From Nanobdellota archaeon (GTDB taxonomy: Archaea > Nanobdellota > Nanobdellia > Pacearchaeales > GW2011-AR1): DNA of 29,727 nucleotides. Numbering within the stretch: the stretch's first letter is position 1; each line of letters begins with the position of its first letter. Under the pieces are notes generated by a model. The model was not told the origin of the DNA. It saw only the letters and a list, made by a program, of their open reading frames with translations, and did not search any database. The stretch spans positions 1 through 29,727 of the forward strand of contig JBBSXX010000138.1 in assembly GCA_038045565.1 (NCBI GenBank). The letters run 5' to 3'. A program made the translations under genes and the position numbers. This document shows, one piece after another, positions 1-29,727 of this stretch.

Positions 1-68
1 AAACATAAATTAATGGGTACATGATTTCCTAGATGCCCCAATGGCCTTACCTTGGGGTTGTTCACTGA

Positions 69-1607
69 TTACTTCTTAATCTTATATATAACAACTGCAG
101 GCTGCTGATTTGCAGGATCAAAGAAGTTTGAATAGGCTGGAGCAAATTTATTTGAGTTATTAGTTACATAATTAATTAGTTCTGGTGTTTGATGTTCAAA
201 TCCGTGAAGAACAACATAATCTGAATCTTTTATATTTTGATCTAAAATAGAGGAGTTACTCGCTAAATAATTTCTTTCTCCATAATATATTACATATGGA
301 TCTATGCCATCTCCAAGTATAACTGCATTTTGGGGAGTATTTTTATTTATCCATAAAAATGCCTCTTTCATCTGCATATAAGATGTTTTCTTATTTTCTA
401 TTATCAAATTTCCATATGATAAATGATAATAAGCTCCTAACAACAAGATTATCACTACTAAAATAATTGCTAATATCTTGTTGTATTTATTTGAATAATT
501 ATAAACAAATTCTATACCAATTGCCGAAAATATTATTAGTGAGGGCATTAACAAGAAAAGGTATCTGTCCTCAGCAGCCCTTAATATAAAAATGAAGAAA
601 ATTAAAGATCCCACACCAATTAATAATAACATTAAATGGCTTGATAGTTTTTTCATTTTAAATATAGAATCATATCCTAAGGCTAATTCAAATACAACTA
701 AAATAGTTCCTAAAGCCAGACATATTACAAAAATCCATTGTAGATCATATTGGATAAATCCTAAAACATAGTATGCAAATGATGGTTTCTCAGCAGCACT
801 TGCCGAATATACTGAAGCTGCTGGTAATAAACCTTTGTAAACTACAAGGTTATATGCAAAGAAAATTATTATTGGAATAGCTCCTAAAATACCTCCAATC
901 CAGAAGTTTTTATTTGAAATGAATTTATGTTTATGCTTAGCAATAACCATTACAATATATACAACTCCAATAAAACCATAAAAGTATCTTGTTAGTATAG
1001 CTAAAGAAACAAAAAATATTGCTAGTGAGAAAAACTTAAGCTTAAAATCATCATAGGATTTTACAAAGAAATAAAGACTTGCTAGTGTGAAAAATAAAGA
1101 GGGTACATCTGACATGATTCTAGTAGTATAAAATAAATGAATCCATAAAACACTTAAAATAAATGATGAAATTAAAGCTACCTTTTTATTGTAAATTTCT
1201 TTAGCTAAAAGATAGATAAATAGTATAGATAAGATAGAAGGAATTATCTCTAGGAAGAAAAGAGATGCAGCATCTGAAAAATTGATTCTTAACAAAAAAG
1301 ACCATACTAAACCAAGGAGGGGCGGTCTGATAATTGCTTCATTTGCAATAAATGGGGAGTTATCCCATATGTGAGAAATCATATTTTTTGCCAGGCTTCC
1401 AAATGCTAACGAATCCCACCAGTGCGCCTGATCTTTTGCAATAAAATAAAAATAAAGTCTAATTATACTTGCTAGAACTAAAATCCCAACAAGACCTAGA
1501 TTATATTTATCTCTCAACCAATTTTCCAGATTTTTCTTGTTTTTATCAGCTTTATTTTCACTAGATTCTTTATTAGTTTCTTCTTTTTCTTTTGTTTCTT
1601 CTGACAT
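69..1607 (-). CDS. GT-C membrane glycosyltransferase (PMT_2/ArnT-like, GT39/GT83-type)
   Basis: 512 aa with many TM segments. N-terminal IRLY...WWDS loop, RPPL, and R..SDVP..FF and EDRY motifs typical of lipid-phosphate-sugar-dependent transferases. Soluble C-terminal domain. Confidence 0.8.
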   Translation of the reverse strand: MSEETKEKEETNKESSENKADKNKKNLENWLRDKYNLGLVGILVLASIIRLYFYFIAKDQAHWWDSLAFGSLAKNMISHIWDNSPFIANEAIIRPPLLGLVWSFLLRINFSDAASLFFLEIIPSILSILFIYLLAKEIYNKKVALISSFILSVLWIHLFYTTRIMSDVPSLFFTLASLYFFVKSYDDFKLKFFSLAIFFVSLAILTRYFYGFIGVVYIVMVIAKHKHKFISNKNFWIGGILGAIPIIIFFAYNLVVYKGLLPAASVYSASAAEKPSFAYYVLGFIQYDLQWIFVICLALGTILVVFELALGYDSIFKMKKLSSHLMLLLIGVGSLIFFIFILRAAEDRYLFLLMPSLIIFSAIGIEFVYNYSNKYNKILAIILVVIILLLGAYYHLSYGNLIIENKKTSYMQMKEAFLWINKNTPQNAVILGDGIDPYVIYYGERNYLASNSSILDQNIKDSDYVVLHGFEHQTPELINYVTNNSNKFAPAYSNFFDPANQQPAVVIYKIKK

Positions 1608-1609
1608 TT

Positions 1610-3544
1610 TTATACCTTTAATAGAGAAGTTCTAGATGTTGGGATTTCGTGAGGTCTTTGATTAATAATTGACTCTGATTCACCTACAGCATATAAAACC
1701 TTATCATATAGGTGGTGTCTTGTTGCGTCTGATAAAACTTTTGGAGTTAATTTTCCTTTACTAAGAGCATATTCTAAAGTTCTTTTAGCAGCTAATTTTC
1801 CATATGGAAGACACGCAAAGTAAGGGGCTAATTCTCCGAGATGATTTCCAAATCCATTAAGAGTTGGAAGTGTAGGAATAAATTCACGCATATCTTGAAT
1901 GTTTTCCAACATTTTAGCAGCTTCAGAATTACTTCCAGATAAGTTTCTTAAATGAGTTTCTGTATCTCTTCCAAGCCTTTCATAGCTAAATGGTTCTTGA
2001 CTTTCAAGATAATTTCTAGCAAGAACATGCCCTTTCGGAACAAGCGTTACAAAATTAAATATTCCCCTTAATTCTCTATTTTGTTCTCGGTATCTAATTT
2101 GTTCAGTTGGGGAAAGCCATAAAGAATCATCACTTTTTAATTCAGTTGTAAATTCATCTAATTTTCTTTTTAATTCCAAATATTTGGGTAATAGCCCATC
2201 TTTTATATCTTTTCCAACTTTTGGACTCTTTAAAGTATCTTCCAATTTTTTTGTTTCTACATATAATTTTCCGATTCTTGACCCCAAATGTTGATTTAAA
2301 TGTCTTAAGACGCTTTTTTCAAAGAAACTATCAGGAACATCACCATTTAATAGATCTGAATAAAATCCGAAATCATAAGAGAACTCTCCTAAAACTGTTT
2401 TTCTATATGGAGCAAATGTGGATGCCCATGCCATTGTTGGACCTCCTACCTCTTCCCTTAATTTAACATTTAACTCAACAATTTCCAAATCTGCATCAAG
2501 ATTAATTGGGGTTTCTTCTGAAGTTAGCCCATATGGGAGAGCAGTAATTTGTTCTGTTCTTACTTTAATCCCTCTTTCAATTATGTTTTTCATTCCTTCA
2601 AAAATTATTTCTTCTCTCATTGATCTTCCTAATATTTCATTTCTCATAGGATAATTGGCCGCTTCAATAGCAAGAGTTAAACTCACACAACCAGTTTCTA
2701 CACACTCGTCAAGCCTCTTCTTACCTGCATCTCCTACAGTCATTTCAAACCTCATTTGTGCATTGTAACGTGCATTTATTCTCGGTACAAATTTCATTCC
2801 AAAAACATCGTCTTGAACATAAATATCTCCTGCCCAGTTTTCCATTACCTCTGCAACTTCTTTTTCCACATCTTCAGTAGGCCTTACATTGGATGGGAAT
2901 AAGCGCGTTCCTACACCCATAGAAGCTTTAAATTTTTCAGCAATTTCAGGAGGCATATTTTTTAGAATCATTTCAAGCCCACTACTATTGTAACAATATG
3001 AACAATCGTAAGGGCAACCAGTCATAGTAATTACACTTTTAAGTTTGCTTTTTGCATGTTCTGGGTAATCATCATAAAACATCTTTCTATCAGGGTGAGG
3101 GAATCTCATAGTTCTTTGCATTGGATGAACTCCTGAAGATAATTCTCCCCTCAAAATTCTAGCAAAGGTATCAAAACCTTCACTGACAACAACATCATCT
3201 GCAAACTGAGATGATTCAATTGGGAAATATGTTGGATGGGGACCACCAACAATTGTTCTGATATTTGGATGATTTTTTTTTAATCTCTTATATGCTTCCG
3301 CTAACTGAACATGATTTCCAGTATATACATTAAACCCGACAACATTTGGTTTGAATTCTTTAACAGCTTCAAAAAATGGTTCAAAATCTGGTTTGAATTC
3401 TTCTACACCATGACTTTTTACAAGATGAATTTTTCTATCCCAATTTTCATCTCTAGCTACTCCGGCTAAATGCAACAATCCTAATGGTTCAATTACTGAA
3501 TAACTAGCACCAAGCAAAACTCGTCCATTGCTCTTTTTTGACAT
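1610..3544 (-). CDS. Cobalamin-binding radical SAM protein with long C-terminal extension
   Basis: N-terminal B12-binding domain motifs (EPLGLLHLAG, VVGFNVYTGN, IVGGPHPT). CPYDCSYC cluster motif at 2993..3016, followed by QDDVFG and AIEAAN core motifs. Confidence 0.88.
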   Translation of the reverse strand: MSKKSNGRVLLGASYSVIEPLGLLHLAGVARDENWDRKIHLVKSHGVEEFKPDFEPFFEAVKEFKPNVVGFNVYTGNHVQLAEAYKRLKKNHPNIRTIVGGPHPTYFPIESSQFADDVVVSEGFDTFARILRGELSSGVHPMQRTMRFPHPDRKMFYDDYPEHAKSKLKSVITMTGCPYDCSYCYNSSGLEMILKNMPPEIAEKFKASMGVGTRLFPSNVRPTEDVEKEVAEVMENWAGDIYVQDDVFGMKFVPRINARYNAQMRFEMTVGDAGKKRLDECVETGCVSLTLAIEAANYPMRNEILGRSMREEIIFEGMKNIIERGIKVRTEQITALPYGLTSEETPINLDADLEIVELNVKLREEVGGPTMAWASTFAPYRKTVLGEFSYDFGFYSDLLNGDVPDSFFEKSVLRHLNQHLGSRIGKLYVETKKLEDTLKSPKVGKDIKDGLLPKYLELKRKLDEFTTELKSDDSLWLSPTEQIRYREQNRELRGIFNFVTLVPKGHVLARNYLESQEPFSYERLGRDTETHLRNLSGSNSEAAKMLENIQDMREFIPTLPTLNGFGNHLGELAPYFACLPYGKLAAKRTLEYALSKGKLTPKVLSDATRHHLYDKVLYAVGESESIINQRPHEIPTSRTSLLKV

Positions 3545-3623
3545 AAATATGTAATAGATATTATAGGTTAAAAAGATTGCTTCTTTCTATATTTTATTAC
3601 TCAAACTCAATTAAATCAATTAT

Positions 3624-3652
3624 TTAATCTTACAAGAACTTTGTAAGATTAA
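3624..3652. terminator. 12-bp perfect inverted repeat over the stop codon of the HIT-like gene; possible terminator
   Basis: TTAATCTTACAA-gaact-TTGTAAGATTAA read directly. Function is inferred from position only. Confidence 0.3.
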
Positions 3653-4541
3653 TTTCTCCTTTTTTATATAATCTTTCAGACAATCTCCCCATACAAAAAT
3701 CATAATCTGCTCTTTCAAATTCTTCTCTTGTTTTAACAACTAAATGACTTGCCATGTCTCCGCTACCAATTCCTTTTTTTTCAAATATTTTTACTGGAAC
3801 AACCAAAATCCCCGCTTCAACTTGAGCTAATCCATGTGGAACTACTTTGTTTGGAAAATTCTCCCCTAATTCTCTATTAATATTATTTAAAAATGTGGCT
3901 AATCCATCTAAATGTTCAGTATGAAATATTACGTGTGCAAATGGAAAGCTAGTTTTTTTGAAAACACCGCCAATATTCCATTCTAATGGAATTATATCTC
4001 TACTTCCTGATTTATCAAACCCATAAGCCTCCCCAGCAATATCATATGCTGCTCCGAAATTTGTTAAATGATAGTGTTCATGACCTTCAACTGATGCTCC
4101 TGCTCCAGGACTGTTATGAAAAAGTCTAAAACCTGTTTTATTAGTAAATTCTAAAAGATCTGATAATTCCCTAGATAAATCGTCTAAATTAGTCGCATAC
4201 ATTGGCCTTTCTTTAGTTGTTATTGCAAGACTTGTGCCTGGAAGTAATGGATATTTATTTGGTAAAACTCTAAATTCTTTTAATATATTTTCTGGATCTA
4301 AATTTCTAACTGATTCTTTTTCAGACATTTCAACAGCATCGCATAAAAAACAAGTATCTTCTCTTTGAGCATATCTCTTGAATCTATAATTATTAAGAAT
4401 AACTCCAAAAGAAAACTCTCCAGGTTTTGAAACTATTTTAACCTCTGGATGATAAGCATCTCTAGGTATTTCATATGATTCTGCAGCCTTAAACCATCTG
4501 TCTAAAACCTCTTGCTTAAGAGGGGAAAATTGGCTACACAT
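3630..4541 (-). CDS. HIT/GalT-superfamily nucleotidyltransferase or phosphorylase (DUF4922 / Ap4A-phosphorylase / GDP-sugar-phosphorylase-like)
   Basis: TCFLC, VLPNKYP and FHNSPGAGASVEGHEHYHL motifs. Start placed at ATG 4541 because a TTTTAAATA box lies about 20-28 nt upstream on the minus strand. ATG 4610 is an alternative. The ORF-track start at 4751 overlaps the divergent gene. Confidence 0.65.
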   Translation of the reverse strand: MCSQFSPLKQEVLDRWFKAAESYEIPRDAYHPEVKIVSKPGEFSFGVILNNYRFKRYAQREDTCFLCDAVEMSEKESVRNLDPENILKEFRVLPNKYPLLPGTSLAITTKERPMYATNLDDLSRELSDLLEFTNKTGFRLFHNSPGAGASVEGHEHYHLTNFGAAYDIAGEAYGFDKSGSRDIIPLEWNIGGVFKKTSFPFAHVIFHTEHLDGLATFLNNINRELGENFPNKVVPHGLAQVEAGILVVPVKIFEKKGIGSGDMASHLVVKTREEFERADYDFCMGRLSERLYKKGEINLTKFL

Positions 4542-4643
4542 AAAAATAACGGTATTTTTGTATTTAAAAGAATTTGTATAATAGCTAACTATGTAATCGG
4601 CCTCATTCATAATATTTAAATATCCCTTAAACAATTTTTTATA

Positions 4644-5141
4644 ATGATTGATAAAATAAAAACTGGTGAAGAAATAGAAGCAATAGTTAGAAAGCTTAAG
4701 GCTCATGGAGAAATTGTTGTTACAACAAATGGAAGTTTTGATATTCTTCATTCAGCACATTTACATCTTCTAAAAAAGGCAAAGAGAGAGGGAGACATCT
4801 TGATTGTTTTATTGAATAGTGATAGTTCTATAAGAAGAAATAAAGGCGATAAAAGACCTATTGTTCCTGAAGATGAAAGAGCAAAAATGTTAGCTGGATT
4901 AGAAACTGTGGATTATGTTGTGGTTTTTGAGGAAGATAAACCTTTGAAATTGTTAGAACAAATAAAGCCAGATGTACATGTAAAGGGCGGAAGTGTTGAT
5001 CCTGAAAGACTTAAAGAAGAAGTTGCTTTTATAGAAAGTCTTGGAGGGAAACATAAACACTTTGAACTTGAAGAGGGTTTTTCAACAACAAATATAATTA
5101 ATAGAATACTAGAATCTTATAATGGTAAAGATTCTAATTAA
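4644..5141 (+). CDS. rfaE2: D-glycero-beta-D-manno-heptose 1-phosphate nucleotidyltransferase (RfaE domain II / HldC-like)
   Basis: TNGSFDILHSAH (HxGH-type), LNSDSSIRRNKGDKRPI, PDVHVKGG and EGFSTT motifs match the HldE adenylyltransferase domain. A GT9 gene lies nearby. Confidence 0.82.
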   Translation: MIDKIKTGEEIEAIVRKLKAHGEIVVTTNGSFDILHSAHLHLLKKAKREGDILIVLLNSDSSIRRNKGDKRPIVPEDERAKMLAGLETVDYVVVFEEDKPLKLLEQIKPDVHVKGGSVDPERLKEEVAFIESLGGKHKHFELEEGFSTTNIINRILESYNGKDSN

Positions 5142-5187
5142 TTTTTAGTATAATAATCTTTAAATAAACAAAATTTTCTATTTAACT

Positions 5188-5451
5188 ATGGCAATTGAAT
5201 TAATCAATGATGAGGGCAATTATAGAGTTAAGTTAGATGGTAGGCAAATAGCTTTATTTTATGTTTCTGGACCTATTGATGAACACTATGTTGTTTCAAG
5301 ATTAACATTTGAAATGGATCCCGAATCTTCAGGACTGCCAGAGATTATAGGTGTAAGGGAAGATCCAAATTTAGCTAAATGGAAGGCTCATTCAGCTGCT
5401 GTAGAATATTCTGCTAATTTAGAAAAAAGATTAGTTTCAGTTTCTTCTTAA
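5188..5451 (+). CDS. Hypothetical protein, 87 aa, probably beta-rich
   Basis: Non-overlapping ATG ORF with AATCTTTAAATA box about 22-32 nt upstream. No recognisable motif. Confidence 0.6.
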   Translation: MAIELINDEGNYRVKLDGRQIALFYVSGPIDEHYVVSRLTFEMDPESSGLPEIIGVREDPNLAKWKAHSAAVEYSANLEKRLVSVSS

Positions 5452-5462
5452 TAATTATTTTA

Positions 5463-6452
5463 TTATTCTAAATCGCTTAATGCTTTCAATACTTGATTAA
5501 CACTAATTGACTTAACTAACTCTTCGTCATATTGGTCCATTCTTTCTGGGAAAAAATTATCAAAAATTGGAGATGTTATTTTTTTAGCTAAATCATAATC
5601 TTCTATTTCCCATGCAGGAGTGCAAAGGAATAAAGCTATTGTGGGTTTGTTTAATCCTAAAGCTAGATGAAGAGCAAGAGTATCTGCACACACAATTACA
5701 TCACAAATATCTATTAGTGCAAAAAAGTCTTTTAAAGAATTGGAGGTATTTTTAGCATAGACTTTAATTCCAATATTATCTAGCTCTTTTTCAACTTCCT
5801 CCATGCTTTCTATTTCTTCAGGGCCTCCTAAAAGAATAACTGTATAATCTTTATGAATATCTTTAATGAATTCTATGATTCTTGATTTATGCCAGGCTTT
5901 TGAGGGCCATCTAGGAGAAGAACCTATATTAAATCCTAAAATTTTTCCTTGAATATTGTTTTCTTCTATAAAATCTGATATGTTTTGTCTTGCTTGTTCT
6001 GAAATTTTAATGCTAATTGGTTGTTTTTTCCAGTGTAACTTACACATATCAAAAATCATTTCTTGGTAGGTTTTTCTATTTGATTTTTTTAAGTAATCAT
6101 CAAAAACAGTATTAAGGTAGTATTCTGCTTCTTCATTAAAAGACGCTGGAAAACCTTCATTGTCATAAAAACCGTATTTTTCATCAGCAATTATTTTGTT
6201 TGCAATCTTTGTTGCTTGTTCATCAATGTCTAAACTGTAAAGAATGTCAAATTTATCAGTTGGAATGTGTGGTAAGAGTAATAACTTATCAATAAGATTA
6301 TTATCTTCTAGTATTTCCTTAGAACTTGGTTTAGTTATCCAAGTAATCTCTGAATGAGGATATTTTTCTTTAATTGCTTCCAATATTGGAGTTGTTCTGA
6401 CTACATCTCCTAAAGCTCCTAATTTTATTATACAAATTTTAGTTTTATTCAT
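5463..6452 (-). CDS. GT9 family glycosyltransferase (ADP-heptose:LPS heptosyltransferase-like)
   Basis: IIKLGALGDVVRTTP, KAW, LLGGPEE and DTLALHLALGLNKPTIALF are diagnostic WaaC/WaaF/WaaQ-type motifs. Confidence 0.88.
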   Translation of the reverse strand: MNKTKICIIKLGALGDVVRTTPILEAIKEKYPHSEITWITKPSSKEILEDNNLIDKLLLLPHIPTDKFDILYSLDIDEQATKIANKIIADEKYGFYDNEGFPASFNEEAEYYLNTVFDDYLKKSNRKTYQEMIFDMCKLHWKKQPISIKISEQARQNISDFIEENNIQGKILGFNIGSSPRWPSKAWHKSRIIEFIKDIHKDYTVILLGGPEEIESMEEVEKELDNIGIKVYAKNTSNSLKDFFALIDICDVIVCADTLALHLALGLNKPTIALFLCTPAWEIEDYDLAKKITSPIFDNFFPERMDQYDEELVKSISVNQVLKALSDLE

Positions 6453-6491
6453 AAGTTTTATATAAGTGGCAGGGTTTTAAACTTTGTTAAA

Positions 6492-6902
6492 ATGAAAATC
6501 TATATTGCTGGAAAGATTTGGGAAAAATATGAGCTTGAGCAATTGGAAAAAGTTGACAAACTATGCAAAAAACTTGGATATAAGACTTTCCTTCCACATA
6601 GAGATGTGGGGCTTGCTAAAAGTGTTAAAGATGTGAAAAAGATTTTTGAGGGAGATATTATTAAGGGATTTAAAGATGTAGATTTGGTTGTTGCATTGCT
6701 TGATGGGTTACATGTTGGAGCTGGGACAGCATGGGAATTAGGATATGCTTATTCAAGGGGAATTCCTGCAATTGGACTAAAAACAGACGAACCGATTAAA
6801 GATTCTCTTGAAACTCTTAGTGCAATTCTTATTGGAAGTATGAAAATAGTTTCAAGTTTTGATGAGTTGGATAAAGAACTAATTAAATTTAAGAAAAGTT
6901 AA
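6492..6902 (+). CDS. Nucleoside 2-deoxyribosyltransferase / nucleotide N-glycosidase family (NDT, Rcl/MilB-like)
   Basis: IYIAG, FLPH, IFEGD, D.VVALLDG and GTAWELGYA (catalytic Glu) motifs. Confidence 0.85.
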   Translation: MKIYIAGKIWEKYELEQLEKVDKLCKKLGYKTFLPHRDVGLAKSVKDVKKIFEGDIIKGFKDVDLVVALLDGLHVGAGTAWELGYAYSRGIPAIGLKTDEPIKDSLETLSAILIGSMKIVSSFDELDKELIKFKKS

Positions 6903-6918
6903 TCATCTCGTGGGGGTA

Positions 6919-7824
6919 TTAATCCAACGGCTTTGCTGACTTAACTTCATTTTCACGCCAGCCTGGATCAAAAGTCTTTTTTGTTTTTGCTTCTTTAGCT
7001 GATCTATAATATATGTAAAGTCTAGCAAAATAAAGTTCTATCAGCCAAAAAAACTCCTTTATACTTCTTGGCTGTTTTAAACTGAATAATAACCCTTCTT
7101 TTATTTCATTAGATAAAGATTTTGTTCTAGGCATATCTGGAACTATTTTATTAAGATTTTCGTGAGCCTTAATAGTTCTAACTCTTTGATTTATCCAATC
7201 TGCCCAGTTTGTAGGATATTGAACATAAACTTCTGCTTTGTCTAAATATTTTATTTTATAGTCTTTCTTCCAGACAAAATAAGGTATAACGCAATCTTCT
7301 GGAACATCTTCTAGAGTTTCTTTAACTAAGCCATTTCTTATTGCAAATAAATAACCAGAACATTGTAAAAATTCTCCTTGACTTGAAAGTCTTTTTCTAA
7401 CTTTATCTATTCCACTATAACCTACTCTTGCCCAAAATTCATATTTGGTTCCTTTTTTATTTGTGGCAACAGGTCTTCCAGTTATTGCCCCTATTGATTT
7501 ATCTTTAAATGCCTCTTCAATTTCTTTTAAAGAATTATCTGAAATATATACATCCCCATCTGTAAAAACAAGTATCTCCTCTTTATTTTCAGAGAATAAC
7601 ATTTCAAATAACATATTTAATGCGTAGGGTTTACCTTCTCCAGGATCAAGAATAAAGTCAAATCTTTTATCTTTTATTTTCCTTCTTAAATATGATTCAA
7701 CTTCTGGAAAAGGATCTATAACAAGAACTTTAAATGGTGTTTTTATTTTTTGTTTTAGAATTATATTAACTGCTCTTTCTGTTGCTTTCGGCTCATTATA
7801 TGAGGTAACAATTATGGTCATCAT
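6919..7824 (-). CDS. GT2 family glycosyltransferase
   Basis: IIVTSYNE, GKPYALN, DGD, SGYLFAIR, ED and QRVRT (QxxRW-like) motifs. ATG at 7824 preferred over TTG at 7839. Confidence 0.88.
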   Translation of the reverse strand: MMTIIVTSYNEPKATERAVNIILKQKIKTPFKVLVIDPFPEVESYLRRKIKDKRFDFILDPGEGKPYALNMLFEMLFSENKEEILVFTDGDVYISDNSLKEIEEAFKDKSIGAITGRPVATNKKGTKYEFWARVGYSGIDKVRKRLSSQGEFLQCSGYLFAIRNGLVKETLEDVPEDCVIPYFVWKKDYKIKYLDKAEVYVQYPTNWADWINQRVRTIKAHENLNKIVPDMPRTKSLSNEIKEGLLFSLKQPRSIKEFFWLIELYFARLYIYYRSAKEAKTKKTFDPGWRENEVKSAKPLD

Positions 7825-7869
7825 TATAAAAACTCCCAATTGGTTATGAATCCGGAAACCATTTTCATT

Positions 7870-8061
7870 TTAATTAACCTCAAAGGGATATTCAGACGGT
7901 CTTATTATAGCCATTTTTTCAGATTGATGGGAAAGCTCTAAACGGCATTTTTTGCTTCCTTGTTTTCCTATATCTGAAATTTCTATATTTTCAACTACCC
8001 ATATTTTATCAAGGATTTTTACTTTATCTCCTTTCTTTATATCCTTTGCTTGTTTTTTCAT
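7870..8061 (-). CDS. aIF5A/EF-P N-terminal-domain-only protein (63 aa)
   Basis: AKDIKKGDKVKI..KIWVVENIEISDIGKQGSKKCRL...IIRP...FEV aligns by eye with the aIF5A N-domain (LKxGxYxxIDG.PC.I.....SKxGKHGxAKAR...P....EV). It stops where the OB-fold would begin. Confidence 0.7.
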   Translation of the reverse strand: MKKQAKDIKKGDKVKILDKIWVVENIEISDIGKQGSKKCRLELSHQSEKMAIIRPSEYPFEVN

Positions 8062-8079
8062 ATAGTTAGAGAATAAGGC

Positions 8080-8094
8080 AAACTTATAAAGTTT
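8080..8094. promoter_or_regulatory. Near-palindromic TATA element centred between divergent mini-aIF5A and queC
   Basis: AAACTTATAAAGTTT (reverse complement AAACTTTATAAGTTT) sits at the midpoint of the 50-nt gap 8062..8111. Confidence 0.5.
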
Positions 8095-8111
8095 ATTCTA
8101 TTGAAATTTTT

Positions 8112-8849
8112 ATGGCTGCTAATAAAAATGCGATTATCTTATGTTCTGGAGGATTAGATAGTGTTGTAACTGCCAATTATATTAAAGGTAAGCTAAAATA
8201 TTGTAAAATAATAATTTTGTTTTTTAATTATGGTCAAAAATCTCTTGTAAATGAAAGATTTTATTCTAAGAAATGTGCTAAAAAATTAAAGGCTAAATTT
8301 ATGGAACTTAACCTTCCTGAATTAAAGAAACTCTCTCCCTCATTAATAAATGTCTCTGGAAATGTAAGAAAACTAAGCCTTAAAGATTTAAAGGATACTA
8401 AAAAAGAATCTGACAATTGGTATGTGCCATCTAGAAATACAATATTTTTAGTTTATGCGCTAGCTATTGCTGAATCACTTTTTATAAAAAGTAAATGTAG
8501 AGAAAAATATGATATATTTGTTGGTTTTAAGAATGATGGAAAGGAAAGTTTTCCGGATGCGACAAAGGAGTTTGTTAATGAAATGAACAAACTAGAAAGA
8601 GTATCTGTTAAGAAAGGGATTAAGATAATTGCTCCTTTGATAGGGATGGATAAGGAAGATATAGTTAATTTAGGGGTAAAATTAAATGTTAATTTCAAGG
8701 ATACATTTAGTTGTTATATTTCTAATAAGCTTGGTAAACAATGTGGGTATTGTTTAGCTTGCAGATTAAGGCAAGAGGGATTTTATTGGGCTGGTATAAA
8801 GGATCCTTCAGAGTATACTATAAAAATGAAGGATTTTCGAGCAAGATAA
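8112..8849 (+). CDS. queC: 7-cyano-7-deazaguanine (preQ0) synthase
   Basis: SGGLDS PP-loop, FNYGQ, YVPSRNTIFL, FPDAT, and Zn ligands SCY...CGYCLAC..R. Confidence 0.9.
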   Translation: MAANKNAIILCSGGLDSVVTANYIKGKLKYCKIIILFFNYGQKSLVNERFYSKKCAKKLKAKFMELNLPELKKLSPSLINVSGNVRKLSLKDLKDTKKESDNWYVPSRNTIFLVYALAIAESLFIKSKCREKYDIFVGFKNDGKESFPDATKEFVNEMNKLERVSVKKGIKIIAPLIGMDKEDIVNLGVKLNVNFKDTFSCYISNKLGKQCGYCLACRLRQEGFYWAGIKDPSEYTIKMKDFRAR

Positions 8850-8880
8850 TATTTATAAAAACAATATAAAATGGTATTAT

Positions 8881-9540
8881 ATGGAACAACCAAAATTTGA
8901 GCCGACTGAAAATCAGTATAAACCTGTTGTGGCATTTTTAAGAAAATATACAAAAAAGGCGAAGCTACTTGAGATCGGTGCAGGAGATAGGACACTTAAG
9001 AAGTTTCTTCCTGGAAATATAGCTTATGAGAGTTTAGATTTTGATCCAAATTATGGGAAGGCTTTTTTCAAAGCTAAACATGATTATCATTTTGATTTAG
9101 ATAAAGGTAAACTTCCTGTTAAAACAAACAGTTACGATATAATCGTTTGTTTAGAAACTCTTGAACATACAATGTATCCTCAAAGAGTAATAGATGAAAT
9201 GAAAAGAGTGGCTAAGGCTGATGCTTTATTCTTTATTTCAATACCTAATGATTATAACATACTTCTTAGATTGTATTATTTATTTGGGAAAAAACACAAG
9301 ATGGATGAAGCTTTTATGGTTGTTGAAAAACATCTCCATATACATAAAGTAAGGGCAAAAGATATTGTTGAATTATATGGGAAAAATTTTAATGTAAAGA
9401 AAACATACTATATCTGGCAGTCAAGAAACAGCATGTATTCAAAAACTGTTTATTTTATTGATAGAATGATAAATCTTTTTTCTAATCTATTGCCTGGATT
9501 ATTTGGGAGAATGGTATTGATGATTGGAACAAAGAAGTGA
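8881..9540 (+). CDS. Class I SAM-dependent methyltransferase
   Basis: LLEIGAG motif I, LP...SYDIIVCLETLEH, and ISIPN. Confidence 0.85.
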   Translation: MEQPKFEPTENQYKPVVAFLRKYTKKAKLLEIGAGDRTLKKFLPGNIAYESLDFDPNYGKAFFKAKHDYHFDLDKGKLPVKTNSYDIIVCLETLEHTMYPQRVIDEMKRVAKADALFFISIPNDYNILLRLYYLFGKKHKMDEAFMVVEKHLHIHKVRAKDIVELYGKNFNVKKTYYIWQSRNSMYSKTVYFIDRMINLFSNLLPGLFGRMVLMIGTKK

Positions 9541-9729
9541 ATATTTTAGGTAATTAGGTAATATACCACATTATTTAATTTAACTTAATTAAAATTTTGG
9601 GATTTTGTTAACTATATCCTATTTAAGGAGGTATTAGGTAATGGGTTCCATCTTTTTAATTTAATTATTATGATGATTAATCGCAATCAACCCCTAATAA
9701 CCTATCTTCCACTTGTTATTTTGTTATTG

Positions 9730-10869
9730 TTACCTAAACAGTTCATTTATCTGGCTTATAATTATTTTCCAGTTGAATTTTTTAACTGAATTGCTGGCTT
9801 CTAATCTTACCTTATTTAGGACTTTTTCATCTGAAATTAATAATAAGTTAATTTTCTCTGAAAGATCTTTCTTATCATTATTGTTGAAGATAAAACCGTT
9901 TTTTTTATCTTCTACTAAGTCTCTAGAGGCTAGGTTGTCACTTGCAATTACAATCTTTCCTCTAGACATTGCTTCAACAAGCGATTGAGGCATACCTTCA
10001 GAAATACTTGGCAAAATGAAAAACCTGCAAGAATCTATTTTATTTATCTTTTCTTTTACATCATAAATTGGTTTTGAAAATAAAACCTTCTTTTCTAGAC
10101 CTAATTGTTTTATCAATGCTTCTAGTTTTAATTTATATTCCTCTTCAACAGGCCCTACAATTTCTAAAAATAGGTTTTTATCATTAATTGATGAGAGAGC
10201 TTTTAACATAACTTCTAGATTTTTAATTGGAGATACTCTTCCTAAAAAAAGTATTTTATTTTCTTCTTTTGATTTAGTTGATTTACTAGAGTTTTTTATT
10301 GTGAAAAATTCTTCTGGAATCCCATTAGGAATATATGTAATCTTATTCTTTTCTAGGCCTAGTTTTTCAAGATAAGGAATTTCCCATTTAGTTATTGCTA
10401 TAACTTTATTGAACTTGTTTAAAGTTGATTTTCCCTTAAATGTATCATATAAAGAAACAAAAATACTTTGAATTAGACTCCTTTTTCTTCCAAAAGGAGC
10501 ATGGGTTACTAGGAATACTTTACAATTAATTCCTTGTTTTTTTAGTTTCTTTGCGAGTTTTAAAGCATGAGTTGTATGAAGATGACGATATGAATGAGCA
10601 ATTATAACATCAGGTTTAAAGTCTAGGGCTTCTTTTTCAAAATCCCATGACATGAAACTCTCTCCACCAAATTTTTTAAATGGCTTTCTTATTATTTTAA
10701 AGCCGTAAAGATTTTCTTCTGGGGGAGCTATTTCCCAAGTTCCCTTGGTTACATTTGAAGAAATAACTAATACTTGGTTATTTTTTGTAAGTCTCTCTGA
10801 TTCTTGTTTAACTCTTTGCCATACTCCACATATTCCTGCAGAAAAATGGCATAATTCTAGGATTTTCAT
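9730..10869 (-). CDS. GT4 family glycosyltransferase
   Basis: IPNGI, LFLGRVSPIKN and ILPSISEGMPQSLVEAMSRG (EX7E) motifs. Confidence 0.92.
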   Translation of the reverse strand: MKILELCHFSAGICGVWQRVKQESERLTKNNQVLVISSNVTKGTWEIAPPEENLYGFKIIRKPFKKFGGESFMSWDFEKEALDFKPDVIIAHSYRHLHTTHALKLAKKLKKQGINCKVFLVTHAPFGRKRSLIQSIFVSLYDTFKGKSTLNKFNKVIAITKWEIPYLEKLGLEKNKITYIPNGIPEEFFTIKNSSKSTKSKEENKILFLGRVSPIKNLEVMLKALSSINDKNLFLEIVGPVEEEYKLKLEALIKQLGLEKKVLFSKPIYDVKEKINKIDSCRFFILPSISEGMPQSLVEAMSRGKIVIASDNLASRDLVEDKKNGFIFNNNDKKDLSEKINLLLISDEKVLNKVRLEASNSVKKFNWKIIISQINELFR

Positions 10870-10900
10870 TTTAATTTATAATTTTCATTTTAATAACTAT

Positions 10901-11674
10901 TCAATTTACAAGCTCTTCCATTTTAAAGAATTCATGGTTTTTATTGTTTTTCAAATAATCTATCATAAAATCTAAGTTTTCTATGACCCTTGTATGTGGA
11001 AAATTCCTATCAATTTTGCTTTGTGGTATTTCTATGAAATCCCAGGAATGAGCATAGAATACTGCTTCTCTATAAATGAAAGGAAGGGCATTCATATATA
11101 TTTTCTGAAGAAACTTTGGAAATGTTCTAGGAATTATTGAGACAAATGGTAACCCTAAAGAACTTGTGGGTATTTCATACAAACTATGAATTTTATGTTT
11201 TCTTGGGTTTGAAAAAAAGTTAATTAAATTGTTTTTTAATCTTTTTGGGAAGAATAAAAGTTGGAGAGAGTTAAGAGGGGTTTTTGATGAATCATACTTA
11301 AAGTTATACTTTGAGAGAAGCTTAGCAGTATGTTCATCTATTGAGTGTTGAGCTGCTCTAAATCCTTTAGGGTGTTGTTTAAGATATTTGTTAAAAACCT
11401 CAATTGATTTTCTAATTGATTCTTCTTTTTCAACCATTGTTAAATCGTCAAACCGAACATGCCTATAGCCATGAGAAGCTATTTCATGGCCTTGGGATTT
11501 TAATTGTTGGAATATTTTTGGATATTTTTCTATACAATCACAAGTTGTAAAGAAAGTAGCCTTAACATTATGTTTATCTAATATTCTTGATATTTTTCCT
11601 AAACCTTCTGTTATTCCAATAAAACCATCGGAATGTAAGTCTGGCTCTACATCAAAACTTAATGATACTTTCAT
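10901..11674 (-). CDS. Polysaccharide deacetylase (CE4/NodB fold)
   Basis: SFDVE, ATFF, HEIASHGYRH, GFRA, YDSS and YAHSWDF motifs. Confidence 0.88.
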   Translation of the reverse strand: MKVSLSFDVEPDLHSDGFIGITEGLGKISRILDKHNVKATFFTTCDCIEKYPKIFQQLKSQGHEIASHGYRHVRFDDLTMVEKEESIRKSIEVFNKYLKQHPKGFRAAQHSIDEHTAKLLSKYNFKYDSSKTPLNSLQLLFFPKRLKNNLINFFSNPRKHKIHSLYEIPTSSLGLPFVSIIPRTFPKFLQKIYMNALPFIYREAVFYAHSWDFIEIPQSKIDRNFPHTRVIENLDFMIDYLKNNKNHEFFKMEELVN

Positions 11675-11724
11675 AGCCTTGAGATAAAAGCAATAATTAA
11701 AAACATGTCTATACTCTGCAATAT

Positions 11725-12642
11725 ATGGCAGATGTTACTATTGATTTCATAGGAATCGGGGCTGCAAGGAGCGGAACTACATGGTTAGCAAAGTGTTTAA
11801 TGGAACATCCTCAGATATTTTTTCCATATACAAAGGAAATCAATTATTTTTCTAAAACAAGGGCAAATAACACTAAAAGTGAGTATGAAATTAGTGGGAT
11901 TAAAGGTTATTTGAATTTGTTTAAAAATTCTCCAGAAAATGCTAAAAAGGGAGAGTATAGTACTTATTATCTTTATGATAAAACTGCTGCTCAAATAATT
12001 AAAAAGTATTTTCCTAATGTAAAAATTATAGTTTCTTTAAGAGAACCTGTTGCAAGAGCATATTCTGATTATAATAACATTAAATTAAGTGATTTAAAGG
12101 AAAAAAGAGATTTTAAGAGAGCTTTTCTAGATGGAAAGAAAGATGATACTGGAAATTTTGATTCTTTAAATGATTATAAGACTAGAAGTATGTATTACAA
12201 GCACCTTAGTACATATTTTGACTTATTTCCTAAGAAAAACATCCATATAATTATTTATGAAGATATAAATAAAAATCCTGAAAAGGTTGTTAAAGAGTTG
12301 TATAAATTTTTAGGAGTTGATCTAAATTTTAGACCAAGTGTTCTTCATAAAAAAGTTAATGCTCAAGAAGCTACTAAAATTAAGTCTTTAAGGTATTTTA
12401 TTAATTTTTTGAGAAATGTTGTTTTGTTCTTTGAGAAGATAGGACTTGGAAAGCTTATTAATTTTATTAAAAGAAAGACTAAATTGAACAAGACTTTTGA
12501 GAATGTGAATAAGGCAAATAAGAGTAATGTTGAAAAAGATAAGCTAGATCCAAAGATTGAGAAGAAATTGAAAGCATATTACGCTGAAGATATCAAAAAC
12601 CTTGAGAAACTAATAAATAGGAAGTTAAGTGAGTGGAGATAA
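11725..12642 (+). CDS. PAPS-dependent sulfotransferase
   Basis: GAARSGTTWL (5'-PSB loop), KEINYF and LREPVARAYSDY (3'-PB motif). Confidence 0.9.
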   Translation: MADVTIDFIGIGAARSGTTWLAKCLMEHPQIFFPYTKEINYFSKTRANNTKSEYEISGIKGYLNLFKNSPENAKKGEYSTYYLYDKTAAQIIKKYFPNVKIIVSLREPVARAYSDYNNIKLSDLKEKRDFKRAFLDGKKDDTGNFDSLNDYKTRSMYYKHLSTYFDLFPKKNIHIIIYEDINKNPEKVVKELYKFLGVDLNFRPSVLHKKVNAQEATKIKSLRYFINFLRNVVLFFEKIGLGKLINFIKRKTKLNKTFENVNKANKSNVEKDKLDPKIEKKLKAYYAEDIKNLEKLINRKLSEWR

Positions 12643-12693
12643 TTTTCTATAAGTAAATATTTAAAGGGCTTTGATAATAGTTTTTTGGTTAAA

Positions 12694-13860
12694 ATGGTTC
12701 AAAAAGTAGGAGTTATTGCGATGTCTAACCTCTCAGTTGGAGGAGGTTATGCTAGAGTTGTAAACTCATTAATTAATCATTTAAATGATCTTGGCAAGAA
12801 AGTTTACTTATTAACTAGCTCTGAAATTGATGTTAAAAAGATAGAAAATTATCATGGTAAATTTAAAGTTGAAAAACTCTATCAACCTAAAGGAATAAGA
12901 AAGCTATTTTGTAGAGAAGAAACAATCTCTAGGATATTAATGAAGCCTGATTTATTAAAAATGTTAAATGAAGTTGATTTTATAATTGATGTTGATGGAA
13001 GAGTATTGGATAAGTATATTCCTGCAAAAGACAAACATAAATATGTTATTTGGAGAGTTTCTTGTGCTTACCCAGATACAAAGAAGTTTACTCATGTAAA
13101 ATTAAGTTTTACTAGGAAAATTAAAGAGTTTGTTAAGGATTTCTTATATACAAAAATGAATCTTCCAGGAAAAGATGTTAGAATATATCCTTTAGATAAG
13201 TGGACAGGAGAAGAGTTGATTAAATACTGGGATAGAAAACCAATGGATAAGCGTTTATATGCTGAAATTAAGGTTGAAGAATTTTTAAAATGGAAAGGAA
13301 AAAAGAAAAAACAAATTGCAGTATTTGGTAGAATTGCTCCAAATAAAATGATTGATGATTCTATAAAGATTTTTGCAAATGGTACAAAAAATCATCCAGA
13401 ATATAATTTAATAATTCTTGGGGGATTAACTCCTGATTCTGAGAGTTATATTAAATTATTAAAAGACTTAATTGAAAAATTAAATTTAAAAGATAGAGTA
13501 GAAATTCTTGGAAACCCTTCCTTTGAAAAGTTAAAAAATGTTTTACTTGATTCTGAAATTGTAGTTGATTCTCAATGGGGAACAAGCCATAATATGACTT
13601 CTATGGAGGCGCTAGCTGCAGGAGCAATTGTTCTTGCTCATAAAAATGGTGGAACTTATACCGAAATTTTAGATAATGGAAAATATGGATTTGGAGCTTC
13701 AAATGTTGAAGAAGGCTCTCAAATGTTAAATGATATTATTAAGAAAATTAAATCTGGCAAATTAAATGGAAATGCTTTTAGAAAAAGAACTTCTTTTTTC
13801 GATGAAAAAGCTTATAGAGATAGGTTAAAAGCCATACTAAAAGAAAATAACGCTTTATAA
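12694..13860 (+). CDS. GT4-type (GT-B) glycosyltransferase
   Basis: FGRIAPNKMID, SHNMTSMEALAAG and GGTYTEI motifs. ATG 12694 preferred over TTG 12685. Confidence 0.8.
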   Translation: MVQKVGVIAMSNLSVGGGYARVVNSLINHLNDLGKKVYLLTSSEIDVKKIENYHGKFKVEKLYQPKGIRKLFCREETISRILMKPDLLKMLNEVDFIIDVDGRVLDKYIPAKDKHKYVIWRVSCAYPDTKKFTHVKLSFTRKIKEFVKDFLYTKMNLPGKDVRIYPLDKWTGEELIKYWDRKPMDKRLYAEIKVEEFLKWKGKKKKQIAVFGRIAPNKMIDDSIKIFANGTKNHPEYNLIILGGLTPDSESYIKLLKDLIEKLNLKDRVEILGNPSFEKLKNVLLDSEIVVDSQWGTSHNMTSMEALAAGAIVLAHKNGGTYTEILDNGKYGFGASNVEEGSQMLNDIIKKIKSGKLNGNAFRKRTSFFDEKAYRDRLKAILKENNAL

Positions 13861-13861
13861 C

Positions 13862-14380
13862 ATGGAATTAGAAAATAAAAAATATATGTTAAAAAGAGTA
13901 AATTTAGGTTGTGGAGATGAATATCTTAATGGTTGGATAAATGTTGATAATAGAAGTAACATAAAAAAAGATAAATCTTTTGATCTCAATAAATTTCCAT
14001 ACCCTTTTAAGAATAGTGAGGTTGACGAGTGTTTAATTAAAAATACCTTGCCACAACTTAGCGACCCTATTAAGGTTATAAACGAAATGGTAAGGATTAC
14101 TAAACCTCAAGGTAAAATAACAATAATTGAGTGTCATGCTACTAACTACTCTACATTCACTTTTCCTATACCCAATACAATAAACATAACTGAAAATACT
14201 TTTGATGAAAAAGGGCTAAAATTGTTTGAACTTGAAAACAAAATAAAATTAGTTAATCAAGAATTTATTTACACCCATAAATGGAAAAAGTTTATTCCAT
14301 TTAAACATGCATTAAAGATATTTCTTATGGGCCTTTATGATAAAATAAGATTTGAGTTTAAAGTCATCAAATCAAAGTAG
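13862..14380 (+). CDS. Short class I SAM-dependent methyltransferase-like protein
   Basis: VNLGCG...GWINVD, DLNKFPYPF, and E..RI.KP.G. Confidence 0.75.
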   Translation: MELENKKYMLKRVNLGCGDEYLNGWINVDNRSNIKKDKSFDLNKFPYPFKNSEVDECLIKNTLPQLSDPIKVINEMVRITKPQGKITIIECHATNYSTFTFPIPNTINITENTFDEKGLKLFELENKIKLVNQEFIYTHKWKKFIPFKHALKIFLMGLYDKIRFEFKVIKSK

Positions 14381-14442
14381 TAATTATTTCTTGTATTTTT
14401 TTAAACAACAATCTTTAAAAATGAAATAATAATTGGTTTTTT

Positions 14443-15615
14443 ATGAGATTAGTAATAGCAAAACCTACAATGCCTGCATTTGAGGGAGATTTAAGGTCTA
14501 GTATTGATGCTTTAAATGCAGTTAAATCAGAGCTGGGAGTTTCTGGAGATTCTTTAAGGATTAATGATGATTTAGAAATTACTTTTGGTTTTCAACCAAT
14601 TATTAGATATAAAGATCTTGCTGATTTAAGTGCATTAGAAAAGAATCTCGCTTCTTCAGGCGTTGGAGATTATCCTTTAGCATTACATCACCCATATATG
14701 CATGATCTTGATAAGAGTTCAACTGTTGATTTATCTCGTGGAGAAGAAGGTTATCAAAATTTATTAAAAGTTGTTCAATTTGCAGATAACATAAGAGCTT
14801 TATCGATTGCTGTTCATCCAAATGCTGTTAGAAGTAAAGAAGAAATTTCTTCTCCAGAATATACCTATGAAAGAAGATTAGAATTTTTAGATAGAGTTAT
14901 TAAAAATGTGCTTGAAGCTCAGAGTCATGCAAAGTTTACATCAGTTGATTTAGAAAATAAACCTGTTCCTGCAACAACTGTAGATAATGAAAATATGATT
15001 TATACTATAACTTTCGGACCTTTAGAAGATTTACAAAGATATGTTAATGCTGGAGGAAAAATAACATTTGATCCGTGCCATTATGGTATAACTATGAGAA
15101 CTTGGAATCAAATTCCTTATAATGCTGAAGTTATAAAGGAAAATGCTATAGGCATTAAAAATGATTCTGATCATTTAAGAGAGACTTTAAGAGCAGAACA
15201 TGAATTAGATAAAATAATAAGTTTAGGATATTTTAGAGAAGATCTTCAGGAACAACATTTAGTTTCGGATGCTATGTTAAGATTAAGTTTTAAATTAGGT
15301 TCTGCAATAAATCATATTCATTTAAATGATGGAAGTATATATAGACCTGTTCCTGAAACAGGAAGACCTAACACAGATGCTAAAATTCCTCAAGTGGATG
15401 GGATTCAGTTATATTGGGAAGCTTATGTTCCAGGATATGGAGAGCTTTTCAATAATAGTGATATAATGCCTTGGTTAAGACAATATGGCCATGAAGATAG
15501 AACAGTACCATTAACTATAGAAGTAACTGAATTTGATAATAACTATAAAGAAAATCCCAGATTTAGAGAAGGAGCTGTTTCTCTAGTTAAGGATATTTTA
15601 TCTGAATTTTCTTAA
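14443..15615 (+). CDS. Xylose-isomerase-like TIM barrel (AP_endonuc_2 / sugar phosphate isomerase-epimerase family)
   Basis: Metal-ligand motifs in the expected order: LENKP, FDPCHY, HIHLND, TIEV. Earlier His motifs LHHP and VHP. Confidence 0.7.
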   Translation: MRLVIAKPTMPAFEGDLRSSIDALNAVKSELGVSGDSLRINDDLEITFGFQPIIRYKDLADLSALEKNLASSGVGDYPLALHHPYMHDLDKSSTVDLSRGEEGYQNLLKVVQFADNIRALSIAVHPNAVRSKEEISSPEYTYERRLEFLDRVIKNVLEAQSHAKFTSVDLENKPVPATTVDNENMIYTITFGPLEDLQRYVNAGGKITFDPCHYGITMRTWNQIPYNAEVIKENAIGIKNDSDHLRETLRAEHELDKIISLGYFREDLQEQHLVSDAMLRLSFKLGSAINHIHLNDGSIYRPVPETGRPNTDAKIPQVDGIQLYWEAYVPGYGELFNNSDIMPWLRQYGHEDRTVPLTIEVTEFDNNYKENPRFREGAVSLVKDILSEFS

Positions 15616-15633
15616 AAGAATTTATTTATTAAA

Positions 15634-16170
15634 ATGAAAGTTAGAAAGGCTGAATTAAGTGACTTAAAAGAAATTTTAGATATTGTTAAAGGAACTTTTC
15701 CTCAAGATTTCTTTTATGAGGGGGGGTTTAATAAAGGAAAATGTGCAGAATTTTTTATGAAATCTTTAACTGATCCTAATGAGTTTGTTTACATATGTTT
15801 AGAAGATGGCGGAAAGGTGTGTGCGTTTGCTTACTATGTAAATAAACCTCCAACAAATGGAACAGTAATACTTGAGATGCAGGGAGTATCAAAAAAGTTT
15901 AGGTATAAAGGAATAGGAACTAGACTTTTAGAAGAATCTGATAAATTAGTTGTTGAAGATATCAAAAGTCAGGGCATTGAAAATTTAGCTACCATACATC
16001 TAACAGTTAGCCAGAATAATCTGGTTGCACAAAAGCTTTATGAAAATGTAGGGTATAAACCTGTTGGAACTATTCCGGGATTTGTGGGAAATGGTAATAA
16101 TGAAATAGTTATGTTAAAAGTAGTTAATGATATTAATTATAGAAGAGATTTATGGACATCTACCACTTAG
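15634..16170 (+). CDS. GNAT family N-acetyltransferase (RimI-like fold)
   Basis: VSKKFRYKGIGTRLL (acetyl-CoA motif A) and LTVSQNN.VAQKLYENVGY. Confidence 0.85.
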   Translation: MKVRKAELSDLKEILDIVKGTFPQDFFYEGGFNKGKCAEFFMKSLTDPNEFVYICLEDGGKVCAFAYYVNKPPTNGTVILEMQGVSKKFRYKGIGTRLLEESDKLVVEDIKSQGIENLATIHLTVSQNNLVAQKLYENVGYKPVGTIPGFVGNGNNEIVMLKVVNDINYRRDLWTSTT

Positions 16171-16285
16171 TTTTTAACTACTTCGTTTCAGTAATGAATC
16201 CTCTTGATTTAACCATAACAAATCTTAAAAATCAGACTTTACTAGAAATTTTGGGTGTTTAGATGTATTAATAAAAAAGAACAAA

Positions 16286-18550
16286 ATGAAAAAAGCGCTG
16301 ATAACAGGAATAACTGGACAAGATGGGAGCTATCTTGCTGAGTTTTTGATTGAAAAAGGATATGAAGTACATGGAGTTGTTAGAAGGTCTAGCATAGTAA
16401 ATAGAGAAAGAATAGATCATTTAACTGAACTTGATTATTTTACAGGACCTGAAAGAGGTAAACTTGTATTGCATTATGGAGATTTAACTGATTCTAGTTC
16501 TATTGAAAAAATAATTAAATTTGTTATGCCTGATGAAATATATAATTTAGGAGCTCAAAGCCATGTTAGAGTGAGTTTTGATATTCCTGAAAATACTAGT
16601 AATGTTGTTGCTTTAGGAACTTTAAGAATTTTAGAAGCAATAAAAAATGTTTGTCCTAAAGCTAGATTCTATCAGGCTTCTTCATCTGAAATGTATGGGA
16701 AAGTTATGGAAACTCCACAAAATGAAAAGACTCCTTTTTATCCAAGAAGTCCTTATGCTTGTGCAAAGGTTTATGCTTTTAATATTACAAGAAATTTCAG
16801 AGAGGCTTATGGTATATTTGCAGCTAACGGCATATTATTCAATCATGAATGCATATCTGAAAATACCCCCATAATTGTAAAAGATAAAGTCGATGAGATT
16901 ATTTCAATTAAAAGAATTAAAGATATAAAAAGAGCAAAAGAAAAGGGAACAAATGTACAACAATGGGAATTAGATAATCTAGAAATATGGGATGGAAATA
17001 ATTTTGTTGAATTAAAATTCATTACTGCTACAAAAAGAAAGAAAGATAATGATGACTTTCAATGTAGAATTGTTAATACAAGAAATGGAATAGTTGAAAC
17101 AACTAATCACCACAATATGTTAAATGAAAATGCGGAAAAAGTAAAGAATCGTGACCTTAATTTAGGGGATAAACTATTACATAAACAGTTTCCTTTAATA
17201 AATGATTTTTCTAGACTATCTAAGGAAGAAGCATTATTCCTGGGTATGATGGTTGGAGATGGGTATATACATCCTGATGGAAGATCGCAATTTTCAAATA
17301 ATGATGAAAAAATTATCGAACTTATTAAAAACTTGTGGAAAAAAGTTAGTTTGGGAACCATAAATGTAAGAGAATATAAGACTGAATATGGTCATGTAAA
17401 ACAAACTACATTAAATGGCAATTTATCATATTTAAGAAACATTAGAGATGAAATTTATACTTATGATGGATTTAAAAAAGTTCCAGATAGAATATTAAAT
17501 GCTGATAAGGAAATAAAATTAGCGTTCTTAACAGGATATAATCTTACTGATGGTTTGAAATCCAATCCTTGCATTTATGAATTCAAAAATTTTAAAACTA
17601 ACTCAATACTACTTGCACAAGGATTATTATTTTTAGTTAGCCAAACTACAATGCAGGATTTTAATTTAACATTTGAAAAAGATGAGAAAAATTATGGCTA
17701 TTATTCTATAAATCTTTTAAGCCCTACAGATAATAAATTGAAAGAAGAAAAAGTACATGAATTAATAAGTCTTGGACTAAGCCAAAGACAAATTTCTGAA
17801 GAAAGTGGTATATCAAGAGATTTTATTAGGAAAATTGAGAATGGAGGAAATGCTCAAATTATTCATCACCTAGCAAAACAGAAAGAGGAAATTAAAAAGA
17901 TGCTATATCATAATCAACAACCTGAATGGGTTTATGATATAGAAACAAGCTCTGGTAAGTTTATGGCAGGTGTTGGAAAAATGGTTATATCTAACTCTGA
18001 AAGACGAGGAGAGAGTTTTGTGACAAGGAAAATAACTCAATCTTTATCTAGAGTAAAAATGGGTTTGCAAACTGAATTTTATCTTGGAAATTTAGATTCT
18101 GAAAGAGATTGGGGTCATGCTAGAGACTATGTGGAAGCCATGTGGTTAATTCTTCAGCAAGATGAACCAGAAGATTATGTTATTGGAACAGGGGAGAAAC
18201 ATAGTGTAAGAGAATTTTTAGAAGAGGCTGCTAAGGCTACCGGAATTAATATTAGGTCAAATGGCAAAAAAGGATTGGAAGAGGAATATGTTGATGAAAA
18301 TGGAAAACCAATTATTAAAATACATGAAAGATATTTCAGGCCTGCAGAGGTTGATTTATTATTAGCTGATCCTTTGAAAGCAAGAATAAAATTAGGTTGG
18401 GAGCCTAAAATAACTTTTAAAGAATTAGTTAGAATTATGTGTGAACATGATTTAAAACTAGCTGAGAAAGAATATTATTTGAAGAATAAAGTTAAAGTAG
18501 TTGATGATATAATAAATATATTAAAAGATAGCAATAATAAATTTACATAA
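16286..18550 (+). CDS. gmd: GDP-mannose 4,6-dehydratase, intein-containing (exteins total 372 aa)
   Basis: [41 protein letters not shown]|[19 protein letters not shown] and YFRPAEVD motifs. Confidence 0.95.
16850..17995 (+). mobile_element. 382-aa intein with LAGLIDADG homing endonuclease and HTH insert
   Basis: Interrupts the conserved NHE|S. Starts CISENT (block A), ETTNHH (block B), FLGMMVGDG and [10 protein letters not shown] (LAGLIDADG), VYDIET..F (block F), ends VISN followed by Ser+1. Confidence 0.93.
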
Positions 18551-18617
18551 TAATAAACCTTTTCAAAAAGGTTTCCAAAATAAAATATTAAATAAAAACT
18601 AAGGAAAAAAGAGAAAA

Positions 18618-19685
18618 ATGGAATATAAATATCCTGTATCAAAACCATATATGAAAGGAAATGAACATGAATATGTAAGCAAGGCTGTGAAAGATGGATG
18701 GATTTCTTCTCAAGGACCTTATGTTAAGGAATTTGAGAAAAAATTTGCAGAATTTAATAATGTGAAACATGGAGTTGCTTGCTCTTCAGGAACTGCTGCT
18801 TTAACAATTGCATTAAGGGCTTTAGCAATTGGAGAGGGAGATGAAGTTATAGTTCCTGAATTTACAATGATTGCTAGTGCATGGGCAGTAACTTATACAG
18901 GAGCTAAACCAGTTTTTGTTGATTGTAAAGATGATTTAAATATAGACCCCGATAAAATTGAATCAAAAATTACTCCTAAAACCAAGGCTATAATGCCTGT
19001 CCATATTTATGGGAGACAGTGTGATATGGATAAAATAATGAATATTGCACATAACTATAATTTAAGAGTTATAGAAGATTCTGCAGAAGCTCATGGAGTA
19101 AAACCTGTTGGAGATATTGCTTGTTTTTCATTATATGCAAATAAGATAATTTCTTCTGGTGAAGGAGGGATATGTGTTACAAATGATGAAAGACTTGCTA
19201 GACAGATGGAACATTTAAGAGGAATGGCTTTTACTCCGGAACATAATTTTATTCATAAAAAAGTTGCTTATAATTTTAGGATGACTAATATGCAGGCAGC
19301 TATTGCACTTGCACAACTTGAAAATATTGGAGAGATATTAGAAAAAAGAAGAAATGTTGAAGCAATTTATGATGAAAAATTAAAAGATATATCTGGATTG
19401 AAATTAATGCCTACGAGAAATGTTTTATGGATGTATGATATTCTTGCTGGAGACTATAAAGAAAGAGAGGCTCTTCAGACATTTCTTACAAGCCATGGAA
19501 TAGAAACAAGGCAATTTTTTAAGCCAATGAGCCAGCAGCCCATGTATTATAATGAAAATTGGACTAATTTAAGGGCGGCTGATTTAGGACATAGAGGAAT
19601 ATATCTTCCAAGTTATACTGATTTAAGTGAAGAAGAACAGGAGTTTATTGCAAGTAAGATAAAAGAATTTTATAATGGAAGGTAA
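18618..19685 (+). CDS. DegT/DnrJ/EryC1/StrS PLP aminotransferase, probably GDP-perosamine synthase
   Basis: SSGTAAL, GDEVIVP, EDSAEAHG, FSLYANKIISSGEGG (PLP Lys) and NFRMTNMQAA. Lies directly after gmd. Confidence 0.85.
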   Translation: MEYKYPVSKPYMKGNEHEYVSKAVKDGWISSQGPYVKEFEKKFAEFNNVKHGVACSSGTAALTIALRALAIGEGDEVIVPEFTMIASAWAVTYTGAKPVFVDCKDDLNIDPDKIESKITPKTKAIMPVHIYGRQCDMDKIMNIAHNYNLRVIEDSAEAHGVKPVGDIACFSLYANKIISSGEGGICVTNDERLARQMEHLRGMAFTPEHNFIHKKVAYNFRMTNMQAAIALAQLENIGEILEKRRNVEAIYDEKLKDISGLKLMPTRNVLWMYDILAGDYKEREALQTFLTSHGIETRQFFKPMSQQPMYYNENWTNLRAADLGHRGIYLPSYTDLSEEEQEFIASKIKEFYNGR

Positions 19686-19691
19686 AATAAA

Positions 19692-20507
19692 GTGACTTTG
19701 AGAAAAATAAAAAAACCTTCTGTATGTCTTACAACGTATTTTGATGATAATTTTAAGGATATGGGGGAGATGTGTTTAAAATCTGCTCAGAAATATGCTG
19801 AAAAATATGGATTTAAAATTGAGCTGTTAAATAGCGTAAAATCAAATAGACCTGTTGCATGGAATAAAATCTTAATTGTTAAAGAGCTTCTTGAAAAGTA
19901 CGATTTTGTATTTTGGATAGATTCTGATGCCCTTTTTGTCAGATTTGATAAAAATATTTTAAAGGAGATTGAAAATGGTAAGGATTTTTATCTTGTTAAA
20001 CATCATATAAGGGGCAGATTGGTTCCTAATAGTGGGAGTTTTATTATTAGAAAAAGTGAGTGGAGTAAAAAGTTTTTAGATGATGTATGGAATAAAAAAG
20101 AATATATTTATCATAATTATTGGGAGAATGCAGCGATAGTTGATATTTTAGGGTATAAAGAAGTAATGAGTTCTAATAAATATAAATTATTTTTTAATAT
20201 GATATTTTACAAATTGAAAATAAAAAAATTTGCTACAAAGGTGTTTAATTTGTTAAAAAAATTATTACCTGTAAAAAATAAAATTGATGACAAGAGTATA
20301 GAAGAGAGAAATATAAAAATGATTAGATATTATGAAAATCCTGAGATAATGAAAAAAGTTAAATGGCTTGATTTAGAATGGAATAACTTGCCTGGAGTTA
20401 AAGGTAGTGAGGCTAAAAAACCTATAATAAACCATTATCCTGCAAAACCATATGCTGAAAGGTTATATAAAATGAAACAAGATTTTAAAAATGCTAAATT
20501 AGGTTAA
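19692..20507 (+). CDS. GT34-like glycosyltransferase (GMA12/MNN10 family)
   Basis: WNKILIVKELL, VFWIDSDA (DxD) and NSGSFIIRKSEWS motifs. GTG start. Confidence 0.72.
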   Translation: MTLRKIKKPSVCLTTYFDDNFKDMGEMCLKSAQKYAEKYGFKIELLNSVKSNRPVAWNKILIVKELLEKYDFVFWIDSDALFVRFDKNILKEIENGKDFYLVKHHIRGRLVPNSGSFIIRKSEWSKKFLDDVWNKKEYIYHNYWENAAIVDILGYKEVMSSNKYKLFFNMIFYKLKIKKFATKVFNLLKKLLPVKNKIDDKSIEERNIKMIRYYENPEIMKKVKWLDLEWNNLPGVKGSEAKKPIINHYPAKPYAERLYKMKQDFKNAKLG

Positions 20508-20519
20508 TTCTTGATTAAA

Positions 20520-21245
20520 ATGGCTATATTACAAGAGCATTTAAGATTTTTCAGGGAAATTTTTAGCATAAAGGACTTTTTTGGAGAGAGAATTGCTTCT
20601 ATCGGGGTTCAAGAGATAAGAGCTAGAAGAGGAGGTAAAATGCCTAAGGATTTTGATTATAAAAATTTTAAAGAGTTGCTATTTGCTAGAGGAGTTAAAG
20701 CTGTTGACGAGTTTGATTATTTTGATGAAAAAGCTAATATAAAATTTGATTTTAACAGGCCGATAGATAAAAAATATTATGAAAAGTATAATACTGTAAT
20801 AGATATTGGTTCTTTGGAGCATATATTTGATACAAAACAAGCAATGGAAAATTGTTTGAGAATGGTTAAAGTTAATGGTTTTTATTTTTTACACACACCA
20901 GTTAACGGTTATTTTAAAGATGGGTTTCACACTTTTAATCCAGACGCTATTATTGGAGCATTAAAATCAAATGGATTTCAAATTATATATGAAAAATATG
21001 GGACATTAAGAGGCAAGGAAATTAAGAATCCAGCATATGGTAGAGATGTTAATTTATGGATTGTTGCAAGGAAATTGAAAAAGATAGATAAATTTAATAT
21101 ACCCCAACAAGAATGGTGGGATGAAATGTTAAAAGAAGATTGGAAATCTAATTGGAAGCAAAGAGTGAAAAGAAGAGAAAAGAATTATCTTCAAAAGTTA
21201 ATAGAAAGATTAAAAATTATATGGTACGCTGCCGGATTGCAGTAA
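20520..21245 (+). CDS. SAM-dependent methyltransferase-like protein
   Basis: VIDIGSLEHIFD...NCLRMVKVNG.Y....P. Motif I is not obvious. ATG 20520 preferred over TTG 20511. Confidence 0.6.
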   Translation: MAILQEHLRFFREIFSIKDFFGERIASIGVQEIRARRGGKMPKDFDYKNFKELLFARGVKAVDEFDYFDEKANIKFDFNRPIDKKYYEKYNTVIDIGSLEHIFDTKQAMENCLRMVKVNGFYFLHTPVNGYFKDGFHTFNPDAIIGALKSNGFQIIYEKYGTLRGKEIKNPAYGRDVNLWIVARKLKKIDKFNIPQQEWWDEMLKEDWKSNWKQRVKRREKNYLQKLIERLKIIWYAAGLQ

Positions 21246-22782
21246 TTACGGATTTTATTCTATTATAAATTAACTTAGCTATATAATAATCTGCTTTGTT
21301 TAAACCTTTAATTAATATTAAAGAAATAAAGTATACTAAGATTCCAGATAAAACTAAAATTACACCTTTCCAGAGATTTATATCTCCAAGATAAACTTTA
21401 ATAAGATAAACTACAACAACCATTATAATTGATGCTAGAAGTGGTTTGATTATTAACTTAGAATCTAACCTTACATTTAATTTTTTTCTAGCAAGTATTG
21501 TCATACCAATACAATAAATAAACCAACTGAAAGTTGTTGCGATTGCTGCTCCTGTTATGGCCCATACCTCTGAATAGTAAGAAAGATACTTTACAAGTAC
21601 AAAATTAAGCACAACATCTAAAACAATAACAAAAATCAGTAATGGGAAGTAATCTTTTGATTTTTCTCTTGAGGAAAATAGTTCTATTAGAAGACCTACT
21701 TGAGCTGCTAAAAATATAAACAGGGATAAGAAATACAATGGTAAAGCGCCTTCAACATATTCATATCCGTAAATTAGTACTAAGAAGTATCCTCCTAAAA
21801 CTGAGAGTCCAAAGGCTGTTGGAAAAGATAAAATCATAGAGTATCTAAATGCTTTATTGAATACTTCTTCTAATCTTTTTGTTTTTAATTCAACAAAAAT
21901 TGGGAGTAATACCTGTCCGAATCCTAACAAACCGGAAATACTAGACATTAATACAAATGCTGCTTGATATATTCCAATGTATTTCGTATTATCAAGAATT
22001 ATACCTAAAGCAATTGTGTCAATATTACCGATTAATACAATTGAAATTGAAGTTAATGTTAAGTAAGAAGCAAACTTAACAACTCTTGCTTTTTCATTTT
22101 TATCCAGTTTATTTGAAAATGAGAATATTTTAGGATATTTTTTATTTATATTATACATACTAAATAGGATTGCTAAAAATGAAGATAAAAGTAGAATTAA
22201 GAATGCTTGGGCAGGAGTAGGATTTTTTATTATAAAAACTAAGAATATAACTGAAAGTATTATTTTTGATGATTGAAAAACTAATTCTTTAAGAGCTACA
22301 TATTTAACATTTTTTATGCAGAAAAAGAATGATGCTAAAAACTGATCTAGAGAAAGGAAGAACATATAAATTGTTGCCATAAATAATGGAATAATCATAG
22401 CTGGCTTATGGAATATAAAAATAGACATGGGATATATAGTAATCATTAATAAAAATGCTAGAATTAATAAAATTATGATTTTCAACTTAAATGTATAGGC
22501 AAAATAATCTCTTGCTTTTTTATCTGATTTTTTCTTTATAGAGTTTGAAAAATAAAAAATTAAAGCTCTATCAATACCTACTTGAGAGAGCATGAAAAAT
22601 ATAAGACCGACTGAAATAACCAGATTATAAAGTCCGAATCCTTCTGGAAATAAAAGTCGGGCTATAATTATTGTAAAAACAAGTCCACCTATTCTTTGTA
22701 TTAAGGCTGCCAGAGTATTCCAAATAGACCCGCTTAAAGCCTGACTTGTTATTGTTTCTTTACTCTTTTTTATATTTTCCAT
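21217..22782 (-). CDS. Wzx/RfbX (MOP superfamily) oligosaccharide flippase
   Basis: About 14 TM segments. ARLLFPEGFGLYNL, NIDTIALG..IGIYQAA and GAAIAT motifs. Confidence 0.9.
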   Translation of the reverse strand: MENIKKSKETITSQALSGSIWNTLAALIQRIGGLVFTIIIARLLFPEGFGLYNLVISVGLIFFMLSQVGIDRALIFYFSNSIKKKSDKKARDYFAYTFKLKIIILLILAFLLMITIYPMSIFIFHKPAMIIPLFMATIYMFFLSLDQFLASFFFCIKNVKYVALKELVFQSSKIILSVIFLVFIIKNPTPAQAFLILLLSSFLAILFSMYNINKKYPKIFSFSNKLDKNEKARVVKFASYLTLTSISIVLIGNIDTIALGIILDNTKYIGIYQAAFVLMSSISGLLGFGQVLLPIFVELKTKRLEEVFNKAFRYSMILSFPTAFGLSVLGGYFLVLIYGYEYVEGALPLYFLSLFIFLAAQVGLLIELFSSREKSKDYFPLLIFVIVLDVVLNFVLVKYLSYYSEVWAITGAAIATTFSWFIYCIGMTILARKKLNVRLDSKLIIKPLLASIIMVVVVYLIKVYLGDINLWKGVILVLSGILVYFISLILIKGLNKADYYIAKLIYNRIKSVITAIRQRTI

Positions 22783-22815
22783 GGATTATGTTTATATTAT
22801 ATAATTTAACTATCT

Positions 22816-24687
22816 TTAATTAAACTTTTTGCTAAATAGGAAAAATATAGCTAAAAATATAGAAAGAATTGCTAAGATAACTGAGATTACCACTATAAAA
22901 TATGAGATTGTGGCTAATAGTCTGTCTGAAAGCGAATTTATTTGGTAATTAAATGGGTAAGAAGACAGGTCCTTGTATAAGTATGGAACAAAATAGAAAC
23001 TGTTCATTCTATCAGTCTGCTGCACTAATAGTGGATTTAAATATATTGACCTTTTATAAATTTTATAAGCTTCTATTTCTTCTGATTTTGAGATAAACTC
23101 ATTTCCAGAATATAATTTTTCTGTGAAAGTTTTATCAGCATCAGATTCTAAACTTATAGAATTGAATAGAGTTTCCAAACTCTTATTTAATTCTTGTTGT
23201 TTACTTATTGTTCCCCAACCACAATCATCCTTTGCACATTCAACAAAATAAACGTTCGTAGGAGTTAGGTATTGAGTTGAAAGATTTGAATTGTATTTAT
23301 AAAATTCAATGAAATCTACCATACTTAAAATATGATTTGGGGTTCCTAGCCATAAGTATTGGGAAGTGTAAATTCTATTATCAAAAACTATCAAATCATT
23401 TGAATTTACGTTTTTATTTATATAGGATTTTAATTGTGATTCTGCGCTAGGAGTTAAATAACTTTTAGGAGTCGTATAGTTATTGCCTATGTTAATTAAT
23501 AAAATAATGACTAAAGCTGCAATTATTAGGTATTTCAAAGATTTATTTTTCTTGTCTGAGAATTTTACTAACTCATTTAAGAAATAACCGGCAGGAATTG
23601 AAAAAATAACTGCCATAAATGCAAAATGTTTTGGGAGAGGACTTCCAGGCGATTGGAGTATAAACGGAATAATCAAAAATACTAGTAAAAAGGAAAGTGG
23701 AATTGATTTCTTTCTGGAGATTAAAAATGCTAAACCAAAAATGCCGAAAATTAAAAGTATTAAATCAGTGTGGTAAAGTAAAGTAATATTTTCGTAATTT
23801 TTCCAGTAAGTAATATTATCAAAAAAACTTCTTTCCTGCCCGGCAAGGCCCCCATAAAACTGCTGAGTTTTTTCAGTGTGAATTATTCTACTGAAATAAA
23901 CATCTGTAATCCCTTTTTCTTTATATAATAAAAAGTTAAATGTTAAGAATGGTAATGAAAAAAGGAATATTATTCCAAGAAATATTACTAGGGATAATAT
24001 GTTTTTCTTTGTAAATATCTTTTCTTGCCTAAAATGCATAAAACATAAACTAAAAACTAAAAATGCTAGAAGAAAGAATGGAGTACTATATTTTGTAAGC
24101 ATTCCCAAGCCAAATAAAATAGCAGATCCCATTAATAGATAGTAGTTCTTTTTTTCTATAAACAACATTCCCAAATAGGTTCCAAATAAACAAAAAAAGA
24201 ATACTAAAAGAGACATTTCTGTAAAGGTCATTCTTATTAAAAATGAAGATAATGTTACAAATATAGCTGAAAATAAAGCTATTTTCTTATCAAATAATTT
24301 AGAAGTTATAAGGTAAACTAAAACTATTATTAGTGTTCCCGCAATAAGGGGCCAGAATCTAGCAGAGAATTGAGAATAGCCAAATAGTTTAAATGTTGAA
24401 TCTGTAAGATAGAAAAATAACGGTGGATTTGAGTGTGTTGATATGATTTTTGAGGACCAGATACCTGCTGTTTGAGAGGCATAAACCATATCATCTGCAA
24501 AAACGCTTAAATCAATAGCTGCAATTAACCTAAGAATAAATCCTCCAATTATGACTAAAATAAGTGCTTTTTCGATCTTATTATTTTTAGAATAAATAAA
24601 GTCTACAAATTTTGATACAGCTTTGTCAATAAATGAATCTTTAGTTTTTATTTTTTCTTGGTTTTTTACCTCTGCTTTTTCTTCCAT
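22816..24687 (-). CDS. GT-C membrane glycosyltransferase (PMT_2/ArnT-like)
   Basis: LRL...ADDMVY, PPLFFY, ARFWP, LTKY motifs. Multiple TMs, a large extracellular C-terminal domain and a terminal TM. ATG 24687 preferred over TTG 24708. Confidence 0.8.
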   Translation of the reverse strand: MEEKAEVKNQEKIKTKDSFIDKAVSKFVDFIYSKNNKIEKALILVIIGGFILRLIAAIDLSVFADDMVYASQTAGIWSSKIISTHSNPPLFFYLTDSTFKLFGYSQFSARFWPLIAGTLIIVLVYLITSKLFDKKIALFSAIFVTLSSFLIRMTFTEMSLLVFFFCLFGTYLGMLFIEKKNYYLLMGSAILFGLGMLTKYSTPFFLLAFLVFSLCFMHFRQEKIFTKKNILSLVIFLGIIFLFSLPFLTFNFLLYKEKGITDVYFSRIIHTEKTQQFYGGLAGQERSFFDNITYWKNYENITLLYHTDLILLIFGIFGLAFLISRKKSIPLSFLLVFLIIPFILQSPGSPLPKHFAFMAVIFSIPAGYFLNELVKFSDKKNKSLKYLIIAALVIILLINIGNNYTTPKSYLTPSAESQLKSYINKNVNSNDLIVFDNRIYTSQYLWLGTPNHILSMVDFIEFYKYNSNLSTQYLTPTNVYFVECAKDDCGWGTISKQQELNKSLETLFNSISLESDADKTFTEKLYSGNEFISKSEEIEAYKIYKRSIYLNPLLVQQTDRMNSFYFVPYLYKDLSSYPFNYQINSLSDRLLATISYFIVVISVILAILSIFLAIFFLFSKKFN

Positions 24688-24770
24688 AATTATACCAATT
24701 ATCAGCAATTTATAAGGTTAATTAAACACAATAGACATAAGTTTATAATAGTTAATTATTATGGTTTTTT

Positions 24771-25490
24771 ATGGAAGAAAAGTTTGGAGAATTTTTTACC
24801 GACAAGACATATATTGAAATAAAAAATTCATTATTTAACTATAGAAATAGAGTTAAGCATGTAAAAACTGAATTTTTAAAATTTAACAATGTAAAAATTG
24901 TTAAAGCTTTGGATATAGGCTCTGGAATTTCCCCTGTTTCACCTGTTCCAAAAAATACTTTGTTTATGGATTTGTCTGAAGATGCTGTTAATTTTTTAGT
25001 TTCTAAAGGGTTAAAGGCTAAAAGTGGAAGTATAACCGATCTTAATTTTAAAGCTGAATTTAACTGGATTTTTTGTTCTGAGGTATTAGAACATATCGAA
25101 GATTATAGAAAAGCTATATCGGAAATGCATAAAGCCCTTAATAAAGAAGGGAGGGCAATAATTACAGTTCCAGTTCATATGAAATATTGGAATAGAGATG
25201 ATGAATTTGTTGAGCATTATAGAAGATTTGATCCATATAAATTAAAGGCTGATTTTGAGACTGCGGGATTTAAAGTATTAAAGATGAAACCTATAGGAAG
25301 TTTTTTAGACAAATATCTTACTCTTTTAACTGTAGATAGTTTCAAAAGATCAAAAAAAGGAAAAATAGGATCTTTTAAGAAAAACATTATATTATTTGTG
25401 AATAATATTTTGTATTATCTTGTTAGAGCTTCCTTATATGTTAATTCTGAAAAATCAACAAACATTATGCTTTATGTTGTTGAGAAGTAG
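24771..25490 (+). CDS. Class I SAM-dependent methyltransferase
   Basis: ALDIGSG, FNWIFCSEVLEHIED and ITVP...W...DE..EHYRR. Confidence 0.85.
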   Translation: MEEKFGEFFTDKTYIEIKNSLFNYRNRVKHVKTEFLKFNNVKIVKALDIGSGISPVSPVPKNTLFMDLSEDAVNFLVSKGLKAKSGSITDLNFKAEFNWIFCSEVLEHIEDYRKAISEMHKALNKEGRAIITVPVHMKYWNRDDEFVEHYRRFDPYKLKADFETAGFKVLKMKPIGSFLDKYLTLLTVDSFKRSKKGKIGSFKKNIILFVNNILYYLVRASLYVNSEKSTNIMLYVVEK

Positions 25491-26253
25491 AATTCTTTAT
25501 ATTAAACAAAGGAAATTTCCTTATAGAAGTCTGATGCATAATGTATTTTGACATTACCTTTAAAACGTTTAAACCATACTTAAAAGAATTAACATTGCAT
25601 TTTTCATCCCCATAATGGGTTGGAATTGGAATTTCTGATATTCTTTTTTTAGCCATCACCATTTGAACAATTATTTCACTGTCAAAATGAAAATCATTTG
25701 AGTTTTTGTCAAATGGTATTTGTGAAAGTGCTAAAATTGAGTATGCTCTAAATCCTGAATGAAATTCAGTTAAACGAGTTTGTAAAACAAGATTCTCAAT
25801 AGTTGTCAGAAATATGTTCCCAAAAAACTTATAGAGGGGCATGCCTCCTTTGATAGGATTACCTGACATTCTTGAACCGAAAGCCATTCCAACATTAGGA
25901 TTATCAAAAAGACTTACTAAACTATTTATGTATTCAGGAGGGTATTGTAGGTCTCCATGAACCATTACAGCAATTTCGTAGCCTTTATTTTTAGCATAAT
26001 TGTAACAAAATTTCTGATTTCCACCATAACCTTTATTTTTCTGATGTTTAATTATTGTTAATTTTTTAAGATTGTTTTTATTTTTATATTCAATGGCCTT
26101 TTCATAGGTATCATCTTTTGAACAGTCATCTGCAATTAGAACCTCCTCACATTCATCCCAGACTTTTTTTGGTATTCTTTCAAGTAGGTTTATGATAGTT
26201 TTTCTATGATTATATGAGAGAATAAAAACAAAAACTCTTTTTTTCTGCTTCAT
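25465..26253 (-). CDS. GT2 polyprenol-phosphate glycosyltransferase (DPM1-like)
   Basis: SYN, ADDCSKD, NKGYGG, HGDLQYPP, GSR, SGFRAY and FDSE motifs. Confidence 0.88.
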   Translation of the reverse strand: MKQKKRVFVFILSYNHRKTIINLLERIPKKVWDECEEVLIADDCSKDDTYEKAIEYKNKNNLKKLTIIKHQKNKGYGGNQKFCYNYAKNKGYEIAVMVHGDLQYPPEYINSLVSLFDNPNVGMAFGSRMSGNPIKGGMPLYKFFGNIFLTTIENLVLQTRLTEFHSGFRAYSILALSQIPFDKNSNDFHFDSEIIVQMVMAKKRISEIPIPTHYGDEKCNVNSFKYGLNVLKVMSKYIMHQTSIRKFPLFNIKNSTSQQHKA

Positions 26254-26261
26254 TTTATTAA

Positions 26262-26723
26262 TTAACCTGCAGAATTAGAGCTTTTTTTGAAGTTTAAAAT
26301 ATTATATGTTTGAGAAAGTATATGATTATAATTAAAACCATAATAAGTTATACTCACAAAGTCCAAGAATTCATGAAATAAAAATCCAATTAATATGAAA
26401 AAGAAGATGTTGAAGAAGAATGCCACAATTAAAACAAGAATTAGAGCTTCTATTCCGTGTAATAAGCAAGGATTTGTTAGAGCTTTTTTTCTTTGTTCTT
26501 TTGATAATGAAAGATAATACTTATTCTTTTCATAAAACCATTTAAATGCATGCTTTGGGTTAAGGTCTTTTTTATGAAAAACATAAAACAAGTAGTGATC
26601 TATGTCAATCATAAATGTAGCTATCCATATTGTAAAAAAACCTAATAAGCCAATTTTAGGAAATAAATTAAACAAAACAAGTGAAAATACCAAACCTAGA
26701 ATTATATGTGTTTTAGGAAGCAT
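26262..26723 (-). CDS. YdjM-like membrane metal-dependent hydrolase
   Basis: THIILG, IDIDH, LLHG and FHEFLD metal-ligand pattern with hydrophobic segments. Confidence 0.65.
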   Translation of the reverse strand: MLPKTHIILGLVFSLVLFNLFPKIGLLGFFTIWIATFMIDIDHYLFYVFHKKDLNPKHAFKWFYEKNKYYLSLSKEQRKKALTNPCLLHGIEALILVLIVAFFFNIFFFILIGFLFHEFLDFVSITYYGFNYNHILSQTYNILNFKKSSNSAG

Positions 26724-26724
26724 T

Positions 26725-28257
26725 TTATTCTTTATCTATTAGTTTTATCATATCAGCAAAGGCTGGTCTAGTTACTAAAACAGCGATAGTTATACCTAAA
26801 ATTGTTGTAACTGCAAATCCTTTAAATAATCCTGCTCCTGCCCAATAAAGAGGGATTAATGAAACAAAAGAAACTGCGAATGTTGAGAATACTATAAATA
26901 AAGCTCCTTTAATTTTTTCTTTAAGACTAAGAAGTCTTTTAGATCTAGCTTCATCAAGGATAACTATCTGCATATCTACGCCTGTTCCAATTGTAACAAG
27001 TATACCAACAATGCTCGGCAGATCTAAATTCCAGTTAATTACAGCTGCAAAACCTAAGATAATTAAAATTTCTGAGAAACTAGTGAATAGAAGTGCTAGA
27101 GATGCTTTAATTTTTCTGTATCTTACGAAAACAATTAATGAAACTAAAAATATACCTACAATCCCGGTTAAAAGTATTGCAAAAATAAACTTATCTCCGA
27201 GTGTTGGAGATATAGTATCTAACTTAACAATTTCTAATTTATATGGAAGACTTCCTGTAAGAAGAATAGTCTGCATTTGCTTCATAGAAGCTTCGGCATC
27301 TTTTATTGCAGAATCTCTATCTGTTCCTGTTCCGCTACCTTGGATTTGTATTTGGGATGTTTCTCTTCCTTTAAGCTCTTCTGAAATAAATAGAGAAGTT
27401 GTTAATTTATCATCAACAAAAAAGTCTATTTGTTTTTCTAAATATCTTTGGGAACCTTCAGTAACATTCGCTTGCAACTTACCAGTTATTTTTGCATGTC
27501 TTTTTGCTGCCTCTTCGCTTAAATGAATTACAAAATGATATCTACATGAAAAGCCAGTTTGTACAGCTTGGCATGATTCTATTGTTGCGCAATTTGCATC
27601 ATTTCTACAAACATAAGTTATATCTTCATTTCCTCCAATGAAAACTGTTTCGTTTCCGATTTTTGCTTCAAATTTACCCTGCTGAGAAATTAAATTGTCT
27701 AAATCTTTTGGACTTGCACCTGCAATTTCAACCAACATATAATTTGTGCCTGTAAGATCGCTTACAGATCGAATGCTTACATCACTAATTCCATAAACAT
27801 TAAATCTTTCACTACTTATGGCAATAAGATCATTTAATTGTTGAGTCGTTATATTCTGATCTGGTTTAACTAATGCCCTTGCACCTCCTTGAAGATCTAA
27901 ACCTGTTTTAAGATGAGTTTTGGGAATATCTGCAACAATGATATCTAAAGACTTCTCTGTGAAAAAAGATAGAGTATCTTTATTAGTTTTAATAACAACC
28001 TTTGAAGAAATATTTGAACTATTACGTAGATAGTCTACTGCAGCAGCATAATCTTCAAATTTTGATATTTGTTTATCATTTATAGCAGTAATTATATCTC
28101 CTTGCCTTAAACCGGAAATAAATGCAGAGGAATTTGCATCTACACTTTTAACAATCACTCCTTCTTTAAGGAATAAAGGGGGAAAACTAAAAATTGCTAA
28201 TAGTGAAAATACAAGAAGAATCATCAATAGCCATATTCTCCAAGTTAATTTAAGCAT
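26725..28257 (-). CDS. secD: Preprotein translocase subunit SecD with PDZ-like insertion
   Basis: TGLDLQGG, ISPTLG, LDLPSIVG, GTGVD and LFKGFAVTT motifs. ATG 28257 overlaps the secF stop; 28272 is an alternative start. Confidence 0.92.
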   Translation of the reverse strand: MLKLTWRIWLLMILLVFSLLAIFSFPPLFLKEGVIVKSVDANSSAFISGLRQGDIITAINDKQISKFEDYAAAVDYLRNSSNISSKVVIKTNKDTLSFFTEKSLDIIVADIPKTHLKTGLDLQGGARALVKPDQNITTQQLNDLIAISSERFNVYGISDVSIRSVSDLTGTNYMLVEIAGASPKDLDNLISQQGKFEAKIGNETVFIGGNEDITYVCRNDANCATIESCQAVQTGFSCRYHFVIHLSEEAAKRHAKITGKLQANVTEGSQRYLEKQIDFFVDDKLTTSLFISEELKGRETSQIQIQGSGTGTDRDSAIKDAEASMKQMQTILLTGSLPYKLEIVKLDTISPTLGDKFIFAILLTGIVGIFLVSLIVFVRYRKIKASLALLFTSFSEILIILGFAAVINWNLDLPSIVGILVTIGTGVDMQIVILDEARSKRLLSLKEKIKGALFIVFSTFAVSFVSLIPLYWAGAGLFKGFAVTTILGITIAVLVTRPAFADMIKLIDKE

Positions 28258-29332
28258 TTTTTCTCTCCACATACCATTTTATCATTGCAGCATTAGTAAC
28301 CCATGTATTAACTATATCAAAAAATAGCCCGATTGCAAGTATTGTAAATATTTGCTCTAGTATTTTTGAGTAAGAAGAAGTTATAATTAAACCAACTAGA
28401 ATAACTGCAATTGCTGTTAAAGTCATAGTCATTCCTGTTTTAAATGCTCCAAATATTTTTGCATTTACAGAACCTTCAGATCTTCTTAAAACTCTAGCTG
28501 TAAGTAAAATATCTGTATCAATACTATACCCAATTAACATTAAAAATGCAATTATTCCTCCGCTTGATACTTCCATACCTAATAAATTTACTATTGTAAG
28601 AGTCATTACAATATCTGTAAATGCTGCAAATATAACTGCTGCTGCAGGTATACTATATTTTATAGCCAAAACTACTATTAGAATTATTAAAGCAAATGAT
28701 AAAACAAATGCTACTGGAATTGAAATAGCTTTTAGAAAGAAGAAAAGTAAAGGAGGAATTAATACTAAAACAACTAAACTATATTTAAGTTTTTTATTAT
28801 CTGAAAATATAAAGAACACAACAGTCCCCATAAAAATAAATGAAAATAATATTGCTAATAGTATTTGAAGATAAAATCCCTGTCCAATTACTGCTCCTGT
28901 GAACTCAATACTGCTATTTGATTGGTCTAAATTGATAGATAAGTATTTTTCTAGAAAGGGCATTACTTCTTTAGAATCTGCACTAGTTTCTACTATAAAT
29001 CCTATTTGTTCACCTGAAAATAAATCAGAAACCTCCCTTATAGAAACCTCTCCAAATTGAGACTCTAATTGGGCTTGTAAAGCATCTATATCTGTGGGTA
29101 TATTAACTTGTATAGATGTACCCCCTGTAAGAGAAATATCTCTTTTTACTATGTCTCCATGTTGGACATAAAAAAATGCCAGAAAAATTAAAGATAAAAT
29201 CAATAAAATTATTGGGATGAATAAAATTATTTTATACTGTTTGTCATAAAAATGACTTAAATTTTTTAAACTATCTTTAAAGTTTTTTTTATTAGATTCT
29301 TTATGCTCAGATTGTGAAGTTTGTTCTGACAT
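28250..29332 (-). CDS. secF: Preprotein translocase subunit SecF
   Basis: DISLTGG, LMLIGYSIDTDILL, TGMTMTLT and GLFFDIVNTW motifs. Confidence 0.92.
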   Translation of the reverse strand: MSEQTSQSEHKESNKKNFKDSLKNLSHFYDKQYKIILFIPIILLILSLIFLAFFYVQHGDIVKRDISLTGGTSIQVNIPTDIDALQAQLESQFGEVSIREVSDLFSGEQIGFIVETSADSKEVMPFLEKYLSINLDQSNSSIEFTGAVIGQGFYLQILLAILFSFIFMGTVVFFIFSDNKKLKYSLVVLVLIPPLLFFFLKAISIPVAFVLSFALIILIVVLAIKYSIPAAAVIFAAFTDIVMTLTIVNLLGMEVSSGGIIAFLMLIGYSIDTDILLTARVLRRSEGSVNAKIFGAFKTGMTMTLTAIAVILVGLIITSSYSKILEQIFTILAIGLFFDIVNTWVTNAAMIKWYVERKNA

Positions 29333-29369
29333 TTTATAACAAATATAAAATAGCTACAAAATAGGGTAT

Positions 29370-29467
29370 TTAAAATCTACGTAGTAGATTTTAAGCCAAG
29401 AAAACATACTTGTTTTCTGGATCCAAAGAATCCTTGATTCTTTTGGCCACAAGAATCAGAGATTCTT
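29370..29467. repeat. Four consecutive short inverted repeats
   Basis: 29370..29394 (11-bp perfect), 29396..29420, 29423..29446 and 29451..29467 (7-bp perfect), all read directly. Confidence 0.85.
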
Positions 29468-29486
29468 AATGTTTAAATTATATGAA

Positions 29487-29588
29487 TGCGCCAGCCGGGA
29501 ATCGAACCCGGATCAATTGGTCTCTTCTGAATATCTTTTTAGTTATAATCAGTGGAAGCCAATGATTCTACCATTAAACCACCGGCGC
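29487..29588 (-). tRNA. tRNA-Gly(TCC) with 31-nt intron at 37/38 (intron 29522..29552); CCA not encoded
   Basis: Acceptor GCGCCGG/CTGGCGC+A, anticodon stem ATTGG/CCAAT, T-arm CCGGG-TTCGATT-CCCGG. Canonical BHB: CTTC/GAAG central helix with bulges CA|C and AG|A. Confidence 0.95.
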
Positions 29589-29632
29589 AATGTTTATATG
29601 TATTTTAGACTGGTTTTAAATCTTATTGTTAA

Positions 29633-29673
29633 CGCGCCCGAAAGGATTTGAACCTTTGACCTTTGGGTTAGGA
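29633..29673 (-). pseudogene. Isolated tRNA 3' half (anticodon CCT through acceptor strand)
   Basis: T-CCT-AA, CCCAA, AGGTC, AAAGG-TTCAAAT-CCTTT, CGGGCGC-G. No D-arm or 5' acceptor strand precedes it. Confidence 0.6.
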
Positions 29674-29727
29674 CGCCCGAGATAGGATTTGAACCTACAA
29701 CCTTCAGCTTAGGACGCTGCCGCTCTA
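29674..29727 (-). tRNA. tRNA with CCT anticodon (Arg-type), 5' end beyond the window edge
   Basis: ..TAGAGC-G-GCAGC-GTCCTAA-GCTGA-AGGTT-GTAGG-TTCAAAT-CCTAT-CTCGGGC-G. Atypical G32 and G27.A43 mismatch. Confidence 0.6.

What the first reader, a model, noticed from the sequence alone, without database searches (positions are those of the whole stretch)
7870..8061. Half-size aIF5A: hypusine-loop domain only, with GKQG instead of GKHG
Seen: a 63-aa ORF with clean start and stop that matches the aIF5A N-terminal SH3-like domain along its whole length. The modifiable Lys is kept but the following His is Gln, and no OB-fold ORF follows (45 nt to the next gene). Known: a/eIF5A is a two-domain factor hypusinated at the GKHG Lys, and split genes occur in Nanoarchaeum. 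Inference: a split IF5A, a minimal P-site factor, a decoy for deoxyhypusine synthase, or a substrate for a different Lys modification. It shares a symmetric promoter with queC.
Basis: partly seen in the sequence, partly recalled or inferred. Interest (0 to 1): 0.7.

Follow-up and report, generated by a model that had tools for sequence, protein, structure and literature searches.

The report
Mini-IF5A lysine-loop protein in QueC module
This 63-residue gene is a real, conserved extra copy of only the lysine-loop half of translation factor aIF5A; in tiny DPANN archaea it is always inherited with a remodelled QueC-type ligase, a glycosyltransferase and a nucleoside-transferase-like enzyme, which suggests its loop lysine receives an undescribed modification rather than the protein serving as a minimal translation factor.

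Summary
It has no OB domain, and its stop codon is identical in independent assemblies.

It is not the cell's IF5A. A canonical full-length aIF5A (GKHG) and DHS lie elsewhere in the genome, and no separate OB half exists.

The short form is an old family of 60-72 aa with a single origin. GKQG is only a lineage variant; relatives have GKHG, AKHG, GKMG or expanded Lys/Gly loops. The loop lysine is the constant.

The new result is context. In 35 of 201 genomes of the order, and in 10 more from other families, the gene sits in one fixed module: QueC-family ligase | mini-IF5A-GT2 | NDT-like. The NDT-like gene and the module-type GT2 occur in exactly those 35 genomes, and 35 of 39 QueC matches lie in the module. 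The module QueC has lost the canonical His and Cys. Most carriers lack QueD (34/35) and half lack arcTGT (17/35). A controlled complex model (0.71 vs 0.00) places the lysine loop at the QueC pocket mouth.

Best reading (~0.45): the loop lysine is the acceptor for a QueC-type acylation, later elaborated by the GT2 and NDT-like enzymes. Earlier agents of this scan reported the same module on other genomes.

The parts
7870..8061 (-). Mini-IF5A: 63-aa stand-alone paralogue of aIF5A domain I (SH3-like barrel with the lysine loop)
   Evidence: ORF. 38% identity, E 3e-10, to the genome's own aIF5A. Model pLDDT 89. Foldseek top ~50 matches are all a/eIF5A or EF-P domain I. Conserved family of 60-72 aa.
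7942..7977 (-). Loop segment S29-R40 (S-D-I-G-K-Q-G-S-K-K-C-R). K33 (codon 7963-7965) is the counterpart of the hypusinated lysine
   Evidence: S29, K33, G35, K38 and R40 are invariant even among divergent short forms. Residues 29-36, 38 and 40 form the predicted interface with QueC.
8062..8111 (.). 50-nt divergent spacer with a central near-palindromic TATA-like box (8080-8094). Probable shared bidirectional promoter, with both start codons about 21-23 nt from the box
   Evidence: Spacer length (mostly 50-52 nt) and the central TTATAAAG core are conserved in 19 loci, including lineages about 40% identical at protein level. Promoter function is inferred.
8112..8849 (+). QueC-family PP-loop ATPase/ligase, remodelled subtype
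   Evidence: PF06508 E 1.8e-46. TIGR00364 scores 130.4, below its cut-off of 150.3. It keeps SGGxDS, VPxRN, D149 and the Zn cysteines. It has YxQ(x)5E without the His, and FPDA in place of YPDC. It is adjacent to mini-IF5A in 35/35 and 10/10 genomes.
6919..7839 (-). Module-specific GT2 (GT-A) glycosyltransferase, co-transcribed downstream of mini-IF5A. The likely start is the ATG near 7824
   Evidence: PF13641 E 3.7e-14. Profile scores of 450-580 bits occur only in module genomes; all others score <=372. Model pLDDT 87. Closest folds are hyaluronan, cellulose and chitin synthase catalytic domains.
6492..6902 (+). Nucleoside 2-deoxyribosyltransferase-like protein, convergent with the GT2
   Evidence: PF05014 E 1.1e-14. 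PDB NDT 7m5h E 3e-10. Found in exactly the 35 module genomes out of 201.

Best explanation
The ORF encodes a stand-alone copy of aIF5A domain I (mini-IF5A). It arose once from aIF5A and now works outside the canonical hypusine/translation role, as the small protein partner of a four-gene module: QueC-family ligase | mini-IF5A-GT2 | NDT-like. Proposed mechanism: the two divergent transcripts fire from one shared TATA box. Mini-IF5A docks its protruding lysine loop at the mouth of the QueC-family enzyme's substrate pocket. The enzyme adenylates a carboxylate, most likely imported 7-carboxy-7-deazaguanine or a close analogue. The epsilon-amine of K33 then attacks in place of ammonia, giving an N-epsilon-acyl (deazaguanine-type) lysine. 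This parallels Cap9 and QatC acting on protein N-termini, and EpmA acting on EF-P Lys34. The GT2 and NDT-like enzymes then elaborate the adduct, or use the protein as a carrier, with sugar or (deoxy)ribosyl groups. Shown here: homology and fold, single origin, module co-inheritance, QueC remodelling, and decoupling from the preQ0/archaeosine pathway. Supported only by a model: the loop-QueC docking. Inferred: the covalent chemistry, the identity of the acyl group, the roles of GT2 and NDT-like, and the cellular purpose.
For: Fold and homology.
Extra copy: a canonical aIF5A and DHS are present elsewhere in the genome.
Single origin: a tree separates the 25 short forms from 16 canonical N-domains with 100/100 support.
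The lysine is the constant feature: K33 is invariant while residue 34 varies (H, Q, M, F) and the loop can expand with more Lys/Gly.
Co-inheritance in 201 genomes of the order: 35 genomes carry the short form. All 35 have QueC 60-100 nt away, and only 4 other genomes have any QueC match. The module-type GT2 (>=450 bits) and the NDT-like gene occur in exactly those 35.
Deep conservation: the same gene order is found in 10 of 10 loci from other taxonomic families at 36-48% identity.
Shared central TATA box.
The module QueC is a distinct subtype. All 25 lack the His of YxQxHxxE, with Cap9-like YxQ(x)5E spacing as described in PMC13329287, and all lack the Cys of YPDC. They keep the P-loop, VPxRN, the Zn site and the nucleobase-recognising Asp (PMC13279940). 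The one canonical-motif QueC in the order sits in a queD-queE-queC-folE operon without mini-IF5A.
Not an ordinary preQ0 pathway: this genome lacks QueD, QueE and FolE. QueD is found in only 1 of 35 module genomes. arcTGT is missing from 17 of 35.
Precursor import is plausible: a YhhQ/Vut_1 transporter scores 160 bits.
Complex model QueC + mini-IF5A: ipSAE 0.71, 0.71 and 0.74 against a best control of 0.00. The runs agree on >=93% of contacts and partner pLDDT is 91. This mark was reached by 58 of 80 solved complexes and 2 of 110 mismatched pairs; the counts hold only roughly because my own alignments were used. The interface is mini-IF5A 29-36, 38, 40, 51, 53 against QueC 141-146 (next to the pocket motif), 180-182, 219-228 and 91-100. 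No similar IF5A-QueC complex is solved, so a pass from memory is unlikely.
Precedent for QueC-family enzymes acylating a partner protein's amine: 10.1101/2025.04.06.647259 and PMC13279940.
Against: No modification has been observed, and there are no proteomic or RNA data for this locus. The complex model supports binding but does not show it. Its confident contacts do not include the P-loop or D149, so insertion of K33 into the active site is not demonstrated. Known QueC-family protein substrates use a flexible N-terminal glycine amine, not a structured loop lysine. The module always lies in surface-glycan islands, so a small-molecule or glycan pathway with a non-substrate protein partner is equally compatible with the synteny. 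The YhhQ transporter and the NDT-like enzyme also fit plain 7-deazapurine salvage. Many family members keep GKHG, so DHS could still act on them. Related genomes are not independent, so the co-occurrence counts overstate statistical strength. No co-variation was seen between loop residue 34 and the predicted QueC interface.
Confidence: 0.45

Rival explanations
1. Non-substrate partner. Mini-IF5A binds the QueC-family enzyme as a regulatory, gating or substrate-delivery subunit of a small-molecule pathway, for example salvage of scavenged 7-deazapurine nucleosides (NDT-like frees or exchanges the base, QueC converts it, GT2 makes a deazapurine glycoside or a surface glycan). Its lysine is never covalently modified.
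For: The same module co-inheritance and predicted binding fit this equally well. The NDT-like family handles free bases and nucleosides. A YhhQ-type transporter is present. A size-matched nucleoside-glycosylating GT2 (AvpGT) is among the GT2's structural matches. QueC-family cluster 4 is also linked to PF05014 proteins (PMC13329287). The module lies in glycan islands (notes).
Against: This reading gives no reason for an absolutely invariant, solvent-exposed loop lysine on a scaffold whose whole family (IF5A, EF-P) exists to present a modified residue. Loop expansions add more Lys/Gly. Loss of the canonical His and Cys in the QueC argues against ordinary CDG-to-preQ0 chemistry.
Confidence: 0.25
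2. DHS-linked or ribosome-linked role. Mini-IF5A is a substrate or competitive decoy of deoxyhypusine synthase, or a minimal E/P-site factor. Its linkage to QueC and GT2 would be regulatory or coincidental.
For: DHS recognises only the N-domain beta-sheet and loop of eIF5A and does not contact the C-domain (PMC10042821). The genome has DHS. Many family members keep an exact GKHG with the flanking S...K.R pattern. The fold superposes on eIF5A in DHS and ribosome complexes.
Against: The gene is accessory: 35 of 201 genomes, always beside a canonical aIF5A. It is inherited strictly with three enzymes unrelated to hypusination. Residue 34 and the loop length vary freely (H, Q, M, F, insertions), which a DHS tunnel evolved for GKHG would probably not tolerate (inference). 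Ribosome binding by IF5A uses both domains (PMC10042821 discussion).
Confidence: 0.12
3. The GT2 is the modifying enzyme. Mini-IF5A is glycosylated on its loop, as EF-P Arg32 is rhamnosylated by EarP, and QueC only supplies or regulates something else.
For: Mini-IF5A and the GT2 are co-transcribed and often translationally coupled, with overlaps of up to 14 nt. The GT2 orthologue is strictly module-specific. EF-P domain I bound to EarP is among the structural matches.
Against: The GT2 is a GT-A enzyme most like processive membrane-associated synthases, not a known protein glycosyltransferase. Lysine N-glycosylation has little precedent (my own knowledge). The only complex tested placed the loop on QueC. 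The GT2 pairing was not tested because only one complex job was allowed.
Confidence: 0.1
4. Artefact or decay: a truncated pseudogene, a recent nonsense mutation, a sequencing error, or half of a split IF5A gene.
For: Only the bare fact that the ORF stops where the OB domain would begin.
Against: The sequence is identical in independent assemblies. More than 100 homologues have the same length, down to 36% identity. The family has a single origin with 100/100 support. A full-length canonical aIF5A lies elsewhere and no second OB half exists. The downstream DNA is a conserved GT2 gene.
Confidence: 0.01

Closest known systems
Archaeal/eukaryotic translation factor a/eIF5A, domain I with the hypusine loop (TIGR00037, NF003076, PF21485; e.g. 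PDB 1bkb, 1iz6, 3er0)
   Same: The same SH3-like barrel (TM 0.8-0.9). The same position of a lysine at the tip of a protruding basic loop, with the S..GK.G..K.R pattern. 38% identity to the host's own aIF5A N-domain.
   Different: No OB domain. HMM scores are far below the family cut-offs. It is an accessory gene, not a universal one. The residue after the Lys varies and the loop can be expanded. It is linked to QueC, GT2 and NDT-like genes rather than to translation genes.
QueC-family protein-conjugation systems: Cap9 with CD-NTase (type IV CBASS deazaguanylation) and QatC with QatB
   Same: A QueC-fold ATP-dependent enzyme is encoded next to a small dedicated partner protein. The catalytic core is retained with altered substrate-pocket motifs, including the Cap9-like YxQ(x)5E. 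A specific enzyme-partner complex is predicted.
   Different: Those systems are bacterial defence systems that modify a flexible N-terminal glycine. Here the candidate acceptor is an internal loop lysine on an IF5A fold, in archaea, with GT2 and NDT-like partners and no CD-NTase, Cap10, QatA or QatD. PADLOC models match only the QueC.
EF-P modification systems: EpmA/EpmB beta-lysylation of Lys34 and EarP rhamnosylation of Arg32
   Same: A dedicated enzyme encoded nearby modifies the loop-tip residue of the same fold. EpmA also works through an adenylate and forms an amide on the lysine epsilon-amine.
   Different: EF-P is a full three-domain ribosomal factor. EpmA is a class II aaRS paralogue and EarP is a GT-B enzyme. 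Neither is related to QueC or to GT2.
Canonical QueC (7-cyano-7-deazaguanine synthase; PDB 3bl5, 2pg3; PF06508 cluster 1)
   Same: The partner enzyme shares the fold, P-loop, VPxRN motif, Zn site and nucleobase-binding Asp.
   Different: It scores below the equivalog cut-off and lacks the His of YxQxHxxE and the Cys of YPDC. It is not linked to queD, queE or folE. Most carrier genomes lack QueD and half lack arcTGT.

Membership tests
a/eIF5A (TIGR00037 / NF003076 equivalogs) | Whole-protein HMM score above the curated cut-off | tested here: not met
   NF003076 scores 19.4 against a cut-off of 138. TIGR00037 scores 15 against 75.45. The canonical copy in the same genome passes at 146.9 and 116.8.
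a/eIF5A (TIGR00037 / NF003076 equivalogs) | Two-domain architecture: N-terminal SH3-like domain plus C-terminal OB fold | tested here: not met
   The protein is 63 aa and ends after the barrel. The next gene is a GT2. No longer or fused relatives were found (weak evidence).
a/eIF5A (TIGR00037 / NF003076 equivalogs) | Hypusination of the loop lysine by DHS, and binding to the ribosomal E/P site | not testable with these tools
   DHS is present in the genome.
IF5A/EF-P domain I superfamily (PF21485 IF5A-like_N, PF08207 EFP_N) | Domain I fold with a protruding loop between two long strands | tested here: met
   Model pLDDT 89.3. The Foldseek top ~50 matches are all a/eIF5A or EF-P domain I, TM 0.8-0.9.
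IF5A/EF-P domain I superfamily (PF21485 IF5A-like_N, PF08207 EFP_N) | Pfam gathering threshold | tested here: not met
   EFP_N scores 19.7 against 23. IF5A-like_N scores 13.7 against 27.1. Homology is shown instead by BLASTP at E 3e-10 to the genome's own aIF5A.
IF5A/EF-P domain I superfamily (PF21485 IF5A-like_N, PF08207 EFP_N) | Conserved modifiable residue (Lys or Arg) at the loop tip | tested here: met
   K33 is invariant in alignments A1 and A4 and in all 25 module loci.
QueC-family protein-conjugation systems (Cap9/CD-NTase, QatBC) | A QueC-family enzyme encoded with a dedicated partner protein, forming a specific complex | tested here: met
   Adjacent in 35/35 and 10/10 genomes. The complex model scores 0.71 against a best control of 0.00; this is a prediction only.
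QueC-family protein-conjugation systems (Cap9/CD-NTase, QatBC) | [quoted passage not shown] | tested here: not met
   The N-terminus is M-K-K and is part of strand 1. The predicted interface is the internal loop 29-40.
QueC-family protein-conjugation systems (Cap9/CD-NTase, QatBC) | Operon with defence components (CD-NTase and Cap10, or QatA and QatD) | tested here: not met
   The neighbours are GT2, NDT-like, a methyltransferase and other GTs. PADLOC matches only the QueC.
QueC-family protein-conjugation systems (Cap9/CD-NTase, QatBC) | A covalent 7-deazaguanine adduct on the partner protein | not testable with these tools
   This needs mass spectrometry of the expressed proteins.
Canonical QueC (TIGR00364), for the partner enzyme | Equivalog score, catalytic signature YxQxHxxE and YPDC, and linkage to queD/queE | tested here: not met
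   130.4 against a cut-off of 150.3. His and Cys are absent in all 25 module QueCs. QueD is found in 1 of 35 module genomes.

The most novel reading that the evidence does not exclude
The hypusine-loop scaffold has been re-used in DPANN archaea as the acceptor of a nucleobase-type lysine modification. A QueC-family ligase would attach a 7-deazaguanine carboxylate to K33. The NDT-like and GT2 enzymes would then add (deoxy)ribosyl and sugar groups, giving a protein-borne nucleoside or glycoconjugate. That would be a new class of post-translational modification, possibly used at the ribosome, at the cell surface, or in host or virus interactions.
Probability: 0.25. Interest if true: 0.9.

Novelty: new variant of a known kind. 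Interest (0 to 1): 0.74.

Why it matters
IF5A and EF-P are the textbook case of a protein fold that exists to present one elaborately modified residue, and every modification known so far serves translation. A domain-I-only paralogue is different: it is inherited strictly with a remodelled QueC-family ligase, a glycosyltransferase and a nucleoside-transferase-like enzyme. If the model holds, it would extend QueC-type protein conjugation, found in 2025-26 in bacterial antiphage systems, in three ways: to archaea, to lysine side chains, and to the hypusine-loop scaffold. The idea is directly testable, because four small soluble proteins can be co-expressed in E. coli and read out by intact-mass spectrometry. 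It also assigns a candidate function to the otherwise puzzling orphan QueC genes of DPANN genomes that have no preQ0 pathway and often no arcTGT.

Tried and rejected
I obtained genomic context through the genome search and the fetch from genomes instead.
- No RNA holder was listed for the locus, so nothing can be said about expression.
- A PF01287 (OB domain) scan of the genome found nothing. It also missed the canonical aIF5A's own C-domain, so it is uninformative. I replaced it with a protein search using that C-domain.
- The search for longer or fused relatives found none. This is weak evidence.
- phmmer of the 63-aa protein against PDB sequences gave spurious leucine-rich and PPR repeat matches above IF5A, and I disregarded them. 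The fold search settled the question.
- PDB sequence relatives of the GT2 were negligible.
- PADLOC gave no match for mini-IF5A, GT2 or NDT-like.
- I looked for co-variation between loop residue 34 and the predicted QueC interface residues and found no clear pattern.
- Literature searches found no paper describing this protein or module: IF5A with QueC, aIF5A with DPANN, hypusine with DPANN taxa. The QueC-family survey PMC13329287 does not mention it.
- Readings rejected: sequencing error, nonsense mutation, pseudogene, split gene.
- Not run because of caps: complex predictions of mini-IF5A with GT2, with DHS, and with the NDT-like protein.
- Unpublished genomes G436, G437, G507, G515 and G568 were among the 401 scanned. 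They contribute only canonical-aIF5A rows to that tally, and no claim here rests on them.

Full report
**1. The observation**

window:7870-8061 on the minus strand is an ATG-to-stop ORF of 63 aa. Profile matches are weak and below the curated cut-offs, but they agree with each other: EFP_N E 8.6e-4, IF5A-like_N E 0.057, NCBIfam IF-5A E 6e-4.

Homology is established by three stronger tests:
- BLASTP against the canonical aIF5A of the same genome gives 38% identity over 60 residues, E 3e-10. The loop and the C-terminal R-P...F-E-V stretch align.
- An AlphaFold model built on 77 homologues has mean pLDDT 89.3 and is a small all-beta barrel with a loop at residues 31-36.
- Its top ~50 PDB matches are all a/eIF5A or EF-P domain I (TM 0.8-0.9, rmsd 1.2-2 A). 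They include EF-P domain I bound to EarP and eIF5A bound to DHS.

The stop codon is real. Contigs from other samples, and from a separate study, cover the gene with zero differences and no indels.

**2. It is an extra copy, not the cell's IF5A**

The genome is 854 kb in 153 contigs and about 89% complete.
- It encodes a 129-aa aIF5A with GKHG on another contig. This copy passes both IF-5A equivalog cut-offs over its full length.
- It encodes a clear DHS (PF01916, E 2e-119).
- The OB half of the canonical protein has no second copy in the genome.

The split-gene and sole-minimal-factor readings therefore fail.

**3. A conserved family with one origin**
- A word-seeded search found 76 clusters of 62-70 aa, named Pacearchaeota or Nanoarchaeota where any name is given.
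- An exhaustive profile search found about 45 representative clusters at 50% identity, nearly all 51-84 aa.
- The protein atlas lists the family only as hypothetical proteins of Nanobdellota.
- A tree separates 25 short forms from 16 canonical N-domains by one branch with 100/100 support, present in 100% of bootstrap trees. Caveats: 70 columns and an unrooted tree.

Correction to the finding: GKQG looked invariant in the first alignment, but that search seeds on exact 5-residue words. Among loci found by profile search, 8 of the 12 closest have GKQG and 4 have GKHG. Distant ones have GKHG, AKHG, GKMG, GKFG or expanded Lys/Gly-rich loops. The invariant positions are S29, K33, G35, K38 and R40. 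The lysine defines the family, not the Gln.

**4. The module**

Counts below are from 201 genomes sampled from the order.

| Gene | Genomes with it | Relation to the short form |
|---|---|---|
| Short IF5A | 35 | Strong profile matches (67-123 bits) in 32, plus divergent loop-expanded short forms in G149, G180 and G004. Nearly all genomes also have the canonical gene as a weaker match in a 125-190-aa frame |
| QueC (PF06508) | 39 | 35 of these lie 60-100 nt from the short gene, head to head |
| Module-type GT2 | 35 | The top 35 matches (450-580 bits) are exactly the same genomes, directly downstream. All other GT2 relatives score <=372 bits, even within the same genera |
| NDT-like | 35 | Exactly the same 35 genomes, and none of the other 166 |

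A phylum-level scan found ten more short forms in other taxonomic families. All ten have QueC head to head. The GT2 is downstream in all ten (adjacent in nine, about 1.1 kb away in L025). The NDT-like gene lies beyond it in at least five. Protein identity to the window's genes is only 36-51%.

The short gene and the GT2 abut or overlap by up to 14 nt. The spacer to QueC is mostly 50-52 nt and has a central near-palindromic TATA-like box conserved in 19 loci.

Related genomes are not independent, so these counts are descriptive. However, the module is patchy within genera and its gene order survives deep divergence, which background synteny would not explain.

**5. The QueC partner is not an ordinary QueC**

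It scores 130.4 against the QueC equivalog cut-off of 150.3. I aligned it to B. subtilis QueC and compared 25 module QueCs:
- Kept: the P-loop, VPxRN, the Zn cysteines and Asp149.
- Changed in all 25: YxQxHxxE becomes YxQ(x)5E with no His. PMC13329287 reports this spacing for the protein-modifying Cap9.
- Changed in all 25: the Cys of YPDC is lost. In distant lineages the Tyr-Pro is also replaced.
- PMC13279940 states that the Tyr and Asp of this motif recognise the nucleobase. The invariant Asp therefore suggests the substrate is still deazaguanine-like.

By contrast, the one canonical-motif QueC in the order (G050) lies in a queD-queE-x-queC-folE operon with no short IF5A.

Pathway context argues the same way:
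- This genome has no QueD, QueE or FolE.
- QueD occurs in only 1 of the 35 module genomes.
- arcTGT is missing from 17 of the 35, including well-assembled genomes, while 33 genomes have TGT without QueC.
- A YhhQ/Vut_1 transporter is present, so import of a precursor is plausible.

**6. The docking test**

- ipSAE was 0.71, 0.71 and 0.74, against a best control of 0.00.
- The runs agree on at least 93% of contacts, and partner pLDDT is 91.
- This mark was reached by 58 of 80 solved complexes and 2 of 110 mismatched pairs. The counts hold only roughly because my own alignments were used.
- The interface on the short protein is residues 29-36, 38, 40, 51 and 53, which is the invariant loop.
- On QueC it is 141-146 (immediately before the pocket motif), 180-182 (including the invariant K181), 219-228 at the Zn-site helix, and the 91-100 insertion.

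No similar complex is solved, so a pass from memory is unlikely. The model supports binding but does not show it, and it does not show K33 reaching the adenylate site.

**7. The other enzymes**
- GT2: the model has pLDDT 87. It is a GT-A domain with C-terminal interface-type helices. Its closest folds are hyaluronan, cellulose and chitin synthase catalytic domains and an archaeal mannosyltransferase, and a nucleoside-glycosylating GT2 is also among the matches.
- NDT-like: a clear nucleoside 2-deoxyribosyltransferase-family member.
- PADLOC recognises only the QueC, so this is not a catalogued defence system.

**8. Interpretation**

Best reading (0.45): mini-IF5A is the dedicated protein acceptor or carrier of the module. 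The QueC-family ligase adenylates an imported 7-deazaguanine-type carboxylate, and K33 attacks in place of ammonia. This parallels Cap9 and QatC acting on N-termini (10.1101/2025.04.06.647259; PMC13279940) and EpmA acting on EF-P. The GT2 and NDT-like enzymes then elaborate the product.

Rivals:
- Non-substrate regulatory or delivery subunit in a 7-deazapurine salvage or glycoside pathway (0.25).
- DHS substrate or decoy, or ribosome mini-factor (0.12). This is plausible because DHS contacts only the N-domain (PMC10042821), but it does not explain the module.
- GT2 as the modifying enzyme (0.10).
- Artefact or split gene (0.01).

**9. Novelty**

I found no paper describing this protein or module, and the 2026 QueC-family survey does not mention it. 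Earlier agents of this scan reported the same module on other genomes. Their notes agree with my independent results but are not independent evidence.

- The exact 35/35 profile for the NDT-like gene and the GT2.
- The decoupling from QueD and TGT.
- The QueC motif analysis against a canonical operon in the same order.
- The correction that GKQG is not invariant.
- The single-origin tree.
- The verification of the stop codon in independent assemblies.
- The controlled docking result.

Noticed in passing
P0083 (84 aa): An odd chimera. Its first ~43 residues match the N-terminus of the module GT2 (…ITSY.EP…DPFPEVE) and the rest is the C-terminal two-thirds of mini-IF5A, starting at the loop. It could be a rearrangement between the two adjacent genes or an assembly artefact.
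   Followed up: no
L048 (G050:C105:1-6500): The only canonical-motif QueC in the sampled order lies in a complete queD-queE-(209-aa unknown)-queC-folE operon. The FolE carries an extra ~115-aa N-terminal region, and the 209-aa ORF has no Pfam match.
   Followed up: partly
L050, L051, L052 (G004, G180, G149): The loop-expanded mini-IF5As (SSGKGIKQGK… and SVGIGKGGKGKQKAKK…) form one well-supported clade, although their genomes belong to two different taxonomic families (f1 and f5). This hints at lateral movement of the whole module.
   Followed up: partly
window 7947-7984 and 8023-8041: When metagenome contigs were laid on the gene, depth rose 5- to 8-fold over the loop-coding segment and near the 5' end. 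Many short contigs from other organisms matched there at under 90% identity. Several related mini-IF5A genes therefore co-occur in the same groundwater samples.
   Followed up: no
G000:C153 (L001): Pfam PF01287 (eIF-5a OB domain) fails to detect the C-terminal domain of this genome's own canonical aIF5A at E<=1, although NCBIfam equivalogs match it end to end. PF01287 is not a reliable absence test in these lineages.
   Followed up: yes
G170:C1:624922-625980, G157:C2:31064-32239, G163:C2, G019:C1: Several arcTGT matches in related genomes contain a single in-frame stop (TGA, TAA or TAG) or are split in two pieces. They may be decaying TGT genes in lineages that keep the QueC module.
   Followed up: no
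L006:819-1394 (G168) and L031:1180-1500 (G336): In two genomes the normally ~50-nt QueC|mini-IF5A spacer is interrupted, by a 191-aa ORF in G168 and by ~320 nt in G336. The shared-promoter arrangement is therefore not universal.
   Followed up: no
window 8881-9540 and the equivalent positions in L009, L010, L012, L013, L014: The gene just beyond QueC varies between genomes: a class I methyltransferase here, a radical-SAM enzyme or a GT4 glycosyltransferase elsewhere. These may be variable tailoring enzymes attached to the conserved four-gene core.
   Followed up: partly

Follow-up and report, generated by a model that had tools for sequence, protein, structure and literature searches.

Results

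A tRNA gene fused to part of a second tRNA gene

The window analysed here, 29,727 nt long, is the whole of contig C138 from an archaeal genome (G000) whose assembly comprises 854 kb in 153 contigs with 29% GC. This genome is rich in intron-bearing tRNAs, and related contigs are labelled Woesearchaeota, Pacearchaeota or Nanoarchaeota, that is, DPANN archaea. At its right-hand end, on the minus strand, the window holds the 3' 54 nt of a tRNA-Arg(CCU) that we call tRNA A (Table 1): after the 3' strand of the D stem come the anticodon arm GCAGC-GTCCTAA-GCTGA, the variable loop AGGTT, the T arm GTAGG-TTCAAAT-CCTAT, the acceptor strand CTCGGGC and, as the last base, the discriminator G. Since the window is an entire contig, the truncation of tRNA A is due to the contig end rather than to biology; the Rfam tRNA model matches this segment over model positions 19-71 (31.9 bits), 5'-truncated by the contig end, and ARAGORN run on the window alone called no tRNA. 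Immediately after the discriminator base, with zero spacer, lies the 3' part of a different tRNA-Arg(CCU), tRNA B, consisting of the 3' part of the anticodon loop (TCCTAA), the 3' strand of the anticodon stem (CCCAA), the variable loop (AGGTC), the T arm (AAAGG-TTCAAAT-CCTTT), the 3' strand of the acceptor stem (CGGGCGC) and the discriminator G.

The first-pass annotation had described this arrangement as a tRNA-Arg(CCU) fused directly to the 3' half of another, and both the minus-strand letters and the Rfam match bear this out. The 9-mer said to recur with a 41-nt period, GCGTCCTAA, is found at 29717-29709 and again at 29676-29668, and the differing anticodon, T and acceptor stems and the self-complementary T stems are all there. 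The G32 and the G27.A43 mismatch singled out in tRNA A are likewise present, but they are not unusual: the same two features occur in the intact B genes of four relatives (A-GTGGG-G-TCCTAA-CCCAA), and are thus lineage traits.

Table 1. Positions of the features that make up the locus, in the window and on the overlapping contig C109
Feature	Position	Strand	Remark
tRNA A, 3' 54 nt (positions ~20-73)	29674..29727	-	tRNA-Arg(CCU) of the putative cassette; first 21 nt on C109
Orphan remnant of tRNA B (positions 33-73)	29633..29673	-	1-3 nt from intact B; acceptor strand pairs 7/7 with the stump
Native spacer between tRNA B and tRNA-Gly	29589..29632	-	Unchanged flank of the presumed invaded locus
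tRNA-Gly(UCC), 31-nt intron	29487..29588	-	Rfam 54.2 bits; ARAGORN (introns enabled) Gly(tcc) i(38,31)
Stump of tRNA B (positions 1-24)	C109:4906-4929		Same strand as the B 3' half
Endonuclease ORF	C109:4966-5958		330 aa
tRNA A, full length	C109:5935-6009		Rfam 59.4 bits; ARAGORN Arg(CCT)

The locus probably continues on a second contig

The last 55 nt of another contig of this assembly, C109, are exactly identical to window positions 29727-29673, and an overlap of this length is what contigs adjacent in a k = 55 assembly graph usually show. Joining the two contigs gives the order 5S rRNA, tRNA-Leu(UAG), B positions 1-24, a TATA-like box, an endonuclease ORF, tRNA A, B positions 33-73 and tRNA-Gly(UCC). 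Our case for this probable join rests on the overlap, the complementary halves of tRNA B, synteny, and other genomes of like layout. The 55-mer common to both contigs stops one base past tRNA A, at what we take to be the right border of an inserted cassette (window 29673/29674; C109:6010). A contig break 1 nt past tRNA A hints at heterogeneity in the population, or at a k-mer common to another strain that diverges there; loci of this kind fragment metagenome assemblies and can lead tRNA annotation astray.

A misassembly at the contig end, joining two ordinary tRNA genes, had been raised at first pass, and the position of the feature speaks for it, the fusion occupying the last 95 nt of the contig with the break 1 nt from the A/B junction. 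However, the longest stretches common to tRNAs A and B are 9 and 12 nt, far below k = 55, and the overlapping contig does contain the B stump that a real insertion predicts. Moreover, the same junction architecture, in diverged sequence, lies inside long contigs of two other species, G007 (379 kb) and G045 (14.8 kb). Judged by these comparisons an assembly chimera is very unlikely, and we treat the junction as genuine.

tRNA B appears to be a resident gene interrupted by an insertion

A search for GCGCCCG, the complement of the orphan acceptor strand CGGGCGC, found the B stump on C109: GCGCCCG-TA-GCTC-AGCCTGGATA-GAG, 1080 nt upstream of the B 3' half. The first-pass annotation had predicted a 5' half that begins with GCGCCCG and carries a TTGGG anticodon strand, of which only the beginning was found: the native 5' strand is GTGGG, the sole match to the pattern GCGCCCG...TTGGG is the remnant's own reverse strand, and the true stump ends before the anticodon stem.

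When searched in 100 genomes of the same order with at most three mismatches, the B 3' half was matched in five. In G010, G017, G019 and G021 it lies within an uninterrupted tRNA-Arg(CCU) with tRNA-Gly(UCC) downstream. Intact B reads GCGCC(C/T)G-TA-GCTC-AG(C/T)(C/T)TGGATA-GAGC-A-GTGGG-G-TCCTAA-CCCAA..., and the same part of it in these four genomes differs from the remnant in G000 by the 1-3 nt given in Table 1. The tRNA-Gly(UCC) gene follows tRNA-Arg(CCU) at loci L009, L014, L017 and L018, and provides a synteny anchor with the empty-site genomes. The neighbours in G017 are those of the G000 locus, with a tRNA-Leu upstream and the same spacer downstream, in flanks that are 87% and 92% identical; the 3' part of B and the start of the downstream spacer match at 80 of 87 positions (92%), and B is uninterrupted there. 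Within the genus, seven species have a full-length B-like gene, and only G000 and G007 have a match to the 3' half alone. Given that relatives have an intact B, and so an empty site, at the same place, we interpret the G000 locus as filled: B positions 25-32 (CAGTGGGG) would have given way to a cassette of 1080 bp that consists of a promoter, the endonuclease gene and the spare tRNA.

Two adjacent tRNAs with the same anticodon might instead stem from a tandem duplication of tRNA-Arg(CCU), of which one copy decayed and beside which the endonuclease gene arrived independently; tRNA genes do duplicate. Against this, empty-site relatives have B alone, with no A beside it, and the endonuclease ORF overlaps tRNA A in all orthologues. 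In addition, A differs from B in three of the four stems (acceptor, anticodon and T), whereas the B remnant hardly differs from the B genes of congeners. We give a tandem duplication only a slim chance, and retain the reading of an insertion into B.

We considered whether B could still work, either as a split, trans-spliced tRNA of the Nanoarchaeum or Caldivirga type or as a gene with a giant intron that holds the endonuclease gene and tRNA A. Its 5' and 3' pieces have complementary acceptor strands and lie on the same strand 1.08 kb apart, the wealth of tRNA introns in this genome is in keeping with such a gene, and in one relative a canonical tRNA-Ser intron contains the gene of a related endonuclease (see below). 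The first-pass suggestion of a split or nested tRNA was right in that a GCGCCCG 5' piece exists, but not in its corollary of a functional split gene. Eight nucleotides of B, positions 25-32, are in neither piece; with them the entire 5' strand of the anticodon stem is gone, which makes that stem impossible. There is also no complementary trailer and leader for a bulge-helix-bulge (BHB) motif, the trailer-leader duplex (-5.8 kcal/mol) being weaker than the mean for shuffled sequences (-7.3 +/- 2.1 kcal/mol). Given the eight missing nucleotides and the non-complementary leader and trailer, B cannot be a working split tRNA. [quoted passage not shown] In other genomes, the stumps and remnants of B are decaying. 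Taken together, these sequence features indicate that B is a dead remnant rather than a split or intron-bearing gene, and we regard the chance that it still works as minimal.

We also examined whether the 3' end of tRNA A could serve as a surrogate anticodon-stem strand for B. TCGGG would form four of five pairs with CCCAA, around an 8-nt loop, but this pairing is not kept in G007 or G045, and we rejected the idea.

Other features near these tRNA genes merit description in their own right. The 31-nt intron of tRNA-Gly(UCC) lies after position 37, and the orthologues in G019, G021 and G010 have no intron, which suggests that the genus has gained or lost it recently. Directly downstream of tRNA-Gly, positions 29400-29481 hold an ~80-nt repeat with many short hairpins; at least 20 more copies (83-93% identity) are dispersed over other contigs of the genome. 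At two loci in relatives, the last 13-20 nt of tRNA B (e.g. TTCAAATCCTTTCGGGCGCG) are repeated 50-110 nt downstream: in L010 (G010), at about 130-200, and in L012 (G007), past the B remnant. These repeats resemble what a further small insertion at the 3' end of the tRNA would leave behind.

The insert encodes a predicted LAGLIDADG endonuclease

A single ORF lies between the two pieces of tRNA B. Its last 24 nt (seven sense codons and TAG) are the first 24 nt of tRNA A, such that its stop codon is the D-loop TAG of that tRNA. All eight orthologous ORFs stop inside a tRNA in this way, at a TAG in the D loop or a TAA in the anticodon loop. The protein contains the motifs LLGDGW and IFDTDG, and residues G136, D137 and G138 and D242, T243, D244 and G245 are invariant in eight orthologues. 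Profile matches were borderline for the Pfam family LAGLIDADG_3 (PF14528; 23.1 bits against a cut-off of 22.5) and below the cut-off for PF03161 (18.9 against 25), and a sequence-profile search of the PDB returned no LAGLIDADG entry, only weak homeobox-like matches to the N-terminal 50 residues (E ~0.1). Structure prediction was more informative. An AlphaFold model built from the eight-sequence alignment has a mean pLDDT of 82, and the top 40 and more Foldseek matches to it are all LAGLIDADG enzymes, the best being PI-PfuI, I-Tsp061I and I-DmoI (E from 4e-9 to 1e-7), with target-normalised TM-scores of 0.75 for I-DmoI and I-Tsp061I. The model has the pseudo-dimeric alpha-beta-beta-alpha-beta-beta-alpha fold, preceded by an extra helical N-terminal region (residues 1-120). 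On the strength of motifs and predicted fold, we assign the ORF to the monomeric, double-motif LAGLIDADG homing endonucleases.

The first-pass annotation had proposed, among other readings, a scar of tRNA-targeted integration or recombination at the anticodon loop. We retain this in kind, but take an endonuclease cassette as the probable agent. In an integrase-type scar, a virus, plasmid or island would have recombined into the anticodon loop of tRNA-Arg and later been mostly deleted, leaving attL/attR-like pieces. Indeed, tRNA 3' halves are classic att sites, the 9-nt repeat GCGTCCTAA could resemble an att core, and a similar layout of stump, insert and tRNA in Caldiarchaeum has been interpreted as integrase-mediated (PMC3293823). 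However, the LAGLIDADG endonuclease is the only ORF in the 1080-bp insert, which contains no integrase gene, and B pieces 1-24 and 33-73 do not overlap: the site shows an 8-nt deletion, not a duplicated core. Nor is the complete tRNA a chimera of a host 5' half and an element 3' half, since both halves of tRNA A are non-B and perfectly paired. The same compact design in at least 34 genomes (see below) also argues against an integrase scar, to which we attach very little credence; insertion by way of the endonuclease remains our preferred reading.

In an endonuclease tree, the G000 protein groups with those of other genera (62-64% identity) before that of the congeneric G007 (53%), with support values of 89/82 and 90/90. 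Together with the almost undecayed B remnant in G000, this tree hints, with moderate support, at horizontal movement of the cassette.

The genome contains further LAGLIDADG genes near RNA genes. A second ORF of this kind on C109 (L124; 3905-4585, 226 aa, PF14528 48 bits) stops 22 nt short of the 5S rRNA gene (C109:4608-4721). A parallel cassette at the 5S rRNA gene was considered and rejected, as no 5S stump or remnant was found around this ORF. Three more LAGLIDADG genes of the same broad family (C34:1864-2472, C58:65-652 and C10:4062-4703) lie 60-115 nt upstream, on the same strand, of tRNA-Glu(UUC), tRNA-Leu(GAG) and tRNA-Leu(UAA), respectively; we found no convincing remnants of displaced tRNAs around these three pairs.

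tRNA A appears to be a working replacement for tRNA B

The full tRNA A, recovered on C109, has a perfect acceptor stem (GCCCGAG/CTCGGGC), and is the sole tRNA-Arg(CCU) that ARAGORN and Rfam found in the genome. We aligned nine cassette-borne tRNAs, orthologues of A, and found 97.6% of cloverleaf cells paired, with compensatory double changes at 10 of the 21 pairs, a result reached by none of 500 shuffles; sliding the cloverleaf by 1-3 columns reduces pairing to 35-42%. Conservation of this kind, in what is the only gene found for its anticodon, indicates that A is a working tRNA that now does the job of B.

The D arms and anticodon loops of A and B in G000 are almost alike, but across positions 26-31 and 39-43 the two tRNAs differ at 7 of 11, the anticodon stem being GCAGC/GCTGA in A and GTGGG/CCCAA in B. 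This contrast is consistent with the hypothesis that A escapes cleavage through divergence. The contrast is small elsewhere, with only 1-2 nt between the anticodon stems of cassette tRNA and remnant in L048 and L065, and at L052 a B-like tRNA follows the endonuclease gene; divergence can therefore not account for immunity at every locus.

The same design recurs in related genomes

A scan with the endonuclease alignment, covering one genome per species, yielded 291 relatives, and we kept 42 loci whose endonuclease is at least 40% identical. At 34 of the 42, a tRNA-Arg(CCU) on the same strand overlaps the end of the ORF or lies just past it. Most of the kept loci have a 5' tRNA stump that ends near position 24-26, with 3' remnants that have decayed to varying degrees. 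Judging from these layouts, the cassette design recurs in at least 34 related genomes. Two parallels are in G007, from the same genus (endonuclease 53% identical), and G045, from another genus (64%). Both have the order stump, endonuclease gene and A-type tRNA, followed directly by TCCTAACCCAA... and the rest of the B 3' half, and in each the acceptor strand of the B half pairs with the genome's own stump.

The right border varies among loci. tRNA A is fused directly to T33 in G000, G007, G045 and L059, a spacer of 3-8 nt follows it in L048, L054, L065 and L077, and the T arm alone is left in L053, L058, L061 and L062; some cassette loci have no recognisable 3' remnant. L048 retains B positions 1-25 and 27-73, which suggests a primary insertion point at about 25/26. 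If so, the direct fusion of A to T33 in G000 would reflect a further small deletion.

Upstream of the ORF, 17 of 35 loci have a TATA-like heptamer at a distance of exactly 29 nt from the ATG, and in 23 of the 35 such a heptamer falls within -50 to -22, compared with 14% of shuffled sequences. This spacing points to a promoter carried by the cassette and a leaderless mRNA.

Enzymes related to this one occur at other tRNA genes. A sister endonuclease clade (26-37% identical) is found at tRNA-Thr(GGU), with more distant members at other tRNAs, and in L033 (G017:C28, 1376-2168) tRNA-Ser(UGA) has a canonically placed intron of 718 nt that houses a related but shorter LAGLIDADG gene. Hence the same enzyme family uses both an intron lifestyle and a spare-tRNA lifestyle.

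Discussion

The fusion at the end of the window is very probably the right border of a mobile cassette, comprising an endonuclease gene and a spare tRNA gene, that invaded the resident tRNA-Arg(CCU) gene B. Its anatomy is what homing would be expected to leave, with an endonuclease gene inside its presumed target and pieces of that target on either side. We propose that the endonuclease cuts uninterrupted B close to where the D stem meets the anticodon stem. Repair of the break from a filled allele, with the B stump and the B 3' half (plus flanks) serving as homology arms, would then copy the cassette in. No intron would have to be spliced for the host to survive, since the cassette brings a tRNA of its own, and the differing anticodon stem should make tRNA A uncuttable. 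The overlap between the ORF and tRNA A would tie the endonuclease to the replacement, such that recombination could not separate them. A cassette that works in this way may still be mobile today.

The nearest described systems are the fungal mitochondrial mORFs, which create gene hybrids in Allomyces atp6 and in Glomus atp6, atp9, cox2 and nad3 (Beaudet et al., 2013; PMC3630166). In these, as in the cassette, a LAGLIDADG (or GIY-YIG) ORF enters an essential gene without an intron and brings its own copy of the part that it displaces, the native part being left as an unexpressed downstream remnant; the remnant resembles the sequences of close relatives, while the imported part is foreign (PMC3630166). 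The locus described here has the same two components, an imported copy (tRNA A, kept by covariation) and a native remnant (the B 3' half, 1-3 nt from congeneric B). Unlike the mORFs, the cassette sits in an archaeal chromosome, its target is an RNA gene, and it carries a whole tRNA gene rather than a 3' end only; its ORF ends inside that tRNA, and remnants lie on both sides.

SegB of phage T4 and other free-standing homing endonucleases perform "intronless homing" (Brok-Volchanskaya et al., 2008; PMC2330249). Like the cassette enzyme, SegB is encoded by a free-standing gene among tRNA genes; its recognition sequence belongs to a tRNA gene, and it promotes the inheritance both of itself and of nearby tRNA genes (PMC2330249). 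However, SegB is a phage GIY-YIG enzyme with an intergenic gene and no split resident tRNA, whereas the cassette has a LAGLIDADG enzyme inside its wrecked presumed target, overlapping the replacement gene.

In layout, the heterogeneous tRNA-Thr(GGU) locus of Caldiarchaeum subterraneum (Sugahara et al., 2012; PMC3293823) is also similar: it has a 5' tRNA fragment, then some 1.8 kb of inserted DNA and then a complete second tRNA of the same anticodon, the insert border is near 24/25, and a link to the origin of disrupted tRNA genes was proposed (PMC3293823). Unlike the cassette, that insert was described as recombinase-encoding and integrase-mediated; the study recognised no cassette of homing endonuclease and spare tRNA, nor did it report a directly fused 3' half (PMC3293823). 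The best structural matches of the cassette enzyme, I-DmoI, I-Tsp061I and PI-PfuI, are likewise archaeal and share its monomeric double-motif fold, but they reside in rRNA introns (I-DmoI and I-Tsp061I) or an intein (PI-PfuI), where splicing restores the host gene; in the cassette, nothing is spliced and a second gene restores host function. The work on LAGLIDADG-bearing group I introns of DPANN archaea deals with rRNA only (PMC6125680). Our full-text literature search found no description of an archaeal cassette that combines an endonuclease with a spare tRNA.

It is possible, although we consider it rather doubtful, that these cassettes form an undescribed class of archaeal mobile element that acts as a natural "cleave and rescue" drive, with its stumps and orphan halves serving as raw material for split tRNA genes and oddly placed tRNA introns. 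The endonuclease would destroy an essential resident tRNA gene, for which the element carries a resistant replacement, and the by-products would be promoter-bearing 5' stumps and orphan 3' halves.

To our knowledge, homing endonuclease genes have been thought to persist in essential genes only by way of introns or inteins, or else to lie between genes. Here, an endonuclease gene appears to sit inside an essential, single-copy tRNA gene, the damage being paid for with a complete spare gene at its own 3' end. If the proposed mechanism is correct, such cassettes would be a compact natural analogue of engineered cleave-and-rescue drives. They would also be a concrete source of archaeal tRNA gene fragments, which bears on the debate over the origin of split and intron-bearing tRNA genes, in which attention has so far mostly been on integrases (PMC3293823).
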